Virus record (IMG/VR): IMGVR_UViG_3300021387_000106 | Coordinates: 1-64,000 of that record | Strand: one strand, 5' to 3' | Length of the DNA stretch: 64,000 bases | Source of the DNA: a virus | Lineage: Duplodnaviria > Caudoviricetes | Part shown: positions 1-64,000 of the stretch, piece after piece | Layout: each line of letters begins with the position of its first letter | How positions within the stretch are numbered: the first letter of the stretch is position 1 | Translations under genes and position numbers: made by a program | The notes under the pieces: generated by a model | What the model saw: only the letters and a program-made list of their open reading frames with translations | The model's database searches: none | Told to the model about the DNA's origin: nothing

Positions 1-22
1 TTAACTCAAAACTCTATGAATT

Positions 23-1747
23 ATGGCAAACTTAGATTTAATCCAGAAGCGTTTCAATGAAACAAGAAAGATTTTCGGACACAGCGACGAGATTACAACA
101 GCCTCAGGTGTGAAAATCAGAGGTCGTTATCTGCTAACCGAATCAGGCGCAGTCACTCCAAGCCATGACCCCATGAATGGTTTTCAGAAGTCTATCGGAT
201 TTCCTACCGATGCTTACGGAAACACCGTCAATGACCGTGACTATGAACGTGACAAGGACGCACAAGAGATTACAAGGCAAATCGCAGACAACTACGATTC
301 AAGAGCCTTAAACTCTCAGGTGGTCGCCTCAAAGGATGGTGTAGTGCTGAGTGGTAACGGAAGAACGATGGCAGGAATGATTGCGGCGCAGAACAATACC
401 GACGCTGCATATATCGGCTATCTCGAAATGTTCCCTCAGAAGTACGGATTCCAGCCTGAGGACGTTAAGAGCTTCAAGCATCCAAGACTGATATTCCGGG
501 TTGATGACAACTATCCGTACACGGCAGAAACCTTCGCAATGTTCAATGCGCAGGAAATAAAGTCGCAGTCAAAGACTGAAATGGCGGTGAAGTTAGGTAA
601 ACTGGTTGATGATGCTACATTCCATCGTCTAATCAAGGTTATCAACTCCTTCGATACCATTGGAGAGTTCTACAATGATGTCAAGGCTACACGCGAGGCA
701 GTCAATGACTTGTCAAAGGTTGGCATTATCTCAAAGATGCAGTACCCTGAAATGTTTGATGGCGACACTATCAGTCAGGCAGCGAGAGAGATTCTTGAAA
801 ACGTGCTTATCGGTAAGGCATTTGCTACCAATCCCGATGCAGTACGTCAGATTACAGCTTTCAAAGGTGTAAGAAAGAATATAATCACGGCACTGGCTGA
901 AATCTCTAACAATATCGCTCTTGATGACTACTCTTTGGAGTCTGAAATGTCGCAGGCAATCAATCTCTGCTATCAGGCAAGGGCTAATGGTTGTATGCAC
1001 CAGGGCGATATAGTAAGCGGCTTTGCACGTCAGATGACGTTGTTCGGTGATTCCGTTACGGTAGCGGATTTCAATAACGCTACTGTTATGATGCTTGCAG
1101 ATATGATTAACCATTCTCAGGTTACGAAACTAAAGAAGGTTTACGCTATCTACAATCGTCAGGCCCACGATTCAGCTAACGGACAAACGGATATGTTCTC
1201 AGATGGCAGCGTGAAGTCGAAGCAGGATATTCTCAACGAAGTAAACACTCTCTTAAACTATGGCACGAAATCAGAAATCAACAATGCGCTCTCACTCTCA
1301 ACAGAACAGCGCAAGTCCGATGCAGTCGAAGCAATTCGAGAAGATGTCTATTCTTGCGAAAGCAATCAGAGAATCGACACAATCTGCTATGTTAGTGAAA
1401 ATGAAACACAAACGTGCAACGGTGTAATGGTCGGTGGTATAGCAGGCCTCCAGTTGCCGAGTGGTGACGTTATCGCTGTAAAGTTGGAACGTCTTAGCAA
1501 AGGTACGGCGGGCATCCGCACAAAGGGTTGGAATCGCTATCGTGTTAGCGAGGAATTGATAGTTCCTTGCAGCGAGAAGAAACCTACTCTTCCTGAATGG
1601 TTCAAGGCTGGCACGAAGCTATCCAGTGGACTGACTATCGAAAGCATTGATAGAACGTATGTATTGCTTTCCGATGGTAACGTTTACAAGCATATCGACG
1701 TATTACTTGCTTGCTCTCCTGAAAAGAACGTTGCAGAAGCGGCGTAA
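23..1747 (+). CDS. ddrB-like ParB-domain protein
   Basis: VNDRDY...VVASKDGVVLSGNGRTMA resembles the ddrB-ParB domain of phage polyvalent proteins. Confidence 0.65.
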   Translation: MANLDLIQKRFNETRKIFGHSDEITTASGVKIRGRYLLTESGAVTPSHDPMNGFQKSIGFPTDAYGNTVNDRDYERDKDAQEITRQIADNYDSRALNSQVVASKDGVVLSGNGRTMAGMIAAQNNTDAAYIGYLEMFPQKYGFQPEDVKSFKHPRLIFRVDDNYPYTAETFAMFNAQEIKSQSKTEMAVKLGKLVDDATFHRLIKVINSFDTIGEFYNDVKATREAVNDLSKVGIISKMQYPEMFDGDTISQAAREILENVLIGKAFATNPDAVRQITAFKGVRKNIITALAEISNNIALDDYSLESEMSQAINLCYQARANGCMHQGDIVSGFARQMTLFGDSVTVADFNNATVMMLADMINHSQVTKLKKVYAIYNRQAHDSANGQTDMFSDGSVKSKQDILNEVNTLLNYGTKSEINNALSLSTEQRKSDAVEAIREDVYSCESNQRIDTICYVSENETQTCNGVMVGGIAGLQLPSGDVIAVKLERLSKGTAGIRTKGWNRYRVSEELIVPCSEKKPTLPEWFKAGTKLSSGLTIESIDRTYVLLSDGNVYKHIDVLLACSPEKNVAEAA

Positions 1748-1810
1748 TCTATTACTCTCGCTCTCTTAGTTGAGGGCGAAAGTACGATTATTAACTTAAA
1801 CTTATGAATT

Positions 1811-2176
1811 ATGGAAAAGGTATTTGATTTCAATGAGTTCGGAATCTGCATGAATCCGAATGTTCAGAGTTTTGTATCTGGCAAGTATCGTGCAATGATT
1901 GAAACGGCTCCCATTGATGGTAGGTGGTATTATGGTTGTATGCTTGATACTCCTACAAGTGGATTTGGTAGCGGTGTTTGCAAGCAGGGTCCTGACTTTG
2001 CAACCGAATCAGAGGCACTTGCAGCCGTAGCAAAGAAAAGCATTGAATGGTTTGACGAAGATACTGAATGGCACAAGAAAGCAGGAAAGAAAAGAATCGT
2101 TCCGCAGTTCATTTACGATGAACTAAAGAAACTCCTGCATCCGCAACCTGTTCAGCTCAGTTTGTTCGACTTTTAA
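1811..2176 (+). CDS. Hypothetical protein with C-terminal clamp-binding-like motif
   Basis: 121-aa ORF ending QLSLFDF. Confidence 0.7.
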   Translation: MEKVFDFNEFGICMNPNVQSFVSGKYRAMIETAPIDGRWYYGCMLDTPTSGFGSGVCKQGPDFATESEALAAVAKKSIEWFDEDTEWHKKAGKKRIVPQFIYDELKKLLHPQPVQLSLFDF

Positions 2177-2186
2177 TATTACAGCT

Positions 2187-2567
2187 ATGGAATATCTATT
2201 GTCTATCACTCTGCCTAACGACGTTAGGGGCTACAACGCTTGCAAAAGCAAAATGATTAAGAAATGCTATGAGGCTTTCTTGATGATGATTTATCCTCAG
2301 TACACTATTGAGATAGATATGCCTGCAACAATGGAACACAACTACAACCGAATCATTATCAAACGTGTAAACGGAGATAAGTACAAGGTTGTTTGGCGTG
2401 AGTATTACGCTGATTTCGACAACAAAGTATTCGGAAGATTGCACCATTCAGCAGAATACAGCACAATGTGGTTCAGTTCTGCAAGAAAGGTTATAAACTA
2501 TCTCTTTGGTAGCAACAATGGTACTGCCTGGTATGACTTTTGGCACGTTTCCGTTTGCAAGAAATGA
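2187..2567 (+). CDS. Hypothetical protein
   Basis: 126-aa ORF, co-oriented and tightly packed. Confidence 0.6.
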   Translation: MEYLLSITLPNDVRGYNACKSKMIKKCYEAFLMMIYPQYTIEIDMPATMEHNYNRIIIKRVNGDKYKVVWREYYADFDNKVFGRLHHSAEYSTMWFSSARKVINYLFGSNNGTAWYDFWHVSVCKK

Positions 2568-2631
2568 AATTATCCTTGCTGAGTACAATAATTCAGCAGG
2601 GAACTACGTTTAATTTAATAGGTACTCAAAT

Positions 2632-4038
2632 ATGAAACATGAAGATTACATTAGAGAGAGTAAGCACAAGATTGATGAAGTGCTTACCGCTTTCAAGATT
2701 GAGCATGATATTATCACTGCGAAATCTGGTCCCACTGTCACGCTCTTTGAGTTCACTCCCAATGTGGGTACGAAGTTATCCAAACTCGAAAACCTGAAAC
2801 GAGAGTTCGCTTTGCAACTTGGTGTTCAGGCAGTAAGGATGATTGTACCTACTGAAAGAGGAACAATAGGAATCGAAGTTCCTAACCGTGAGCGTGTGGT
2901 TATCCCAATGACTGAAATGCTCTACGAAAAAGAGTATGAGACCTCAGACATGGCTTTGCCGATTATCCTTGGTCGCAAGGTTGATTGCAATGTGTTCATG
3001 GCTGACTTGGCAGAAATGCCGCATCTACTTGTCGCTGGTGCTACTGGCATGGGTAAGTCTGTCGGACTTAACGTTATCATTTCGTCGCTGATTAACAAGA
3101 AATCCCCTGACGAGTTGAAGATGATTCTGATAGACCCGAAACAAGTTGAACTCACTATCTACGATGCAATCAAGAAACCTTATCTCGCAAAGCTGCATAA
3201 GGATAGCGAGGCTATCATTACGGAGTATGACGAGGCAAGGGCTACACTTGCAGCCGTATGTGAAATGATGGATCAACGCTACACTAAACTCAAAAATGAA
3301 TCAGTCCGCAATATCAAGGAGTATAATATTTCCTGCAAGAAGGGCTATATCGACGACAAACCAATGCCTTACTACGTTGTTATCATTGACGAGTACGGTG
3401 ACTTGGTTATGCAGGCTAATGGTAGGGAAATGGAGAAATACATCTGCCGTATCGCTCAGAAAGCAAGGGCGGTTGGTATTCACATGATTATCTCCACTCA
3501 AAGACCATCAACGGACGTCGTAACTGGTAACATCAAGGCTAACTTTCCTACGAGAATAGCTTTCCGTACCGTCACTGGTACTGATAGCCGTGTTATTCTT
3601 GATAGAATCGGTGCAGAACGTCTTACTGGCAAGGGTGATATGCTTTTCTTCAATGGTGGAGAAACTACGAGAGTACAATGTGCTTTCGCAAGTACGGAAG
3701 AAACAATTGAACTATGCCATGAGGTGCAGGAAGAATATCCTGAGTACGAGACGGTGGTGTTGGAAAAGACTATTGCACCCGAAGTACACCATAAGTTCAC
3801 TCACGTTCACGATGAAACACGTAGGGCTGCAACGAATATAGTAAAGCAGCGTCGCCACGTCGTTTATATCGGTGAGGTATATGGCAATGTACGTGAGCAA
3901 CTGATTGAAATGGGTATTATAGGAGATAATAAGATTGTCTATCCTAACCGAACGGAAGAAATCAACTATCATCCAGTACTGGTTAGCAGCATGGCAGAAC
4001 TCAATGCTATTCTTGATACGTTCTACAAAGAGGACTAA
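2632..4038 (+). CDS. FtsK/SpoIIIE-family DNA translocase motor domain (no N-terminal TM region)
   Basis: GPTVTLFE, PHLLVAGATGMGKS (Walker A), LIDPK, VVIIDE (Walker B), AQKARAVGIH, TQRPS, GAERLTGKGDML. Confidence 0.93.
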   Translation: MKHEDYIRESKHKIDEVLTAFKIEHDIITAKSGPTVTLFEFTPNVGTKLSKLENLKREFALQLGVQAVRMIVPTERGTIGIEVPNRERVVIPMTEMLYEKEYETSDMALPIILGRKVDCNVFMADLAEMPHLLVAGATGMGKSVGLNVIISSLINKKSPDELKMILIDPKQVELTIYDAIKKPYLAKLHKDSEAIITEYDEARATLAAVCEMMDQRYTKLKNESVRNIKEYNISCKKGYIDDKPMPYYVVIIDEYGDLVMQANGREMEKYICRIAQKARAVGIHMIISTQRPSTDVVTGNIKANFPTRIAFRTVTGTDSRVILDRIGAERLTGKGDMLFFNGGETTRVQCAFASTEETIELCHEVQEEYPEYETVVLEKTIAPEVHHKFTHVHDETRRAATNIVKQRRHVVYIGEVYGNVREQLIEMGIIGDNKIVYPNRTEEINYHPVLVSSMAELNAILDTFYKED

Positions 4039-4102
4039 TCTCTCACTCACCTTGGATTAGCTTTCGAGGTGGGTACACAATGTTTCATTTAAGAAAGAGA
4101 TT

Positions 4103-4432
4103 ATGACAAGACAAGAAGCGTTATTGATCCCTGACCTCCAGATAGAGGTTACAGAACTCGTTGAGGATGCTTTCTATGCTTTCCGTGACGTTGACGATTC
4201 GGAACTAAACAAACGATTGAAAGAACTTGGTGACGATTACGTTGATGGTGACGAAAAGGCAGATGAACTACTCACGAAGTATCTCAAAGACTTGGATATT
4301 GCAGAGAAAGCGGCTGACAGATGGCTACAAAGCGGCACTCCATACGAGCGTGTCCAGGCTCTACTTGCAGCAGAGAAGATGATTGAAAACCAAAAGAAGT
4401 ATGGTGTTCCATGTGCTGCATGGTGTAATTGA
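4103..4432 (+). CDS. Hypothetical protein
   Basis: 109-aa ORF with AT-rich leader. Confidence 0.6.
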   Translation: MTRQEALLIPDLQIEVTELVEDAFYAFRDVDDSELNKRLKELGDDYVDGDEKADELLTKYLKDLDIAEKAADRWLQSGTPYERVQALLAAEKMIENQKKYGVPCAAWCN

Positions 4433-4573
4433 ATTATGGTGGCTCCCTGTCAGCTCAGAGAGTCATTACTACCCTTCGGGGCATAATTCGAGTTTAAGTT
4501 AAGTGAGGGAGTCGCTATTAGGTTAGTGGCTCCTGGCAAAGTAACAAGATGTATTACTTAAACACGAAAGATT

Positions 4574-5425
4574 ATGAATGAAAAGAATTTTGAAAGCGAG
4601 TTTAAACGTCGCTATCCTGAACGTTCTCAGATTCTTAACTACATCAAGGATGCACTGAATATCAATGAGATTCATTTCTCAGATATGACCTCTGCAAACC
4701 TTACCGATGTGGCTAAGTACATTAAATCTCAGGTTGCACCCGGTACTGCAAAGGTTTACTTTGCCATTCTCTCACGTTTCATCAAAATCTACAAGGAAAC
4801 GGAAGATGTACCATGCAATGACCCTCACGACACTCTAAAGACAAAACTATGTCCGCAGGAGAATGTCGCTCTGACTAAGGAAGAACTCTCTAAAATCGAA
4901 GCCTACTATGATAGTCTGATGAACAAAGTAGGCAGATTCGCAGAGAAAGACGTACTCACGCTTTTCTTGCTTGAATGTTACACTGGCGCAAGAAGTTGTG
5001 ATTGTGAAAAGATGTCACTCGAAAATGTAAGAGACGGAAAGCTATCTTACGTTGCAGACAAGACAATGACGCTTGTAACCCTTCCAGTACACTACAAGGT
5101 AAATGAACTCTTGCAGAACATTCCTGCCCGTACCTATGCGGAAGCGGTTAAAGTACGAATCATCAAGCGAGTAGCGAAGTCATGTGGTATCAATGATGTT
5201 ATAACGATAACCTATCGTGGTGTGCGTAAACCCCGTGAAAAGTACGAGTATCTTGGTACACATACGGCACGCCGTACTTTTTCTACGTTACTCGACGAAT
5301 TGGGAGTTCCACTTACGGAAATCACTCAGTATATGGGGCATAGTGACGTAAAGATGACTATGCGATATATCAAGCGTGATAGAAACAAGGTATCTGAATC
5401 AGCCCTTGCTTTCTTCAATGGCTAA
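4574..5425 (+). CDS. Tyrosine recombinase (Xer/invertase-like, no arm-binding domain)
   Basis: TGAR, HTARRTF, MGH and Y catalytic residues; 283 aa. Confidence 0.9.
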   Translation: MNEKNFESEFKRRYPERSQILNYIKDALNINEIHFSDMTSANLTDVAKYIKSQVAPGTAKVYFAILSRFIKIYKETEDVPCNDPHDTLKTKLCPQENVALTKEELSKIEAYYDSLMNKVGRFAEKDVLTLFLLECYTGARSCDCEKMSLENVRDGKLSYVADKTMTLVTLPVHYKVNELLQNIPARTYAEAVKVRIIKRVAKSCGINDVITITYRGVRKPREKYEYLGTHTARRTFSTLLDELGVPLTEITQYMGHSDVKMTMRYIKRDRNKVSESALAFFNG

Positions 5426-5454
5426 TTTATGTCTAACAATTAATACGTTCAATT

Positions 5455-5919
5455 ATGAGAAAATTACTGATTCTGGCATTACTGCCAATGTTGTTTGTTT
5501 CGTGTTCAAAGGATGATAGCAACGAAACACCACAAGAGCCTGACAAGCGTGAACAGCAAATTGTCGGCAAATGGCTTGTAACCGATTACTGGTGGACTTA
5601 TAGCGGATTGGGCTATGCCGATGAAGCGCATTGGAAAGAAGTTCACGGCGACCTCACCGTTACGTTCAATAGCGGTGGTACTTGTAACGTTACTGGCAAA
5701 AGCTACGAGACGGTCACAACAAGTTTTGATACGTCATTCGACCTTCAAGTTGATTTTCCTGAAATCAATCGTTGGAAATGGAATAAGGATAATCCTACAT
5801 ATCCTTTGAAAGTTTACTACGTATCTGGTGGAGAATTGGATTTGGGAGTTACGTTTGTAACCAATAACGAATTAGAACTAAAGAATGGTGGTTATGGCTA
5901 CAAACTAAAAAGGCAATAA
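5455..5919 (+). CDS. Lipoprotein (lipocalin-like)
   Basis: Signal peptide with lipobox LFVSC, acidic SKDD after the Cys, IVGKW motif. Confidence 0.75.
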   Translation: MRKLLILALLPMLFVSCSKDDSNETPQEPDKREQQIVGKWLVTDYWWTYSGLGYADEAHWKEVHGDLTVTFNSGGTCNVTGKSYETVTTSFDTSFDLQVDFPEINRWKWNKDNPTYPLKVYYVSGGELDLGVTFVTNNELELKNGGYGYKLKRQ

Positions 5920-5954
5920 AAAAAGGCGCAGGGAGATTAGTTTCTCCCCACGCC
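5918..5954 (-). terminator. Intrinsic terminator between convergent operons
   Basis: A-run followed by ggcgcagggaga...tctccccacgcc stem. Confidence 0.55.
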
Positions 5955-6018
5955 CCAAAGTAAAATGAATTTATCTGAAAAGTATTCCTTTTCCACAAAA
6001 CACCTCAGTTTACTTTGT

Positions 6019-6903
6019 TTAACTATCAAATATTAGCTTCGGCTCCAAACGGTGCATTGCCAAAAGCCGCGTTAGAGTACGATTATTGTACTTGTTTTGG
6101 TAATGCTTTACATAACGCAAAGTTTCCTCACTATTCGCCATTTTAAGCACATTGAAACCTAAGTAGCAATAGTAGAAATCAACCTGAGAGCGAAGTCTGA
6201 AAAGGCTAACGGCTTTGTCGAACGTCATGCCGCATTTGACGTAATCGGGAAACCAAAGTTCAAGAAACTCTATCAATTCCTTATTCTCAGGACATAGCAA
6301 CCTATCAGTAGGCAAATCCCATAGACCGCAACCGATTCCGTCTTTCTCACACATATACATCAGCAGGAGATTCAACTTGTATTGCCGTGAGGTTATATCA
6401 ACACGCATCAGTAGGGAAGAGAGAGCCATGAATGGATCGAGATAGCGTTTCTTCTTAAACTCACGTCTTACAGCCTCTCCAGTACTGCCATAAGCCTCAA
6501 CAATATCGTATAGGCATGAAAGCACGTTGGCAAGCTCGTAGTTCTGATTGAATGACTTGCAGAGTTTCATAGTCTGGTTATTACCCTTGCTCAATTCCAT
6601 AAACCTTCTATTCATCAGAAAGTCACGGAAAGGATGCTCACCTATCAACTCCCTCAATTCATGCTGTTGCAGCAATCTCGTTTCAGGATTCTTTGTAAGC
6701 ATCAGCGACGCAAAGGCGGCTACTTCCTTATCCATCGGGTCATTGTAGCCATCACAGAGCGCAAAGAGGTGGATGCCGAAACGTCCACGCTTACGGAAAG
6801 CATCTGCCAATTCCTGCATCCACTTATTATGATAGACCAAAAAGTTCCCGAAAAAGTCCGTCATAACCTTGCGCCTTATTTCAGTATCGTAAGGACTGCT
6901 CAT
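6019..6903 (-). CDS. DUF2400/TIGR02757-like protein (divergent)
   Basis: YNDPMDKEVAAF and KLNLLLMYMCEKDGIGCGLW...LLCP resemble DUF2400 motifs. Confidence 0.55.
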   Translation of the reverse strand: MSSPYDTEIRRKVMTDFFGNFLVYHNKWMQELADAFRKRGRFGIHLFALCDGYNDPMDKEVAAFASLMLTKNPETRLLQQHELRELIGEHPFRDFLMNRRFMELSKGNNQTMKLCKSFNQNYELANVLSCLYDIVEAYGSTGEAVRREFKKKRYLDPFMALSSLLMRVDITSRQYKLNLLLMYMCEKDGIGCGLWDLPTDRLLCPENKELIEFLELWFPDYVKCGMTFDKAVSLFRLRSQVDFYYCYLGFNVLKMANSEETLRYVKHYQNKYNNRTLTRLLAMHRLEPKLIFDS

Positions 6904-7682
6904 TCACTTTTTATGTCCTTTAAACGCATTGTCATGTAAATGCCAATCTTACGCTCTTTGAACTGAGAAGCAGGAATATCCCTGCCATCGTACCAGTGAG
7001 TGAATACCAGGAATATCTTGTGTTTGACGTGAATATCCTCAATAATATTCATCATCAAAGGAATATTCACCTTCATAGCCTTTTCCATAGAATCCACGAA
7101 TTGCAGCCTATCAGACGACTTTCCAGTAAGGTTGTACGTTTTCAGATAACGCAAACGCTTTGTCTGCTTATTCTGCAAACCGATAATCACCTTATCCAAA
7201 GTGTACTCGTTGAGGACGTTGGTGTAAACCTCGGTAATCCTGCAACGAATCTGATGTGTCTGCCTGATTCGGTTGATAGTCTCACTGGCATTGTCGAAAG
7301 CCTTGAACAATTCAGCACTGGCAATGTCGCCAATAAACTGAGGAATCTTGCGAACGGCAATACCCATCTGAATTGACTCGTCACCACAATAGTACGCTGT
7401 ATGGTCGTACTCGTTAAACATTTCAATGGCATAGAACCTGAACTCTTTCAATTCTTCAAGTTCCTTTGGCTCCATGAAACACGTAAGAGCATTACCATCA
7501 ATCTTCTTAGAGACGTAATTTGCCAGTCCTTCCGCATCATCAAAAGACTCAATACGTAAGGCCTCATTCTGATTCAGAGTAAATACTGGCTCAGACCAAA
7601 AGAACCACTTTCTCCGAACACACTTCAAAAAGCGATAAACGCCTTTCTTACCTTCAAGAGGTTTTGTTGCAACGATGTACAT
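6900..7682 (-). CDS. Hypothetical protein
   Basis: 260-aa ORF with 4-bp overlap to the next gene. Confidence 0.7.
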   Translation of the reverse strand: MYIVATKPLEGKKGVYRFLKCVRRKWFFWSEPVFTLNQNEALRIESFDDAEGLANYVSKKIDGNALTCFMEPKELEELKEFRFYAIEMFNEYDHTAYYCGDESIQMGIAVRKIPQFIGDIASAELFKAFDNASETINRIRQTHQIRCRITEVYTNVLNEYTLDKVIIGLQNKQTKRLRYLKTYNLTGKSSDRLQFVDSMEKAMKVNIPLMMNIIEDIHVKHKIFLVFTHWYDGRDIPASQFKERKIGIYMTMRLKDIKSE

Positions 7683-7798
7683 AGTACGATAATTATTGGT
7701 TTATACACTGTTTAACTACACTCTCCACATCATCCCGTAAGATATTAAGGCGCATTGCCTCATGTCTTAGGAAACGCTCGAAATCGGCTTTAATTTCT

Positions 7799-8095
7799 TC
7801 ATTCTTGCTCATACACTACCCTTATATTACAAGCTAAAGCAACTGCATATTCAGTACGGCAACCGACTGAGAACTGCCAGCGATTTGCCATCCATATTGC
7901 ATCACACATCAGCAGATTCTTTATATCTTCCTTCATGTGTTCAGAGGTTGGAGCATCTAACGGCACTCCATTCTCCAAAGGATTGAAAACGTCATCATAG
8001 AACTGGCTCAGGGATTTCTTCAATTTCTCCGCATAAGCCTTACGTTCCTCAATATCGTACCCACTAATGGGGAAACTCATATAGACCTTGCTCAT
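7799..8095 (-). CDS. DUF4406 family (nucleoside deoxyribosyltransferase-like)
   Basis: KVYMSFPISG, VFNP, HMKEDIKNLLMCDAI, W..S.GC..E motifs. Confidence 0.8.
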   Translation of the reverse strand: MSKVYMSFPISGYDIEERKAYAEKLKKSLSQFYDDVFNPLENGVPLDAPTSEHMKEDIKNLLMCDAIWMANRWQFSVGCRTEYAVALACNIRVVYEQE

Positions 8096-9144
8096 TTCTT
8101 CTTTGTCACCTTGAATTTACCACTTAGCTTATCAACACTGGCTTCCATCTGGCTTTGCTCAGATTCTTCCAGTACGTGTTTGTATTCCTCTTGCGCATGA
8201 GGATTGAGTTCAATGGCTTTCTTAGCCGCTTCATCCATGATGTCATCATCCCTTACGTCGGTAATGAAGTCATCCCACGCCCACTGAACACGCTGATTCT
8301 TGTTTGCGTCGAATCCCTCAATATCATAACAGCCGTAGGAATCCTGAGAAACCTTGATACCAAGAACTTTAACCATAGCCACGAAATGCTTTACCATATC
8401 GTCCATTTTTGCATCAACGTATATCTTGGTAAAGTCCACTCCGCACTCGTCTTTGAAATCCTTGAAGTAGGCAAGGAATGTGCTGTGCGCCATCTTGTGC
8501 ATCAGAAACACCACCTCAATACGACCTTTCAGCTCTATATCTCGCCAACCAAGGCGAATCATGTAGTTTCTGATAGCTTCATAGACACCCTCAATACGTG
8601 GGTTCAGGAAGTCGTAGGTAATGCGCAAATGGTCTAATAAGGTGTACCACGCAGTCTTTTCAATCTGCTTGCGCCTGGTATCTTCATACTTCGTCCATTC
8701 GCTTTCTGCCTTCAAATAGTGCATCTTGGTAGTAAAACGCAACTTGTTAGCATCTTCAAGTAGATCATACACCGCTATCATTGTCTGATGCAGTATATAG
8801 TTCACACGTCTTACGATTATGAAACTGACCTTTGCCTTTTCCTCATAATCGTGCAATTCACCAAAGGTAATATCTGACTCTCTATCAATAGTCATTTGCG
8901 CCATATTTGGCACAAAAACGGCTGATGCAGCCATCATTGCGACCATTTCCAAGTCAGTAAATCCTTTCTCCTTTTGGAAAGCCTCACGCTCCGATTTTTC
9001 TATCAGAGTCTTTACTTTGGTTTGCATCAGAATCTCACTGATTTCCTCCGCAGTCTTAGTGAGTACTGGCTTACTCTCTTTAAGGCTTTCCTGAAAGTCC
9101 TTAATATCGTCAACAGGAGTACGTTCTTTCTTTGCCATAATCAA
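8092..9144 (-). CDS. Hypothetical helical protein
   Basis: 350-aa ORF in operon. Confidence 0.7.
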   Translation of the reverse strand: MIMAKKERTPVDDIKDFQESLKESKPVLTKTAEEISEILMQTKVKTLIEKSEREAFQKEKGFTDLEMVAMMAASAVFVPNMAQMTIDRESDITFGELHDYEEKAKVSFIIVRRVNYILHQTMIAVYDLLEDANKLRFTTKMHYLKAESEWTKYEDTRRKQIEKTAWYTLLDHLRITYDFLNPRIEGVYEAIRNYMIRLGWRDIELKGRIEVVFLMHKMAHSTFLAYFKDFKDECGVDFTKIYVDAKMDDMVKHFVAMVKVLGIKVSQDSYGCYDIEGFDANKNQRVQWAWDDFITDVRDDDIMDEAAKKAIELNPHAQEEYKHVLEESEQSQMEASVDKLSGKFKVTKKK

Positions 9145-9364
9145 TATGTTGCTCGTTCTAAACGTTGTTCTACTTCATCTTCGTCATCCTCAGACTCAGG
9201 ATAGGGTGCATACCCGATGCAGACACCATGAAGATTGCGATTGCAGCACGAATCGAAATGATAGCACCTCGGTTCGCATATTTCCATCTTACACATAGCT
9301 TTCAGTTTTGAGGTTAAGAAAAAGAGCAAGCTATTTAGCCTGCTCTTCCATAAAGTCAAACGAA

Positions 9365-9994
9365 TTAAGCCCACGACCACAAATAACCGTAAGCTGTTTT
9401 TAAGACACCTCTACACGCACCACTAATGTGATTATGCTGATACCCAAAATCCCTTTCTACTTGCCTAAGAGAAGGATAACAAGCAATAAATTCACCTGAT
9501 AACGTATATTGGTTTACTTTTCGAGAACGTCTAACGTCATTAATAACTTTTTCTCTTATTCTTTGACGTCTTGTTCCATACATATTATTGTAATGTTGAT
9601 TGCAATATTCAAGATTATAAAGACAATTGTTTAATTTGTTTTCGTCCTTATGATTTATTTGGTCGCAATCCTTTGGCATCTTTCTAAATGCCATCATCAC
9701 AAGTTGTTGGATTCTCCGACATTCGACCCTATCACTTCTTATGGTTACTGCAATGTAACCTTTTTTGTTGATATGTCCTTTAAGAACCTTACTTCGATGA
9801 AAATGAATACCACAACGACTACCCTCATAATCAATGGCTCTATCTAAAGATTTTATTCTCCCATATTTTGAAGCCATATAACCAAAATATTTTGGTATCG
9901 GTCTCCAAACTTCACCTTCGAGATTTTCCAAAGAAAGCCATCTTTCAGAGTTAAGTTCTGGTAAATTTTCGTATTTAAGTTTTCGCAGTTTCAT
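9365..9994 (-). CDS. NUMOD4-HNH homing endonuclease
   Basis: EVWRPIPKY..Y.AS..GRIKS (NUMOD4), INHKDENKLNN..NLE (HNH), C-terminal NUMOD1-like HTH; AT-richer than neighbours; start at MKLRK chosen. Confidence 0.88.
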   Translation of the reverse strand: MKLRKLKYENLPELNSERWLSLENLEGEVWRPIPKYFGYMASKYGRIKSLDRAIDYEGSRCGIHFHRSKVLKGHINKKGYIAVTIRSDRVECRRIQQLVMMAFRKMPKDCDQINHKDENKLNNCLYNLEYCNQHYNNMYGTRRQRIREKVINDVRRSRKVNQYTLSGEFIACYPSLRQVERDFGYQHNHISGACRGVLKTAYGYLWSWA

Positions 9995-12515
9995 CTTTAA
10001 ACTCCATAAAATCAAACAACGTTGGAGATAACATATCCATTTCTGCCTCTTTTAGATACGTCAATCCGTCTCTATAATATTCGTGATTCAATTCTATTGA
10101 CAAACCTCTTCTGCCAAGTTTTATAGCACAATAGGCAACAGTTCCAAGACCACCATACATATCAAGCACCAAATCACCTTTATTGCTCCAACGCTCAATG
10201 CAGCGTTTCACCAAATCCAACGGCAACGGACAGATATGTACTTGCTTGTCTGCCTTTGCCTGACGGGTATTCAATGTGTCAGTACGTCGATAATCGCCCA
10301 AATCCCAAATATAGTCTTTGTGGCTTACTGGTGCAAGCACGAACGACTCCTTGCTCAGTCTGCCAGCAGCACCCAACGTTTCAGAGAAAGCAACGTGTTC
10401 CTCGTAGTTGTAGAGGTGTTCTTTGGCAAACTTGCGGTAGTAAGCTCGTATTCCGTCCAAGTCCATATTCTTGATGTCATCATAGGAAAGCAGCCTATCA
10501 CCACTATCAGACCAATGCGCATGAGCATCAATCTGCCAACGTGCGAGAGAATACTCGTCTTTCGACTTGACTACTGGTATATCAGCATAGGCATCCTTCG
10601 TATCACTCGGCTCTTTGCGGAAGATAAGGATATACTCAGGACAGCCGACTGACATCTTCGTGCCATCCTTACACATTTCCGTATAGCCAAGACGATACGA
10701 CTTGTTGTTTTCCTGAACAACGTCAGTATCGACAGTTATACGTCCGCAGTACTTGAATCCGTGCTTGATGTAGTGCAATACCGACAAATCGCTGAATGGA
10801 ACGATAGTTTGGAAGCAAGTACCACCCTTATAGCCACTAAGAACTCTATCCTTAACATGGATGCAAGCGATACGTCCGGGCTGCAACACTCTCAGTAGAT
10901 GCGGAGTGAGGAAGTCCATTTGCTCAAAGAACTTATCGTTGTTCTCGTTAAAGCCGAAGTCATTGTATGCACTGGTGTACTCGTACTGGTTACTGAACGG
11001 AATAGACGTTACAATCAGACCAATGGAATTATCCTCCATATTCGGCAACTCCAAGCAATTATCGTTATTGATAGACCGCCACAACTTGCCGCTTTGTTCC
11101 TCACGCTTAGAGAACATATAACGCTCCAGTCGCTTAATCATGTCAGTACCGAAGAGTCCGTTCTTTCTGAGCAAGTCTGCCATCTTGCCTACCATTTCGT
11201 TGTGTCGCTTCCACTTCTGCATGAAGGTTTTGTAGATTTCCTGCTCTGATTCAGCATAGACCAAATACAGCGTAACCTCATGCTTCTGCATGAATCGGTG
11301 AATACGTGCGATAGCCTGGAACTTGTCATTAAAGCGATAGTCAATGAACATTATAGCCTTATGGCAATGGTGTTGGAAGTTCAGACCCTCACCAAGCATT
11401 TCAGGCTTTGCAGCGAGATACTTCAAACGACCTTCCTTAAAGTCCAGTACGTTCTTATCCGCTTCATCGTCATTCTGACTGCCATAGACTGCCTTACAAC
11501 CATCAATAGCCTTGCAGAGTGCCATACGCTCCGCTTCGAGGTCATGCCACAAAAGGAAGTGGTCGTTTATATTCTCAGGTCGATTAATTATCTCCACAAC
11601 ACGCTGAATCTTTGCAGGCATTGAATCCCTACGCTCCTTTGCAGCAGCTTGCAGACCTATTGCAGCATCACGGAACATTCTCTTTTGTCCGTCATCGTCA
11701 TATCCAGCTGAATCGTTATCAACACCCACGACTTCCTCAATTACCGTCAGTTTAGGCAACTCGTAACCTTCATCGGAATAGCCCAAGTCAGAAGGTTTGG
11801 TAATGAACAAAGCCCACGTCGATACCCAAAGCCAGAACTCTTCTTGCTTGTGCGGATAGAGAGTAAGGTTATTGTTCTTTGTTTGGTCTCGCTTGAAGAA
11901 ACGCTGAATAGCTTGGTTAGTGTCCATCACGCCTAAGTAGCCAGCGTATTGCACCATTTCGTCGTATCTGTTAGGACTTGGTGTAGCCGTAGCGACAAAC
12001 TTGTATTTCACATTGGCAAAGCGAGGAAGGAAAGTCTGATAGGTCTTTGTATCAAACTGGCGCAGTACCGACGCTTCATCAAGTGAGGTAGCGATAAAGT
12101 AGTTTGGGTCAATCCTCACACCATCCTCTCCATCACGTACACGCTCATAGTTGGTAATGAACACGTCACACTTATCAAGATTAGCCTCAACTTCCTGCAT
12201 AGTCTTGACATAAACGACATTCATATTAAGCCATTCCTTCGCCTGAGTAACGAACTCTACAACTACTCGACGAGGACAAACCACCAAGCCCTTACCGCCC
12301 TCATGGGCTGCAATAAGTCTCAGTATTTCCAACTGAGTAACGGTTTTCTGCATACCGAATGAACTGAATATGGCACGTTGACCGCCACTAACAGCCCATT
12401 TTACGGTATCTCTTACGTGTGGAAACAAAGAAGGTGTCAGTTCATCATCTGACACCTTGAAACCACTTTCAATACTAACGGCCATCTTAGACCTTAAAAA
12501 TTCGATATATTCCAT
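9975..12515 (-). CDS. SNF2-like helicase fused to an N6A/N4C DNA methyltransferase
   Basis: FGMQKT, LDEAS, TATPSPN, GEGLN, RIHR helicase motifs; VTSIPF, HICPL, VLDMYGGLGT MTase motifs. Confidence 0.88.
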   Translation of the reverse strand: MEYIEFLRSKMAVSIESGFKVSDDELTPSLFPHVRDTVKWAVSGGQRAIFSSFGMQKTVTQLEILRLIAAHEGGKGLVVCPRRVVVEFVTQAKEWLNMNVVYVKTMQEVEANLDKCDVFITNYERVRDGEDGVRIDPNYFIATSLDEASVLRQFDTKTYQTFLPRFANVKYKFVATATPSPNRYDEMVQYAGYLGVMDTNQAIQRFFKRDQTKNNNLTLYPHKQEEFWLWVSTWALFITKPSDLGYSDEGYELPKLTVIEEVVGVDNDSAGYDDDGQKRMFRDAAIGLQAAAKERRDSMPAKIQRVVEIINRPENINDHFLLWHDLEAERMALCKAIDGCKAVYGSQNDDEADKNVLDFKEGRLKYLAAKPEMLGEGLNFQHHCHKAIMFIDYRFNDKFQAIARIHRFMQKHEVTLYLVYAESEQEIYKTFMQKWKRHNEMVGKMADLLRKNGLFGTDMIKRLERYMFSKREEQSGKLWRSINNDNCLELPNMEDNSIGLIVTSIPFSNQYEYTSAYNDFGFNENNDKFFEQMDFLTPHLLRVLQPGRIACIHVKDRVLSGYKGGTCFQTIVPFSDLSVLHYIKHGFKYCGRITVDTDVVQENNKSYRLGYTEMCKDGTKMSVGCPEYILIFRKEPSDTKDAYADIPVVKSKDEYSLARWQIDAHAHWSDSGDRLLSYDDIKNMDLDGIRAYYRKFAKEHLYNYEEHVAFSETLGAAGRLSKESFVLAPVSHKDYIWDLGDYRRTDTLNTRQAKADKQVHICPLPLDLVKRCIERWSNKGDLVLDMYGGLGTVAYCAIKLGRRGLSIELNHEYYRDGLTYLKEAEMDMLSPTLFDFMEFKDETAKT

Positions 12516-12545
12516 GTTTGACTTTATTTTGGGAATTTTTGATTT

Positions 12546-12570
12546 AATGTTTTGCCGATAATGTAACCAT
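12546..12570. repeat. Left inverted repeat flanking the mom-like gene
   Basis: Core TGCCGATAATGT (12553-12564); 21/25 match to the reverse complement of 13180-13204. Confidence 0.8.
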
Positions 12571-13186
12571 GAGGAAAAGAATAAAGAAGCAGCCCATTAC
12601 TGACTTATTCGGTGGGTGCATCGGTTATGAAGCACCTGAGAAGGAAATCAAGATAATGGTATGCGACAAGTCTCAGGCAGACAGAATCATTGAAAAGCAC
12701 CACTATTCGCACAAAACCACGTCCAATAGCTTTGTATCACTTATCGTACTCTACAAAGGTAAGGTAGAAGGTGCGCTGCAATGCGGCTATGGCATACGTC
12801 CTCAAATCAAGGGCGATTACAAACCCGAAGAAGTACGTGAGTTTGATAGAATGTGGCTATCTGATGAAATGCCTAAATTCTCTGAAACCATTGTGCTGAG
12901 TCTTTTCCACCACTTTATGCGTTTGGCATATCCTAACGTAAAGGTATTAATCAGCTATGCCGATACTACGGCGGGGAATAACGGAACTATCTACAAGGCC
13001 GCCAACTATGAACTTGTTGACAGACTGCAAGCTGATTTTTACCTTTTACCATCAGGCGAACGTGTGCACCCCGTCTCTATGTGGCACAGACACAAGACAA
13101 GAGCGTGGGATTTCCTGCAAAAGCAGTACCCTGGTATTATCCATATCCGTAATGGCGAACAATTGAAATTTGTGTTTCGATTGTAA
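12569..13186 (+). CDS. Mom-family (GNAT-like) DNA adenine modification protein
   Basis: IIEKHHYSH, EFDRMWL, LISYAD...NNGTIYKAAN; the only rightward gene inside the leftward operon. Confidence 0.78.
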   Translation: MRKRIKKQPITDLFGGCIGYEAPEKEIKIMVCDKSQADRIIEKHHYSHKTTSNSFVSLIVLYKGKVEGALQCGYGIRPQIKGDYKPEEVREFDRMWLSDEMPKFSETIVLSLFHHFMRLAYPNVKVLISYADTTAGNNGTIYKAANYELVDRLQADFYLLPSGERVHPVSMWHRHKTRAWDFLQKQYPGIIHIRNGEQLKFVFRL

Positions 13187-13204
13187 CATTATCGGCATAA
13201 TATT
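13180..13204. repeat. Right inverted repeat flanking the mom-like gene
   Basis: Core ACATTATCGGCA (13186-13197). Confidence 0.8.
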
Positions 13205-13754
13205 ATCGGGTCAGATTGTACCAATCAGTTTCTTCTTTCCAAGGATCTTCAATCCTCATGTAATCACAGCCAACGTGTTCTACCTCGTCACTCTCCAAGT
13301 AAGTAACTTGCCAAACACGAAGATTCTCAGGAAAGAAGTCACGGACACTTGGTAGAATGTTCAATTGCATGGTCTTATTCGTGAACTTACCGAAATTGGT
13401 ACGTTTCAGCAATTCATTGTTGCATTGCTTGAAATAAGCCATATCTGCCTTTGTCTTTGGCATACAGATGATTCCATCACATAGCTTGATTAGGTCATCT
13501 ATCTTCCAAAAGTCACAGATAGAGGTTTCGACAAATACCTTGCGCTTGATGCCAGTCACCTTATTCATGGTAAAGATAGCCTGCAAAAGTCTCTCCAGAT
13601 TGCGCTTGAAAACAAACGGCTCACCACCACAGATAATGATTTCGTCATAGTCAAAAGAAGCAACAACTTCTTTCGGCTCATCTACATTATCAAAAGTCTT
13701 TTGAGGCCAATCGTCTCGCAAAACTCCTGTTACGAACAATCTTAAAGTTTTCAT
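13203..13754 (-). CDS. Degenerate radical-SAM-like protein lacking CxxxCxxC
   Basis: LRLFVT...YDEIIICGGEPF resembles a radical-SAM N-terminus; cluster cysteines absent. Confidence 0.5.
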   Translation of the reverse strand: MKTLRLFVTGVLRDDWPQKTFDNVDEPKEVVASFDYDEIIICGGEPFVFKRNLERLLQAIFTMNKVTGIKRKVFVETSICDFWKIDDLIKLCDGIICMPKTKADMAYFKQCNNELLKRTNFGKFTNKTMQLNILPSVRDFFPENLRVWQVTYLESDEVEHVGCDYMRIEDPWKEETDWYNLTR

Positions 13755-13877
13755 GTTATGCTATTTATTTATTCGTGCATTACACACTGATAGTTTCCTT
13801 ATTCACGTCACCAGTTGGCTCCCATTCAGAGAAGTACTGGCTTTCAGTTTGCTTTTCCATACAAAATACCTACTATT

Positions 13878-14465
13878 TCAAGATTTCTTCTTATCTTTCT
13901 CGTTGACAAATTCAAAATGTAACCCTTTGTATGCACGACCCTTATTACATGATTCACGGATGCAATAACCGCTTACACCAACCTTACGTGCACAATCCTC
14001 AACAAAGGGGAATACCTCTCCAGTTTCCTTGATACGTACTGGCTGTTTCCAGCCTACACGCTTGCGACCAACACGCTTTGCATAGTTTATGGCACTGATT
14101 CTCTTCAATTGGAACTTGAAACCTTTCTCTCGTATTTCCTTGATAAACCTATACGCCTGGTCTGCCCAATTGAACACCTTTTCATCTACGCAATGCCCAC
14201 CTTTCAACACCTGTACAATGAACTTGTGAGCCTTATCAGTACCATTATCGAAGTTCACATTCATCACCATACGGATAGGGTCACTCTCCCAAGTAAGTTC
14301 AGGCAGGGTTATCCCAACGGATTCCATGTGCGCTAAGAGTACCTGACCCTTTGCGTCATAGTCACCTCTCCATTTCTCTTTAGTAGTGTCGCGTACTGGC
14401 TTCTGCTTGAAAGCACGATAACCGCCGCCTATTCCGCAGGCAATCCAAATAAAATATTGATTCAT
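13878..14465 (-). CDS. Hypothetical protein with C-terminal NUMOD1-like HTH
   Basis: ETGEVFPFVEDCARKVGVS...YKGLHFEF. Confidence 0.6.
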   Translation of the reverse strand: MNQYFIWIACGIGGGYRAFKQKPVRDTTKEKWRGDYDAKGQVLLAHMESVGITLPELTWESDPIRMVMNVNFDNGTDKAHKFIVQVLKGGHCVDEKVFNWADQAYRFIKEIREKGFKFQLKRISAINYAKRVGRKRVGWKQPVRIKETGEVFPFVEDCARKVGVSGYCIRESCNKGRAYKGLHFEFVNEKDKKKS

Positions 14466-14839
14466 TCTTCCTTTTGCTTTAGATTTTCACGCACCCAATC
14501 GTAGTAGCTTTTGGCTACTTTTTCGATTTTCTCAATGTCTCTGTCCTCGGTTAATTCCAAATCTGCACGTCCGTCGTACCAGTTACCCATGATGATTAGA
14601 ATGGTAACACCTATCTGATTCCTCTTGAATTTGCCTACGGCTCTGTCACCATACTTGCGCCAGTCATAGACAAGGAAGAATATCTGATAGGATGGAGTCA
14701 TACCACTATTGGTTTTGTAGTAGTCAAACCCTTGCCCCCAATGGTAATCTTCACGTTGGAAAGGAACTCTGCCTAAATACTTGGTATAACCTCTTTCGGC
14801 AAGTTTCTTCTCTAATGTTTCCAGTTGTTTTGCAGTCAT
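14462..14839 (-). CDS. Hypothetical protein
   Basis: 125-aa ORF, overlap-coupled. Confidence 0.6.
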   Translation of the reverse strand: MTAKQLETLEKKLAERGYTKYLGRVPFQREDYHWGQGFDYYKTNSGMTPSYQIFFLVYDWRKYGDRAVGKFKRNQIGVTILIIMGNWYDGRADLELTEDRDIEKIEKVAKSYYDWVRENLKQKEE

Positions 14840-14915
14840 AAATTAGGTAAAGAGAAAGGGGTGAGATTCGGTAAGTAATCCCACCCCGAAGTAAACGTTT
14901 TAAGCCAAACGGAGT

Positions 14916-15461
14916 TTACTTATTCAGTTCTGCATCGGCAGCTTCTTTCTTAGCACGTTCCTCTGCAAGGTTATCAAGATGCTTATCACGCTCCAACACA
15001 CCAAGGAGTTTAGTCTTGGTAATGTTCACAATCTCCCAATCCTCAGTAGAGTCCTTATAGACGACTTCTTTGATAGCTGTGCGAGCTGAAACGTCAGAAG
15101 TAGCCTGAACCAAGTGGGCGCGAGTGCGTACCTTGGTTTTGGTCTTAACACCGCCCTTGCGAGTCTTAACCTCAACTTCCTCGGTAACGGCAACCTTTAC
15201 AAGCCAGAAGTCCTCAATACTACCTTGGTCGTTAAAGCAGATTTCGCCATACTTAGGACGAACAACTGACTTAATCTTGATAGCACGGTTAGCACAATTC
15301 ATTTCGGCACGAAGTCGAGCTTCTGCCTGAGTGAAGTCAACTGCCTCTACGCAATACTTCTCGGTCATGGTCTTTTGCAGACCCTTCTCATTGGTAGTGG
15401 TGTACTCAATCGTACCCTCGATCCAAAAGCCACTACGATTTCTTAAATTCAATTCAGCCAT
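14916..15461 (-). CDS. DUF4494-like protein
   Basis: EKGLQKTMTEKYCVEAVDFTQAEAR...HLVQA. Confidence 0.75.
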   Translation of the reverse strand: MAELNLRNRSGFWIEGTIEYTTTNEKGLQKTMTEKYCVEAVDFTQAEARLRAEMNCANRAIKIKSVVRPKYGEICFNDQGSIEDFWLVKVAVTEEVEVKTRKGGVKTKTKVRTRAHLVQATSDVSARTAIKEVVYKDSTEDWEIVNITKTKLLGVLERDKHLDNLAEERAKKEAADAELNK

Positions 15462-15479
15462 TTTTCTTGAACTTTTAAA

Positions 15480-15755
15480 TTAATAAACACGATTACGTCT
15501 CTTACGTCTGTCATGACGGAACTTTCGTGCGTACCTTGCACCGAACAAAGCTATCTCGTCATTGTTTCCGTTAGCCTTGTGAGGCTGTCCGTAGCCTTTT
15601 GGTGCAGGGTCATAGCGACCTGGTATAACCGTCATAATTCCGTTTACTGGTTCACGATGTGGAACTAAAGCACGATGCGGAGGCATGAGAGTTCTTACAT
15701 ACCTCCCTTTCTTGTCGAACTCGGCGACAAAATCATTTCTTTTGAACTGACCCAT
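15480..15755 (-). CDS. Basic hypothetical protein
   Basis: 91-aa ORF. Confidence 0.55.
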   Translation of the reverse strand: MGQFKRNDFVAEFDKKGRYVRTLMPPHRALVPHREPVNGIMTVIPGRYDPAPKGYGQPHKANGNNDEIALFGARYARKFRHDRRKRRNRVY

Positions 15756-15799
15756 AAAATTTTATGAATTAAAAATTAACTTATAAGTGAAATATCGTA

Positions 15800-16159
15800 T
15801 CAAAAAGTGGTGTAGCTAACCGCCCACATGATAGGCTGTGACATGAGCCACAAGAAAGTTAGCAACAATAGTAACAACAATATATCCAGTAGCCGTGAAC
15901 GATGCCTAATGTCACAACGGACAAAACTCATTATCCCTCGCTTGTAAGGGCAACAGAGTTTATTCAGCACGTCATACTTATCAGCACCATAGGCAAGCAT
16001 CATAATGCTTACACCAAGGTTTCTTGATGAATACGGCTCATAGACAATTCGGTATCTTCCCATATATGCTACACATAGCACCGAATACACGCTTGTCAGT
16101 ACCCGGTTGATAGCCGACTGAATACGTGGACTATTTCTTTTCTTGTATCTGAGCTTCAT
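15800..16159 (-). CDS. Hypothetical membrane protein
   Basis: C-terminal Leu-rich hydrophobic helix. Confidence 0.5.
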   Translation of the reverse strand: MKLRYKKRNSPRIQSAINRVLTSVYSVLCVAYMGRYRIVYEPYSSRNLGVSIMMLAYGADKYDVLNKLCCPYKRGIMSFVRCDIRHRSRLLDILLLLLLLTFLWLMSQPIMWAVSYTTF

Positions 16160-16346
16160 CCTTATTCTCGTTTAGATTCCAGCCATTCATCTTATAGACA
16201 AAACGCCTTGCAGAGTCCTTAGATGGAAAGTCCATGATGAACTCTCCAGTAGAAATACCATTTCCGTGATTATGATTCTTCCATACACCCCACATTCTAC
16301 GATGTGGCGCATAGTAGAACTGACCTTCTTTCATTTCTGCTGCCAT
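16131..16346 (-). CDS. Small hypothetical phage protein
   Basis: 71-aa ORF overlapping both neighbours. Confidence 0.6.
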   Translation of the reverse strand: MAAEMKEGQFYYAPHRRMWGVWKNHNHGNGISTGEFIMDFPSKDSARRFVYKMNGWNLNENKDEAQIQEKK

Positions 16347-16711
16347 ATCTGATATGATATTGTGTCACCTTCCACAATTACCTTTTCACCAGCTTTGTCG
16401 TACATCTGAGTGAATTTACTCAGCTCATACGATAGAGAGTCACGCTGATGTTCAGCACCAACGGCTCTTGCTCTCATGCTTGCAAAGGTAAGCACCCAGA
16501 CTAACGCTACGACCACAATAGCGGCTCCTAAGACGATGTTAGGGTAGTTGCCAGTAAATCTTACCATTCTGCGCCACAAAGCCCTCAGTAGGCTTAATAC
16601 AGCACCGATTAAACACGTCACGATTCGGAATATTCCCCAACAGAATTTCCGAACACCTGCCAGTAGGCAAGTTAGCCACTGGTGGAAGTCATCGAATAAA
16701 AGATAGTTCAT
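16331..16711 (-). CDS. Membrane protein
   Basis: Hydrophobic segment IVLGAAIVVVALVWVLTF followed by a coiled region. Confidence 0.6.
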   Translation of the reverse strand: MNYLLFDDFHQWLTCLLAGVRKFCWGIFRIVTCLIGAVLSLLRALWRRMVRFTGNYPNIVLGAAIVVVALVWVLTFASMRARAVGAEHQRDSLSYELSKFTQMYDKAGEKVIVEGDTISYQIWQQK

Positions 16712-16722
16712 AATTTTATGTT

Positions 16723-17277
16723 TTAGAATAAACTTAGTTGTTTCGGTTCAATCCTGCCTTCTTTCGTAGAAGGAGTAATAAAGAGATTCTGATAGATGAA
16801 GAAAAGAGGCGCAACTGTTATGCTGTTTCCTGCAAGTCTGTATGCAGCCGACTTACTGATACCGCTATTAAGTATGGTATCAATATCGTTTTCCTCAACG
16901 TCCTGCAAACGGAAGCACTCACGTTCCGTAAGTTTGCGGATGCGCATTATAACAGGAAGTATGTCATTGCAGAAGGGAATAAAGCTATCCTTTGCCATTT
17001 CCTTATGTGCTTGCGCCAAAGTGTACTCGCATAGTAGCTTCAATGGTCCCTCAGGATTCCATTTCTTAAACAGCCTATCCATGCGTTCAAGTGCTTTGTC
17101 GGTGAATTTGCAAACTTTATCGTCTGAATTGTTCGCTTGATACATTGCAGGGAACACAATCTTGAACAATTCCAGGCACTCGTCCTGAGTAGCCTCTTTG
17201 CCGTATGTTCTGCGATAGTAGCGATATACGACCCTCACGAATCTATGAAAGTCGTTATACATCTTATTCTGTCTCAT
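16723..17277 (-). CDS. C5-cytosine methyltransferase C-terminal part (motifs IX-X)
   Basis: RIRKLTERECFRLQ (IX), YRLAGNSITV (X); ends QLSLF. Confidence 0.88.
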   Translation of the reverse strand: MRQNKMYNDFHRFVRVVYRYYRRTYGKEATQDECLELFKIVFPAMYQANNSDDKVCKFTDKALERMDRLFKKWNPEGPLKLLCEYTLAQAHKEMAKDSFIPFCNDILPVIMRIRKLTERECFRLQDVEENDIDTILNSGISKSAAYRLAGNSITVAPLFFIYQNLFITPSTKEGRIEPKQLSLF

Positions 17278-17446
17278 ATACTAAGTAAATGTTTATCTGC
17301 TGTGTAGTAGTAACCGTTGGTGCAGGATTCTTGATATTGGTTATTTGAAGTTCGCTGACACCTCGTTTATCATCGGTATCTGACTGGTAGGCTCTGATAT
17401 TGCCATTTGGCATTTTCTTGAATCTGATGAAGTCTGCTCTACTCAT
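17264..17446 (-). CDS. TRD-like cassette 10 (60 aa)
   Basis: ...NPAPTVTTTQQINIYLVYETE*. Confidence 0.7.
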   Translation of the reverse strand: MSRADFIRFKKMPNGNIRAYQSDTDDKRGVSELQITNIKNPAPTVTTTQQINIYLVYETE

Positions 17447-17637
17447 GTCTCATATACCTCTACTAACAAATTATCCTTCGCCCCGGCAGTAGTCAAAGCA
17501 CCCATCATTCCGTCTTTGGCAACGTACTGAACTTTGCCTTGGCTGTATTTAGCCCCTGCATCACCATGAATATGCCTGCGTTCCCTTTCCTCAAAGGTAC
17601 GCATCTTTCGTAGCTGCTGTGCGTCAATCAGTCTCAT
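17443..17637 (-). CDS. TRD-like cassette 9 (64 aa)
   Basis: MRLIDA...DGMMGALTTAGAKDNLLVEVYET*. Confidence 0.7.
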   Translation of the reverse strand: MRLIDAQQLRKMRTFEERERRHIHGDAGAKYSQGKVQYVAKDGMMGALTTAGAKDNLLVEVYET

Positions 17638-17791
17638 ATACCAAGCAAAGCATTGAATCCTTTGTTATACTCGTTACGGAATTGGCATACATTTCAGAGT
17701 TAAGTTCGAGTTGCTGTATATGCTCTGATACGCTCCAGTCGCCTTTGCTTCTGCCACGATAGGCGCAACCAATAGCCTTAATCAGTCTCAT
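17624..17791 (-). CDS. TRD-like cassette 8 (55 aa, not in ORF track)
   Basis: Hand translation MRLIKAIGCAYRGRSKGDWSVSEHIQQLELNSEMYANSVTSITKDSMLCLVYETD*. Confidence 0.72.
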   Translation of the reverse strand: MRLIKAIGCAYRGRSKGDWSVSEHIQQLELNSEMYANSVTSITKDSMLCLVYETD

Positions 17792-17921
17792 AAGCCAAAA
17801 CTATTAAACTATGGTCTATGTTCTGAGTCAGAGCATTTGAGACTCGCCAACGTCCAAACTCAAAAGTCATTCCGTTATCTCTCATTCTCTTAGCACCATT
17901 CTTTGCGTCAATCAGTCTCAT
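17778..17921 (-). CDS. TRD-like cassette 7 (47 aa, not in ORF track)
   Basis: Hand translation MRLIDAKNGAKRMRDNGMTFEFGRWRVSNALTQNIDHSLIVLAYETD*. Confidence 0.65.
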   Translation of the reverse strand: MRLIDAKNGAKRMRDNGMTFEFGRWRVSNALTQNIDHSLIVLAYETD

Positions 17922-18060
17922 AGACAACTCTAATCTTAGGTTCGACTCCTACATGGCATCCACAAGTCAATGTTGGTGCAATGCCGTTTGGCTCATAGAC
18001 CATACCATTTTGCTTCGATACCCAAACGTTACCTATCACAACAATCTTATTCGTTCTCAT
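17908..18060 (-). CDS. TRD-like cassette 6 (50 aa)
   Basis: MRTNKIVVIGN...MVYEPNGIAPTLTCGCHVGVEPKIRVVYETD*. Confidence 0.75.
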   Translation of the reverse strand: MRTNKIVVIGNVWVSKQNGMVYEPNGIAPTLTCGCHVGVEPKIRVVYETD

Positions 18061-18208
18061 AGACCACTGCTGCAAACTGATCTGTATTGCCTCCTGCTCC
18101 AGTAGAGCCGTGAATGGTGTTCGCAACGTCCTTACGATGATAGTTCAGTATCTCGCCATTGTCACGGCTACGAGTATAACCGAAGATGAAAGAATCAATC
18201 CGTCTCAT
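18047..18208 (-). CDS. TRD-like cassette 5 (53 aa, not in ORF track)
   Basis: Hand translation MRRIDSFIFGYTRSRDNGEILNYHRKDVANTIHGSTGAGGNTDQFAAVVYENE*. Confidence 0.7.
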   Translation of the reverse strand: MRRIDSFIFGYTRSRDNGEILNYHRKDVANTIHGSTGAGGNTDQFAAVVYENE

Positions 18209-18360
18209 AAATCACCATTACACCAGTTGCTCCCCAATCATTCTGATACTGAAAGTTAATGCGTCCTGTCTTAAAGTACTGGCTTTTGAGAGTCCTACAA
18301 GTACCATCATCAAAAGTATTTAACCCTCGCAAATCGGGGGGGTAATTTATTGGTTTTCAA
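18195..18360 (-). pseudogene. TRD-like cassette 4, out of frame at a C7 homopolymer
   Basis: DLRGLNTFDDGTCRTLKSQYFKTGRINFQYQNDWGATGVMVIYETD* is in frame with the junction TTG only if C7 (G7 at 18336-18342 on +) becomes C6 or C9. Confidence 0.6.
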
Positions 18361-18538
18361 TAACTTGCGTGACATAATACATACAATTACCATCTATACG
18401 AGCCTTGATAGTTCCTGCAACGCTATCATTCCAAATGCCATTGTAGGTATCTAACCAAACACCATCTTTCATAGGTGGTGTATTGCTTTCTATTAGGCTT
18501 TCAAGACGAACACCGCCAGTAGGCTTATTCCGTTTCAT
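18347..18538 (-). CDS. TRD-like cassette 3 (63 aa)
   Basis: MKRNK...LDTYN...VAGTIKARIDGNCMYYVTQVIENQ*. Confidence 0.7.
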   Translation of the reverse strand: MKRNKPTGGVRLESLIESNTPPMKDGVWLDTYNGIWNDSVAGTIKARIDGNCMYYVTQVIENQ

Positions 18539-18710
18539 ATATCTCATAAATAACGTTTCCTACGCTGCGATACTCATTTGCAGTAACGGTAGGGCAAATA
18601 TCCTCATGCAACCAGCCTCGCTTGTCTCTCTTGCACTTCCATTCCATTTCTCTATTAAGAGGGTGAATACTGGCAAGACAGCGACTTGGTGGTGTTTTAT
18701 TCAGTTTCAT
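18525..18710 (-). CDS. TRD-like cassette 2 (61 aa)
   Basis: MKLNK...DICPTVTANEYRSVGNVIYEIYETE*. Confidence 0.7.
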   Translation of the reverse strand: MKLNKTPPSRCLASIHPLNREMEWKCKRDKRGWLHEDICPTVTANEYRSVGNVIYEIYETE

Positions 18711-18867
18711 ACACATACATCACACACGTCTTACAATGTTTGTCGTGGGTATAGTCACTGATGGCTGCAAGGTCATATCTTGTATTGATAGTGTACGCTA
18801 CACCACTTACTGCTGTGTTGTACGGAACTATCCTACTGAGCAAAGATGAAGTTCTCCAGTCCTTCAT
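18697..18867 (-). CDS. TRD-like cassette 1 (56 aa)
   Basis: MKDWR...SGVAYTINTRYD...CVMYVYETE*; start overlaps the end of the N-terminal MTase ORF. Confidence 0.65.
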   Translation of the reverse strand: MKDWRTSSLLSRIVPYNTAVSGVAYTINTRYDLAAISDYTHDKHCKTCVMYVYETE

Positions 18868-19606
18868 CACCATCGGGAAGGAATTGCATTGTGCCGCCAT
18901 TTTCCGATTCCTCCAAAGATTTCTCACAGAACCTAACAAGCATTTCATCAGAAAGGAAGTACTTTTCATCTACGTTCTCTTCAAGAACGTCTCTTAGGCA
19001 AAGTTCCAATGGAAACTCCTTTGGGAACTCGTAGTTTGGAATCGGTGTACCTTTCTCACGATAGATAGAGACACAGAATACTCGTTCTCTATGTTGTGGC
19101 ACACCGAAGTTAGATGAATCAAGTACCTTCCAGTAGTTCACATATCCAAGACCTTCAAGAACGTCGAGCCAGTCCGTGAAGTCTGCCATGAACTTTTTCT
19201 GAGTGAGCGATTTCACATTCTCCATAAGGAGATACTTAGGACGTTTCTCCTTGATTGCTCTTTCGCACTCCCAAAGGATAGAGGAACGAGTACCGCTATC
19301 TCGCTTGAATCCCTGCTGCAATCCTGCTGCACTTACATCAGTGCAAGGCCAAGAATAGGTGAAGAAGTCAAAGTCTGGCACTTTCTCCCATATTATTTGA
19401 GAAATATCACCATAATTGATGATGTTCTCGCCCTTGTGTAAGGCCATATAAGCGGTTATTGCTGTTGGTTCAATGTCAGAGTAGCCAACTACTTTGAAAT
19501 CGAACTCAGGGAAATACTCTTTGAGCCTCTTAAAGGCAAGTGACTGGCTACCATAGCCGCCAAAGGCCTCAAAGACTCTCAGAGGTTTGTTTACGTCAAA
19601 TTCCAT
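18833..19606 (-). CDS. C5-cytosine methyltransferase N-terminal catalytic part (motifs I-VIII)
   Basis: FEAFGGYG (I), GDI (III), YSWPCTDVS (IV), MENV (VI), GVPQHRERVF (VIII), LRDVLEENVDEKYFLS; stops before the TRD. Confidence 0.92.
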   Translation of the reverse strand: MEFDVNKPLRVFEAFGGYGSQSLAFKRLKEYFPEFDFKVVGYSDIEPTAITAYMALHKGENIINYGDISQIIWEKVPDFDFFTYSWPCTDVSAAGLQQGFKRDSGTRSSILWECERAIKEKRPKYLLMENVKSLTQKKFMADFTDWLDVLEGLGYVNYWKVLDSSNFGVPQHRERVFCVSIYREKGTPIPNYEFPKEFPLELCLRDVLEENVDEKYFLSDEMLVRFCEKSLEESENGGTMQFLPDGDEGLENFIFAQ

Positions 19607-19629
19607 TCGGTGATATTACTCAAATAATG

Positions 19630-20016
19630 TTACTTACACATATTCAGACACGCTGCCTTGAAATCGTTACCAAACTGATTATCCTTCCAAGGCTCTGCGT
19701 AAATATCAACACCCACTGAATGATTCAGGAGTGATTGAAAGAAAGGAGAATTACATTGATTGCGATAGTACCATTTCTGGCAATCCTCGCTATCAGTGTA
19801 GATGTTCACTGCCATACGCTTATTGTTCTCACAAAGCATCATGGCACATATAACGGCAATCACCTCACAATTGAAGTCATCGGCAATGGTGTTTATACCC
19901 TCAAAGGATATTCCGTTTTCCCATCTATGAGAGCCATAATGAATGATATTGCCGCTTTCTACAATGACAAATGCAGACGTTTGGTTGTGTCCGCAAGCGT
20001 ATATCTCGGTAATCAT
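19630..20016 (-). CDS. RNase H-like fold protein
   Basis: EVIAVICA..., VNIYTDS. Confidence 0.55.
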   Translation of the reverse strand: MITEIYACGHNQTSAFVIVESGNIIHYGSHRWENGISFEGINTIADDFNCEVIAVICAMMLCENNKRMAVNIYTDSEDCQKWYYRNQCNSPFFQSLLNHSVGVDIYAEPWKDNQFGNDFKAACLNMCK

Positions 20017-22115
20017 CAGAACGGCAAATCATTATTGGTGTTAGAATCAAAAGGAAGTCCATTGCTCTTAGATTCTTGCATGAGTTCCTGAACGGTAGGA
20101 GTTCCATCGTAATTGATAGGCAACTGCTGTGCCTCTTCCCAATTGTAGATGATATTCTCTGCAAGATCGTTCTTTAATCGGTTACTCTCCAGTTCAAACC
20201 AAAACTCAATGTAATGCCCGACAAGCGAACCCTTATTACGGAACTTACCAATCTCAATGACGTTAGTACACTTGCTATCAAGTATGTTCTGATAGGTGAA
20301 CTTGTTCATGATTGGCTTCGCATTGTTGATGAAGTCGGTATTGACCCTACTAAGAAGGAATACGTTATCAGCTTTGTTACTGATGTCACCACTACCACTG
20401 ATATTGTCGATTCTGATAAACCCGGAAGTCTTGTTTGGGTGAGCAACCAAGTGGATATGAATATCAAGTTCCTTCGCCAAGTCATTCAGACGTTGCAGCA
20501 AAGCACCCTGACGTTCAAACTTATCTGAATCCAGTTCACGGAAGTTCAGCACCATCAAGTTATCAAGCAGAACACAATCAATGTCCTCTTCATCCTTTAA
20601 CCGCCTTACCTGGTCGCTGATTTGAACAAAGTTATCTCCGTACTTGTTATTGAAAGTCCAAAGGAACTTGTCTATCCAAGTATCTATTCGACTTGCAATA
20701 GCATCAGGCACATAGTAGTAATCGGAATTGCCATACTTTCTGACGTGCTGTTTGCCTGCTGCTTGAAGGTATAGCCATTGCTTTTCCATATCCTCAGGCA
20801 ACTCTCCAGTATAGAGCGCACTCTTGTAACCTTTCTGAGCTGCATTGAGAATGAGCATATTCAACAACGTGGATTTTCCGCATCCTCTGAATCCCGACCA
20901 AACGGAAACTTGCTTGCGTCTGAATCCCAATCCTTTTTCGTCGATATAGGGTATTCCAGAAGGTATGTAGTCTTTGAGGTCTATCTTTGGTCGTTTGATT
21001 TCAGACATCTTCAACCATATCTTACCTTTCTGCTCCTGCTGAATGATAGGTGTTGTGACTACTGGCTGCTGAATGATAGTCTGTTTATACATCTGAGGTT
21101 GAGGTGTATAATCCCTATCGTAGGCATCCGGCTCGAATAGCAGACGAACATCACGCCACGTTTTGCCTGAACAGCTATTGTGAAAGCAAAGGAAACCTAT
21201 TGCTCCGCTATCCCTTTGGAAGATGACCGCATCTTTATGCTTATGTTGGTCGTTAAAGGGGCAATGGTCGAGAATGTATTTTGTACCACCTGCCACACGC
21301 TGAGTAGTGTAACCGATACCATGCTTATTCAGGAACTCCACCAAGTCGAACTTCTCAGAGGAATAATTATTGTACCTATTCGGCTTTTCTTCCTCAGGGT
21401 ACATCGCCGCAATCTTCTTGAAATAGGCAATATCCGTTGGCTTGATTTCAGAAGGAACATAAACGACTTGTGACTGTCGCCAAGGTCTATCGGGTGTATT
21501 CTCTCCCTTACAAGCGGTAGTACCAGGCAACTTACTGATTCGGGCAAGATTGAATACCTTTTCATCCACTTCTATATGTTCATCGGAAAAGAACAGCGAA
21601 AGGACTTGAAGGAATTTCTTAATCGTTTCGGTAGCTTCGGGCGACGCTGATATAAGGCAAGGAATGACGCAATGATAACCATTACCCGACATACAGATAA
21701 TAGGCTCATAGAATCCTTGCGACTTTAACCAGTTGAATATATCCACCGCCTTTTGATACGCATAGTTCAGTTCATCGTTACTTGAACTGACACCAGCAGG
21801 ACGTTTCGGATCAAGGTCAATCAAGATATGCGTTCTACCATCAATATCAACATCACTTGTTGTAGGCTCTCTGAATATCTGAATTATCTTGTTGCACTGG
21901 CTTCTACCATAGCAAGCCTCTTTGATATGATTCAACGTGAAGTATATCTGTGTGTGAGGGCTATTGCTATATGGCTCAATGCAAGCTAACAGTGTTTCAA
22001 CGTCCTTGAAGTAGCCACTCCAAGTTTTGTTGCCACTGAGGATGCGTATTTCCGTCAGGTCTGAACCATTCTTGAATACGTCCCACCACTTATATACTTG
22101 TGCTTTGTCTATCAC
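20016..22115 (-). CDS. Primase-helicase (primase-like N-terminus, Zn motif, SF4/DnaB-like helicase)
   Basis: IDLD and SGNGYH; CPF...CFHNSC; Walker A GFRGCGKS; LLDNL; LVAHP; ISGSGDI. Confidence 0.85.
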   Translation of the reverse strand: MIDKAQVYKWWDVFKNGSDLTEIRILSGNKTWSGYFKDVETLLACIEPYSNSPHTQIYFTLNHIKEACYGRSQCNKIIQIFREPTTSDVDIDGRTHILIDLDPKRPAGVSSSNDELNYAYQKAVDIFNWLKSQGFYEPIICMSGNGYHCVIPCLISASPEATETIKKFLQVLSLFFSDEHIEVDEKVFNLARISKLPGTTACKGENTPDRPWRQSQVVYVPSEIKPTDIAYFKKIAAMYPEEEKPNRYNNYSSEKFDLVEFLNKHGIGYTTQRVAGGTKYILDHCPFNDQHKHKDAVIFQRDSGAIGFLCFHNSCSGKTWRDVRLLFEPDAYDRDYTPQPQMYKQTIIQQPVVTTPIIQQEQKGKIWLKMSEIKRPKIDLKDYIPSGIPYIDEKGLGFRRKQVSVWSGFRGCGKSTLLNMLILNAAQKGYKSALYTGELPEDMEKQWLYLQAAGKQHVRKYGNSDYYYVPDAIASRIDTWIDKFLWTFNNKYGDNFVQISDQVRRLKDEEDIDCVLLDNLMVLNFRELDSDKFERQGALLQRLNDLAKELDIHIHLVAHPNKTSGFIRIDNISGSGDISNKADNVFLLSRVNTDFINNAKPIMNKFTYQNILDSKCTNVIEIGKFRNKGSLVGHYIEFWFELESNRLKNDLAENIIYNWEEAQQLPINYDGTPTVQELMQESKSNGLPFDSNTNNDLPF

Positions 22116-22549
22116 GATTGCCAGTCTATTGTTTGCTGTTGTGGTACTGCCATCACAACATTAGATTCTTCCTTGGGGTCATAAAAGACCTGATTACCTT
22201 TGAATATGACAGAAAGAAATACCTTGTCTTTCAGGTATCTCTCAAAGTCCTTTTGGTAGATTCTATCTCTCGTTTCCACATAAGCCTCTATGTGGGACCG
22301 AATAATAGCAGTCTCTTTGTCGGACAACTTCTGCCATTCCAACATTGCCTTTGCCTTACAACCTTTCTCTCGGTATGCAGTCCAACATTCATTGAACACG
22401 ATTTCCTGCTCACTGGTAAGAGTAACGCTTTTCTTTGTCGGATTACGTGTTGCCTTATGCCCTGCAATAAAGGCATCCTCTAATGACTGGTCGCCGCCAT
22501 GCTTATCACGATACTCACGGGCAGCTTTCAAAATGTAATCTGGAATCAT
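22112..22549 (-). CDS. Replication-initiator-like protein
   Basis: FNECWTAY..K..KAKAMLEWQKL...YQKDFERYL. Confidence 0.6.
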   Translation of the reverse strand: MIPDYILKAAREYRDKHGGDQSLEDAFIAGHKATRNPTKKSVTLTSEQEIVFNECWTAYREKGCKAKAMLEWQKLSDKETAIIRSHIEAYVETRDRIYQKDFERYLKDKVFLSVIFKGNQVFYDPKEESNVVMAVPQQQTIDWQS

Positions 22550-22550
22550 A

Positions 22551-22796
22551 TTATTGTATGCCTAATAAGAAATCTGATTTTTCTTCTTTTTGTTCTTTCT
22601 GCTGTACTCCCTGCCTCTGAACAAAGAAGGGGCAAGGCTCAAATGGAAACATTTCCTCAAAATCGTCAAGATGGTGGACGTGCTTTCGATAGAAATTTAC
22701 GTCATAGTAAGCGCAAGATTCCCTACGAGGGCAAGTAACCTCATTGAAGTCTTTAGGGCTTACCATCCATCCGTGACAAAATCCATATTTAGACAA
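22551..22796 (-). CDS. Cys-rich small protein
   Basis: FCHG...CPRRESC...CPFF. Confidence 0.6.
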   Translation of the reverse strand: MSKYGFCHGWMVSPKDFNEVTCPRRESCAYYDVNFYRKHVHHLDDFEEMFPFEPCPFFVQRQGVQQKEQKEEKSDFLLGIQ

Positions 22797-22980
22797 CTTT
22801 TTGAGACTTTAATCCTTTCAGTCCATTCTTACGATTAACACCTGAGAGATACACTGGATTCTTTTTCAAACCTAAAGCATTGGCACGTTGAGCAACGTTA
22901 TTCTTGGTTGTACCAAGTAATACGGCTATTTCTGCATTGCTTGTTGTAGGGTAGAGTTTTCTTAATAATACGTAGTTCAT
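22789..22980 (-). CDS. Small HTH-like protein
   Basis: LYPTTSNAEIAVLLG...A..LGLKK; start re-called at MNYVLL. Confidence 0.6.
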   Translation of the reverse strand: MNYVLLRKLYPTTSNAEIAVLLGTTKNNVAQRANALGLKKNPVYLSGVNRKNGLKGLKSQKVV

Positions 22981-23032
22981 CTTTTCTAAAAATAAGTAGA
23001 GCCGTACCAAACTAATGATACGGCTCCAGGCA

Positions 23033-23665
23033 TTATTGAGCAGGAGGGAATGGCAACTGTGGACCCTGAGGCTGTGCGCCCTGCTGTGGTGCAGGCTGCT
23101 GAACTTGCTGTTGAGCCTGAGGTGCTTGCTGCTGTGCAGGTGGGAATGGTGCAGGCTGCTGAACTTGTTGCTGTGGCATTGCCTGACCTTGCGCAGGTGG
23201 GAATGGTGCAAGCTGCTGTGGCATCGGCTGTTGCATGGGCTGTTGCTGCATCATTGGTTGCTGCTGCATAGGCTGCTGCATCATCGGCTGCTGTTGCGGA
23301 TAACCACCCTGCATTGGCTGTTGTTGATATACTGGTTGCTGATAACCCTGAGGCTGATAGCCTTGCTGCATTTGCTGACCCACACGATCAGCTTTCCATG
23401 CCTCAATAGAGTTAAAGAACTTACCTGAGTTTTCAGGGTACTCTCGGCAATCAATGTTGAGGTGCAATGTTACATTCTCACCAACTTGCAAACTCAACTC
23501 CTGAATCTTTTGGTCTCGAATATCGAAAACCATACGACGAGGGTACTGACCGTGTTCATGTTCGATGATGAACGACTGGCGCATCCACTGATTACCTCTT
23601 TGGCTAACTCCTGATTGAATAGGTAATGCTTGAACAATTGTTCCTGTAACTAAAATTTCACTCAT
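23033..23665 (-). CDS. DUF3127 OB-fold ssDNA-binding protein with Q/P-rich tail
   Basis: GVSQRGNQW..QSFIIE..QYPRRMVF...FFNSIEAWK. Confidence 0.85.
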   Translation of the reverse strand: MSEILVTGTIVQALPIQSGVSQRGNQWMRQSFIIEHEHGQYPRRMVFDIRDQKIQELSLQVGENVTLHLNIDCREYPENSGKFFNSIEAWKADRVGQQMQQGYQPQGYQQPVYQQQPMQGGYPQQQPMMQQPMQQQPMMQQQPMQQPMPQQLAPFPPAQGQAMPQQQVQQPAPFPPAQQQAPQAQQQVQQPAPQQGAQPQGPQLPFPPAQ

Positions 23666-23686
23666 AATTTAAACGTTTAAAATGTA

Positions 23687-24121
23687 TTAATACCATTTAA
23701 GTTCTTTCTCAAACTCGTCTTTGTTGATGTCTGGTATAAACTGCTGATAAAGTGTAGTCTTTACTCGCTCAAACAAATCGCTAAACTCTTGTTCAGTAAT
23801 AGCATCGAAAGCAATTGACTTAGGCATTTCAAGCCATTCGTTACGACTTCTTGAATATACCAATTCAAAATGCCCCGCCGCTACTTCCAAGGTCTTACGA
23901 AAACTCTCTTTGTTGTTATAAAAGAAAGCCTGCTGTTGTTCTGTAAGATACTCCCATGCAATATTAATCAGACTAAAGTATAGGCGAAGAAATTTAGGAT
24001 TCCTCACCTCTTTAATTGTAGCCTCATAAACCTTACCAACCTTCATCTTACGCTTTACCTCGTAATCATCATCGGTCTCAGGTACGAAGCCAGTTGGAGT
24101 GTTTACAAGTCGAATCTTCAT
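23687..24121 (-). CDS. DUF1367 family protein
   Basis: RNPKFLRLYFSL...AGH...PKSIAFD...EFSDLF. Confidence 0.8.
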   Translation of the reverse strand: MKIRLVNTPTGFVPETDDDYEVKRKMKVGKVYEATIKEVRNPKFLRLYFSLINIAWEYLTEQQQAFFYNNKESFRKTLEVAAGHFELVYSRSRNEWLEMPKSIAFDAITEQEFSDLFERVKTTLYQQFIPDINKDEFEKELKWY

Positions 24122-24124
24122 GGC

Positions 24125-25054
24125 TTATTCTCCCACAAGCGTTACACGCAAGCTACCAGCAGTCTGCGTAGGTTTGCAATATTTCTTGTAGAGTTCGGGA
24201 TTTTCTTCCTTGAAAGCCTTACTATCAAACTTCTCAGAAGTCGAAGGCAAAACTCTTGTGAGTTTCACACGGCTACCAGTGAATGACTTGATGTTATTCT
24301 CAGTCATCATATCAAGTAAACCTTTTCTAAGTTCGTCTTGACGTGCCTTTGCAATCTTTACGGCTGCTTCTAATCGTGCCACCTCTGCCTCTACCTCAGC
24401 AAACTTAGCAGGGAATGTTCCGTAACTCTGAATGATAGGAGCGAAATCCTTATCTTCTAAGTCGCAACGAATAAGTTCATCAAGAAGTTCATCACCCCAA
24501 GGCTGTAACTCTACGAATTTAGATTTATCCTCTCTGAGCCACATCACATAGATTGCAGCGACCTTCAAATGTGGATTCAGATTCTCAAACCAACGCTTAC
24601 AAATACTTTGCTGCAAAGTTACATTCTCAATGTGAAGGTCATAAGTACGCTTGAAATCAACAAGGATAATACCGCCATCTGGTCGCATCATAACCTTATC
24701 AATAGCCGTAGCATAATTCTGTTCATCACTGATAAGATACTCAGTAGCCAGTACTGTTAAGTTGTTTTCCTGCTTGATGCGGATATAACTCTGCAACTCA
24801 GGAAGATTACCAACTACGCCAAGTTCATCATAGAGTTCAATAGTCTCATGCACATTGCTACCTTTTGCGGCTGCATTAGCAAGAATTTGATTCCATTGTT
24901 CATCAGTATAGTTGTCAGGTCTCTTATAGGTGTTCGGATATGCTCTTTTAATAAGAGTAGAGGTAACACCTTTCAACTCCTTGTCACCTAAAAAATATTG
25001 GTGTGTGTCACTCTTGAAAGTGACTGGAGATTGGTTTAATACTGGTAGTTCCAT
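24125..25054 (-). CDS. PD-(D/E)XK exonuclease (recombination module)
   Basis: H.Y....L.GVT, G..VH, AID, LVDFK; C-terminal FDSKAFKEENPELY. Confidence 0.75.
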   Translation of the reverse strand: MELPVLNQSPVTFKSDTHQYFLGDKELKGVTSTLIKRAYPNTYKRPDNYTDEQWNQILANAAAKGSNVHETIELYDELGVVGNLPELQSYIRIKQENNLTVLATEYLISDEQNYATAIDKVMMRPDGGIILVDFKRTYDLHIENVTLQQSICKRWFENLNPHLKVAAIYVMWLREDKSKFVELQPWGDELLDELIRCDLEDKDFAPIIQSYGTFPAKFAEVEAEVARLEAAVKIAKARQDELRKGLLDMMTENNIKSFTGSRVKLTRVLPSTSEKFDSKAFKEENPELYKKYCKPTQTAGSLRVTLVGE

Positions 25055-25057
25055 AAA

Positions 25058-25834
25058 TTATGATTTACCATTGTTCTTAATTTGATCTTTCCTTGCAGTC
25101 AACGCACCAGTAAAGTTTGCGTCCTGCTGCCATTGTGGGTACTTATTATAGATATTCCCCACCTCTTCGAGAGTCTGAGCTGCCTGAATCTCTGCCATTA
25201 CTTGCTCGGCAGTAACTTGCGGCTGCTGCATTGGCTGTTGCTGATAGACTGGCTGCTGATAGCCTTGTAATACTTGCATAGCTTGTTGTTGTGATTGTGC
25301 TGCCTGCTGCTGTGCAACATAAGCCTGTTGGTCGTACTTAGAATCAAACTGACCTTTCTCCCAATAGACATCGGCTGCAACACCAAGTGCTTTCATGGCA
25401 ACACCCATTGCATCAGTAAGAGCCATCTTGTCGGCTTCATCACTGACATAATAGCCGTTCTTCTCGTAAGTCATTACAGAACTACCACCAAGACCAGGAA
25501 TAGGATCACTCCATTCACCATCTACCTTGATATATAGGTTGATGTTGCAGAAAGCCTTAATTTCAGTACGCTGTACATTTTTGGCGGTAGTAACACCATT
25601 TATGACCTCGAACTCTTTTGCCTCAAACGTGAAAGTCTCATGCCATTGCTTTACGATTTCGTACTTCCATCCAAAACCGCAAACACCAAAAGCCTCAGTA
25701 ATTGCCTTGATTCTGAACATCGGATTAATATCCGACATTCCCGACAAACGACCACCTTTGATTTGTTTCAGAGCCTCAGAAGGAACTTTCCTCAGTTGCT
25801 CATAGAATCTCAAATTATTATTCTCTTTTGCCAT
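25058..25834 (-). CDS. Rad52/Sak-like single-strand annealing protein
   Basis: DINPMFRIK...FGVCGFGW...DEADKMALTDA...LGVAADVY. Confidence 0.8.
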   Translation of the reverse strand: MAKENNNLRFYEQLRKVPSEALKQIKGGRLSGMSDINPMFRIKAITEAFGVCGFGWKYEIVKQWHETFTFEAKEFEVINGVTTAKNVQRTEIKAFCNINLYIKVDGEWSDPIPGLGGSSVMTYEKNGYYVSDEADKMALTDAMGVAMKALGVAADVYWEKGQFDSKYDQQAYVAQQQAAQSQQQAMQVLQGYQQPVYQQQPMQQPQVTAEQVMAEIQAAQTLEEVGNIYNKYPQWQQDANFTGALTARKDQIKNNGKS

Positions 25835-25851
25835 AATACCTTATTTATATA

Positions 25852-26328
25852 TTACTTAGCACCAGTAGAACCATAACCATTCGTAGCCCTGTCTGTCTTT
25901 GAGAGTTTTTCAACTTCCTCAAACTCAGTCTCAGGAACAACGACTATCTGCATTTGGGCGATACGAGTACCCTTTGGCAGGACGTAGTACTGAGCGTTTG
26001 GCTCACGAACATTGATTATTACACCAACATGACCGCGATAGCAGGAATCTACCAAGCCACGTACAACATCGGCATCAATACGATACTTATTACCACTTCC
26101 TCGACGGTCTAACACTTCCATTCCCTTAGAAGCGAATCCACTGCGAGGCTGAATAGTTGCAGCAAGGTTACGAGGCAACTCAATAGCGAAGCCAAGGTCA
26201 ATGATAGAACGTCCGTTTGTCAAAACGATGTCCTCAGGAGTGTAAAGGTCGTATGCTGCATCACCATCATGCGCACGAACAGGAATCTTTGCACCCTCTT
26301 TTTCAAGTACAATCTTAATCTTTTCCAT
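25852..26328 (-). CDS. dut: dUTPase
   Basis: AAYDL, PRSG, GLVDSCYRG, RIAQ, R...GYGSTG motifs. Confidence 0.93.
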   Translation of the reverse strand: MEKIKIVLEKEGAKIPVRAHDGDAAYDLYTPEDIVLTNGRSIIDLGFAIELPRNLAATIQPRSGFASKGMEVLDRRGSGNKYRIDADVVRGLVDSCYRGHVGVIINVREPNAQYYVLPKGTRIAQMQIVVVPETEFEEVEKLSKTDRATNGYGSTGAK

Positions 26329-26335
26329 ACCTATA

Positions 26336-26881
26336 TTATAAATTCTTTCGTCTTGCGTATTCAGCTATAAGGAGAGAATCACATTTGTTGTCATCGAGCT
26401 TACGGCAACGTTCATTCTTCCTCAAATCAACATTTGGGAATAATCGACGTGCTGCATTGAATGATGTAGGCTTTGGGTCAACTGCCTTATATTCTTTTTT
26501 ATATTTCACTCCAGTTTCCTTATCAGTCTGAGTCCTATATTTTGTCGTAGTAATCTCGTCTTGATGAACCCAAATCTCTTTTTGCCAGTCTTTGGGTGCT
26601 ACGAGGTGATAAGGAATCTCATTTGCAATCAACAAACCTTTGAGAGTACCAAAGATTTCACCAAAGGAAAAAGTAGAGCCTGCACTGGCTCCAAAGATAG
26701 CATGGATCTGTTCCATGCAAGCCACCACCTCCCAAGAACGTTTCTTTATATCCTTGAAGATACGTCCTAAATCGAGGTCATCATGTTCATCAATTGAATA
26801 AAATTCTTTGTGACCGTCAGGGAATAGGGCAGTAATAAAACCGATTTGCCCTGGGTCAATTCCTACATACGTTTTTTGCAT
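26336..26881 (-). CDS. RuvC-like Holliday junction resolvase
   Basis: VGIDPG, ME, FSFG, PKDWQK, D..CDSLLIA. Confidence 0.85.
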   Translation of the reverse strand: MQKTYVGIDPGQIGFITALFPDGHKEFYSIDEHDDLDLGRIFKDIKKRSWEVVACMEQIHAIFGASAGSTFSFGEIFGTLKGLLIANEIPYHLVAPKDWQKEIWVHQDEITTTKYRTQTDKETGVKYKKEYKAVDPKPTSFNAARRLFPNVDLRKNERCRKLDDNKCDSLLIAEYARRKNL

Positions 26882-27827
26882 AACTATATATTATTTCTTT
26901 TGTTGACACCAATTCATCGTACAAATCACGTAGCCTGCTTCTATTGCTTCTTTGGCAGTAGCATTAGGATGCTTGTTAAGCCAGTCATTCAGTTGGTCTT
27001 TATATCCCATATATTTAGTATTGTTGTTCTCTGAATAAAAAACCTCGCTACCTATCTCAGGCAACGAGGTACAAACTACTTAAAAACTAATCTACTAAAA
27101 CAAATCAAATTATATCGCATGAATTACAACAAAGTCTCTAACCAAAGCCCCAAGCCGTATTGCCTGGGGCCATCTTAACAGCAATGATTTATTCAGCCTA
27201 CAAAGATTTTCAGAAAGTAGCGGAACACCAAACTAATGATATTCCGCTTTAGGTGTTGGCGGCTCTGTTCCTCATTGTGCCGATACCCAATACCCCTGCG
27301 ACAAAATGGAAGCGACCCGGAGAAAGATGCAGACAAGCTACTCGACCTTGCCGAACACGGGCACTTGGGGAAAACAAGGTCTTATAGAAAGATCAGAAAT
27401 CCGGGAAGGGATTTGCCGTGAGTACCTGATAGCGGACACATACAGGCCACCAACGAGCGAACTGTTATGGAACACAGATTCTATATTTAGTATGATTGAT
27501 TTTTATTAAAACCACCTGACTTTCACAAGCAAGGTGGAATCCGTATAACATTACGTCATAATCTATGAATTACTTACAAAGTTGATTTGACCTTCTCAGG
27601 CTTTAAGGAATATATGATGTTTGATAAAGATTGTGGGCGAACTGGCTGCTATTCCAAAACGCCCTATCTTGAATATGGCATACAAGAAAAGACTTATCAA
27701 AAGCCATCCGACTTTCACAAGCCAAATGGTTGCATTAATTTTTTCAATTATTGTAATTTACCAATTCATCAATCTTGTTCTCACGAACATTTATATTGAC
27801 ACCTAATGAATATAGATTAGACACAAG

Positions 27828-27912
27828 CGGAGAGTGAGAGATTCGAACTCCCGATACGTTGCCGTATGCCTCGTTAGCAGTGAGGTGCTTTCGTCCACTC
27901 AGCCAACTCTCC
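27828..27912 (-). tRNA. tRNA-Ser(GCT)
   Basis: GGAGAG acceptor stem, anticodon loop CTGCTAA, long variable arm, GTTCGAATC T-loop; CCA not encoded. Confidence 0.92.
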
Positions 27913-28247
27913 AGTTGAACCCGCACCTTAACTTAATAGGGTGCAGGCTTTATAGTTACAACTATTAAATAGTCAATGTTCATTCAACCATATTAGCCTT
28001 TCATTACGTTTTTATGCTTCGAGCCTCTGTACTCTCCACTTTAGATGTGCAACTTTTAATCAACCACACCAACCCATTTTGGCTATTCACTTCATAGGAT
28101 TTCCGTCAGTTTTCGCCAGACGCATGGGCTGCATCATTGGAACGTAGGCAAGTCCTTCTTCCTCTTATAGTTCCTTGGTAGGGTACACGTACCCCGATGT
28201 CGTGCATGGCTACCCATGCTGCTGCAAACGCTATTTGCAGGATATTG

Positions 28248-28595
28248 CTAAAGCCCTGCTGCCACTTTCATAGCTTCGAGCTTGACAATTCTTTTGTTTC
28301 GGGATGCAAGAAACTTATCGTATTCCTCTTGCAACTTATAAGCATCGAAATAGATGTTACTCTGTTTCTCGTCACCACTCTTGATGTGCGTAAAATGGTC
28401 TTTAATATCTCTCATGGTACGGCGTGAGATACCAAGAATATCTGCTGCAACCTTTGAGTTAATCCACTGGCTCTGAGTCTTACCCTTTTGTAACTTCTGC
28501 TGTGCCTTTGCGTACTCCAGCATCCACTGAGGGTTAGATAACTGCTCTTCTACGATGTAGCAAGCCAGTTTGCGTAGTTCATTATCCGTCATCAT
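28248..28595 (-). CDS. Excisionase-like HTH DNA-binding protein
   Basis: WINSKVAADILGISRRTMR. Confidence 0.65.
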   Translation of the reverse strand: MMTDNELRKLACYIVEEQLSNPQWMLEYAKAQQKLQKGKTQSQWINSKVAADILGISRRTMRDIKDHFTHIKSGDEKQSNIYFDAYKLQEEYDKFLASRNKRIVKLEAMKVAAGL

Positions 28596-28616
28596 AGGTT
28601 AGTGGTGTTATGTAGT

Positions 28617-29315
28617 TTACTGAAACTTCACGTTAGGGTAGTATTGTGTAAACACTTCCAAGAGTACACCATCAGGATAGGTCTTAACCATTCCAAAGCG
28701 AGGATCTTCAACACGACCCATTTCAAAGCCGTATTTCTTGCACTTATTGGTAGCAACTCTACCAAGTACCGATGCACGTTCCAATGGAACTCTGATTCCG
28801 AATCGGTTAGCGTAACCAACGATAGTAGTATATGGTAACTGAGTTACGGTACGTCTCTCAATTTCGGCAATTCGCTGTTCAGTTTCACCTACCTTGCTTT
28901 CAATAGCATTAACTCGACGTTCCTGCTCTACCAACTGTTGCGCACACATCAACAACATTTCTGCGCCAGTCTTAGGCATAGGAACATTACTCTGCTGCTG
29001 TTTGGCCATTGGTGTAGCCTTACCAGTTTCCAGTTCTTCCCAACGGACAACTAATTTGGCTCTTGCTTCATCATTGAACTTCGTAGCCACAAACAACGTC
29101 TCATTCTTACTAAGGTGATAACAAGGCAAAGTGCGACCTGACTTGTCTTTGTAATCACTGAGCCTAAAATTCCGCCCAGTAACTTTCTTCCAAGCCTTTT
29201 CCATATTGCGGATGGAATACAGAACGTCCTTGTGACGTTTATTGGTAGCCTTGGCTATTTCGAGGCTACTCATAGTCTGCTGACTATCTCCGAACTGAAT
29301 TAAACCTTGATCCAT
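28617..29315 (-). CDS. Rha-family regulator/antirepressor
   Basis: MSSLEIA...HKDVL..IR...Y.DKSGRTLPCY.L...KFNDEARAKLVVRWEELE. Confidence 0.88.
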   Translation of the reverse strand: MDQGLIQFGDSQQTMSSLEIAKATNKRHKDVLYSIRNMEKAWKKVTGRNFRLSDYKDKSGRTLPCYHLSKNETLFVATKFNDEARAKLVVRWEELETGKATPMAKQQQSNVPMPKTGAEMLLMCAQQLVEQERRVNAIESKVGETEQRIAEIERRTVTQLPYTTIVGYANRFGIRVPLERASVLGRVATNKCKKYGFEMGRVEDPRFGMVKTYPDGVLLEVFTQYYPNVKFQ

Positions 29316-29332
29316 ACCTACTACGTTTTAAG

Positions 29333-29566
29333 TTAGTTGCGCTTTTTCAATTCTTCTGGGCTGACAACCTCAATTCTTATGGTATTGGTATTACGATTAA
29401 TGCTAACCGTATAAGTCATACCATCCTCTCGCGGGTACATATTCTTGGTGTACGTTACGAGATTCTTTGCGGACATACAAGCCTTATAATCAGGAAGTGT
29501 CACCTCCAGCACACCGTTTTTACCGATGTTTTGAATGTCGCCTGTCGAAATTTTGTTCGCTGTCAT
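29333..29566 (-). CDS. Small early protein (Cro position)
   Basis: 77-aa first gene of the leftward operon. Confidence 0.6.
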   Translation of the reverse strand: MTANKISTGDIQNIGKNGVLEVTLPDYKACMSAKNLVTYTKNMYPREDGMTYTVSINRNTNTIRIEVVSPEELKKRN

Positions 29567-29610
29567 CTTTTACTATAATACTTAATTTTATCTAAATTCA
29601 ACCTCAAAAA

Positions 29611-29800
29611 TTGGTAGTTACCACGATTATTACTAACTTTGCAACTGTTTCAAGGATGCTCCGCTTTGTTTTTACTCGCGGGCTACCAACTTTGTTTTGG
29701 TTGTTTTTACTAATTCCGAGTGCAAATGTAGGAAATTTGGTTGATACTACCAAGAAAGTTAGGTATTATTTTAGTTTTATAAACAAATTTTTTAGGTAGT
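29611..29800. promoter_or_regulatory. Lysis/lysogeny switch region: face-to-face promoters and repeated TTGGTAG sites
   Basis: TAACTTTG (+, 29634-29641) and TACATTTG (-, 29730-29723); TTGGTAG at 29611(+), 29689(-), 29753(-); TAGGTAG at 29793(+). Confidence 0.6.
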
Positions 29801-29822
29801 AAACAATTAAATTTTTACAATT

Positions 29823-30248
29823 ATGATAGGGAATAATGAAGGTTTGGTATTGAGAATCACGGAGTTAGTAACAGATTCAGGGTTTAAAAAGAGCAAGTTT
29901 GCAAATGAGGTCGGAATTGACCCTTCTAACTTTGGCAAGAAGTTAGATGGCAAGTTGAAGTTTACAGATTCAGACCTGAAACTTATTATCAACTATACCA
30001 ATGTCCGCATGGTTTGGCTTTTGACTGGTGAAGGTGATAAGTTTGAGGACAACGAAAGTAGGATGGACGAAAATCCGACACTCGTAACTGAGTCCACTGG
30101 AGAGTTCAATATGAACGTTCAGGAAGAAATCATTAGACTTACCATGCTGATGACAGCCAATGACGAAATCATCAACTCCAAGCGTGCTGAAAACGAGAAC
30201 ATCATGAAGCGGCTTAACGCACTTTGTACAATCCTCAAAAACAAGTAA
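29823..30248 (+). CDS. CI-like XRE HTH repressor
   Basis: KKSKFANEVGIDPSNF...V...WLLTGEG; divergent from the early operon. Confidence 0.85.
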   Translation: MIGNNEGLVLRITELVTDSGFKKSKFANEVGIDPSNFGKKLDGKLKFTDSDLKLIINYTNVRMVWLLTGEGDKFEDNESRMDENPTLVTESTGEFNMNVQEEIIRLTMLMTANDEIINSKRAENENIMKRLNALCTILKNK

Positions 30249-30250
30249 TC

Positions 30251-30433
30251 ATGAGTCGGGAAGAATTGGTTGCGCAACTCAAAGAGTTCGGAATATATGA
30301 CAAGTTGGTTAGCGAATACAGAGAGTCACATATCGGCAATATACCCAAAACAGCTATTCAGTCAAGATTTCAAGAGTTACTTACAAAGTATAACCTTGAA
30401 TATGAGGAAGTTAGAGATATTATTGGTATGTGA
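30251..30433 (+). CDS. Small hypothetical protein
   Basis: MSREELVAQLK..., immediately after the repressor. Confidence 0.45.
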   Translation: MSREELVAQLKEFGIYDKLVSEYRESHIGNIPKTAIQSRFQELLTKYNLEYEEVRDIIGM

Positions 30434-30444
30434 TATGATTATTT

Positions 30445-30810
30445 GGTACAAATTACCAATTAATTACCAAAGCAATTATAGCGTTTGCTATCATTCTGAT
30501 TATCAGTTTGGTAGCTATGCTTTCGTTGATTCCCTTACCGACTACTTTCTGGGGCAACTATGCCCCATTTTTTGCGTCTGTAAATCAACGAGTTATGATG
30601 CTAAGTGCTTAAAAACCAGTAATTTAAGGGAATTTCCGAGACCGCCAAACATGAACATATATAACTCCATATCGGCACATATAACGGCTTATAGTAATAC
30701 CGAATGTATTACCTCGAAGCCCAAAATGTATTACCTTTCATCGGTTTATAAAGATGCAGACAAAGTATTTGTGCTGAAAATCAACAACTTACAAGATGTA
30801 TTACCTCAAA
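30445..30810. other. Putative attP with arm-type repeats
   Basis: AATTACCAA x2 (30451, 30462); ATGTATTACCT x3 (30704, 30726, 30796); tRNA-3'-like GATTCCCTTACCGACTAC at 30528-30545; directly upstream of the integrase. Confidence 0.55.
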
Positions 30811-30824
30811 TAAATAGATAAAAC

Positions 30825-32003
30825 ATGAACGTACCTATTATAAAATTTATTTTTGACCGCAAACATTCGGCAACAAAAGATAAAAAAGGAGTTATAGAAT
30901 TGCGTATTTCATACAACAGAAAGCAGAAATATGCCAGTACTGGTATCTCCTGCTATCCCGGTCAATGGGATGCAAAGCAGGAATCCATTAACCACCAATG
31001 CCTCGAATATACTGAACTCAACGCATTGCTTCTAAAGATAAAGCAGAAAGCGTTAAAGGTTATCGGCAAGATGGTTGATGAAGATAACATAGACATAGAA
31101 GCCATTCCAACACTCCTAAAGGGAAATTCCACAGATATAACATTCGATAAGTACATACGCGAGCGTATGCGTAAGAAGCAAGTATCTGACTATACCAAGA
31201 AAGCCTATCATGTATTCTACTCCAGGTTCGTTGAATGGGGAGGCATGAAATTCTTCTCTGATGTCAATGAGCGCAAGGTTCGTGATTGGGATGAATACCT
31301 TCACTCTTTCAGTTGGAAGGTAAAGGACAAATACAACAAAGACGTAACCAAGAAATACTCTCAGGCTACTATTGGCTCCATGCACAAGAATCTCAAAGCC
31401 TTCATCAATGATGCAATTGTAGATGGCTACCTCAGAGAGAATCCGTATATTGCCAAGCGCATCAAGATTGATAAGGGCAGTACCAGAATAGACAAGTTCC
31501 TGACTATTGAGGAAATCAATGCCATTGAGAAAGCAGAAATGCCTACCCTCTCGCTGTCAGAAGCAAGAGATTTGTTCCTGATTCAGGTTTATACTGGTTT
31601 GTCTTTCGTGGATCTGATGGAATATGACTTCACACCATGCAAAGGCGCAAAGGACTATGCCGTATTCAGTGGCTATCGCTCAAAGACTGGTGTACTGTTC
31701 ACCTTTGTACTCACTCCAAAGGCAAAGGCGATTCTTGAACGCTACGACTATTGTATGCCAAAGTTACCCAATCAGAAGTACAATGTGAAACTGAAACTGG
31801 TTGCAGATGCCGCTAAAATTGACAAAGCACCTACCTCTCATGATGGCAGACGTTCATGTGGCTATATGCTCCTGAACGCAGGAGTACCAATAGGCATTGT
31901 CAGCAGGATTTTAGGACACTCCAGTATCAAGCAGACCGAACAGGCCTATGCCCGGTACTTGGACTCTACGATTGCCGATGAAATAAAGAAGCGTATAAAA
32001 TAA
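30825..32003 (+). CDS. Tyrosine integrase (Bacteroidetes Arm-DNA-binding + SAM-like + catalytic domains)
   Basis: IFDRK...IELRISYNRKQKY.STG; YTGL, R.KT, SHDGRRS, LGHSSI..T...Y. Confidence 0.93.
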   Translation: MNVPIIKFIFDRKHSATKDKKGVIELRISYNRKQKYASTGISCYPGQWDAKQESINHQCLEYTELNALLLKIKQKALKVIGKMVDEDNIDIEAIPTLLKGNSTDITFDKYIRERMRKKQVSDYTKKAYHVFYSRFVEWGGMKFFSDVNERKVRDWDEYLHSFSWKVKDKYNKDVTKKYSQATIGSMHKNLKAFINDAIVDGYLRENPYIAKRIKIDKGSTRIDKFLTIEEINAIEKAEMPTLSLSEARDLFLIQVYTGLSFVDLMEYDFTPCKGAKDYAVFSGYRSKTGVLFTFVLTPKAKAILERYDYCMPKLPNQKYNVKLKLVADAAKIDKAPTSHDGRRSCGYMLLNAGVPIGIVSRILGHSSIKQTEQAYARYLDSTIADEIKKRIK

Positions 32004-32124
32004 CTCGAAAAATGCGCATAATTTCGGGCTGATTTTGTGCGTTTTACATATTTCGTGGCACATTTTATACATATTTCGGAACGTTTTTTCAAAGAATCGG
32101 AACAAAAACGGTACATTTTGGAAC

Positions 32125-32164
32125 AAAAAGAAAGAGTGGGCGATTTCTCAAACCCACTCTTTTT
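32125..32164. terminator. Bidirectional intrinsic terminator
   Basis: aaagagtggg-loop-cccactcttt with A and T runs on either side. Confidence 0.6.
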
Positions 32165-32283
32165 CATTCGCAGAGCGTGAGAGTCACCATGAAAATCGCG
32201 CTCCGAAAGTCAGTGTGACTACACATGACAGATTTTTTCAGACTTCGTATTCCTACGGTTGCTGAGCTGATTAGTGGAGAGGA

Positions 32284-32364
32284 TTACGGCTTTCCGTGCC
32301 GCCTCGTCCAGTAGTTCAGGTATATGCCTATGACAATCAATAGCCCAAAGAACACATAATTCAT
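32284..32364 (-). CDS. 26-aa membrane peptide (not in ORF track)
   Basis: MNYVFFGLLIVIGIYLNYWTRRHGKP; TATCTTTG promoter box at 32376-32369 just upstream. Confidence 0.5.
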   Translation of the reverse strand: MNYVFFGLLIVIGIYLNYWTRRHGKP

Positions 32365-32494
32365 GCCGCAAAGATACGATAAACTTTCCGATAAAACACT
32401 ACTTTTTCCGATAAACTTTCCGATTTGAGACTAAAATCTACAATTTTTCGCTAAAATTATATAGTGGAAAATACAACTTTTCTCGAAAATTATA

Positions 32495-32580
32495 TATCTT
32501 TGCACCAGAATATTTTCATAGTATTAGATTTAAGGTTAACAAAAGATTATTTTTAAGGACTCGGCGGAGTCCTTTTTTTT
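32495..32580 (+). ncRNA. Candidate ~75-nt sRNA with its own promoter and terminator
   Basis: TATCTTTG at 32495-32502; aaggactc-ggcg-gagtcctt plus T-run at 32555-32580; no ORF between. Confidence 0.5.
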
Positions 32581-32926
32581 ATTCCTTGAAATTAACGCTC
32601 AACTCTTTGCCAGTAAGCATGAAGATGACATTCTGAAAGTCATGCAGATAGCGGACAACGAATTTGTTATCAATAATCACCTTGAATTTATGGAACAGTT
32701 CATCTTGTTCAATGGTCTCTATACTGCCAATTATTTCAACTGGCAACGATACGGACTTCATTACCTCAGATGACAACTCTACTGGCTCGACGTCATGGCT
32801 CCTGGCATAACGTTCACCATAGGCATGAGGCGCAAAGCCAATCTTATGCTGAGTAATGCCATTAACCTTCACAATCTCACCATCCACCATAACGTAGTTA
32901 CCTAAACGCAATTCTCTTGTATTCAT
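32579..32926 (-). CDS. Phage protein of the 'ELxIGxxV' family
   Basis: MNTRELRLGNYV...YLHDFQN; similar to ORFs at 39533 and 39982. Confidence 0.65.
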   Translation of the reverse strand: MNTRELRLGNYVMVDGEIVKVNGITQHKIGFAPHAYGERYARSHDVEPVELSSEVMKSVSLPVEIIGSIETIEQDELFHKFKVIIDNKFVVRYLHDFQNVIFMLTGKELSVNFKE

Positions 32927-33357
32927 ACGCTGCCCTCCAATTCAGGAATAACACCTTCCCAATCCCAAATGCCAAGCTGACCTTTGACATTCACGATTGG
33001 CTTCTTAAACCATATCTGATTCTCACAGACCCAATGCCACATTCCTTTCTCAGCCCATTCGGACGGATGCTCATTCTCGCAATCAACGAGCTTCACACAA
33101 CCGACAATGGCAGAATAGTTCAAATCGGGCTGCATATCGCACAAATCGGCTTCTGCAAGGATTTTCTGATAGATGCCAGTAAACACTCCGCGAGTCTGAT
33201 TGCGAAGATATGGAACAATATCATGCACCTTCGCACTGGCATGGATCAATAACAGCCCACGATAATTCGTGCGCCTGCTTCGATTCTCTACGTCCTTATA
33301 CCCTTTTACTATCAGATTGGCATAGGGTTGTCTTACGGATAATACTTTGTACTTCAT
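32923..33357 (-). CDS. ASCH domain protein
   Basis: LSVRQPYA.LI..G.KDVENR...YRG.LLIHA...KGQLGIW. Confidence 0.9.
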   Translation of the reverse strand: MKYKVLSVRQPYANLIVKGYKDVENRSRRTNYRGLLLIHASAKVHDIVPYLRNQTRGVFTGIYQKILAEADLCDMQPDLNYSAIVGCVKLVDCENEHPSEWAEKGMWHWVCENQIWFKKPIVNVKGQLGIWDWEGVIPELEGSV

Positions 33358-34258
33358 ATCTTATATTTTAATAATTCTCTTGTCATCCTTTTCACCTCCT
33401 TTAGGTCAAATATTCTTCGAACCTTACCAAGTTTCGGCAGATGCCTTACCTCGTCAGTCATATATCCCTGAATGAATCTCCCGTCATCGAATTTCACTTT
33501 TAGGTTAAATTCATTGTGAATGTCGAATCCGCAGACCTGACCTATTTCGCGATAATGGCTGTTATGAACACGTATCACAACAAGATCGCCAATCTTATAT
33601 TCATCCTTTGCTTTTTTCATATTATAAGTTTTCTTTCTTTTCCAATCCCAATCGGAAACTTAGAATTTCAGTTATGTCATCAAAGTCTTTTATATAACCT
33701 TCATAAGCAGTTTCCCATTCATATACAGACATCAAAAAAACTTCAATTTTAATTTGTTGCCCCTGCTGATTTGGTATAAATACCCAAACACGGAACTTTC
33801 CACTCCAAAAACTATCTCCAAAAGGTTTAGTTAAGCTCTGAAAATCTTCTGTTTCCCATACACCTATATTTGCACCATGTCCTTTGTACTCAAATTCAGG
33901 GAAATTTGATTTGAGTATGTTTGCGACATTATTTCTGATTGTTTCGTATTTCGTCATATCAATCTTTTGGTATTAATTCATTCGCCATTTTCATTTTCTC
34001 TTCATGTGAGAGCGTACTCCAACAACTTTTGCAAAAAACATATTCGCCACCAATATCACCGCCATAGTTGCTTCTTTTATTCAACGAAGGTGGCTGTACT
34101 GGTGTGTGGCACTTATGACAACGGCAGGAACAACTCTCGATGAACTTTGCAAACTCGATGGCAGCAAGCCAGCCGCTTACGAAAGTGGAATTTGCGCCCA
34201 AATGAGCGTTTATTCTCGCTTTTTCGAGTTCTTCAAAAGACAAATCGGCAATTTTCAT
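33354..34258 (-). CDS. Three small hypothetical ORFs (33354-33620, 33622-33957, 33959-34258; the last has Cys/Zn motifs)
   Basis: Tightly packed co-oriented ORFs. Confidence 0.55.
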
Positions 34259-34809
34259 ATTTTGTTATTAAAATTTTGATTCAAAGCCTTTAATACTATA
34301 ATTATTAATTAAAAATTTATTTAATAGGCTACAAGGAGAGGTGCGAAGAAGAGAGGGTTTGCCCTTACCCGAAAGATTAAAAAAATCAATCGGCTCCCTT
34401 CTCGAAAATTCAGGCTGACAATCGTCGGCGCATCGTTTCGGCAGTTAAGAGGATTAATCTCCCACTTGCTGACTGGTTTTTCGGAATTATCTCCGCCGTA
34501 CTCGCATCCAGTCTCAGGTTTTGCGATTTCCCATGTACTTTCCCGCGCAGGATAAAATGTGAGTTGCGGTGTTTCGTTGCCGTCTCTGCTCACAAGTTGG
34601 GGTGGCTAAAAAAAGCGAAACCCCGCAAAAGGTAGAGAGTCATTTGCAGGGTTTCTATATCATGTGCCGAAGCCTTGATATTCAATGATGTCTGCATCGT
34701 CTCTACTCGATTGCAATGCAAAAGTACGAGTTATTTACGAGCCTTATAGTATGTAAACTCTCAAATCTCGTCATTTGAGTCTTTATGCCAGACTTTCATG
34801 ATTGCGTCG

Positions 34810-35067
34810 CAAAAGTAAGAAATAATTCGGTCCCTTCCAAATGCGAAAAAAATGTACTTTAACAAATATGTATATATAACGTCATATAACGTCATATACG
34901 CCATATAACATTTAACTTTCGTAAGATAGTTTATTGTTTCAATGGTGTTTATGTTAATGTGAGTTAAAGTTTCGTCATATAACGTCATATAACGTCATGT
35001 ATGTATTTATATGATTTTTCCTTTACAAAACAAGATTTGGAAGTTTGAAATTAAGCTCGTATATTTG
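34810..35067. promoter_or_regulatory. Divergent Bacteroidetes sigma-A promoters
   Basis: TTTG-N20-TACTTTTG on - (34841-34810) and TTTG-N20-TATATTTG on + (35036-35067). Confidence 0.7.
34872..35000. repeat. Two clusters of 10-bp tandem repeats (CATATAACGT)
   Basis: tatataacgtcatataacgtcatatacgccatataac (~34873-34909) and cgtcatataacgtcatataacgtcat (~34973-34998). Confidence 0.85.
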
Positions 35068-35197
35068 CAGCCGAAAGTCCGATTGGTGGTACTCTCGGAG
35101 AATTAAGTAGAAATATTGAGGGAATTGAACTGGAAGGGATAGAGTACCACAAAATTATCTCCGAAGGTTCTTTTTCCTCATTTTATTAATTAAGGGT

Positions 35198-36001
35198 ATG
35201 GATAAAAAGACTATTACCAAGTTTAAGAGTTTCCTCAACAGCAGAGGTGCAGGAACAATGTATTTCGGATTCTACAAGGAATACCGACATAGTGACAACC
35301 AAGAGGACGTTGAAGATTTCCTCGCTATCGTTCCTGCGAAGTTCGCAATCTCATGGGCATTTGATTACGAGAAGATAGGAAACAAGATGTTCGGTGCAAA
35401 GTACTGGAATGACCTCGATGCGAAATGGAAACTCGCACTCGATGACAAGAGAAAGACATTTACCGTTCCTGGTATCGACAAGGCAGAGCGTGAGATTAAG
35501 CGTGAGGAAAGAGAGAATAAGGCAGTAGTCAATAACACCAAGCCAGCACCTACCAAAGTCGTAGAAAACGATTGGTCGGGCATGATGGACTTGGTGGAAG
35601 TAAAGACAACCATAACTAAAAAAAGAGCATGGCAGCAGCCTGACGAAAACGAGATAAGGCTGACTACCAAGAAAGGCTCTATTGTTATCATCAACTCTGA
35701 GGTATCGAAGATTTGTGATGATAACGGCTTTGATTCAATGGCACTCAATGTTGACAAGAATACTAATCGCATGGTACTGGTGTTCGGTAAGGGCTTTGAC
35801 TACAATGTTAGAGAGTATTCGGCTGACACGAAGATTGTTCAGCACAAGTCACTCGGTGAGTACATGAAGAAATATGTTGATGTAGAGTTTGACCCTAACA
35901 AGGCTTACTTCATCAAGATTGCACAGCGTATGTTCAATAAGACGCATACCCAATATGCAGTAGTTCTCTCCACTCGTTTCACCACTAAGGATAATGCGTA
36001 A
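35198..36001 (+). CDS. Hypothetical protein
   Basis: 267-aa first gene of the rightward operon. Confidence 0.7.
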   Translation: MDKKTITKFKSFLNSRGAGTMYFGFYKEYRHSDNQEDVEDFLAIVPAKFAISWAFDYEKIGNKMFGAKYWNDLDAKWKLALDDKRKTFTVPGIDKAEREIKREERENKAVVNNTKPAPTKVVENDWSGMMDLVEVKTTITKKRAWQQPDENEIRLTTKKGSIVIINSEVSKICDDNGFDSMALNVDKNTNRMVLVFGKGFDYNVREYSADTKIVQHKSLGEYMKKYVDVEFDPNKAYFIKIAQRMFNKTHTQYAVVLSTRFTTKDNA

Positions 36002-36300
36002 TGAGAATCAAGACTTATGGAATTGAGTACGTTGTCTCTTTCAGACGTGGTACTGACACTCAGGTAACAGAGATTATTGAAGCTACTGGAGATAAGGAAG
36101 TGAAGAATCTCTTCTATGACACATTCAAGGGCAGAACGCACAATGAGAATGAGAAAGCACCATTCGTAAAGGTAATCATTCAGTGTGTGGATCGTGTGAA
36201 GAAAGAAACAAAGGTAGTGATGAAGAATCGTATCTATAATCTTTCCCCAAGAAATGCCCGGATAGAATTTGAGAACGCAATTAAATTGTTAAATAATTAA
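36001..36300 (+). CDS. Hypothetical protein
   Basis: 99-aa ORF, TAATG overlap. Confidence 0.6.
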   Translation: MRIKTYGIEYVVSFRRGTDTQVTEIIEATGDKEVKNLFYDTFKGRTHNENEKAPFVKVIIQCVDRVKKETKVVMKNRIYNLSPRNARIEFENAIKLLNN

Positions 36301-36312
36301 GTTAAAATTGTT

Positions 36313-36549
36313 ATGAATAACGAAGAAGTGACTAAAAAGGTTTGCAATATTGTAGCAGACCAGATGTGTGAAGAAACAAGCAAGGTAAATGCCGAATCTC
36401 GTTTTAAGGAAGATTTAGGCATGGACTCTCTCGACGTAACGGAACTTGTGATGAACTGCGAACGTGAGTTCAAGGTTACTATCAATGATGAAGAATATGC
36501 AAACTTCACTACCGTTGGCGAACTCGCAAATCTGATAGCATCTAAATAA
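36313..36549 (+). CDS. acpP: Acyl carrier protein
   Basis: 78 aa, acidic; F.EDLGMDSLD.TELVM..EREF...I.DEE....TTVG with phosphopantetheine Ser. Confidence 0.88.
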   Translation: MNNEEVTKKVCNIVADQMCEETSKVNAESRFKEDLGMDSLDVTELVMNCEREFKVTINDEEYANFTTVGELANLIASK

Positions 36550-36821
36550 TGGAAAGACTGGAGAATCTAAAGGAGCAGATGGAGAAAGACGATAATCTCG
36601 TTGTCTTTGCTCTGTTCTATGATAGGGAGAATAAGAGATTCCTCGCCCACCATCAGGGCAACGAGGCTGTTATTGAGAATATGGTGCGTCATGCTGCCAC
36701 TCACAACGGATTCTTCGCTACGATGTTCCGCAAGGTATCATACTTATTCTCTCCTAAGATTCCCCATCCCTCTGCATCAGATATGGATATTTTCAACTTC
36801 TTTAAAGGATTCCATAAGTAA
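36549..36821 (+). CDS. Hypothetical protein
   Basis: 90-aa ORF coupled to ACP. Confidence 0.55.
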   Translation: MERLENLKEQMEKDDNLVVFALFYDRENKRFLAHHQGNEAVIENMVRHAATHNGFFATMFRKVSYLFSPKIPHPSASDMDIFNFFKGFHK

Positions 36822-36822
36822 T

Positions 36823-37317
36823 ATGAAACCAAACAAGAGAAACTTGGTGATGTGTCCTGATTGTGGCAGGTCGAAAATGCTCTTTGAGACAGAGCGTAAG
36901 GCTAATGACTTCATCAAATGGAATGGTGATGACATTGTGCATACAGGCACTCTCAGGTCGTACTACTGCCCCTCTTGTTGCGGATGGCATATTACTCACA
37001 TGAAACCCAGCAAGGAATACGAGAATAAGACTCAGAATCTCATTGACTCCTATCAGAGGTCTTTGAAGGTAAACCGCATGAAGAAAATAGACCATGCAAT
37101 TGCTTCAATAGATTTCGAGAAAGAGGCAAAGAAGATTTTCGATGCTATGCCTAATGACATAAAGGACTCTCAGACTAAAGGACGTATCAAAGACTATATG
37201 ACGGACTATCTGAAAAGTCATGGCATTGGTAGCCAAAGAGATTCAGGCTTGTTACGTGGTGAGGTGTATAAGGTATGGAAGAAACATTGTTTGGATAATG
37301 AAATTAAAAAGTATTGA
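36823..37317 (+). CDS. Zn-finger protein
   Basis: CPDC...K..FETE..A...YYCPSCCGWHITH; start re-called at MKPNK. Confidence 0.65.
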   Translation: MKPNKRNLVMCPDCGRSKMLFETERKANDFIKWNGDDIVHTGTLRSYYCPSCCGWHITHMKPSKEYENKTQNLIDSYQRSLKVNRMKKIDHAIASIDFEKEAKKIFDAMPNDIKDSQTKGRIKDYMTDYLKSHGIGSQRDSGLLRGEVYKVWKKHCLDNEIKKY

Positions 37318-37591
37318 CTATGTTTTTGGACGATGAATTAGAACAGATATACAAGGAGAAAGGTGTAACAACCGAATCCTCGAAAGAATTGTTGCAGACG
37401 TGTTTAAAGCGTTTGCCGAATCCTGAGAAATGTTCAAATATGACATTCTTGAATACTCTGAGGCAAATCGAAGCAAGTTGGAAACTCTTTTGCTCTCGAC
37501 ATAAAGAATACAATCCTAATGGAATCCGTGATTTTATTATGGGTCGTATGCAGTTATCGAAGAAAATATTAGAAGTGTTACACTGGTAATT

Positions 37592-38428
37592 ATGGGATTA
37601 GTCATCAAGTCACCAAAGAAAGCGGCAGGAGAATATGCGAAGCACTCTGTAAGCATATATCGCAGATGCCCCAACCAGTGCCGATACTGCTTCCTTGACA
37701 AAGGAATCGGTAAAGGCACGTTAGGCTCTGGTAAGCCAGAGTTGCGCACTTGCTTCTATAATGTCGATGACGCAGTACAGAAGTTTGAGCGCGAACTGGT
37801 TAGGAATCGTGAGCAACTTATTGCGGACGGAGGCATATTCTTCTGCTTCATTACTGACCCCTGCCTACCCGACACCATTGAGGCAACAAAACGTTGTGCT
37901 GTTATTGCCATGAACGAAGGTGTGCCAGTCACTATCCTAACGAAGATGGCTGATTGGGTATATGAGCAGGAATATGTGGAATCCATTCTTGATACTGGCA
38001 AAGAGACTGGCTTGCTTTGCGTAGGCTTTTCACTTACTGGTCGTGATGATATGGAGCCAAACGCTTCAACAAATATTGACCGCCAAGCGGCAATGCACCT
38101 GATTCACGATATGGGTATCAAGACATTCGCCTCCATTGAGCCTATCATACAGTTCAATAAGTCTCTCGCTATGATCCGTGAGACGTTGGGCTATTGTGAC
38201 CTCTATAAGATTGGCTTGATGTCAAAATGCGGCAAAAGCTATTATGAAGTCGATGACTGCATAAAGTTCATTGAGAACGTGAATAAACTGATATGGAACG
38301 ACCAAAATTGCGCCAAGGTGTACTGGAAGGAAAGTATCAGAAAGTTCACGGACAATTATCTGAGCTTGGGCTTGCAGCCTATTTGTGTTGGCAGTGACTA
38401 CAATATCTTTGAAAGCGACTATCTATGA
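37592..38428 (+). CDS. Radical SAM protein (SPL-like)
   Basis: CPNQCRYC cluster motif, TDP, ILTK, EP.A....R, SIEPI. Confidence 0.85.
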   Translation: MGLVIKSPKKAAGEYAKHSVSIYRRCPNQCRYCFLDKGIGKGTLGSGKPELRTCFYNVDDAVQKFERELVRNREQLIADGGIFFCFITDPCLPDTIEATKRCAVIAMNEGVPVTILTKMADWVYEQEYVESILDTGKETGLLCVGFSLTGRDDMEPNASTNIDRQAAMHLIHDMGIKTFASIEPIIQFNKSLAMIRETLGYCDLYKIGLMSKCGKSYYEVDDCIKFIENVNKLIWNDQNCAKVYWKESIRKFTDNYLSLGLQPICVGSDYNIFESDYL

Positions 38429-39362
38429 AGCATTACGTTCATATTGCGTTTGAAATGCCATTCCCTGATGGTTCAAAGTCAAAAGGAGATACATTGATAA
38501 TCCTTAAAGACCTTCCTATCTGCAAACTAAGAGAAATGTTGAAGTTTGAAATGGAAAGAGTAAAAGGAATGGAAACGGAATCAAATCCAGTTATTACGAG
38601 TTTGAATGAAATATCAGAAGACTTGTATAATCAACTTATGGAGATTAAGGGCGAATCGAATGTGGATGTCCAGGAATGTGATGAATCTGTAATTCGTGAG
38701 TTGAATCGACGTAAATCTCATATAGTCAAAGACGCTGCAACCGAACATGAAAACAAGGGCGGTGGTCGTTCTTCTTTTAGTTTTGTTTGTGGTGCTGAGT
38801 GGGCTTTCAATAAAATCAAAGAAGAGATTGAATTTTCTATCAGAAACGGACTCAAAGCCCAACTGAAATACCTCAAAACATTCGTTGAAAACAGATTGGA
38901 CGAAATAAAAAGATTATGATTTCTAAGGAAGAATTTGATAGGATTGATGAAGAGTATGCAAAGCATCATCAGAAAGCGTTCGATGAAGCGTTTGCCTTTC
39001 CAAAGACTTACGTTTCTGCTGATGTCGTGTCTTGCTATTCTCCATTTCCTGTTCGTCAGAATGGCGACTTAAAGCCACTAAGACACAAATTCTTCCTCTC
39101 AGACGCACAGAAGAAAGAGTTAGAAGAAATGATGAAACCATTCAATGAAAGAATTGAAAATCATTTAATCCTCTCGACGGATAATCCCGACCCGAATTCA
39201 TGGCTAAGGAACTTTATACAAGACGATATGAAACCAGAAACAAAAGATAAGATACTCTTCAAGTTCGGTGAGTTCGTTGGTACTCTCTCGAAAGAAGAAA
39301 AACTCTCGTACAATCATATTATTGGTGTGTTACTCGACTTTATTGAACAAAACCCAAAGTAA
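38425..39362 (+). CDS. Two hypothetical proteins (38425-38919, 38916-39362)
   Basis: ATGA-overlapped ORFs. Confidence 0.55.
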
Positions 39363-39532
39363 TGAAGACTGACTTATATATTGGCAAGCATCTCAGCCTC
39401 CACTTCACAATAATGTGCAATGGTTGGGAGTTTCACGTCATGCCATTCTTCGATGTAATGCAAGACAGAATCCTTTGCGGTTGGCTCTGCTTCACAGCTC
39501 AGTATAGTTATAAAAGAAATATGGAATAAGGT

Positions 39533-40380
39533 ATGAAAGCAACGGAATTAATGATTGGTGATTTGGTGCGTATCACAGAACCAGATAGATACGCTGGCGC
39601 ACCTTGCATAATAAGGTCTTTGATGTACCACCAAGAAGATGATGGTGCATATTTCCATGTATTCATAAACGGAGGTGCAAAATTTGGCTTCACATCAAAA
39701 GAAGTGTTCAGTGAAGACTTAGAACCGATAGCATTAAGCCGATTGCACCTTATTAAGAACGGATTCAAGGCGATTGATGTTGAAGATACGATTTTCGTGT
39801 ATAAGGACAACTCTTGCACGATTAAGGCTATCTTCAAAATTGGTGTTCCTGAAATGTTAGTTTCGTCTTCTATTATGTTGCAAATCGAAGGAGCTGATTT
39901 CGACTTGTGCAAAGGAATCGAATCGGTTCACGAACTGCAACACATACTCAGGTTATTCGATATTGAAAAAGAGATAGTATTATGAAAGCAACAGAAGTTA
40001 TGATAGGTGACATAGTAACTTACGAATGTCGCCTTGCGAAAGTGATAAACATTGCCAACCGCAACTACAAGGAAGCACCAACCAATATTAGCATACAAGA
40101 CTATAACGGCAACGTGCAGCACCCTTGTTGGGATGAACTGGTTGAGCCAGTACCTATCACTGAAAGTTTCCTCAAAAAGAACTTTGAGAAAAAGACATTT
40201 TACGGAATTTATGATGACTACTTTGATTTCAGCATCCATGCGTTTAACGATGGAATGTATATCGTTAATTACCATTGCTGTGAAATGAATTTGCCTGACG
40301 AATCTATAATGGTATGCTTTATTCATCAGTTGCAACATTTTATGAATCATTGTGGAATTAACAAAGAACTTGTAGTATGA
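39533..40380 (+). CDS. Two tandem paralogs of the 'MKATE.MIGD' family (39533-39985, 39982-40380)
   Basis: Shared N-terminus MKATE(L/V)MIGD and C-terminus H(E/Q)LQH.....I.KE.V. Confidence 0.7.
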
Positions 40381-40787
40381 GAGAAATAAAGTTCAGAGCA
40401 ATTAGCGAGTGTAGAGGCGAAGGTTGGGTTTACGGCGACCTTCGCCACTATGCCCGCAATCCACATACAGAGAAATGGACTATCTACGACCCCGCAACTG
40501 GAATAGAAACGGATATAGTAGAAGATACCATAGGACAGAAGGTTTGGCATCCAAGAAATTGCGCTGAACTTTACGAGGGTGATATTATCGGATTCGATGA
40601 TTGGGCTTTCACATCAAGAGAGCGAAAGAAAATGCGTCATCATGTAGGCGTTATCGAATGGAACCAGGAATACGGACATTACCACGTTCGCTGTGAAGAT
40701 GGTATCTATGTAGGCAACGACATTGCTGACCCACAACTATTAGGCAACATCTATGACAACCCAGAACTCATTGAAGCACGGCACTAA
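40377..40787 (+). CDS. YopX family protein
   Basis: MREIKFRA...WVYG...YEGDII...GNIYDNPELI. Confidence 0.88.
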   Translation: MREIKFRAISECRGEGWVYGDLRHYARNPHTEKWTIYDPATGIETDIVEDTIGQKVWHPRNCAELYEGDIIGFDDWAFTSRERKKMRHHVGVIEWNQEYGHYHVRCEDGIYVGNDIADPQLLGNIYDNPELIEARH

Positions 40788-41289
40788 GGAATACTGGAGA
40801 GATTGGTACTGGAATCGTGGAGGTCGCGAGAAAGTCCAAGCCAAAAGGTATATCAGAGAATACGAGAGATTTAAAAGCAAGAGAAATGGATAAGGAAAGA
40901 CCAAAGACGAAGATTCTGAAAATTAATGCTATCATACTCGATGGTGTAGTTTTTGAACTGGTTAAACCCAAAATCGAAAGTTGCAACAAGTGTGACTTAG
41001 ATGAATTCTGCAATAAATTTAAGGAGCCACTTTGCGATATGCTTGCAGGTGGCGACAAAGGATTGATATTCAAGAGAACATACACTATTGAAAAAGAACA
41101 AGATGATACCGATTCATAAATTATGCTCAAAGATTCTGAAAGCAGTAAGCGAAGGAAACGAGGTTTATGCACACATATTCTTTGAACGCTATAATATTCC
41201 TATTAGTGTACTGGCTCATGCTGTGATATTACTCAGGAATAGAAAACTTATCAAATACGAACATTTCAAAATTAAAGAATATAAATGAT

Positions 41290-41814
41290 ATGAGAGAGAT
41301 TATTTTCAGAGCAAAGGTATTGCACCCTAAGACAAAGTTGGTCTTAGGCAGTAAATGTGTAGATGGAGAATGGATTGAAGGTGAACTGCACGTCAAGACA
41401 CCAATTCCTCATATTCATATTGACATCAGCCATAAAGAACCAATAGACATCAATACTATTGGCGAATTCACTGGATGCGTAGATAAGAATGGTAAGCGTA
41501 TCTTTGAAGGTGATGTCGTTAATTTCTACAAACTAACAAGCAGTCATTCAGACCCTTACGAAGAACCTGAATCATACATAGAAGAATGTGTAGATGTCGT
41601 AGTTTATGTAGGTGGTGGATTCTGTTTGAAAGAAGAAAATGAATATAATGTTAAGTGGCTGACCGATGATTACAGAGTTGTAAACCCCGACCCTAAATAC
41701 TTCGATTATACTACAAACCTCGACGATTTTCCATTCATCAAGAACGAAAACGATTTATGGTATGGAGAGGTAATAGGTAACATCTATGACAATCAAAAAC
41801 TAATTGACGAATAG
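41290..41814 (+). CDS. YopX family protein
   Basis: MREIIFRAK...FTG..DKNG..IFEGDVV...EVIGNIYDN. Confidence 0.88.
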   Translation: MREIIFRAKVLHPKTKLVLGSKCVDGEWIEGELHVKTPIPHIHIDISHKEPIDINTIGEFTGCVDKNGKRIFEGDVVNFYKLTSSHSDPYEEPESYIEECVDVVVYVGGGFCLKEENEYNVKWLTDDYRVVNPDPKYFDYTTNLDDFPFIKNENDLWYGEVIGNIYDNQKLIDE

Positions 41815-41861
41815 AGATTATATAAAGCTAATAGGAAAATTAAACAAGATGAAGTAGCAAT

Positions 41862-44800
41862 ATGAAAAAGATTTGGCAAAAGATTAAAAGACTGCCTTTT
41901 ATCGTACCTTTCTTTCGTGCAAGGCATCCGATAAATAGCACTTGCGGCATTTGTGGGCTACCATGGCCGAGTTGTAAGCCATCCCATACAATTGAAATGG
42001 TAGAGTGTAACGATGAACATAGTGGTAGTGGTTTCTTTCCTGTTTGCGAATATTGTTGGCAACACGCAGAACTTGGCGAAATACTTATTGCTGTGCGTAG
42101 GCTTCATAATGAGTGGCTTCAACAAGATTGTGAGCCATATAAGATTGAAGATATGATAGACAAAACGATCCATGACTATAAAAAAAGAGAAAACGTATGA
42201 TAGAGCAGATTAAAACAAAAATACAAGAGATTATTGAAAATCATCGTAACCTCCAAAAGAATGTCAAATCATTCAATCATGATTTGGCTATGGTATTGCA
42301 GGCATTGATAGACGAAGATATGGAAATTCTCTCTATCATTGAATCCTTGCAAAAGGTACAGACAAGCAGATTGTGGCATGATTCTAATAAAGAACAACCA
42401 AAGCAAGGTTCTGATGTTGTAATTGTTAATGGTCGAACTGGAATTATTTTGTCTAATATTGTCAAAGTAAGTCCTAATCGAATTTGGGCGTACCTTGATG
42501 ATTTACTTAAATTAGAGGAAATTTCCCCAAAACTTCCCCTAATTTCCCCAAAAGAAGAACTTAAACAGAAACCTTTTAAGGTGAAAAAAGGGGAGTGGTA
42601 TGTGTGCATCAAAGACTACCACGATAAGAACTGTACATTTACAAAAGGCAAGAATTATAAAAGTGACAAAGACGGCTTTATTATTGACGATGAAAATAAA
42701 AATACTTTTGAGCGTAAAATATGGGAAGAAGATGCTTGTGAGTATTTTCGTCCTATAAAATGTATGTACGCCAAAGCCCACTACACTGACGAGGACAGAA
42801 GAGTCCTTTGTGATGGTTGCGATGAAGATTGCGAATTTAGCCAAAAGGAAAAGCCAGTAAGTAATGTACTGGATGAAGAACTTGGTAAAACTTAAACGGA
42901 TATTCAACAAATGAAGATAGAGCGTATATGTAAGAATTGTGAGAACTATGGCGGTGAAGGATTTTGCCTGCTTCATAGATATAATTTGGCGAAATGCGGT
43001 GAAAGGAAAGATGATTTCTTTCCAAGCCGTGAAGTATTGGAAAGAACTGGAAAGATAGTATGAGTACACAAATTGGTAGAAAATGCAAGACTTGTTCCTA
43101 TTTCAAAGGTAACTGGTGCTATTGGTTAGGCAGAAGTCGAAAGCCAGACCAATATGAATGTGAAGATGGATGGAATGACCCGAATCAAATAGAGAAATAG
43201 AATTATGAGACCTCATGTTAAATTCATGAATGATAGTCCTTACGGAGATTATCAAGAAGGAGATACTGGAATTGTTGATGGCTATGTAAGTGGCGGTGAT
43301 GGAGTTCCATGTGCAGTAGTTATAAAAGATAAATTTGATACATTTGTGTTAGCACCATTAAGTTCAATAAAACTAATATGAAAAAAGTATATCAAAGAAT
43401 AGTTGACCCACAAAGAGGCGATTGCTACAAATGCTGTATCGCCTCAATCCTCGGACTCGAATACGAGGACGTGCCTAACTTCATCGAGTTTGGCGAAGAT
43501 TGGCTTATAAAGGCTATTGAGTTTTTTAAGGAACACGGCTACAAATATGCAGCCGAATACCTTTACAACCCTAACGTTATATATTTGGAGAATCCAACTA
43601 TAAACGTTTATGAGGACGTTTCAGCATACAAGCCTAAGACGTTATCAGCTATCAAGCCTAATTACGGCATAGATGGCTTGTTTATGGCTTCTGTGTACTC
43701 ACCAAAGTACACTAATGCAAGTGAGCATCCTATTGAGCATTGTCATAGCGTACTTTGTGATATTAATTTTAATATCGTGTTCGATCCGAATCCTGAGTAT
43801 GAGAAAGTGATAAACTATCCATACTCTAAACTGATTGGCTATAATGGTATTCGTGGAATTGACGTAATTAAACCTCTCAAATAATTATGGAAAAGATTAA
43901 GATTGTACGAAGAGAGTTTTTTCAAAACGGCTGTTACTATACGTCTTATGACACATATCACGGATTTACTGGTATTCCGTCAACATGGCCGTTTATGACT
44001 AAGTGGATTCCTGATAAAGTAGGGATGACTGAGAATGAAATGCTACACTACATGAAGTCTTATCTGACTGTGGTTGGCAAGATTAAAGTAATCGTTAAAG
44101 GTGTAAGACAATGACTGATGCAGATTTAAAGAGCGAACTCGACAAATTGGAAAAAGCGTACAATTTCGAGTCTCAACAACTCAGAGAGAAGTTCAGAAAA
44201 CAGCAACAAGCCCTTCGTGATAAATGGGCGAAAGAAAACGCTCGTTTCAAGATTGGTGACATAATCAAAGCCGATGATATAATCATTGAGGTGGAAAGAA
44301 TACGAGGCTGTTTTGAATCGTTCTATAAGAATCCTTACGTTATGTATTTTGGCAAAATTCTTACCAAGGCATTAAAGCCAAGAAAGGATGAAAGCCGTAC
44401 CTCGACCTATGATGATGGCAGAAAAATAATCAAACTCAAATAAATATAATAAGGTATGTATATAAGCAATAAAGACGTTATTAACGCAGTGGCAGGAGTT
44501 ATCTATGCCATGCACCCCTACCACAATCCTGAGAATATCAATGATATTATTGAGGCGATTGAAAAAGCATGGAAAGAACGTGTTCCTGAGAAAGAAAAGA
44601 AGCATACGTTCAAGTTGATTAATTTCGAGGAATGGGTAGAACTGAAAGCATTTCTCCATGAAATCCTTTGGAACGTAGAAGCGTTTAAGCAACTGAACAT
44701 TTCTCGTAAGCTCAAAGACCTTGGAGTGAAAGATGCTGATGACGAACGTAACCAAGGAATCAGATTTACGGATAGACATTCGGTAGATACTGAGGATGGT

Positions 44801-45058
44801 CGATACACAGACTTTATAGACCTCGACGCTTGCTTGCAGAATGTCATTCGCCAAATAAGCGTACAGAAAGAAGCCGATGAAGATTGTTTCCTCTGTAAGT
44901 ATGCTGAAAGCTATGGCAGTATGAAACCCGGTGATGAACGTTGCGCTAACTGCCTCTGCAATCCTCAAATTAAATTCCTCAGAGAGCCGCATCCGATGTC
45001 ACTTAAACCTCGGAAAGACTGGACTCAGGAAGAGATAGAGAAATACGAATTACATTAA
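41862..45058 (+). CDS. Array of hypothetical accessory ORFs (41862, 42197, 43378, 43887, 44111, 44456)
   Basis: Tightly packed co-oriented ORFs; several Cys-rich; 43378 has GDCYKCCIASILG. Confidence 0.55.
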
Positions 45059-45061
45059 GAT

Positions 45062-45658
45062 ATGGATACAACACTGACAATTGAGCAAATCGAGCAAACC
45101 ATTTGCGGGCACCCGGATTCTCCTTATTACATAAGGCAGAATATCGTTGTTCCAAATGTTGATTGGGGATTCCTGAACCATGAGGCTGATTTGCTCATTG
45201 TCAATAAAACGAAGCGACTGATAGAAATAGAAATCAAACGTTCGTGGGCTGACTTCATGGCAGACTTCAAAAAGAAGCATACCCACTACGACCCAAAGTT
45301 AAGCTACTTCTATTATGCGGTCCCATATTCCATCAGTGAGCGTGTCTTTAACTGGCTTTACAAAGGAGAATATAAATGTACCAAATACGGATTCTCTTAT
45401 AACAAGTCCGTTGTTACTGATTATACAGAACATAACCCTCATAAATGCGGTTTGATTATCTATGGCAGTGAAAGCGAGACTGGCAACTGGAGATATGCCA
45501 CTTGTTGCTTGAATGTTGGCGCAAAGCGCATGAATGACTACCAAATATCCATTGAAGAGGAATTGAAACTATATCGGTTACTCAGTATGCGTATTTGGAA
45601 TCTAAAGAAAAAATTAGTAGAATACCAAGCAGAACCATCACTTTTCAAACTCAAATAA
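45062..45658 (+). CDS. PD-(D/E)XK nuclease-like protein (MmcB-like)
   Basis: EADLL......IEIEIKRSWADF.ADFKK...YFYYAVP. Confidence 0.7.
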   Translation: MDTTLTIEQIEQTICGHPDSPYYIRQNIVVPNVDWGFLNHEADLLIVNKTKRLIEIEIKRSWADFMADFKKKHTHYDPKLSYFYYAVPYSISERVFNWLYKGEYKCTKYGFSYNKSVVTDYTEHNPHKCGLIIYGSESETGNWRYATCCLNVGAKRMNDYQISIEEELKLYRLLSMRIWNLKKKLVEYQAEPSLFKLK

Positions 45659-46057
45659 CAATGATTCTATACATCTACTTTTTCGGTGTACTTTTAGCCT
45701 ATGCGACATTAATGTATGCAATTCGTAGGCATGGAAATAATACTTTGTTCCTTTTCATACCAAAAGAGCGAGTGCAGTTTCTATCACTATTTTCGTGGAT
45801 TGTAGTTTGTGGCTTTGTTGCTGCATGGCTCTACGATATGATTACATTCATTTATGTTTTTCTTCTATTCAAATATTTGCTATGGAAACAAAAAAAGAGA
45901 TCACAATGATACGAAACTACCCAAGTGAAGTTGGAAATGGGGAGTTTAAGAAAAAGGTAAATGAGTTCCTTAAAGCAGCCAACTTCAACGTAAAGTTTAA
46001 TGGTGACGATGTTATTGTATTCGCACAAAACCAAAAAATCGACAAGAGGTTCATTAA

Positions 46058-46102
46058 ATAAAAAAGCGGTTGTCCTCACGGATGACCGCCTCCCTTTTTT
46101 TT
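46058..46102. terminator. Bidirectional terminator between accessory and lysis operons
   Basis: A-run, gcggttgtcc-tcac-ggatgaccgc, T-run. Confidence 0.7.
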
Positions 46103-46126
46103 ACTAACTAATTTTAAACGTATGAA

Positions 46127-46678
46127 TCAGAAATTATATCCTGCACCAAAACCGATACCAGGTTGAACACCTTTAGGAGTCAGATATAAGCCTCCCTGCA
46201 AGCCAAAAGTCCATTTCTTTTTCCTCGTTATCGTTGTGGTTATATTATTGGTGATAATCTTACTTCTTACAAAAATACTATCCAATGAGGCATGATAACC
46301 ACTCACATAAGCGGTATAGCAACTATCCTCATAAATCTTCTGAGTAATAGGTATCTCGTAGGTTGAATCCGTCTCGGTAATATCCCCATCGGAAATAGTC
46401 TCAGGAATAGAGTCGGAACTAACCCCATTCTCAGAGATTAATTCCAACTTAGGTTTCTTAATCGGCTTCTTAACGCTGATTGTATTCACTTCTTTCTCAC
46501 TCACTGGCTTTGGATCAATAAAAGAGTCAGTCTTGATTTCCTCTTTCGTTTCCTTAACCACCTCTACCTTCTCAACTGGCTTAGCCTTGGCATCCCTATA
46601 CTGCTTGTAATTGAAGAATAGAGAAATGCCAAGACCAACCACCAAAAAGAGTATTACATAAAATACAGATTTCTTCAT
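46127..46678 (-). CDS. Lysis accessory (spanin-like) membrane protein
   Basis: N-terminal TM; IPITQKIYEDS.YTAYVSGY...LDSI; C-terminal beta-strands ending GYNF; follows the endolysin. Confidence 0.6.
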   Translation of the reverse strand: MKKSVFYVILFLVVGLGISLFFNYKQYRDAKAKPVEKVEVVKETKEEIKTDSFIDPKPVSEKEVNTISVKKPIKKPKLELISENGVSSDSIPETISDGDITETDSTYEIPITQKIYEDSCYTAYVSGYHASLDSIFVRSKIITNNITTTITRKKKWTFGLQGGLYLTPKGVQPGIGFGAGYNF

Positions 46679-47136
46679 ACCTTCATTTCTTGAATGTCTT
46701 TGTACTCCTCCATTGCTGAAAAACAAGGGCATAGTTTTATAAATTCTGATGGATCAATCTTTCCGTTATGGTTCTTATCGGGAGAAATATCCCTATGACC
46801 CATAATCTTTGCGTTGGGGTACTTCTTATGCAGCTCAGTAAGAACACGACGCAATTCTGCCTTTTGTGCATCAGTGCGGTTGTCAATACCATTTGGATGC
46901 TGCTTGTCAATACCACCAATCCATGCAATGTTTATCGACGTTGAGTTGTAACCCTTCACACCATTACTAACGTAATCCTCATGGAGAATCTGAGTAGTCT
47001 TACCTTCCTTGTCTATCAGATAGTGATAGCCTGGATAACGCCAACCCTTGCGCCTGAACTCTGCCAAAATGGATTGAACAGAAGCGTTTAAGGAACTGGC
47101 TGTGCAATGTACGAAAATCCTATTAATCGTTCTCAT
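46675..47136 (-). CDS. Endolysin, N-acetylmuramoyl-L-alanine amidase (Amidase_2)
   Basis: IFVHCTA, GYHYLI, NGVKGYN, I.GHRD, K.CPCF. Confidence 0.92.
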   Translation of the reverse strand: MRTINRIFVHCTASSLNASVQSILAEFRRKGWRYPGYHYLIDKEGKTTQILHEDYVSNGVKGYNSTSINIAWIGGIDKQHPNGIDNRTDAQKAELRRVLTELHKKYPNAKIMGHRDISPDKNHNGKIDPSEFIKLCPCFSAMEEYKDIQEMKV

Positions 47137-47188
47137 ATAGCATAATTATTTATTGGTTCTACAAAATCTTCTCCACAAAATTACCTTC

Positions 47189-47527
47189 TTAGAAATCGTC
47201 GCGGTCAAGAATAGTGCGAGACTCTTCTTTCTTGCGACCACGTTTTTTTCTCGGCGATACATCGGGCATGACTGGTTTACCATCGTTACCATACTGGCGT
47301 GTAAACTGATACCCAGCAACTAAGGCAGCACTCGCTCCTATCAGATACGGATATATCGTTATCCACCATTCGGGCATGATAGCACCCGACATCATGCAGG
47401 CTGAGTTAATACCAAGTGCAACCGTTGAGATAAAAGCACAGACCCATTGGACTCTCCTGAATACCTTTGGAGTCCGTGCTTTCCATCTGGATTTGGCTTC
47501 CTGCCACCACATCTTAATCTTCTTCAT
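47189..47527 (-). CDS. Holin-like membrane protein
   Basis: RWKARTPKVF, two TM helices, basic tail; start re-called at MKKIK. Confidence 0.6.
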   Translation of the reverse strand: MKKIKMWWQEAKSRWKARTPKVFRRVQWVCAFISTVALGINSACMMSGAIMPEWWITIYPYLIGASAALVAGYQFTRQYGNDGKPVMPDVSPRKKRGRKKEESRTILDRDDF

Positions 47528-47531
47528 AAGT

Positions 47532-47801
47532 TTAACCTTTGTCGATGATACATAATGTTGTGTTAATCTTAGCAACATTGACTTTAATCTCGTTGATACC
47601 TTCAAGAATCTCGTCAATCTTGCCAGAGTGGGAATCCACGCGGTTTTTCAAACTTTCCGCCAGCACCTCCAACACGGCAATACGCTTCTCCGCATTAAAA
47701 ACTTCGTCCTTTAATTTGTGAATCAGCGTAAAGTACGTGCCGAACACCGAAATCAGCACCGTAATGATGTACGGCCACAACTCATTAGCAACTGCTGACA
47801 T
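47532..47801 (-). CDS. Holin-like TM + coiled-coil protein
   Basis: N-terminal TM then heptad repeats. Confidence 0.5.
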   Translation of the reverse strand: MSAVANELWPYIITVLISVFGTYFTLIHKLKDEVFNAEKRIAVLEVLAESLKNRVDSHSGKIDEILEGINEIKVNVAKINTTLCIIDKG

Positions 47802-47813
47802 GATAGCAAATAA

Positions 47814-48287
47814 TTAATGAATGAAACAATAAGCAAAGATGGTAAGCATACAAGCAACCTCAACCCAGAAAAGGTTCTTGCTTCCATCCTTTGCAGCGAG
47901 AGTGTAACCAACGTATAAGAACCAAAGCAACAGCAAATGAGGGTGGTTGAAATATACCAACATCTGCGAAGCGAGTCCTGCAACGATGGCGGCGACGTTG
48001 TGCATGGTGTTCTTTTCATTGGCAAGCAACGGAGTAGCACCAACAGCACCAATTCCTACTATTGTAAGGAAAGCGAGAAATTCAGTCATTGGAGTAGCCA
48101 AATCTAAAAGCACGGGAGCCAAAAGAGCTGCAACGGCAAACATGACAGCACTGAATATCCACTTACCAGTAGTAGGTAGAGTGAATACCGTAGAGGAAAT
48201 ACTATTAGGTATCTCCTTGGTATGGTATATCATTGCCCCCACGTAGAGAGCAATGATAACCAATGCGATTACAACTAACAGAGTCAT
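47814..48287 (-). CDS. Multi-pass membrane protein
   Basis: About five hydrophobic segments, IPNSISST motif. Confidence 0.7.
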   Translation of the reverse strand: MTLLVVIALVIIALYVGAMIYHTKEIPNSISSTVFTLPTTGKWIFSAVMFAVAALLAPVLLDLATPMTEFLAFLTIVGIGAVGATPLLANEKNTMHNVAAIVAGLASQMLVYFNHPHLLLLWFLYVGYTLAAKDGSKNLFWVEVACMLTIFAYCFIH

Positions 48288-48290
48288 AGA

Positions 48291-48833
48291 TTATTCCTCC
48301 ACAGTTTCAGAGTTGTTGTAAGGGCTGAAATCGAAGTTGTCCTTGATAGTCCAACCTTCCTGATAGCAGGTCTCTATGTAAGCCAAGCCACCGAGATAGA
48401 ACTGAACCAGTTCCTCGAACGACTGGAAAATCTCGTAGAGAGCCTTTCCTTCTTCGTCCTCAGAAACTTTGTACTTCATGGGGAACGTTACGAGATTAGG
48501 ATATTCCTTGGCAGCATCGTGCTTTGCCTTGAAGTTTTCCTGATTCTCATTAGAGAGCCAAACCTTAACAGTCTTACCCTCGTCGTCACCATGAAGGATA
48601 GTCCACTCATAGCCATTGAGAATCTTTTCATCAGTCGTAGCGTTGATGTCGTCGATGATGGCTTTCTTGATTTCAGCAAAGTCAAGATGTGAACGCTGCT
48701 TTTTGTAAACATACACCTCAACCCACTCTGCATGAGTGTCATCAACCTCTGTAAGGTTGTAACTGATAACAATGCGGCTTGCGTCCTCTTTGAGGTAAGC
48801 AAATTCCGACTTCAAACCAAAAACCTTGTTCAT
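48291..48833 (-). CDS. Tail-fibre-associated protein (DUF4376-like)
   Basis: IN..TDEKIL.G...VWLS.ENQ.NFK...GW..KD..D. Confidence 0.55.
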   Translation of the reverse strand: MNKVFGLKSEFAYLKEDASRIVISYNLTEVDDTHAEWVEVYVYKKQRSHLDFAEIKKAIIDDINATTDEKILNGYEWTILHGDDEGKTVKVWLSNENQENFKAKHDAAKEYPNLVTFPMKYKVSEDEEGKALYEIFQSFEELVQFYLGGLAYIETCYQEGWTIKDNFDFSPYNNSETVEE

Positions 48834-50035
48834 AATCGTTTCTTTTTAAATTGTTTATAAAAAATGAATTTATCTGTAAACTTCGTCAGATCTTGATTGA
48901 ACACTCCTATTTTCAAAATATCTTTCTTTAGGAATAGTTTCCTGCAAAGATTGTATGATTTGGTGTGTTGGAATATACCTAAATACGAATTGATGGAACG
49001 GACAATCTTCCAAGGTTTTGAGAAATCGAACTCCAAAATCTTTTTCTTCATTCTCTCCAGTGAATGATTCGATATGTATGTTCGCCAAGGCTTGATGTAC
49101 GCTCCCAAGAACTCTGTTCCGTTGTGTACCTCCGAAATCTCCAATTTTCCTCTGTGCAATTCCAATCCTAAGTTTTCTCGAAGGAAATCTATTATTTTTG
49201 GAACTAAGCTCAGAAGCCATTCTTTGTCGGAACTCACTACTGCCGCATCGTCCACATAACGACCATAATAACGGCATTTCATTTCTCGCTTCATGAACTG
49301 GTCGAAAACATTCAGGTAAACGTTCGAGAATAACTGACTTGTCAAATTGCCTATTGGTAATCCAAGACCATCTTCCAAGTGCAGCATACTCTTTGCAGGG
49401 TCTAAACCATCCCAATCGGACTTGTCGCCACAAATGACACAATTCTCCTTGGGATTCAGCATAACGATAACTTCCGTAAGCCATATTACAAAGTCCATAT
49501 CCAAAACTTCGCCCCACGTAGTATCTTCGTATTTCGATATAGCGTGAGTTTCCATTTTTCTCAAACTTCCAATAGCTATTTCCAAAAGCCGTTTCCTCAC
49601 GATGTGCATAAAGTAGCCCCTTATATCGAGGTGCATCACATAGCACTCTCTTTGCCAGTTGTGACTTTCCTTTCTGCAAAAATCCGTAATTCTCGCTATT
49701 CCATAATGAGTACCACGATTCTTGATGCAACTGTACGTGTCCTGAATAAAAGTCCTCTCGTATAGCTGATGCGTATAGTTGAAATACAAGTGGTGTACTA
49801 TTCTGTCTCTGAACATTGCAGCGAATATCTCTCGCTTTTTGGGATAATCCACAATGAAACATTTCGATGGAAGAGGTTTGTAATTCCGCGAATACAAATC
49901 CTCGCAAAGTCCTTCCATATTCCGTTTGAGATTCTTTTCCCAAGAGACTACATAACACCTCGCACTCTTGTTTATTTTCGCATCGTAGAACGCTTGATAG
50001 AGGTCGAGTAGAAGCTGTTGCTTTGTAAGTTCCAT
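48830..50035 (-). CDS. DGR reverse transcriptase
   Basis: PKKREIFAAMFRDRIVHH, RGTHYG, LDIRGYF, GLPIGNLTSQLFSNVYL, YGRYVDD, FLG. Confidence 0.96.
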   Translation of the reverse strand: MELTKQQLLLDLYQAFYDAKINKSARCYVVSWEKNLKRNMEGLCEDLYSRNYKPLPSKCFIVDYPKKREIFAAMFRDRIVHHLYFNYTHQLYERTFIQDTYSCIKNRGTHYGIARITDFCRKESHNWQRECYVMHLDIRGYFMHIVRKRLLEIAIGSLRKMETHAISKYEDTTWGEVLDMDFVIWLTEVIVMLNPKENCVICGDKSDWDGLDPAKSMLHLEDGLGLPIGNLTSQLFSNVYLNVFDQFMKREMKCRYYGRYVDDAAVVSSDKEWLLSLVPKIIDFLRENLGLELHRGKLEISEVHNGTEFLGAYIKPWRTYISNHSLERMKKKILEFDFSKPWKIVRSINSYLGIFQHTKSYNLCRKLFLKKDILKIGVFNQDLTKFTDKFIFYKQFKKKRL

Positions 50036-50072
50036 AAAAGAAAAGTAAAAAAAGGATGATTAGTACTGTTAG

Positions 50073-50259
50073 CTGAACCGGGCGCACAGCAAAACCGTTG
50101 TACCGATTGTTGTTGTTCTGCGGATTGACACCACCAGAGTTGAAGTTCAAGTTGCGAGCATTGCGCGCAGAGTTGAACGAAGCAGACCAGTAGTTGCCGT
50201 TCGAACCGCGATTGTTCCAACTCGTACCATTGCCGTTGCCACTACAAGCAAAAAAGAGT
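50073..50259 (-). repeat. DGR template repeat (TR)
   Basis: 187 bp; AAC/AAT-rich; matches 51113-51299 with 17 mismatches, all at TR adenines on the coding strand. Confidence 0.96.
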
Positions 50260-50411
50260 TTTCGACCACAACCTTGCACGATAGCCAAAAGGGACCAAAG
50301 GAACCATTCGGCATCTTTGATTTTTCCCGACTCTAAAAGAGTAAGGACGTGTAGCCTATGTAAATCATACTGAACCATCCTTCATTAATTACTATTTTTT
50401 CTAATAATCTG

Positions 50412-50972
50412 TTAGAACAAAGCAATCAAACGCTTGCGAACATCACGCAAAGTATCTAACGCATCCTTGGGCGACAGCTCATCAATAGGCAACGCTATGA
50501 TGTATCTGTAAATATCCGATATGCGCATAAACTGAGGAACTTGCTGCTGAATTTCTCGTTCTTCACGTTTCTTTTTCTTGCTCTCGATAATAGGAAGTGA
50601 TTCTTTCCATTCCTCTTTCATGGCGATTAGTTCTTCAAGAGACTTCTCGTAGAAATCTGAGGGCATTGGAATAATCACGTCAACACGATTGTCATCAACT
50701 GGCAGGAACGTTACGCTACCATCATTGGGGATATACTTCTCAATTGACTTTGCAGGGAATCCCACAAATGCGTCAATTGTTTCATCTTTCATTTTCTTGG
50801 CGATAACCTTCAAAGGATTATTAACCGACTCACCAAATGGATATTTGCTCATTAACCATGCGCTCCAGTCGTGAGCGTGATAGAAGTTACCTTCCTTAAC
50901 GAAGTGAATAATGTTCCACTGAGATTGTTCCTGCCTGGAACTCTCCAAATTTATGATTTCAGATAAATTCAT
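50412..50972 (-). CDS. DGR accessory protein, MutS-N-like (MSL type)
   Basis: IIHFVKEGNFYHAHDWSA...VGFP resembles MutS domain I; lies between target gene and TR. Confidence 0.7.
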   Translation of the reverse strand: MNLSEIINLESSRQEQSQWNIIHFVKEGNFYHAHDWSAWLMSKYPFGESVNNPLKVIAKKMKDETIDAFVGFPAKSIEKYIPNDGSVTFLPVDDNRVDVIIPMPSDFYEKSLEELIAMKEEWKESLPIIESKKKKREEREIQQQVPQFMRISDIYRYIIALPIDELSPKDALDTLRDVRKRLIALF

Positions 50973-51011
50973 CCTTATCTTTGTTTTTATTATTTTTATT
51001 TTATTTATTAA

Positions 51012-51080
51012 CCAATTCCATTACGGAGGTGGTCTTAGGCCGCTTGGTGCGGCCTTTGTCCGACCACTCCGAATGGATTG
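51012..51080. other. Stem-loop downstream of VR (candidate DGR target-recognition hairpin)
   Basis: aggccgc-ttggt-gcggcct (51037-51055) inside an imperfect ccattacggaggtggtc/gaccactccgaatgg stem. Confidence 0.65.
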
Positions 51081-51109
51081 GGTTGTTGTTCTGATTGGCT
51101 CAGTATGAT

Positions 51110-52213
51110 TTACTGAACCGGGCGCACAGCAAAACCGTCGTACCGACGGTCGTAGTACTGCGGATTGACACCACCAGAGTAGAAGACCAAGTTGCGAGCA
51201 TTGCGCGCAGAGTAGAACGAAGCAGACCAGTAGACGCCGTACGAACCGCGACTGCCCCAACTCGTACCATTGCCGTAGCCACTACAAGCAAAAAAGAGTA
51301 AGTTACCATTAATCTTCGACTTCAAGTAGATACCAACAACACCATTCACGGTTACACGCTTGTCAGTAGTACCAGCAGCGATTACCGTAGTGCCATCAGC
51401 CTGAACGAAGTCGCAATTATCGAACAACTCTTTAAATTCTTCCGTAGTAGGCATTCGCCAAGGTGCGCCAAGATTAGCGCGTGCAGCATCCTGAGAGGGA
51501 GCCATGTTAGCGGTCAACTTGTTACCTGGTGTGTCACCATAAACTTGTCCGTCATACCAAGGCTCTTCTGCATTAACACCACCCCAATTGTAATCGAATG
51601 AAGAGGTATCTTTCGGATTGTGTCCGTCAGTGTTACCCCAAGAGAAGAATGTTTTCTCGTACTGGAAGGCACTGGCAGCGAACTTGTCAGCCTGAGTGAG
51701 GTCAATATCAGAATCAGCCCAAAGCAAGCCACTTGGCAGACCCATATCTACAAGGTGGTTAGTTGGAGTTTGGCTCTGTTCGAGACCCAACATTCCTACC
51801 ATATTCCAAGCAGAACCATCATACTGGAATTGTACGATAGTCTGAGCCTTGATAAGACCAGGCTGAACAGCTTGACCGTTTACCTTAATGGATTTTGCGC
51901 CAGTGCTATTCACGTTAAGCGTTGCTCCTGCTGCCTGATTAGCATACTTGAAGAATACGCTCACGATACCATTCTTTAGCAGAACGAAGTTGGAAATAGC
52001 GACAGTCTTTGCAATCGTTGTTGCGGCTGTTTCGCAATTACCATATCCGTTACCAGACTTCGCCATATCCTGAACCAACTGCTGTGCAGGGTATTTACCC
52101 GCAGGAGTTCCGTCAGGATTGTACAGCATGACCTCCTGAGTTGCACCAGGTGCAGCCTGAGTGAGACCCGATTGAACCGCTTTCAAAGCGTTAATCATAG
52201 AAATACTTTCCAT
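51110..52213 (-). CDS. DGR target protein: putative receptor-binding tail fibre with C-terminal CLec-like domain
   Basis: VDMGLPSGLLWA, WRMPT.EE..EL, G.YWSAS, GFAVRPV; carries VR. Confidence 0.88.
   Translation of the reverse strand: MESISMINALKAVQSGLTQAAPGATQEVMLYNPDGTPAGKYPAQQLVQDMAKSGNGYGNCETAATTIAKTVAISNFVLLKNGIVSVFFKYANQAAGATLNVNSTGAKSIKVNGQAVQPGLIKAQTIVQFQYDGSAWNMVGMLGLEQSQTPTNHLVDMGLPSGLLWADSDIDLTQADKFAASAFQYEKTFFSWGNTDGHNPKDTSSFDYNWGGVNAEEPWYDGQVYGDTPGNKLTANMAPSQDAARANLGAPWRMPTTEEFKELFDNCDFVQADGTTVIAAGTTDKRVTVNGVVGIYLKSKINGNLLFFACSGYGNGTSWGSRGSYGVYWSASFYSARNARNLVFYSGGVNPQYYDRRYDGFAVRPVQ
51113..51299 (-). repeat. DGR variable repeat (VR)
   Basis: 3' end of the target gene; adenine-specific differences from TR. 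Confidence 0.96.
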
Positions 52214-52252
52214 AAATACTTATTTTTAATTAATAAAAAAACAATTTCCTTT

Positions 52253-52777
52253 TTAACCCTGAGTGACAACGTTCTTTGGCATCAGTTTGACTAATGCTTT
52301 AAACATATCATCTACGGTATAGTTGACACCATTGAAGGCGTAAGTATCAGTGGGCTTAACGGCATTAGTGGCATTGCTACGTATTGTAGCAAGGTCATTA
52401 ATAGCATCCTGCTTTGCAGAGAGAGCAGTATTAATGCTATTAACCCAATACTCAATAGATGCGTCCGTAAATATCTCCCAATCGGTATTAGCTGCACCAT
52501 TTGACACTACAAACGCTATCTTTCCGTTTACGGTATGGTAAACGAAAGCACCACTCACAATCACCATCGTACACGGCAGATTACTCGTTGCCTTTGTAGA
52601 GCGATACAACACACCGTTAATACCTACGACAGCGTTCTTGACAAACGTACTCGACGGTGTAAGCGAGTTGACATTTACAGGGTGCAGCATTTCATCAGAG
52701 AGTAAACTTTCCTTAAATTCAAGAAGTTCGCGCGCTCTGATAATTCTATTTGGGTTTGTAAGTTCAATTTCTGCCAT
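52253..52777 (-). CDS. Tail-fibre-associated protein
   Basis: KQDAINDLATIRS motif; N-terminus shared with the 52868 ORF. Confidence 0.6.
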   Translation of the reverse strand: MAEIELTNPNRIIRARELLEFKESLLSDEMLHPVNVNSLTPSSTFVKNAVVGINGVLYRSTKATSNLPCTMVIVSGAFVYHTVNGKIAFVVSNGAANTDWEIFTDASIEYWVNSINTALSAKQDAINDLATIRSNATNAVKPTDTYAFNGVNYTVDDMFKALVKLMPKNVVTQG

Positions 52778-52867
52778 AATCTCTTACTTTCTTTTAATTG
52801 TTCAACATAATCAGTTTCTTGTGTAAGGTGCGAGGGATATTGCACCCTCACACCTTAGAGAAAAAGA

Positions 52868-53539
52868 TTAATCAGAGGGGAACATTTCGGCAATGTCCTC
52901 AGAGGTGGCATAAATCACACCATCCAGCTTCTCTTTGTCAGCAGCAGAAAGCAGACCTGCCTGACCGCCAACGCCAGATGCGGAAGGAGTCGCGCTTTGC
53001 ACGGTCTTCTTGTGCGGAGTGATGACACCCTGCGCGTTCTGGCTGATGCTGTCGATGAAGGTCAGACCGCTACCATCGGCTGAAGGATCAGAAACGGCAC
53101 TCTGAACGGTCTTGTAGCCACTCAGGTCAATCTTAACCGAGTAAGCGTTGAACTTGTAAACGGTAGTACCATCGTTGTCAACGGCAACGATACCAACGTC
53201 AGTACCAGCCTTAACCGTCTCACCTGCACCATCTACCCAATCAGAAGTAGTGGTAGCATCGGTAGTCAGGTTGTAAACCTTACCGAGGTTAGCTTCAACA
53301 AGCAGAGCCGAAGTCAGCTCATCAGCAGTCTTGTTACCACCGGGCTTGTAAACAGCCGAAATCTCAGTACCAATCTTAGTGAGCAACTCTGCGAGAGCAC
53401 CCTCTACGGTTGATGCGTTAAGACCCTGAATTGTTGCAATAGCCTTGCTCTGGAGAATAGCCTCCAAGTAGCCTTTGAACTCCAAGAGTTCGTTCGCGCG
53501 AATAATGCGCTGCGGATTTGTCAGATTAATGTCTGCCAT
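52868..53539 (-). CDS. Tail-fibre-associated protein
   Basis: TVEGALAEL, IDLSGY, AGLLSAADKEKLDG motifs typical of fibre proteins. Confidence 0.65.
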   Translation of the reverse strand: MADINLTNPQRIIRANELLEFKGYLEAILQSKAIATIQGLNASTVEGALAELLTKIGTEISAVYKPGGNKTADELTSALLVEANLGKVYNLTTDATTTSDWVDGAGETVKAGTDVGIVAVDNDGTTVYKFNAYSVKIDLSGYKTVQSAVSDPSADGSGLTFIDSISQNAQGVITPHKKTVQSATPSASGVGGQAGLLSAADKEKLDGVIYATSEDIAEMFPSD

Positions 53540-53604
53540 AATACCTAAGTTTTTTAATTTAACAATAAAGTGAACTATACTGAGTGTGTATTGCTACACG
53601 TTAC

Positions 53605-53853
53605 TCATTCTGTTTTAGGAAACATTTCCTGAATGTCCGATGACGAAGCAAAGGTGTCAGGATTCATGTCATCGATTTCGATAGTACCATCCTTGATAGC
53701 ATCAGAATCAATGCTATCATGTGCAGGTATTCCGCCATTGGGGAACTCGAAAATCTTACCCCAAATTTCGAGGCTCAAAAGATGGAGTTTTCCATCCCTT
53801 TCCTCAAAGTGGTATTTTACACCACCATTGATGTAGATTTTTTCTTTAGCCAT
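53605..53853 (-). CDS. Small structural protein
   Basis: DSIDSDAIKDGTI repeat-like segment; in the tail operon. Confidence 0.55.
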   Translation of the reverse strand: MAKEKIYINGGVKYHFEERDGKLHLLSLEIWGKIFEFPNGGIPAHDSIDSDAIKDGTIEIDDMNPDTFASSSDIQEMFPKTE

Positions 53854-53882
53854 AATTTTTATTTTTTTATTGTTCTACAATT

Positions 53883-56800
53883 TTAGTTTACAGGTTCAGC
53901 ATAATCAATAACCTTCCAATAGATAATTTCCTTTCCATCGTTATCATCTGCTTTCAAACAACACTCCAATTCAACACAATTTCCGTTATGTAGTGTTCCG
54001 CTTGTAGTTGACCCATCAGAATTGTATCTTAGTGTCATTGGTATGTTTTGACCAGATTTGTTGTATATCAACAAGGTCGTTCCAACAAAGGAACGAATAT
54101 CATCAATTTGCTTTGAAGTATATCTTGAAGCCAAATATGCTGACATTAGCGGCAAAGTCAAATATCCATAAGTACCAGTAGAAAGTTCGATGAAACTACC
54201 ACATTTATCAAAATCCAATACGGTAGCACCGGCTATATCGTCACGTTTGTACTGGCTGATATTTGATGTGGTGATAATGGTCTTTTTCTTGCGAATGAAA
54301 CCATTGATAAAACAATCTTTCTGATACGATCTTCCCGTCAGCAGGTCAACTGCAAAGTTTGGTGCAAAACCAAATTCAGTAGCCACTATATTCGACACCT
54401 TGCTACTTCCATTTTCAGAACTACTTGACGTTGTATGTTCAACTCTCAGATAGTAAGTGCCACTCTCCATAACCGTGAAAGTGAGAGTTTTTTCAGTTTC
54501 AGTAAAAGAATCCCATACCAATGAAGCAGCGAATATGTATTCCCATACTCCAGTTGTTGCATTTACCTTGAGCTGATAGAGTTTTAAGTAAACCTTATTA
54601 GTCGAATAGTCGTTGCGATAACCCTTCGCTTTAATAACCAAGTCACGACCCTGCGTAAGTGTCATGCTACCAAAATATCCAGAATCAGCAACATTGTATG
54701 CAAGTGTCTTCGTTACGTCATTAACCTTTATGATTCCGTTTCCCAATGGGTCATTACCATTGAAAGCCATATAAGCAGCAACACCTCCATGAGTGTTACT
54801 ATCATTATAAACCGTTCCGTTAATCGTACCTTTTGCAGAGAAAAGCCAATCTCCGCTAACCACACCTGAACCTAACTTTGCAAAATCAGCAAATAGATAC
54901 TTCGTGCGAAGAAGGTTATAGCGATTCAGCCCTTCCTCCCAATAATCAGTGTCAGAGGGACCGTGATGCACACCGTCGCCATCAACATTAGTGGAAGTCT
55001 TTAGAACATATAGTTTGGTTTCGGTAGAACCTGCAACTGGAACTTCAACAGCAACGGTCTGGGTGTCGTTACTACGATAGATAAATGCCGGATCATATTC
55101 TCCTGCTATATAGCACATCTTTCCAGTATCACCCTTGATACTTTGTCCGTTTATACCATATATTTCTATCTGAATACTCTCACGGGCAACCTCAACACCA
55201 CCGACTCGTAATACAGCAAGGAAGATTTCTTCTTCACTCCACCCTTGATTGTTATACAGCGTAGTAGAGAATGTTCCTGCATTTGAACCAGTTCCAACAC
55301 TAAATTCTCCAGTATTGAAGTTATATACGTCACCATCCTTTTCAATATAGTACAAATCAAGCATGGATGAAGTAAGAGAGGTAAAAACAGTTGTATTACC
55401 GCCCTCTACCTTATATACTTTCCCCTTGATGTTGACGTGCATCTTACCGCCTGAGTAGTTTGGATCGTTGGCAAACACGCTTCCTGCAAGGGAAATTTTA
55501 TAGGTTACAGCATCGTCACCTTTCGCACCATCGTGAGTATGGCTAATGCAAGTACCAGTTATAGAACTTGCGCTAACACTCGTACATTTATATGTTGCAG
55601 TATGCGTAAGCAAAGAATCACTTGCTTTACCAGTAACTACAAAATAATCACCGACACGACACGTAGTTAGGTCGCTATCTCCAGTACGTTTTGAATAACT
55701 CTCAGAATGACCTAATTCAGCATAAGTATTCCAGTTTGCTTCTGTGTATAGATTGTTTCGAGTCAAAGTTAATGCAATGCTATAACCAATATCGCCAGTA
55801 GCACCATTCTGTACACTACCTATTCCTTCTCTATCAAGCAAATTACCATCCTTGCGTAACACCCAATCTATCACACCATCGTAATTGCTATAAAGAGTGA
55901 TTATGTCGTGATAATTGATTTCCGAATCTGCATTACCCATATACGACTGAGTAACTTCCTGCTCAGAGTTGTTTCCTTTTTTATAGAACAATTTAAGTCC
56001 TTCTGTAAAGAATCCCAAAACAGTATTTATCTCAGTTTCGGTATTTCCGACTCGCTTAATAACTTTAAAAGTTATATAGTCTGATAGAGGTGTTCCACTA
56101 TTATCCTTTGTTACTACGTCTGTTGATGGTAATAAACTATACAATGTTACTGGATCACCATTTGCTCCTGCACGTACTCCGTTTAGGATGAAGTGTAATG
56201 TTTGGTCGCCACTGCCAGTACCAGCGATAATGATTGTAATATCGTTGGTTTCTGCAAGAGACTTGTTGTTTTCTACACGAATCCGAATTGTCTTTGCACT
56301 CGAATTAGGAGTAACCTTAATGTTGTTGATTGTTTGTTCGGTGGTTTGTTCAGTGCCATTATTGACCTTGTATGACAACTTTGTTAAGTCCATTGGCGAA
56401 GAGCCGTGCCACAACTTTAGATTGATAGTCTTGTCATAAGCACTCGAAGTGTTTCCGTCATGCGTACACGCAACACTATCTATTTCGTTATCCAAGTCGG
56501 CAAAGTAAGGACTCGTACCATCAGTACCATCAGTAATAAGACCGATAGTTTCCCTATCTACGACAACATTATTAACACGAAGGATAAAAACAACATTACT
56601 CGTAACCTGATTAACCTTAATACTTGTTGCCGTGTAATCAGTTTCACTACCACCATTAAGGCTGTATTTCAGAGAATACTCAGAAGCAGCAGGAGTACTT
56701 TGCGTACCACCAACATTCTTCGTTACGTCACAAGTAATATAAGTGTTGCCAGTAGGAACGTAGGTATTATCTTTCTTCTTTACGATTTCCTTAATACTTG

Positions 56801-57806
56801 GTACTAAGCGATACAAAGCGGCATGGTCGCCATTGAGGGAAGCACGTACACCATTGACCTTGAAATAAAGGTTACGAGTAATTGTCTCACCATCAACAGT
56901 AGCAGTAAGCGTAATACAGAACGTGGTGACATTTGCTAAAGTTGGAGTAGTCGAGAACTTAACCTTAATATTACCAGTAGTATTATTCCAAGTAATCGTT
57001 ATTCCACCTTTGGCAGTTCCATTGGTATATGCAGCACCAGACGGACTATCATCACGAACTGATATAGTTGGTGTTAGCTTAGTAGAACCATGATAGAGAG
57101 AAACATTTGTTTCAACAGTTTGGTCACTCGAAGGTTTTCCGTCATGCGTACACGCAACACTATCTATTTCGTTATCCAAGTCGGCAAAGTAAGGAGAAAT
57201 GCCATCCTCCAAGAGCTTCGTTGCAGGGTCGCTCCACTCCGACGCATTGATAACGTCAGTATTGCCGTTGCTGACAGCCATTGCCTGACGTACCCAACAA
57301 GGATAATGATTATTGTCAGTAGCAGGAATTTGCGTACTCCAACCATTCAAAGTGCCTGAAAGCGTACCAGCCTCAGTACTACCTACTTTCTTGAAATAAT
57401 AGGTAGCACCATCGGCAGGCTTATCAGTCGGCTGCGTCTTATTGCGCTTGTAGATGAATACTGGAGCAGAATTTACACCGTCAGCAACATACTCCACTGG
57501 AGTACTCCAATCAGATGCAGCAATATCATCAGTGTCAGACTGACTACGAGCAATAGCCATGATAACATACAACTTTGTTCCTGCAACCGTCTCAGGGATA
57601 GACTGACTCCAACCATTATAATAAGACGACGCACCCGAAACCCTACCAGTACTGAAAGTATATGTTAGAGTACCAGTAGGGCGGTCATTATTTGTCAAAG
57701 CAGTAGCCGAACGACGATAAAGGGCAACTTGGGCTGTGTTATAACCGTTATCGCCATTATTACCGTCGATAACACCTTCAAATACAATGCCTCCTGATGC
57801 TTTCAT
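53883..57806 (-). CDS. Large tail fibre/minor tail protein with repeated beta-rich modules
   Basis: 1307 aa, T/S/G-rich; duplicated PYFADLDNEIDSVACTHDG; short Gxx linkers. Confidence 0.75.
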   Translation of the reverse strand: MKASGGIVFEGVIDGNNGDNGYNTAQVALYRRSATALTNNDRPTGTLTYTFSTGRVSGASSYYNGWSQSIPETVAGTKLYVIMAIARSQSDTDDIAASDWSTPVEYVADGVNSAPVFIYKRNKTQPTDKPADGATYYFKKVGSTEAGTLSGTLNGWSTQIPATDNNHYPCWVRQAMAVSNGNTDVINASEWSDPATKLLEDGISPYFADLDNEIDSVACTHDGKPSSDQTVETNVSLYHGSTKLTPTISVRDDSPSGAAYTNGTAKGGITITWNNTTGNIKVKFSTTPTLANVTTFCITLTATVDGETITRNLYFKVNGVRASLNGDHAALYRLVPSIKEIVKKKDNTYVPTGNTYITCDVTKNVGGTQSTPAASEYSLKYSLNGGSETDYTATSIKVNQVTSNVVFILRVNNVVVDRETIGLITDGTDGTSPYFADLDNEIDSVACTHDGNTSSAYDKTINLKLWHGSSPMDLTKLSYKVNNGTEQTTEQTINNIKVTPNSSAKTIRIRVENNKSLAETNDITIIIAGTGSGDQTLHFILNGVRAGANGDPVTLYSLLPSTDVVTKDNSGTPLSDYITFKVIKRVGNTETEINTVLGFFTEGLKLFYKKGNNSEQEVTQSYMGNADSEINYHDIITLYSNYDGVIDWVLRKDGNLLDREGIGSVQNGATGDIGYSIALTLTRNNLYTEANWNTYAELGHSESYSKRTGDSDLTTCRVGDYFVVTGKASDSLLTHTATYKCTSVSASSITGTCISHTHDGAKGDDAVTYKISLAGSVFANDPNYSGGKMHVNIKGKVYKVEGGNTTVFTSLTSSMLDLYYIEKDGDVYNFNTGEFSVGTGSNAGTFSTTLYNNQGWSEEEIFLAVLRVGGVEVARESIQIEIYGINGQSIKGDTGKMCYIAGEYDPAFIYRSNDTQTVAVEVPVAGSTETKLYVLKTSTNVDGDGVHHGPSDTDYWEEGLNRYNLLRTKYLFADFAKLGSGVVSGDWLFSAKGTINGTVYNDSNTHGGVAAYMAFNGNDPLGNGIIKVNDVTKTLAYNVADSGYFGSMTLTQGRDLVIKAKGYRNDYSTNKVYLKLYQLKVNATTGVWEYIFAASLVWDSFTETEKTLTFTVMESGTYYLRVEHTTSSSSENGSSKVSNIVATEFGFAPNFAVDLLTGRSYQKDCFINGFIRKKKTIITTSNISQYKRDDIAGATVLDFDKCGSFIELSTGTYGYLTLPLMSAYLASRYTSKQIDDIRSFVGTTLLIYNKSGQNIPMTLRYNSDGSTTSGTLHNGNCVELECCLKADDNDGKEIIYWKVIDYAEPVN
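56452..57195. repeat. Exact 60-bp direct repeat (56452-56511 and 57136-57195)
   Basis: tttccgtcatgcgtacacgcaacactatctatttcgttatccaagtcggcaaagtaagga twice, 684 bp apart. Confidence 0.9.
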
Positions 57807-57824
57807 GTATGTTTCTTTAATTGA

Positions 57825-59090
57825 TTAGAACTCTGATGATTGAGCGTGAATCTTAACAGGACGTTGTACCTTGTTGCCGTTCGCATCCGTCAGAATCACG
57901 TCCTGATAGCGGAGTGAGCAATAAGTCTGACCTGATGTAGAAGGAACACCAGGCAAATCGCTGATTGTCTCTCCAGTATTGGCATCGTCAGCATTGAACG
58001 TCCAAGTAACGTTTGCGGCACTACTGCCTTCGGGGAACGTGTCTCCCTTATCGGTGTAAAGTTTCGGGAAGATGTACTTCGTCTGTCCTGTCCTCATACG
58101 GAAATGAGGTTCAAGACCAGTCAGTTCAGTACCGCCAGTACCAGCGACATTATCACAGATAAGCCACTTTACAGCGTAAGGGTCTGACAAGTCATAAACG
58201 GCAGAAGTACCACTTGCGAGTTCATTGCCTGATGCGTCATAAACACGGCAACGAATCGTCATAAGACAATCTACTGCCTCAGGCCCGATTGTAATCAAGT
58301 CGCCTGCTACTGCACTCTGACCTATCGTAATACCAGGAGTACCGCCAGTTGCGCTATGGTCTTTCAGTTCAACTTCCGTCGGGCCTGTAATGTCGAAGAA
58401 CTTGAATACTACACCAGTCAGTTCAGACGTATTGACTGCAACACCATTGTAGTAGAGTCGAGCCAAACGCTGAGTTGACTGAATAGAATTGTTGTTGTTC
58501 GTCATTATGAACTTTGGAACATTCAACGGAACGTGAAGTTCAACTGAATATCCTGCATTTGCATCAGCAATAGGACGGATTGCAATATCCTTACCGATTT
58601 CAGAGAAACTAATTTGACCGCCACTGCTAACAACAGTACCATCAAAGGAAATGCGGTCATCATCAGGATTCAGAACAGCATCGGCAGGATTGCCAATGAA
58701 CATAATACAAGGAATATCAGTGCCACCATAGCTATATGTGGTACGCATCAACAAACCTTCAACACCGCCCTGACTCGTAGAAATACCAGTCTCGCCATCG
58801 AAACCAACAACAGCATCGTTATAGCGAACGGCAGTAATGTTGAGAGTGTTGGTAATATCCTGACCGCTACTTGTATCATAAGCACGGATGATGATTCGAG
58901 GTAGCGTAGCTTTCTCTTCTGCTGTACCATGCTGCCAAATGTTAGCCCAATCTGGAGTACATTTCGCTTCATCGTAATACTGAGTAAGCGATACTGGATT
59001 ACCACTGGCATCAACAACAGCAATGTCATAAACAACGGTAGTTCCGTCGATAACGCCTGACAATACCAGGCCTGCATTAACTCTATTCAT
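57825..59090 (-). CDS. Tail/structural protein
   Basis: 421 aa, beta-rich; LTQYY....PDW motif. Confidence 0.65.
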   Translation of the reverse strand: MNRVNAGLVLSGVIDGTTVVYDIAVVDASGNPVSLTQYYDEAKCTPDWANIWQHGTAEEKATLPRIIIRAYDTSSGQDITNTLNITAVRYNDAVVGFDGETGISTSQGGVEGLLMRTTYSYGGTDIPCIMFIGNPADAVLNPDDDRISFDGTVVSSGGQISFSEIGKDIAIRPIADANAGYSVELHVPLNVPKFIMTNNNNSIQSTQRLARLYYNGVAVNTSELTGVVFKFFDITGPTEVELKDHSATGGTPGITIGQSAVAGDLITIGPEAVDCLMTIRCRVYDASGNELASGTSAVYDLSDPYAVKWLICDNVAGTGGTELTGLEPHFRMRTGQTKYIFPKLYTDKGDTFPEGSSAANVTWTFNADDANTGETISDLPGVPSTSGQTYCSLRYQDVILTDANGNKVQRPVKIHAQSSEF

Positions 59091-59091
59091 A

Positions 59092-59277
59092 CTACTTTAC
59101 TCCTTTCGTGACTTTTGAGCGAAGTTCATTAAGAACTGCTGAGTTTGGTACTAAGGTAACTCCTTCAAGGGCTCCCATCGTTCTTGCCTCACGTCCGCTA
59201 ACGATAGCACGACCATCAGGCATTGTCTCATAATGTCGGTCTTTGGGTAATCGTGACCTTTCAATCAGTATATACAT
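59092..59277 (-). CDS. Small tail-region protein
   Basis: 61-aa ORF between tail genes. Confidence 0.55.
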   Translation of the reverse strand: MYILIERSRLPKDRHYETMPDGRAIVSGREARTMGALEGVTLVPNSAVLNELRSKVTKGVK

Positions 59278-59295
59278 ATCTCTTAATTTTTAGTT

Positions 59296-60615
59296 TTAAT
59301 TGAATGTGGGTGCAATGACAAACTGATTATCCTCAACAACCTTTTCGCCACCATGAACTACCACAGAACAGCCGTTGTAAGTGGAAACATCAGCAAACAC
59401 AGAGTAACCTTCCGGGAAGGAGAAACCTTTATCTTTCGGGATAAAGGAGAGATTGGGTGCAGTACCCATACTATAAATAGTGCCAGTTTTCAAGTCCTGA
59501 GCTTTCCAATGAACACGGAACAGACAAAGTTTGTTCTGAGGAACTGGCTTGCTGTTATACATGATATTCATTTCAAAGGATGCAGGAATACTCATTTCAG
59601 TATCTTGCTTTGCACCAGTCAATTGTACGGGGTCTGCCTGCAACGTGTCATTCAGAGACATTGTAAGCTGTGTGGCATAGAATGGATTGATTTCCGATAA
59701 AGGACTCTTCCATTCGTCAGTTTCTTCTTTCCAACAGCCATAACAGCGAACACGGAACTTCGTATGAATCATACGAGCGTCGAGTGTCAATATCTTTGTC
59801 TTAACACCAGTAAGGCGATATGTCTCTATTTCTTCATCGGTAAATGGTCGCCAACCAGTAACGGCTGTGCTATCCTCAGTAACCCACAAGTAACTTGCAT
59901 TGGCATCGGCAACGTTTCCGTCAACACCAACCAACTGCGCCTTGATTGTGCGAGTCCAAGGAATATCAAGAATGGTGCTTCCTGATGGGATAGTGTCAGT
60001 GAATGACAATGGATCAAGCAATACTTCATCACCACTATCACCTTTCATGACTGTCATTTCGGTATTGTAAACCTCAGTGCTAAAGTCAATACTACGCTCT
60101 ACTCTAACCGTCAGTCCAGTGCGTACATCTGTAAATTTCAATACGGCATAGATGGGAATAGCAGTAAGCTGTGGCACATTCCGATGTACTATCAAGCACA
60201 TATCGGGTACATTGTCACACCAAGGCGCATCACTTCCATCACTAATCAGATAATTCTCAGAACGCCATGCGGCTTCATGTGTCAACTCTCCAGTCTCAGG
60301 GTCGTAAATATCAACATCGTCGAGTATTTCCTGAGAGGGATTAACAATACGTCCAGTCTGATAGTCGCCATCTATCGGCATTTGCGTGTACCACTCAATA
60401 CCAGTAAGGGTAGCCCACCCATTCATTAAGTTGGCAGGGTCGTTTACGAATACCTTACCACCGAGAATACAAGGAACCCACTTTCTATCGTCCTCGTAGG
60501 TTTTCTCAGTAGTATAGTACATTTGTCGTACACTGCCACCAAGAACGGCAATCTCCGCACTTAAAGAAAGCGCGTCGAAAACTTGGTCGTTGGTATTTGT
60601 TCTACTTTTTATCAT
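59296..60615 (-). CDS. Tail/structural protein
   Basis: 439 aa; Q.Y.....Y..DR motif seen in Bacteroidetes phage tail genes. Confidence 0.65.
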   Translation of the reverse strand: MIKSRTNTNDQVFDALSLSAEIAVLGGSVRQMYYTTEKTYEDDRKWVPCILGGKVFVNDPANLMNGWATLTGIEWYTQMPIDGDYQTGRIVNPSQEILDDVDIYDPETGELTHEAAWRSENYLISDGSDAPWCDNVPDMCLIVHRNVPQLTAIPIYAVLKFTDVRTGLTVRVERSIDFSTEVYNTEMTVMKGDSGDEVLLDPLSFTDTIPSGSTILDIPWTRTIKAQLVGVDGNVADANASYLWVTEDSTAVTGWRPFTDEEIETYRLTGVKTKILTLDARMIHTKFRVRCYGCWKEETDEWKSPLSEINPFYATQLTMSLNDTLQADPVQLTGAKQDTEMSIPASFEMNIMYNSKPVPQNKLCLFRVHWKAQDLKTGTIYSMGTAPNLSFIPKDKGFSFPEGYSVFADVSTYNGCSVVVHGGEKVVEDNQFVIAPTFN

Positions 60616-60627
60616 ATCTTGTCAATT

Positions 60628-63600
60628 TTAGAATACATAATCGGCGGGCATCGTTACTACTTGCCCCTCGTAACTGAATGATACGGTGCAACTGATAAGG
60701 ACTTTTCGGTATGTTATCATCCATCCGCTACCCATATCGCTGCGTACAACCTTAATCTTGTTAGTTCCAACGATTGTAGGAGTCCACGACAAATCTTCAC
60801 TCTGCTGCACAAACTCTTCTGTTACGCTATTATAGCCAGTAGAACGTTTCCATGCAATAGAGTAGTCAACGGCAGTTAATATCTGGTCTGTGATTTCCTC
60901 GTCACCAAACCATATACGCATAGTCAGAACAGTATCAATATTGCCGTTACTGAATGTGCGTCCGTTACTTGTCGTAATCTCACCTTTGTAAATAGCATCA
61001 CCACCAATAGCCTGCCAGTGAGTGCATCCCCAATGTGGCTCTTGTGTAGTTCCGTCGACAAGGCATTCCCATAAAATGCCATAGTTCCAACCCCTGCTTA
61101 TCTCTAAGTCAACTTTCAAGACTTTCATCATCTGCTCATGCAGTTGCTCGTCAGAAAGTGATGCAAATGCAGGATTATTGCGGTACAGCCTCCACATCGC
61201 CATTGTATAAGTCTTGAAATGATAGGGGTCGAAAATTTGGCTACCATTATAATCAATGGTTGGCTGTGGAATAGAGCTATCTGGGGCTACCCACTGACCT
61301 CTATCCTCTTTGATGATTTTCGCAGGATAGTTGGCAGCGTGTTGGTTGTCATAGAAAATGGTATTGACATACAACGACGGCAATTCCACATTCCAAAGCG
61401 GGTTGCCCTGTTGGTCATGCGGAAGGTTTGCCAAGTCAGGAAGAATACCAAGACAAAGAGCATAGTTGTTATCCTCAATGATTGGCTTGTCAACATTCCA
61501 AAAGAAGCTCAGTCGCTTATCGGTTGTAGAGAGAACCCATGACTGCTGCCTACCTAACTGGATTTTCTTTACAGAATCGCTATAAGAAGTCGGGTCGTCG
61601 CCGTTCTCCAGTCCGTCAGCAATATTACCACGTCTCGTAAGCGTGATGATTTTCTCGTAACCATCAGGATAGTTGGTATAATCTTCAAGCAATGCCTCTG
61701 TGTAGTCATCCGTAATCTCAGTACCAAGGAATGTGAAGTTTTTGGCTCCTGGCACTTCGGGGTCGCCATTGGGCTTCACACCATTGTAAGGTACAACCTT
61801 CATCGTGTTATTCGTGAGGTCAACACTTACAACTCTGACATAGCAAGTATAGTATGTTCCGTGGTCGAGTAAGTCATTTATCTTAGCGTAGAGAATATCA
61901 CCCGGATAGAAAGGAGTATGGTCGTTATCGTGGTCTTTGTGCATTGTAAGAACCATACGCTGACCATTATCAGAGAAATCTACCCTCTCTGTTGTATCGC
62001 CCTCAGTAAACGAATAGTCTGACTCCATCAACTGCAAGCGGTTGATGATAAGTTCCATGATTCTCAAAAATCCTCTGAACTCGCCTCCGTCTGCTTCGAT
62101 AACGCCTGATTTGGCATCCATCCAAATGCCATTACCATCAATAAAGCCTTGACGCGCATCCTTAGACTTTGCGATTCTGTCAAAGATAATATCAAGGAAT
62201 GTGGAATTGCCATCTGCGGTAATGCCATAACGCTCGCCACCGCCAACAAGAATACCATTCAAGAAGGTAATCAGTCCTGCTGCAACGTCATCAGTCAGTT
62301 TCGACAAGAAATATTCCTGTCCGTAACGCTTGATGAAAGCATTAATCTGAGATGCGCTGTAACCGCCACCGCCATTATATACATAGGAAGAAAGGCTGTT
62401 TACTTGCTGCTGAACACGCTGCAACGAACCAACTTGTTTGTCATTTCTCAGAACAACTTCATAAGTAGGTACTCCGTTATTGCCATTCTCCTTGATAGTA
62501 ATATTGTCGATGAATACGCTTCCTTCAACGTCCAAGTCCTCGTCATTGAACAGCATGAGCATACCAGCCTTTAGCGTATCATGCAGACTGATAGTAGTTA
62601 AAGGATTCTGTTGCGCCCTCTCATGCTGACGTGCCATGAATATTTCATCTATCTTTGGAAGATAGGTAAAGCGAGTATAGTTATTGTTGAGAAGCCAGTA
62701 AATAGACTTACGCAACATCTTCACGCTTGCAGCCCATATATAGCTGCTATCGGATATATCAATATCCAAAAGCACAAAGTGGTCGCCAACACGAATCTGA
62801 TATGCTTCATCGGCTCTTGCAGCCTCACCAATTGCTGCGTGAGAGGAATAAGGAAACCAAAGGTCAAGTGCATCATCGTGATAACGATCCAAAGTCAGAA
62901 TCCAACCATTGTTGCCATCCTTCACGATGTTCTTTACTTCGAAATCCCTTGCACCGCAATAGCCATCCTTCATAGAGATAGTAAGGCTACCAGTGTTTTC
63001 AACAGCCTCTTCAAGGTCGAAGCCAATATCTTTGAGTTTGATTTTAAACGGCTCAATTTCTGCTTCTGGCTCAAAAACACCATTATCTTGAATGACATCA
63101 GCAGAACGGATTTCATCAAGACGTTCAGTAGATGAAGTGCCGAACACGTCACCAACTGTCAAACCTTCAATGCTTGGGTAAACCTCTTGCAGTCCATTAT
63201 CGTCATTTTCCTCGTTGAACTGGATATTACCCTCTTTGATTCCTATTTCGTCCGCATTGCCACTTGTAATATAAGGACGCAAACGTTCATTAGAGAAACG
63301 AAGGATATGCTCACCCTCAATGTTCATAAGAGGCTCACCCCATGCAGTTTCAGGATTCTTCCTCACATAGACATGAGTGATACCATCAACAATTTCAGTC
63401 TTACACAACTCACTGAGTGCATATCTTGGGAAACCAGGGAGCATAAGGGTATTGACCGCCATATTGTTAGGCATACCATATTCGGCATAGTCTATATGGT
63501 TTGTAGGCCAATAATTCTTATCTATACCACTCTTGATGATAACCTTATCGCCAACCTTGATAGCTGCAACGAAGCCGTTCATCTGTTCAGGGCTACGCTC

Positions 63601-63999
63601 GTCTCTGTCATCATGGTCTGGGTCTGAACATTCTGCATACAGACGACATCTATTATCTGAACTTGTATATTTGGTGACATAGCCTTTAATGGTATATCCG
63701 TTAGCTTCCATCGTAATGATGTAGTAAGGAGATTCATCATCACCTGGATAATCAGAAGAACGCTTTGTAAACAGAATAGCCGAAAAATCTATATCAAAGA
63801 GTAATTCAACTCCAATATAGCCACTAACAGAGTTGTACTTGTTCTTAATCTCTACAACGTTTAAGTAGAATTGCTTGTTCAAGTCGGCATAATAGCGGAT
63901 AGGCAAATTCTTGTCAGAACCATAAGCAAACAATCTCGTTACTACTTGTTGGTCTTGTTCTGCCTTACGCTCAATGGCATAAAGTCCTTTGTTCTTTCC
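60628..63999 (-). CDS. Tail spike/baseplate hub-like protein (5' end beyond the window)
   Basis: Frame open to the window edge (GKNKGLYAIER...VVTRLFAYGSDKNLP); VYPSIEG; FLSKLTDDVAAGLITF. Confidence 0.7.
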   Translation of the reverse strand, partial: GKNKGLYAIERKAEQDQQVVTRLFAYGSDKNLPIRYYADLNKQFYLNVVEIKNKYNSVSGYIGVELLFDIDFSAILFTKRSSDYPGDDESPYYIITMEANGYTIKGYVTKYTSSDNRCRLYAECSDPDHDDRDERSPEQMNGFVAAIKVGDKVIIKSGIDKNYWPTNHIDYAEYGMPNNMAVNTLMLPGFPRYALSELCKTEIVDGITHVYVRKNPETAWGEPLMNIEGEHILRFSNERLRPYITSGNADEIGIKEGNIQFNEENDDNGLQEVYPSIEGLTVGDVFGTSSTERLDEIRSADVIQDNGVFEPEAEIEPFKIKLKDIGFDLEEAVENTGSLTISMKDGYCGARDFEVKNIVKDGNNGWILTLDRYHDDALDLWFPYSSHAAIGEAARADEAYQIRVGDHFVLLDIDISDSSYIWAASVKMLRKSIYWLLNNNYTRFTYLPKIDEIFMARQHERAQQNPLTTISLHDTLKAGMLMLFNDEDLDVEGSVFIDNITIKENGNNGVPTYEVVLRNDKQVGSLQRVQQQVNSLSSYVYNGGGGYSASQINAFIKRYGQEYFLSKLTDDVAAGLITFLNGILVGGGERYGITADGNSTFLDIIFDRIAKSKDARQGFIDGNGIWMDAKSGVIEADGGEFRGFLRIMELIINRLQLMESDYSFTEGDTTERVDFSDNGQRMVLTMHKDHDNDHTPFYPGDILYAKINDLLDHGTYYTCYVRVVSVDLTNNTMKVVPYNGVKPNGDPEVPGAKNFTFLGTEITDDYTEALLEDYTNYPDGYEKIITLTRRGNIADGLENGDDPTSYSDSVKKIQLGRQQSWVLSTTDKRLSFFWNVDKPIIEDNNYALCLGILPDLANLPHDQQGNPLWNVELPSLYVNTIFYDNQHAANYPAKIIKEDRGQWVAPDSSIPQPTIDYNGSQIFDPYHFKTYTMAMWRLYRNNPAFASLSDEQLHEQMMKVLKVDLEISRGWNYGILWECLVDGTTQEPHWGCTHWQAIGGDAIYKGEITTSNGRTFSNGNIDTVLTMRIWFGDEEITDQILTAVDYSIAWKRSTGYNSVTEEFVQQSEDLSWTPTIVGTNKIKVVRSDMGSGWMITYRKVLISCTVSFSYEGQVVTMPADYVF

Positions 64000-64000
64000 G

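What the first reader, a model, noticed from the sequence alone, without database searches (positions are those of the whole stretch)
12546..13204. mom-like DNA-modification gene antisense to its operon and exactly bracketed by inverted repeats: candidate whole-gene inversion switch
Seen: this is the only rightward gene in a ~23-kb leftward operon. A perfect 12-bp inverted repeat (TGCCGATAATGT 12553-12564 / ACATTATCGGCA 13186-13197; 21/25 when extended) sits 4 bp before the ATG and at the stop codon. Inversion would place the intact ORF in line with the operon without damaging either neighbour. Established: Mu Mom modifies adenines, protects against restriction and is tightly controlled because it is toxic; Bacteroidetes widely use tyrosine-recombinase inversions. 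Inference: phase-variable hypermodification captured in the OFF state, possibly flipped by the arm-less recombinase at 4574-5425.
Basis: partly seen in the sequence, partly recalled or inferred. Interest (0 to 1): 0.8.

Follow-up and report, generated by a model that had tools for sequence, protein, structure and literature searches.

The report
Flippable mom gene in rumen phage
A rumen phage carries its DNA-disguising gene (mom) on a 621-bp cassette that wild relatives hold in either orientation, flipped again and again at the same 12-bp inverted repeats, which looks like the first inversion switch for a phage anti-restriction DNA modification.

Summary
ORF 12569-13186 (+) is a Mom-family gene (PF25680, E 3e-36; Mu Mom 8bv8, E 2e-21). 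It is the only rightward gene in a leftward block of about 23 kb, and perfect 12-bp inverted repeats bracket it (12553-12564 / 13186-13197; 22/26 when extended).

Near-identical phages (96-100% DNA identity) from unrelated rumen metagenomes show three forms:
- mom antisense, as in the window: 11 non-duplicate assemblies;
- mom co-directional with the operon: 7 assemblies;
- mom absent: one clonal lineage.

All breakpoints fall inside the 12-bp core. Two 621-bp segment haplotypes occur in both orientations with zero differences. One pair of samples from the same study differs by 1 SNP and one indel in about 6 kb, yet the segment is flipped. Orientation has no phylogenetic signal (6 changes on the segment tree against 5.4 for shuffled labels), whereas loss of the cassette maps as a single event.

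So this is a fast, recurrent inversion. Three points remain untested: whether one population holds both orientations, which enzyme flips the segment (the phage has two tyrosine recombinases and no serine recombinase), and whether the antisense state is silent.

The scan has noted other candidate mom on/off devices on other DNA (a homopolymer, a hairpin-loop flip), but no whole-gene inversion. I found no published precedent.

The parts
12553..12564 (.). Left inverted-repeat core (TGCCGATAATGT); the crossover lies inside it
   Evidence: Perfect 12/12 match with the right core. It is invariant in all 18 relatives. In flipped relatives the bases just outside stay put and the bases just inside move.
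13186..13197 (.). Right inverted-repeat core (ACATTATCGGCA); it overlaps the last base of the mom stop codon
12545..12570 (.). Extended left arm (26 nt, 22/26 with the right arm). Its outer 18 nt (12545-12562) are backbone sequence that is also present in the mom-less lineage
   Evidence: empty-site alignment.
13180..13205 (.). Extended right arm (26 nt)
12565..13185 (.). The 621-bp invertible segment, which holds essentially only the mom ORF
   Evidence: It is reverse-complemented in L094, L097, L098, L103, L252, L254 and L257 relative to identical flanks. Position 12565 (A/T polymorphism) travels with the segment.
12569..13186 (+). Mom-family gene (205 aa), predicted to be a tRNA-dependent adenine-N6 DNA hypermodification enzyme
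   Evidence: PF25680 at E 3.1e-36; phrog_1384 at 2.7e-33; Mu Mom structure 8bv8 at E 2.3e-21 with H58/Y59, R111, D149 and Y159 conserved and S124 replaced by Thr. Purifying selection is strong: 18 nt differences give 1 aa change.
13198..13209 (.). Third, partial direct copy of the right arm (TAATATTATCGG). It overlaps the orf183 stop and forms the right half of the junction in the mom-less lineage
   Evidence: Direct repeat D8; empty-site junction TGCCGATAAT|ATTAGCGAG.
13203..13754 (-). orf183, the upstream neighbour in the operon; unchanged by the inversion
9975..12515 (-). SNF2 helicase fused to an N6/N4 DNA methyltransferase, the downstream neighbour in the operon; unchanged by the inversion
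   Evidence: PF00176 plus PF01555; phrog_16.
4574..5425 (+). Small tyrosine recombinase (283 aa), a candidate invertase; the link to the site is not shown
   Evidence: PF00589 at E 3.9e-12; phrog_1. It is only 42% identical in the repeat-less relative G001, against 84-85% for Mom and the helicase-methylase.
30825..32003 (+). Second tyrosine recombinase (392 aa), probably the integrase, beside a repressor-like gene (29823-30248); the alternative candidate
   Evidence: 35% identical in G001.

Best explanation
The 621-bp mom cassette is an invertible DNA segment in a temperate phage of about 110 kb that infects rumen Bacteroidales. Recombination inside the 12-bp cores TGCCGATAATGT / ACATTATCGGCA turns the whole gene over, repeatedly and quickly. 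In one layout mom sits in tight operon order: orf183 stop, 5 nt, core, 4 nt, mom ATG, then the mom stop in the other core, then 37 nt to the helicase-methylase ATG. In that layout it is presumably transcribed with the replication/modification operon (ON). In the other layout, the one in the window, mom faces against the operon and is presumably silent or expressed differently (OFF). I infer that a site-specific tyrosine recombinase does the flipping, either one of the phage's two or a host enzyme. I also infer the purpose: phage lineages alternate between Mom-modified and unmodified DNA, which hedges between hosts that restrict unmodified DNA and hosts that restrict modified DNA, or limits the cost of Mom. 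Shown here: the two layouts, the breakpoints, the recurrence and the speed of flipping. Inferred: enzymatic catalysis (about 0.7), the on/off effect on expression (about 0.6) and the ecological purpose (about 0.4).
For: 1. Both layouts occur in independent assemblies made with different assemblers, with junctions identical to the predicted inversion products. Co-directional: L094/L095/L097, L098 and L103, L252, L254 and L257. Antisense: the window, L099, L100, L102, L104-L106, L251, L255, L256 and L258.
2. The crossover lies inside the 12-bp core. The bases just outside the two cores differ and never move. The A/T polymorphism just inside (12565) moves with the segment in L098.
3. The 14 nt ATTATCGGCATAAT stay on the right in both layouts, so the cassette was flipped and not re-inserted backwards.
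4. Two segment haplotypes occur in both orientations with 0/621 differences. L099 and L103, from the same study, differ by 1 SNP and one indel over about 6 kb but are flipped.
5. The segment tree needs 6 orientation changes, at least 4 of them forced by well-supported branches, against a shuffled mean of 5.4. The flank tree needs 4, against 4.4. As an internal control, absence of the cassette maps as one event (only 1 of 500 shuffles is as low).
6. In 66 of 80 other mom loci the gene runs the same way as both neighbours, and in only 1 is it antisense to both. The closest outgroup, L001, is co-directional and has no repeats. So co-directional is the working layout for the family.
7. Mom is intact and under purifying selection in both layouts.
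8. The phage encodes two tyrosine recombinases.
Against: - No read-level evidence shows that one population holds both layouts.
- No recombinase gene is adjacent to the segment; the nearest is 7.1 kb away.
- The arms show no clear internal dyad symmetry and lack the Bacteroides Tsr-type GTTAC-N7-GTAAC signature.
- The cores are only 12-15 bp long, and such repeats are common by chance.
- There are no transcript data. Near-consensus Bacteroidota -7 boxes (TTATTTTG, ATGTTTTG) face mom from the left flank, so mom might be expressed in the antisense layout too.
- Invariance of the cores is not statistically significant: about 1.2 variable sites would be expected in 24 nt, and 0 were seen.
Confidence: 0.62

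Rival explanations
1. The inversion is recurrent but needs no recombinase. Short-homology recombination or replication template switching between the 12-15-bp repeats flips the spacer now and then. Both layouts are tolerated and there is no dedicated switch.
For: The cores are short and no invertase gene is adjacent. No known invertase site signature is present. The mom-less junction has 5-bp ATAAT microhomology at the base of the repeat, which is typical of slippage at inverted repeats and shows that this locus undergoes non-site-specific rearrangement.
Against: At least 4-6 independent flips occurred among genomes that differ by 0-3%, including one between genomes 1 SNP apart. That rate is very high for 12-15 bp of homology across a 621-bp spacer. 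Every event uses the same core. The similarity between the arms extends outward into flank sequence that never moves (22/26), which homology-driven switching does not need.
Confidence: 0.2
2. The inversion is real and enzyme-driven, but it is not an on/off switch for mom. Mom has its own rightward promoter in the antisense layout. The flip then changes the timing or level of expression (operon-driven against private promoter), or it mainly changes read-through into the helicase-methyltransferase gene.
For: Near-consensus -7 boxes lie 15-40 nt upstream of the mom ATG on the left flank. TAnnTTTG boxes are used in this genome: 11 lie within 60 nt upstream of gene starts, against about 4.5 expected. 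The antisense layout is the commoner one in assemblies (11 against 7), which would be odd for a plain OFF state of a useful gene. A TAnnTTTG box inside the segment, on the strand opposite mom (ending at 12754), faces the helicase-methylase gene in the window's layout.
Against: No exact TAnnTTTG or sigma-70-type promoter faces mom. One box in 621 nt is expected by chance in about a quarter of cases. The family norm is co-directional operon membership.
Confidence: 0.15
3. There was a single ancient inversion, maintained as two stable alleles and spread across backgrounds by homologous recombination between co-infecting phages; or the two layouts are assembly artefacts.
For: Flank mosaicism is evident: the window and L098 share an identical segment, but their flanks diverge from 12462 and 13245.
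Against: Identical 621-bp haplotypes occur in both orientations in two separate haplotype groups, and all three Mom nucleotide clades contain both layouts. L099 and L103 also share their flanks. Repeats of 12-15 bp are far shorter than the reads and k-mers used, and each layout was recovered by SPAdes, MEGAHIT, JGI and Logan assemblies.
Confidence: 0.03

Closest known systems
Phage Mu G segment / Gin (also P1 C/Cin, e14 P/Pin)
   Same: A phage-borne DNA segment bounded by short inverted repeats is flipped by site-specific recombination, giving two kinds of phage. In Mu the invertible segment even lies next to com-mom (from established knowledge).
   Different: Those systems use a serine invertase encoded beside the segment, 26-bp gix/hix-type sites and an enhancer, and they swap tail-fibre 3' exons to change host range. 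Here no serine recombinase is encoded, the target is a complete DNA-modification gene, and the predicted outcome is on/off rather than a choice of alleles.
Invertible promoters of Bacteroidales and E. coli driven by tyrosine recombinases (Tsr family / BT1927 S-layer switch, PMC4611039; fimS with FimB/FimE, PMC9993118)
   Same: They work in the same host order. Short inverted repeats, tyrosine recombinases and reversible on/off expression produce mixed populations.
   Different: In those systems the segment that flips is a promoter and the gene stays fixed. Here the promoter-less gene flips relative to a fixed operon. The Tsr signature GTTAC-N7-GTAAC is absent from the arms, no recombinase gene is adjacent, and the element sits in a phage.
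Phase-variable restriction-modification 'epigenetic invertons' (hsdS shufflons, PMC7672463; B. fragilis Type I R-M, PMC7641763; Type II R-M inversions, PMC9881135)
   Same: DNA inversion changes which DNA modification a lineage carries, in the setting of phage-host restriction conflict.
   Different: Those belong to the host's defences and recombine within coding sequences to change specificity. This one belongs to the phage's counter-defence and flips a whole gene for a hypermodification (Mom), not a methyltransferase specificity subunit.
Regulation of Mu mom (Dam/OxyR, C, Com) and Mu Mom biochemistry (PMC13219725, PMC7261163)
   Same: The enzyme family is the same, and so is the logic that Mom expression is kept under unusually tight control.
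   Different: Mu controls mom through transcription and translation, with no DNA rearrangement. No com-like gene is present here, and control would be genetic and heritable.

Membership tests
Mom family (PF25680; Mu Mom, Gly-tRNA-dependent N6-adenine hypermodification GNAT) | Profile match above the curated threshold over most of the domain | tested here: met
   PF25680 scores 125.4 bits (cut-off 27.1), residues 27-203 against profile positions 2-183 of 202. phrog_1384 scores E 2.7e-33.
Mom family (PF25680; Mu Mom, Gly-tRNA-dependent N6-adenine hypermodification GNAT) | Residues essential in Mu Mom (R111, S124) and the proposed active-site set H58, Y59, D149, R151, Y159 (PMC13219725) | tested here: inconclusive
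   Alignment to 8bv8_A (chain numbering = native minus 9). H45/Y46 match H58/Y59, R94 matches R111, D132 matches D149 and Y142 matches Y159. S124 aligns with T107, which keeps the hydroxyl, and R151 aligns with T134. The SET motif is also present in the L015 Mom.
Mom family (PF25680; Mu Mom, Gly-tRNA-dependent N6-adenine hypermodification GNAT) | HTH-like insertion (Mu residues about 175-209) that is required for activity | tested here: inconclusive
   The pairwise alignment stops at query residue 171, about Mu residue 187. The Pfam profile covers the query to residue 203. No structure was predicted.
Mom family (PF25680; Mu Mom, Gly-tRNA-dependent N6-adenine hypermodification GNAT) | 6-NcmdA (or a related adduct) in virion DNA | not testable with these tools
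   This needs LC-MS or SMRT/nanopore analysis of phage DNA.
Programmed DNA inversion switch (inverton) | A segment bounded by inverted repeats, found in both orientations with breakpoints inside the repeats | tested here: met
Programmed DNA inversion switch (inverton) | Recurrent, reversible flipping rather than one historical event | tested here: met
   Identical haplotypes occur in both orientations. The trees need 6 and 4 changes, no fewer than shuffled labels. A near-clonal pair is flipped.
Programmed DNA inversion switch (inverton) | Both orientations coexist within one clonal population | not testable with these tools
One weak hint: contig JAEEGJ010006048.1 ends at a repeat arm.
Programmed DNA inversion switch (inverton) | A dedicated site-specific recombinase acts on the repeats | tested here: inconclusive
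   The genome has two tyrosine recombinases and no serine recombinase. Neither is adjacent to the segment. Both are far more diverged (42% and 35%) than the backbone (85%) in the repeat-less relative, so this comparison does not tell them apart.
Programmed DNA inversion switch (inverton) | Orientation determines expression | not testable with these tools
   There are no transcript data, and the promoter scans are inconclusive.
Bacteroides Tsr-type tyrosine-invertase sites | A GTTAC-N7-GTAAC motif within each inverted repeat (PMC4611039) | tested here: not met
   The right arm has GTAAC at 13183-13187, but the pentamer 7 nt upstream is TGTGT. The left arm has no such pair.
Gin/Hin/Cin/Pin serine-invertase systems | A serine recombinase (PF00239) encoded by the element | tested here: not met
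   PF00239 has no match in the complete 109.8-kb genome, and the control genomes were positive.
IS-like / MITE-like passenger cassette (terminal inverted repeats plus target-site duplication) | The indel boundaries coincide with the terminal inverted repeats, and the whole indel is the mobile unit | tested here: not met
   The indel against the empty site is 12563-13196 plus a 5-bp ATAAT overlap, and its ends are not inverted repeats of each other. Eighteen nt of the left arm belong to the backbone. The part that flips (12565-13185) is smaller than the indel.

The most novel reading that the evidence does not exclude
The phage encodes a bet-hedging switch for its own epigenetic disguise. One of its tyrosine recombinases flips the mom cassette, for example in lysogens, so that bursts of Mom-hypermodified and unmodified virions alternate. 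That would let the phage survive both classical restriction-modification systems, which cut unmodified DNA, and modification-dependent (Type IV-like) nucleases, which cut modified DNA. Together with the homopolymer and hairpin-flip devices that the scan noted in other phages' mom genes, and the repeat-bracketed mom genes in L015 and L005, this would make reversible Mom expression a convergent, general phage strategy.
Probability: 0.35. Interest if true: 0.88.

Novelty: new variant of a known kind. Interest (0 to 1): 0.78.

Why it matters
Programmed inversions in phages are known only for tail-fibre host-range switches, and 'viral invertons' from metagenomes were first suggested in 2026 (PMC13501310). 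Phase-variable DNA modification is known on the bacterial side only.

A phage that toggles a hypermodification enzyme by turning the whole gene over would show that counter-defence can also be phase-variable. That in turn implies real selection against always being modified, whether from Type IV restriction, Mom toxicity or the drain on tRNA-Gly.

The system is also compact and easy to test: a 645-bp cassette with 12-bp sites and two candidate recombinases. It could serve as a small site-specific inversion tool for Bacteroidales.

The comparative signal used here is orientation scattered at random over a tree while presence or absence is clustered. It can be reused to detect fast switches from assemblies alone.

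Tried and rejected
- A blastn search of the locus against GenBank phages found no close relative.
- An exact scan of viral contigs for the 15-mer TGCCGATAATGTTAC gave more than 115 scattered single hits, as chance predicts, so it says nothing about other uses of the site.
- Near-copies of the core at 5558 and 5684, just downstream of the small recombinase gene, lie inside a lipoprotein-like ORF and are within chance expectation. I rejected them as a recombinase site.
- I tested whether the cassette was inserted in either orientation into a palindromic target. That is rejected because ATTATCGGCATAAT stays on the right in both layouts.
- I tested an IS/MITE-like structure. That is rejected because the indel ends are not inverted repeats.
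- I looked for flipped relatives of the repeat-bracketed mom genes in L015 and L005. All 3 and 8 places found are colinear, and a junction scan gave only an unrelated hit.
- The arms show no internal dyad symmetry above 8/13, no Tsr-type motif and no tRNA-like gene at the 3' end of mom.
- No ORF longer than 48 aa lies antisense to mom, so this is not a two-gene toggle.
- phmmer of the small recombinase against the PDB found nothing at E 1e-3 or better.
- The sigma-70 and terminator scans were at the level of the shuffled controls.

Full report
**What is in the sequence.** The window is the first 64 kb of a complete virus record of 109.8 kb with 107-bp direct terminal repeats and 41.5% G+C. ORF 12569-13186 (+) encodes 205 aa. 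It is a clear Mom-family protein: PF25680 at E 3.1e-36, phrog_1384, and the solved Mu Mom structure 8bv8 at E 2.3e-21.

According to Silva et al. 2026 (PMC13219725), Mu Mom transfers glycine from Gly-tRNA to N6 of adenine in dsDNA, and R111 and S124 are essential. The window's protein keeps the equivalents of H58/Y59, R111, D149 and Y159. It has Thr at the S124 position and Thr at the R151 position.

Every other ORF of 100 aa or more between 6019 and 29315 lies on the minus strand. The immediate neighbours are an SNF2-helicase/N6-N4-methyltransferase fusion (9975-12515, -) and orf183 (13203-13754, -).

The perfect 12-mers lie at 12553-12564 and 13186-13197, extending to 22/26. The left one ends 4 nt before the ATG and the right one starts on the last base of the stop codon. 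The repeat alone is weak evidence, because the genome holds 99 perfect 12-mer inverted pairs at 200-5000 bp spacing, against 30-53 in shuffles.

**Three natural forms.** Using the helicase-methylase as a marker, I found a viral contig (L083) that is 96-98% identical in DNA on both sides but lacks mom. There, orf183 is followed directly by the helicase-methylase gene, with the junction TTTTGCCGATAAT|ATTAGCGAG.

A scan of metagenome contigs with the left-flank sequence then found three contigs (L094, L095, L097) in which that flank is followed by GTTACAATCGAAACAC. This is exactly the reverse complement of the end of the window's mom gene, so the predicted inverted junction exists.

Looking up the exact Mom protein, and then its E87D allele, in public assemblies gave many more independent contigs. 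After removing duplicates there are 11 assemblies with mom antisense, as in the window, and 7 with mom co-directional with the operon. They come from several studies and assemblers. The mom-less form occurs in five contigs from several samples.

**Where the DNA breaks and rejoins.** In every flipped genome the bases just outside the two cores stay with their flanks: T on the left, and T at 13198 on the right. The 14 nt ATTATCGGCATAAT stay on the right in both layouts. So the cassette was turned over between the repeats and not re-inserted backwards.

The first base inside the left core (12565) is polymorphic, A or T. In L098 it moves with the segment to the other junction. The exchange therefore happens inside the 12-bp core. 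Both cores are invariant in all rows, while the flanks show 4-8 variable sites per 100 nt. With only 24 core positions, this is not statistically significant.

**Recurrence and speed.**
- The 621-bp segment falls into 13 haplotypes. Two of them occur in both orientations with zero differences: the window and L098, and L099/L104/L105 with L103.
- L099 and L103 come from two samples of one study. They show no difference in 2.4 kb of left flank and none in the segment, and only one SNP and one indel of about 30 bp in 3 kb of right flank, yet the segment is flipped.
- On a maximum-likelihood tree of the segment, orientation needs 6 changes, at least 4 of them forced by well-supported branches. Shuffled labels need 5.4 on average. 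On a tree of 3.1 kb of flanking backbone it needs 4, against 4.4.
- So orientation carries no phylogenetic signal. As an internal control, absence of the cassette maps as a single event on the same tree, which only 1 of 500 shuffles matches. The mom-less rows sit within the mom-bearing polytomy, not outside it.

Flipping is therefore much faster than point divergence, as expected for a switch and not for a rare rearrangement.

**Which layout is the working one.** In 66 of 80 other mom loci from viral contigs, the gene runs the same way as both neighbours. In only one is it antisense to both. The closest outgroup, L001/L081, has Mom 84% and the helicase-methylase 85% identical. It has mom co-directional, upstream of the helicase-methylase gene, with no bracketing repeat.

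In the co-directional layout the spacing is that of a tight operon: 5 nt from the orf183 stop to the core, 4 nt from the core to the mom ATG, and 37 nt from the other core to the helicase-methylase ATG.

Mom is under strong purifying selection whichever way it faces: 18 nucleotide differences give one conservative change, and 15 give none. These points support reading co-directional as ON and antisense as OFF, but this remains an inference. No canonical Bacteroidota TAnnTTTG box faces mom from the left flank, although near-matches exist and this phage does use such boxes. The sigma-70 and terminator scans were at background level.

**What does the flipping.** The genome encodes two tyrosine recombinases. 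One has 283 aa (4574-5425) and sits beside FtsK-like and ParB-like genes. The other has 392 aa (30825-32003) and sits beside a repressor-like gene, probably in the lysogeny module. There is no serine recombinase.

Neither recombinase gene is adjacent to the segment. In the repeat-less relative G001 both are far more diverged (42% and 35%) than the backbone, so that comparison does not tell them apart. The arms lack the Tsr-type GTTAC-N7-GTAAC motif and have no clear dyad symmetry.

Relatives of the helicase-methylase lie in rumen Bacteroidaceae and Prevotella MAGs. The host is therefore probably a member of the Bacteroidales, an order rich in invertases, and a host enzyme cannot be excluded. 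Recombinase-free template switching also remains possible. I rate it lower because of the rate of flipping, the constant crossover site, and the arm similarity that extends into flank sequence that never moves.

**The mom-less lineage.** Its junction joins the outer 10 nt of the left core to a third, partial copy of the repeat (13198-13209) that overlaps the orf183 stop, with a 5-bp ATAAT overlap. Three facts point to a secondary deletion by slippage at the base of the inverted repeat rather than an ancestral empty site (about 0.65, inferred): the outgroup carries mom at the same divergence as the backbone, the mom-less rows are one clone, and that clone nests inside the mom-bearing diversity.

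**Comparison with what is known.** The mechanism is the familiar one of programmed inversion: Mu G/Gin, fimS, Bacteroidales invertible promoters and hsdS invertons. Three things are new. The target is a complete anti-restriction hypermodification gene. The carrier is a phage, not the host. A promoter-less gene flips relative to a fixed operon.

I found no report of an invertible mom in the held literature. Putative viral invertons from metagenomes were first reported in 2026, without mom (PMC13501310). Earlier notes of this scan describe other candidate mom on/off devices on other DNA: a G9 homopolymer (e1-5751227) and a hairpin-loop flip (e1-3947640). I did not check them. Two further Mom lineages have bracketing repeats with the same geometry, L015 (24/26) and L005 (14/16), but I found only one orientation for each.

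**Verdict.** The inversion is real, recurrent and fast (about 0.95). Recombinase catalysis is likely (about 0.7), and an on/off effect on Mom is plausible (about 0.6). The identity of the enzyme and mixing within a single population are open. This is a new variant of a known kind and is of high interest.

Noticed in passing
window 9365-10015 (-); L254, L256: The NUMOD4/HNH endonuclease gene at the 3' end of the helicase-methylase gene is an indel. It is absent from L083, L097 and most relatives. Other relatives carry a NUMOD4/HNH_3 gene at a different place, between the DUF4494 gene and the 91-aa gene. It looks like a free-standing homing endonuclease moving around this operon.
   Followed up: partly
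L102 (DRR656563), ERZ27257207 contig, L240 (Prevotella MAG): In some relatives the helicase-methyltransferase gene is 1163-1173 aa long with a Hint-type intein domain. L240 has an insertion of about 970 bp near residue 760. So this gene is a target for inteins and insertions.
   Followed up: no
L015:765-1406; L005:3127-3821: Two unrelated Mom lineages, one from a marine Mu-like head module and one from a wetland or peat phage, also have mom bracketed by inverted repeats with the same geometry. In L015 the arms match 24/26, ending 1 nt before the ATG and covering the stop. In L005 they match 14/16. Only the co-directional layout was found, in 3 and 8 places.
   Followed up: partly
window 12462-13245 compared with L098: The window and L098 share an identical 621-bp segment, but their flanks diverge at about 2% starting 91 nt to the left and 48 nt to the right of the cores. 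So the cassette or its flanks have also been exchanged between backbones.
   Followed up: partly
window 13052-13198 (-): An ATG at the outer edge of the right arm opens a 48-aa ORF antisense to mom in the window's layout. In the co-directional layout the same ATG opens a mini-ORF (MPIM* or MPIMLP*) that ends 4 nt before the mom start or overlaps it (ATGA), which could give translational coupling.
   Followed up: no
L095 (JAEEGJ010006048.1): This 36.9-kb contig ends 6 nt inside the segment, next to a repeat arm. That is what an assembly-graph branch caused by mixed orientation in the sample would produce. It is an anecdote only.
   Followed up: no
window about 13785 (intergenic, orf183/orf195): A 28-30-bp indel in the orf183-orf195 spacer is one of only two differences (with one SNP) between the otherwise identical L099 and L103.
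   Followed up: no
window 5455-5919 (+): A lipoprotein-like ORF with a signal peptide and a Cys lipobox sits directly after the small recombinase gene, at the boundary between the rightward and leftward gene blocks. It may be a moron.
   Followed up: no

Follow-up and report, generated by a model that had tools for sequence, protein, structure and literature searches.

A phage locus that may encode one multispecific C5-methyltransferase as a two-piece core with separately translated TRD subunits

The methyltransferase locus on the minus strand of a 109.8-kb gut-type phage genome, of which a stretch of 64,000 nucleotides (the window) was analysed, probably specifies one multispecific C5-methyltransferase made from separate polypeptides. 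Judged from sequence, separately translated and phase-variable TRD subunits would serve a two-piece core (probability about 0.6). The layout is conserved under selection in related phages and therefore the core probably borrows many switchable specificities, escaping host restriction; we infer that each peptide is translated and assembles in trans, and also what the phage gains from this. The C5-methyltransferases of textbooks consist of one chain. To our knowledge no C5-methyltransferase has its TRD as a free polypeptide, and we know of C5 specificity engineering only as TRD swaps within one protein. No published description of this architecture was found in the literature.

The two core halves were recognised with the Pfam profile PF00145. 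The N-half matched positions 2–216 of 324 (E 1.6e-49) and the C-half, a polypeptide separate from motifs I–VIII, matched positions 270–322 (E 3.9e-5, above the curated cut-off); no other match to this profile was present in the 109.8-kb genome. Motifs I (FGGYG), IV (PC), VI (ENV) and VIII (QHRER) were readable in the N-half translation, and in an alignment of 28 sequences, the N-half and 27 relatives, these motifs of the large domain were invariant, motif VIII as QxRxR. The C-half carried motifs IX (RKLTERE..RLQ) and X (GNSITV). The translations and the profile matches place the variable region in neither half, as the sequence-only reading had claimed. Comparison of the N-half tail with L025, L015 and L032 showed the strands flanking a first TRD to be present and the TRD core to be absent. 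The C-half opens with ∼107 residues that were modelled as a helical bundle and not as a TRD, with five helices and a pLDDT of 70–89 over residues 8–107. Structural matches were to generic helical folds only (best Z 7.8). This helical domain is common to eleven protein clusters and accompanies the fully detached arrays of L013, L014, L084 (a Bacteroidales MAG), L085 and L087; it is a candidate assembly platform.

Table 1. Positions of the core halves, cassettes, repeat tracts and inverted repeat in the window.
Feature	Positions	Strand	Basis or remark
N-half, C5-methyltransferase motifs I–VIII	18833..19606	-	PF00145 match and alignment with 27 relatives
C-half, helical bundle then motifs IX and X	16723..17277	-	PF00145 match and structure model
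c1, 58 aa, AYTIN core, VYETE end	18697..18873	-	translation
c2, 61 aa, CPTVT core	18525..18710	-	junction ATG within TATGAAAC
c3, 63 aa, AGTIK core, IENQ end	18347..18538	-	translation
c4 body, CRTLK core, IYETD end	18195..18332	-	out of phase with own ATG
c5, 53 aa, ANTIH core, VYENE end	18047..18208	-	homology
c6, 50 aa, APTLT core	17908..18060	-	homology
c7, 47 aa, SNALT core	17778..17921	-	translation
c8, 55 aa, ANSVT core	17624..17791	-	homology
c9, 64 aa, GALTT core, YET end	17443..17637	-	stop overlaps c10 start (ATGA)
c10, 60 aa, APTVT core	17264..17446	-	homology
c4 junction ATG and C7 tract	18310..18375	-	21 codons then stop
Homopolymer tract, C7 on gene strand	18336..18342	-	length differs between window and L011
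Inverted repeat, 20 nt (19/20 complementary)	19392..19628	-	brackets N-half start codon and first 65 codons

The gap between the halves is tiled by ten mini-ORFs (c1–c10) of 47–64 amino acids, each with a T-L/I/V-type core, and translation confirmed the cores that had been listed earlier. That these cassettes are TRD-like, as had also been proposed, was borne out by homology. Eight of the ten have protein homologues in exactly their own frame, in-frame TRDs of single-chain enzymes (for example L015, L036 and L024) are among these homologues, and the alternative-frame ORFs of the cassettes had no homologues. The homologues of c1 were the in-frame TRD of L036 and a sequence in L039, and c1 is 72–84% identical in L085 and L087. 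The c5 homologue is the in-frame TRD (residues 425–461) of L015, a single-chain relative of 636 aa, and c8 had six homologues including the in-frame TRDs of L018 and L029. Cross-phage homologues in the same frame numbered 11 for c3 and 15 for the c4 body. For c6 there were 12 cross-phage homologues, and TRDs of this type occur at 59–62% identity in 158 PF00145 proteins, full-length or partial. Eight homologues of c9 were found; among 1.84 billion representative proteins c9 matched 58 clusters, 42 of them of ≤135 aa and none >342 aa. The homologues of c10 in L013 (62%) and L014 (55%) are separate mini-ORFs that are likewise last in the array. No distant homologues of c2 or c7 were found, the search for c7 being at E ≤ 1e-3; c7 is identical in L010 and L011, missing in L087 and has a doubtful match (32%) in L085. 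These matches support the cassettes as genuine TRD homologues.

A different reading is that only the two core halves form the enzyme, with specificity drawn from the tail of the N-half and the head of the C-half, the mini-ORFs serving as translated spacers or surviving as relics that only ferry ribosomes from the first half to the second. The precedent would be M.AquI, which the locus resembles in having motifs I–VIII on one polypeptide and IX–X on another, with the split in the variable region. Some relatives have two pieces and lack middle cassettes (L021, L040, L047), and the assembly of TRDs in trans is something that we infer. However, neither window subunit carries a TRD, the TRD core being absent from both halves, and the TRDs are instead separate ORFs; the cassettes are under purifying selection and have been kept as TRDs over deep divergence, and repeat tracts which target single cassettes would be senseless for spacers. 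An enzyme of the two halves only is thus unlikely.

Almost all of the mini-ORFs begin at an ATG overlapping the end of the preceding ORF. At most junctions the overlap is 14 nt, TAT-GAR being read as ATG-A, and at one it is 4 nt (ATGA). TATGARAC is present at eight junctions and TATGAGAA at one. Successive ORFs step by +1 in frame (9 of the 11 steps) except at c3 to c4, where the C7 tract lies, and at c9 to c10, where the ATGA overlap previously named as the exception to the +1 rule was confirmed. The claim of junction starts held for most cassettes and required two amendments: c4 (C7 tract) has no in-frame ATG, and c1 does have an ATG, at 18873, which lies 41 nt inside the N-half end in the +1 frame and is formed from Asp/Glu codons. 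The 64-kb window contains 17 matches to TATGARAC, 8 of them on one strand within the 1.45-kb cassette stretch. The expectation for the entire window and both strands was 6.15, and no shuffle reached 17.

The junction Tyr codon was TAT, which creates the ATG, in 49 cases and TAC in 5. The remaining Tyr codons of the same cassettes gave a ratio of 158:129, and in long ORFs from these genomes the Tyr codons followed by a GA codon gave 194:212 (48% TAT); against this background the junction bias has a Fisher p of 4e-10. This sequence bias supports selection on the junction ATG as a start codon. The TRD units of fused relatives finish with a hydrophobic strand followed by x-E-P and lack the Tyr. 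In a second lineage (L016, L020) ATGA overlaps take the place of the Tyr-derived ATG. Identities of the cassettes by codon position were ∼0.6, 0.68 and 0.3, and dN/dS against L011 was 0.14 for all cassettes and 0.07 for the core halves; c2 against its L010 allele, 72% identical, gave 0.15. The purifying selection between lineages could stem in part from donor genes before transfer.

The cassettes could instead be fused in translation into one multispecific polypeptide, if at every junction the ribosome hopped or underwent a programmed +1 frameshift. The prevalence of +1 steps, which in L014 account for 14 of 16 segment shifts, would suit such fusion, as would an ancestral form that is a single chain with tandem TRDs (L015, L027). 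Against it, at least ten serial shifts would be demanded, and no conserved slippery codon precedes the stops: the final sense codon is variable and overlap lengths include 4, 8, 11, 14 nt and larger values. A +2 step (ATGA) is seen at some junctions, and the bias of TAT over TAC selects an ATG which would be unnecessary for frameshifting. The sole tRNA gene in the window is an ordinary tRNA-Ser(GCT) and the remaining genes of the phage read normally. Fusion by frameshifting therefore appears improbable. Given the TAT/ATG bias, the ATGA-type junctions and the repeat tracts between ATG and TRD core, the data support the cassettes as separately started, overlapping mini-genes, in agreement with the preference stated in the sequence-only reading.

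Among 72 related viral loci used for comparison, segmented arrays were frequent, with 8 segments in L025, 11 in L032 and 17 in L014. Single-chain relatives with tandem TRDs were also found (L015, L027, L041); for a fused relative, structure prediction did not yield a model in which the TRD region was usable. The core halves of the fully detached arrays, which have the same helical C-half, are 53–80% (N-half) and 32–66% (C-half) identical to those of the window. L010 and L011, from other metagenomes and 98–99% identical, repeated all junctions and frames, so the frame breaks are real and the assembly error that had been considered does not account for them. Both of these genomes contain an extra cassette just upstream of c8, with a 17-nt stretch of the junction directly repeated on either side. 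Near-identical genomes thus differ by whole cassettes with the junction repeat (17–25 nt) as the exact boundaries, which agrees with the earlier suggestion that the junction motif is a site of cassette gain or loss. The proposed comparison across genomes showed cassettes varying in presence or absence while their order remained collinear. The array of one relative contains a homing endonuclease gene.

The junction repeats and cassette indels, together with that endonuclease gene, would also be expected of a silent library whose cassettes reach a place of expression through recombination, as happens in antigenic variation. Such a library is improbable. Neither the window nor the fully detached arrays listed above showed an expression site in which a TRD is joined to a core half, and the junction repeats are direct, therefore only deletion or duplication is possible. 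The selection for ATG and the tracts that follow the ATGs indicate expression in place.

The c4 ATG, at 18375, reads through the C7 tract to a stop after 21 codons and in the window c4 has no ATG in frame with its body, so c4 is OFF there. In L011 the tract is C9 plus ACC, which places the ATG in frame with the body, thus c4 is ON in that genome. The C7 tract, between the c4 ATG and the c4 body, is the only G/C run of ≥6 in the 109.8-kb genome. Directly after the ATG of another cassette, (CT)14 is found in L010 (OFF) versus (CT)13 in L012 (ON), and a C8 or C14 tract lies at the 5′ end of c2 in L085 and L087. In 22 loci, 57 G/C runs of ≥7 were counted in ∼52 kb of arrays versus 5 in ∼233 kb of flanks; single-chain relatives had none. 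Two features of contingency loci are present, namely a frame-setting repeat tract just after the coding start (c4 and its analogues in L010, L012, L085 and L087) and a tract length that varies among close relatives and shifts the ON/OFF state. The best reading of these sequences is that single cassettes are individually phase-variable. An out-of-phase tract such as that of c4 breaks the chain of coupled translation, and downstream cassettes would therefore need their own initiation.

Since fused ancestors exist and homopolymer tracts are mutation hot spots, it might be asked whether a multispecific methyltransferase gene is here in decay after frameshift mutations broke it up. The breaks, however, are confined to the borders between TRD units and the shifts are overwhelmingly +1 rather than random. 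Within cassettes no stops or indels occur, repeat tracts excepted, and both core halves retain all catalytic motifs. One design persists across lineages with core halves at 32–62% identity, and the dN/dS of about 0.14 together with the junction design kept by homologous loci answers the earlier concern about random decay. The decay reading is contradicted by the +1 shifts, the in-frame homologues, the dN/dS and the TAT bias, and its likelihood is very small indeed.

In the proposed mechanism the catalytic N-half and the C-half that closes the core would be supplied by the locus along with a series of TRD mini-proteins, each of ∼50–60 aa. Each mini-protein would be translated from its own ATG and, as these ATGs overlap the last codons of the preceding ORF, translation would be coupled along one transcript. 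Each TRD would join the shared core non-covalently and would confer one recognition sequence, so that the phage methylates many sites and evades numerous restriction systems of its hosts. Being separate genes, the modules could be acquired, dropped or exchanged through recombination between junction repeats. Slippage of a homopolymer or dinucleotide tract just after the start codon could toggle one module at a time, the enzyme being otherwise spared, and a module that is OFF would be an advantage where the host attacks methylated DNA. Assembly of three chains from a 50-aa peptide is biochemically demanding, which counts against assembly in trans. The wider proposal, with odds slightly short of even, is that ∼50-aa TRDs are free exchangeable subunits with their own stochastic switches, possibly plugging into the two-piece core via the C-half helical head and the shared terminal strand, with the core perhaps having a master inversion switch over its start codon, and that a clonal population thereby holds a combinatorial set of methylation patterns and bet-hedges between methylation-sensitive and methylation-dependent defences.

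Several known systems share parts of this arrangement. The temperate Bacillus phages SPR, phi3T, rho11s and H2, studied in the Trautner laboratory, have C5-methyltransferases with short, independent TRDs in tandem between motifs VIII and IX and so evade many restriction systems (review PMC12707154). One catalytic core with several TRDs is common to both, and the exact Bacillus layout is found in the single-chain relatives L015, L027 and L041. The window has ten tandem TRD-like units between motifs VIII and IX, 8 with TRD homologues. In the SPR/phi3T type, however, all TRDs are in one polypeptide whereas here each has its own overlapping ORF, giving twelve ORFs in changing frames that are repeated in independent assemblies, and here the core is in two pieces and single TRDs have repeat-tract switches. 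M.AquI and M.EcoHK31I have two subunits, the small subunit of M.EcoHK31I being encoded in an overlapping frame, and complementation works between fragments of M.SssI and of M.BspRI that were divided in the variable region (PMC3404938). In these C5 enzymes too the polypeptides are separate and the split lies within the variable region or close to it, but there are two chains and the TRD stays attached to one or both of them, whereas the window would give up to twelve chains with TRDs free of the core pieces. In Type I systems specificity resides in HsdS, a separate exchangeable subunit translationally coupled to the methylase gene (PMC3510504), although enzyme class (N6-adenine), fold and stoichiometry are unrelated and HsdS is a large two-TRD protein rather than a 50-aa module. 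Phasevarions (Type III mod, Type I hsdS/hsdM) rely on repeat tracts in the 5′ coding region for random switching of the expression or the specificity of a methyltransferase (PMC7383803); they are cellular adenine methylases with one tract per whole enzyme, whereas the phage C5 enzyme has tracts on single modules.

Should 50-aa TRDs act in trans on a common core, C5-methyltransferases would have a new subunit logic, analogous to that of HsdS in Type I systems, and nature would have supplied an expandable toolkit for programming cytosine methylation. That large gut and rumen phages manage in hosts having many restriction systems would then also have an explanation, and the module switches would let phages dodge methylation-dependent nucleases. 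The arrays would form a catalogue of portable TRDs with targets readable directly from phage methylomes.

An inverted repeat over the N-half start (Table 1; fold z −5.25) may be a master inversion switch or an mRNA hairpin, its membership in the system being tentative. A perfect 18-nt inverted repeat of different sequence is present at the equivalent place in L087, and in contig L007 the inner segment is joined to the reversed upstream flank.

The viral record is 109.8 kb long and has direct terminal repeats; its first 64 kb make up the window. A Pfam search of the whole genome gave only two C5-methyltransferase matches, the N-half (motifs I–VIII) and the C-half (motifs IX–X) of the locus, and the variable region bearing the target-recognition domain (TRD) was absent from both. 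The 1.56 kb separating them is tiled by ten ORFs of 47–64 aa, cassettes c1–c10, each with a T-L/I/V-type core. Translation and the match to PF00145 thus confirmed the layout of two core halves and ten mini-ORFs proposed in the sequence-only reading. The locus lies on the minus strand, with a primase-helicase gene and a 128-aa ORF upstream. No single cassette was recognised by Pfam, and the c6 family profile matched no solved structure by sequence.

Coordinates of the features discussed, in window positions.
Feature	Position	Strand	Description
N-half	18833-19606	-	257 aa; Pfam PF00145 profile positions 2-216 of 324, E 1.6e-49
C-half	16723-17277	-	184 aa; Pfam PF00145 profile positions 270-322, E 3.9e-5
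C7 tract	18336-18342	-	only G/C homopolymer >=6 in whole genome
Inverted repeat	19392-19411 and 19609-19628		20 nt, 19/20 complementary; brackets N-half start codon and first 65 codons
tRNA-Ser(GCT)	27827-27912	-	sole tRNA gene in window

Two loci from other metagenomes, L010 and L011 (98–99% identical), repeat every junction and frame of the window, which bears out the view that the frame breaks are genuine and not assembly errors. Judged by this sequence comparison, the locus is neither artefact nor decay. An alignment search with the N-half yielded 72 related viral loci, which were sorted by minimal-path tiling into three kinds. Short-span genes were single ORFs. Some long-span genes encoded single-chain multi-TRD enzymes of the classical Bacillus-phage type (L015, 636 aa; L027; L041). 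Many long-span genes were segmented, into 17 segments in L014 (14 of its 16 shifts being +1), 8 in L025, 11 in L032 and 17 in L039. The exact design of the window is shared by a subfamily (L013, L014, L084, L085 and L087) in which the N-half, 53–80% identical to that of the window, has no TRD core, every TRD is detached, and the C-half, 32–66% identical, carries an N-terminal helical head. The comparison across related phages suggested by the sequence-only reading thus found a recurring detached layout with variable cassette number; cassette order was collinear, individual cassettes being present in some members and absent from others, and some being duplicated. The source of L084 is a Bacteroidales metagenome-assembled genome, a hint at a Bacteroidales host. 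An N6_N4_Mtase (PF01555) gene, absent from the window, lies directly upstream of the split C5-methyltransferase in L087 (1916-2869).

In cultured-phage records the locus had no nucleotide match, c6 and c9 had no match at E<=1e-3, and the relatives of the N-half were single-chain or two-piece only. One cultured prophage, Streptococcus phage Javan141 (L082; MK448681.1 9713-10982), has a C5-methyltransferase annotated as ORFs of 249 and 141 aa about 100 nt apart, a two-piece form without middle cassettes.

The cassettes were expected to resemble C5-methyltransferase TRDs, and they do. Protein homologues in other phages were found for 8 of the 10, exactly in the cassette's frame; no alternative-frame ORF of the array had a homologue. 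In several cases the homologue is a TRD read in frame within a single-chain or partly fused enzyme, for example that of c5 at aa 425–461 of L015 and those of c8 and c9 within the 318-aa C-part of another related locus, L029. TRDs of the c6 type are present in 158 PF00145 proteins, for the most part 380–440 aa long, at 59–62% identity. Distant cassette homologues were identical at about 0.6, 0.68 and 0.3 of codon positions 1, 2 and 3, respectively. For c2, which is without a distant homologue, 40 of 144 nt differ from the L010 allele with a dN/dS of 0.15. Across all cassettes dN/dS against L011 was 0.14 (0.07 for the core halves), and internal stops and indels were absent from that comparison. 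The start of c9 was considered as a motif-IX remnant, which was rejected since it is part of a common TRD type that L029 and L015 also carry in frame. The c9 type matched 58 clusters in a set of 1.84 billion representative proteins, 42 of them of at most 135 aa and none above 342 aa, so that this TRD is seen mostly as a mini-protein or as a portion of a C-piece, with the caveat of gene calls on fragmentary contigs.

Nine of the 11 ORF-to-ORF steps in the window are +1, because a unit ends in a hydrophobic strand followed by Tyr-Glu (TAT-GAR) and the ATG contained in this sequence starts the next unit, 14 nt ahead of the stop codon. TATGARAC is present in 8 copies on one strand of a 1.45-kb array stretch, with 6.15 expected on both strands of the whole 64-kb window. 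These counts bear out the proposal that one repeated motif supplies both the Tyr-Glu end and the next ATG in the +1 frame. The array junctions form direct-repeat families of 14–25 nt. The ATG of c1 arises from Asp/Glu codons 41 nt ahead of the N-half stop, the c3/c4 junction is broken by the C7 tract, and c9/c10 is, as had been read, an ATGA overlap of 4 nt.

The TRD units of fused relatives terminate in a hydrophobic strand and x-Glu-Pro, the Glu being preceded by Lys, Ala, Thr or Ser. In the detached arrays Tyr precedes that Glu, encoded by TAT 49 times and by TAC 5 times. The remaining Tyr codons of the same cassettes are split 158:129 (TAT:TAC), and in long ORFs of these genomes the Tyr codons followed by a GA codon are split 194:212 (Fisher p = 4e-10 for the junction bias). 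The latter split rules out CpG avoidance as the source of the bias. Against those backgrounds, codon usage indicates that the third base of the junction Tyr codon is selected to make ATG. If the cassettes were instead fused into one chain by frameshifting at the junctions, such selection for ATG would not be expected. Also against fusion, the ATG-to-stop distance varies (4, 8, 11, 14, 20 nt and more), as does the last sense codon; the junctions have no conserved slippery site; and in a second lineage (L016 and L020) the junctions are ATGA overlaps, which shift the frame by +2. No unusual tRNA able to read four-base codons was found in the window, whose only tRNA gene is ordinary, and an Rfam search of the locus detected neither an intron nor another RNA family. 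The cassettes are thus predicted to be translated as peptides from separate starts rather than by frameshift fusion.

TRDs acting in trans are a candidate reading, and the most novel one, with production of the peptides and their binding to the core as predictions. In the structure model of the C-half only a five-helix head (aa 8–107, pLDDT 70–89) was confident; its best structural match was Csm2 (Z 7.8), a generic helical bundle, and it resembled nothing specific. The head is common to eleven protein clusters and may be a docking platform, since it co-occurs strictly with fully detached arrays. AlphaFold2 gave pLDDT <50 across the whole TRD region of single-chain L015, so TRD packing was not readable from that model.

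Precedent for C5-methyltransferases of several chains is limited to the two-chain enzymes M.AquI and M.EcoHK31I and to the complementation of fragments broken within the variable region (PMC3404938). Multispecific phage enzymes have been described as TRD arrays within a single polypeptide (PMC12707154), whereas here the TRDs are in separate ORFs; we have filed the locus with these enzymes, as a variant. Full-text literature searches yielded no account of detached TRD mini-genes, nor any of repeat-tract switches on phage C5-methyltransferase TRDs.

Cassettes are gained and lost at the junctions. In L011 an additional cassette stands between c7 and c8 with the same 17-nt junction sequence on both sides, in agreement with the suggested role of the junction repeat at such boundaries. 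L010 has this cassette, a further one bearing a CT tract (the CT cassette) and a diverged c2 allele. In L010, from a 99%-identical phage, c4 is replaced by an ORF for a 162-aa NUMOD4/HNH_3 homing endonuclease with an ATGA overlap (6142-6627). L013 has a larger HNH gene, a 281-aa NUMOD4/HNH/NUMOD1 ORF, directly after the C-half. Cassettes are often closer than the core halves (in L087, c1 84% and c2 82% versus 61% for the N-half), which suggests exchange of cassettes between lineages. In contig L012, the 5' third of the N-half gene (residues ~1–110) is replaced by a diverged sequence while the upstream 100 nt and the remaining gene are 96–100% identical to the window; to judge from this pattern, the gene is a recombinational mosaic.

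The C7 tract separates the c4 junction ATG (18375) from the c4 body, and in the window the frame set by this ATG runs into a stop after 21 codons. L011 has C9 plus ACC at this point, and there the frame continues from the ATG into the TRD. Such a tract is consequential only if translation starts at that ATG. In the CT cassette of L010 and L012, the ATG and a few codons are followed by a dinucleotide tract, which is (CT)13 and in frame in L012 but (CT)14 and out of frame in L010. At the 5' end of c2, L085 and L087 carry a C8 or C14 tract, and the CT cassette of L087 contains (TC)10; these 10.5-kb loci had no other runs of this kind. In 22 segmented loci, 57 G/C runs >=7 were counted in ~52 kb of arrays versus 5 in ~233 kb of flanks (15 vs 1 in L039, 14 vs 0 in L058); single-chain relatives had none. 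The extreme cases are L039 and L058, with runs of 7–11 nt within ~3.5 kb of array. Many of their runs fall within TRD bodies, where they code for stretches of Gly, and several cassettes are consequently divided between frames in the assembled consensus. In a single chain a frameshift would truncate the enzyme, whereas in one separate module it would not, and such module-wise switching would provide a rationale for the detached layout.

The inverted repeat at the N-half start folds as RNA with a z of -5.25. At the same place L087 carries a perfect inverted repeat of 18 nt with another sequence, and its inner arm again encodes the Gly-Asp-Ile motif, so the two arms co-vary. In contig L007 the inner segment runs, at that arm, into the upstream flank in reversed orientation; the contig has two copies of the flank that match at only 93.7%, which makes simple fold-back of one molecule improbable. 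Inversion would deprive the N-half of its start codon and of motif I. The repeat may be a master DNA inversion switch or an mRNA hairpin, and we regard it as a lead, not a finding. Its outer arm has a core, AACATTAT, in common with an inverted repeat reported around a mom-like gene (12.5–13.2 kb). AACATTATYKG has only two matches in the window (13185-13195 and 19621-19631; 0.26 expected), a number reached in 2 of 100 shuffles, and one invertase may control both DNA-modification genes, the N-half and the mom-like gene.
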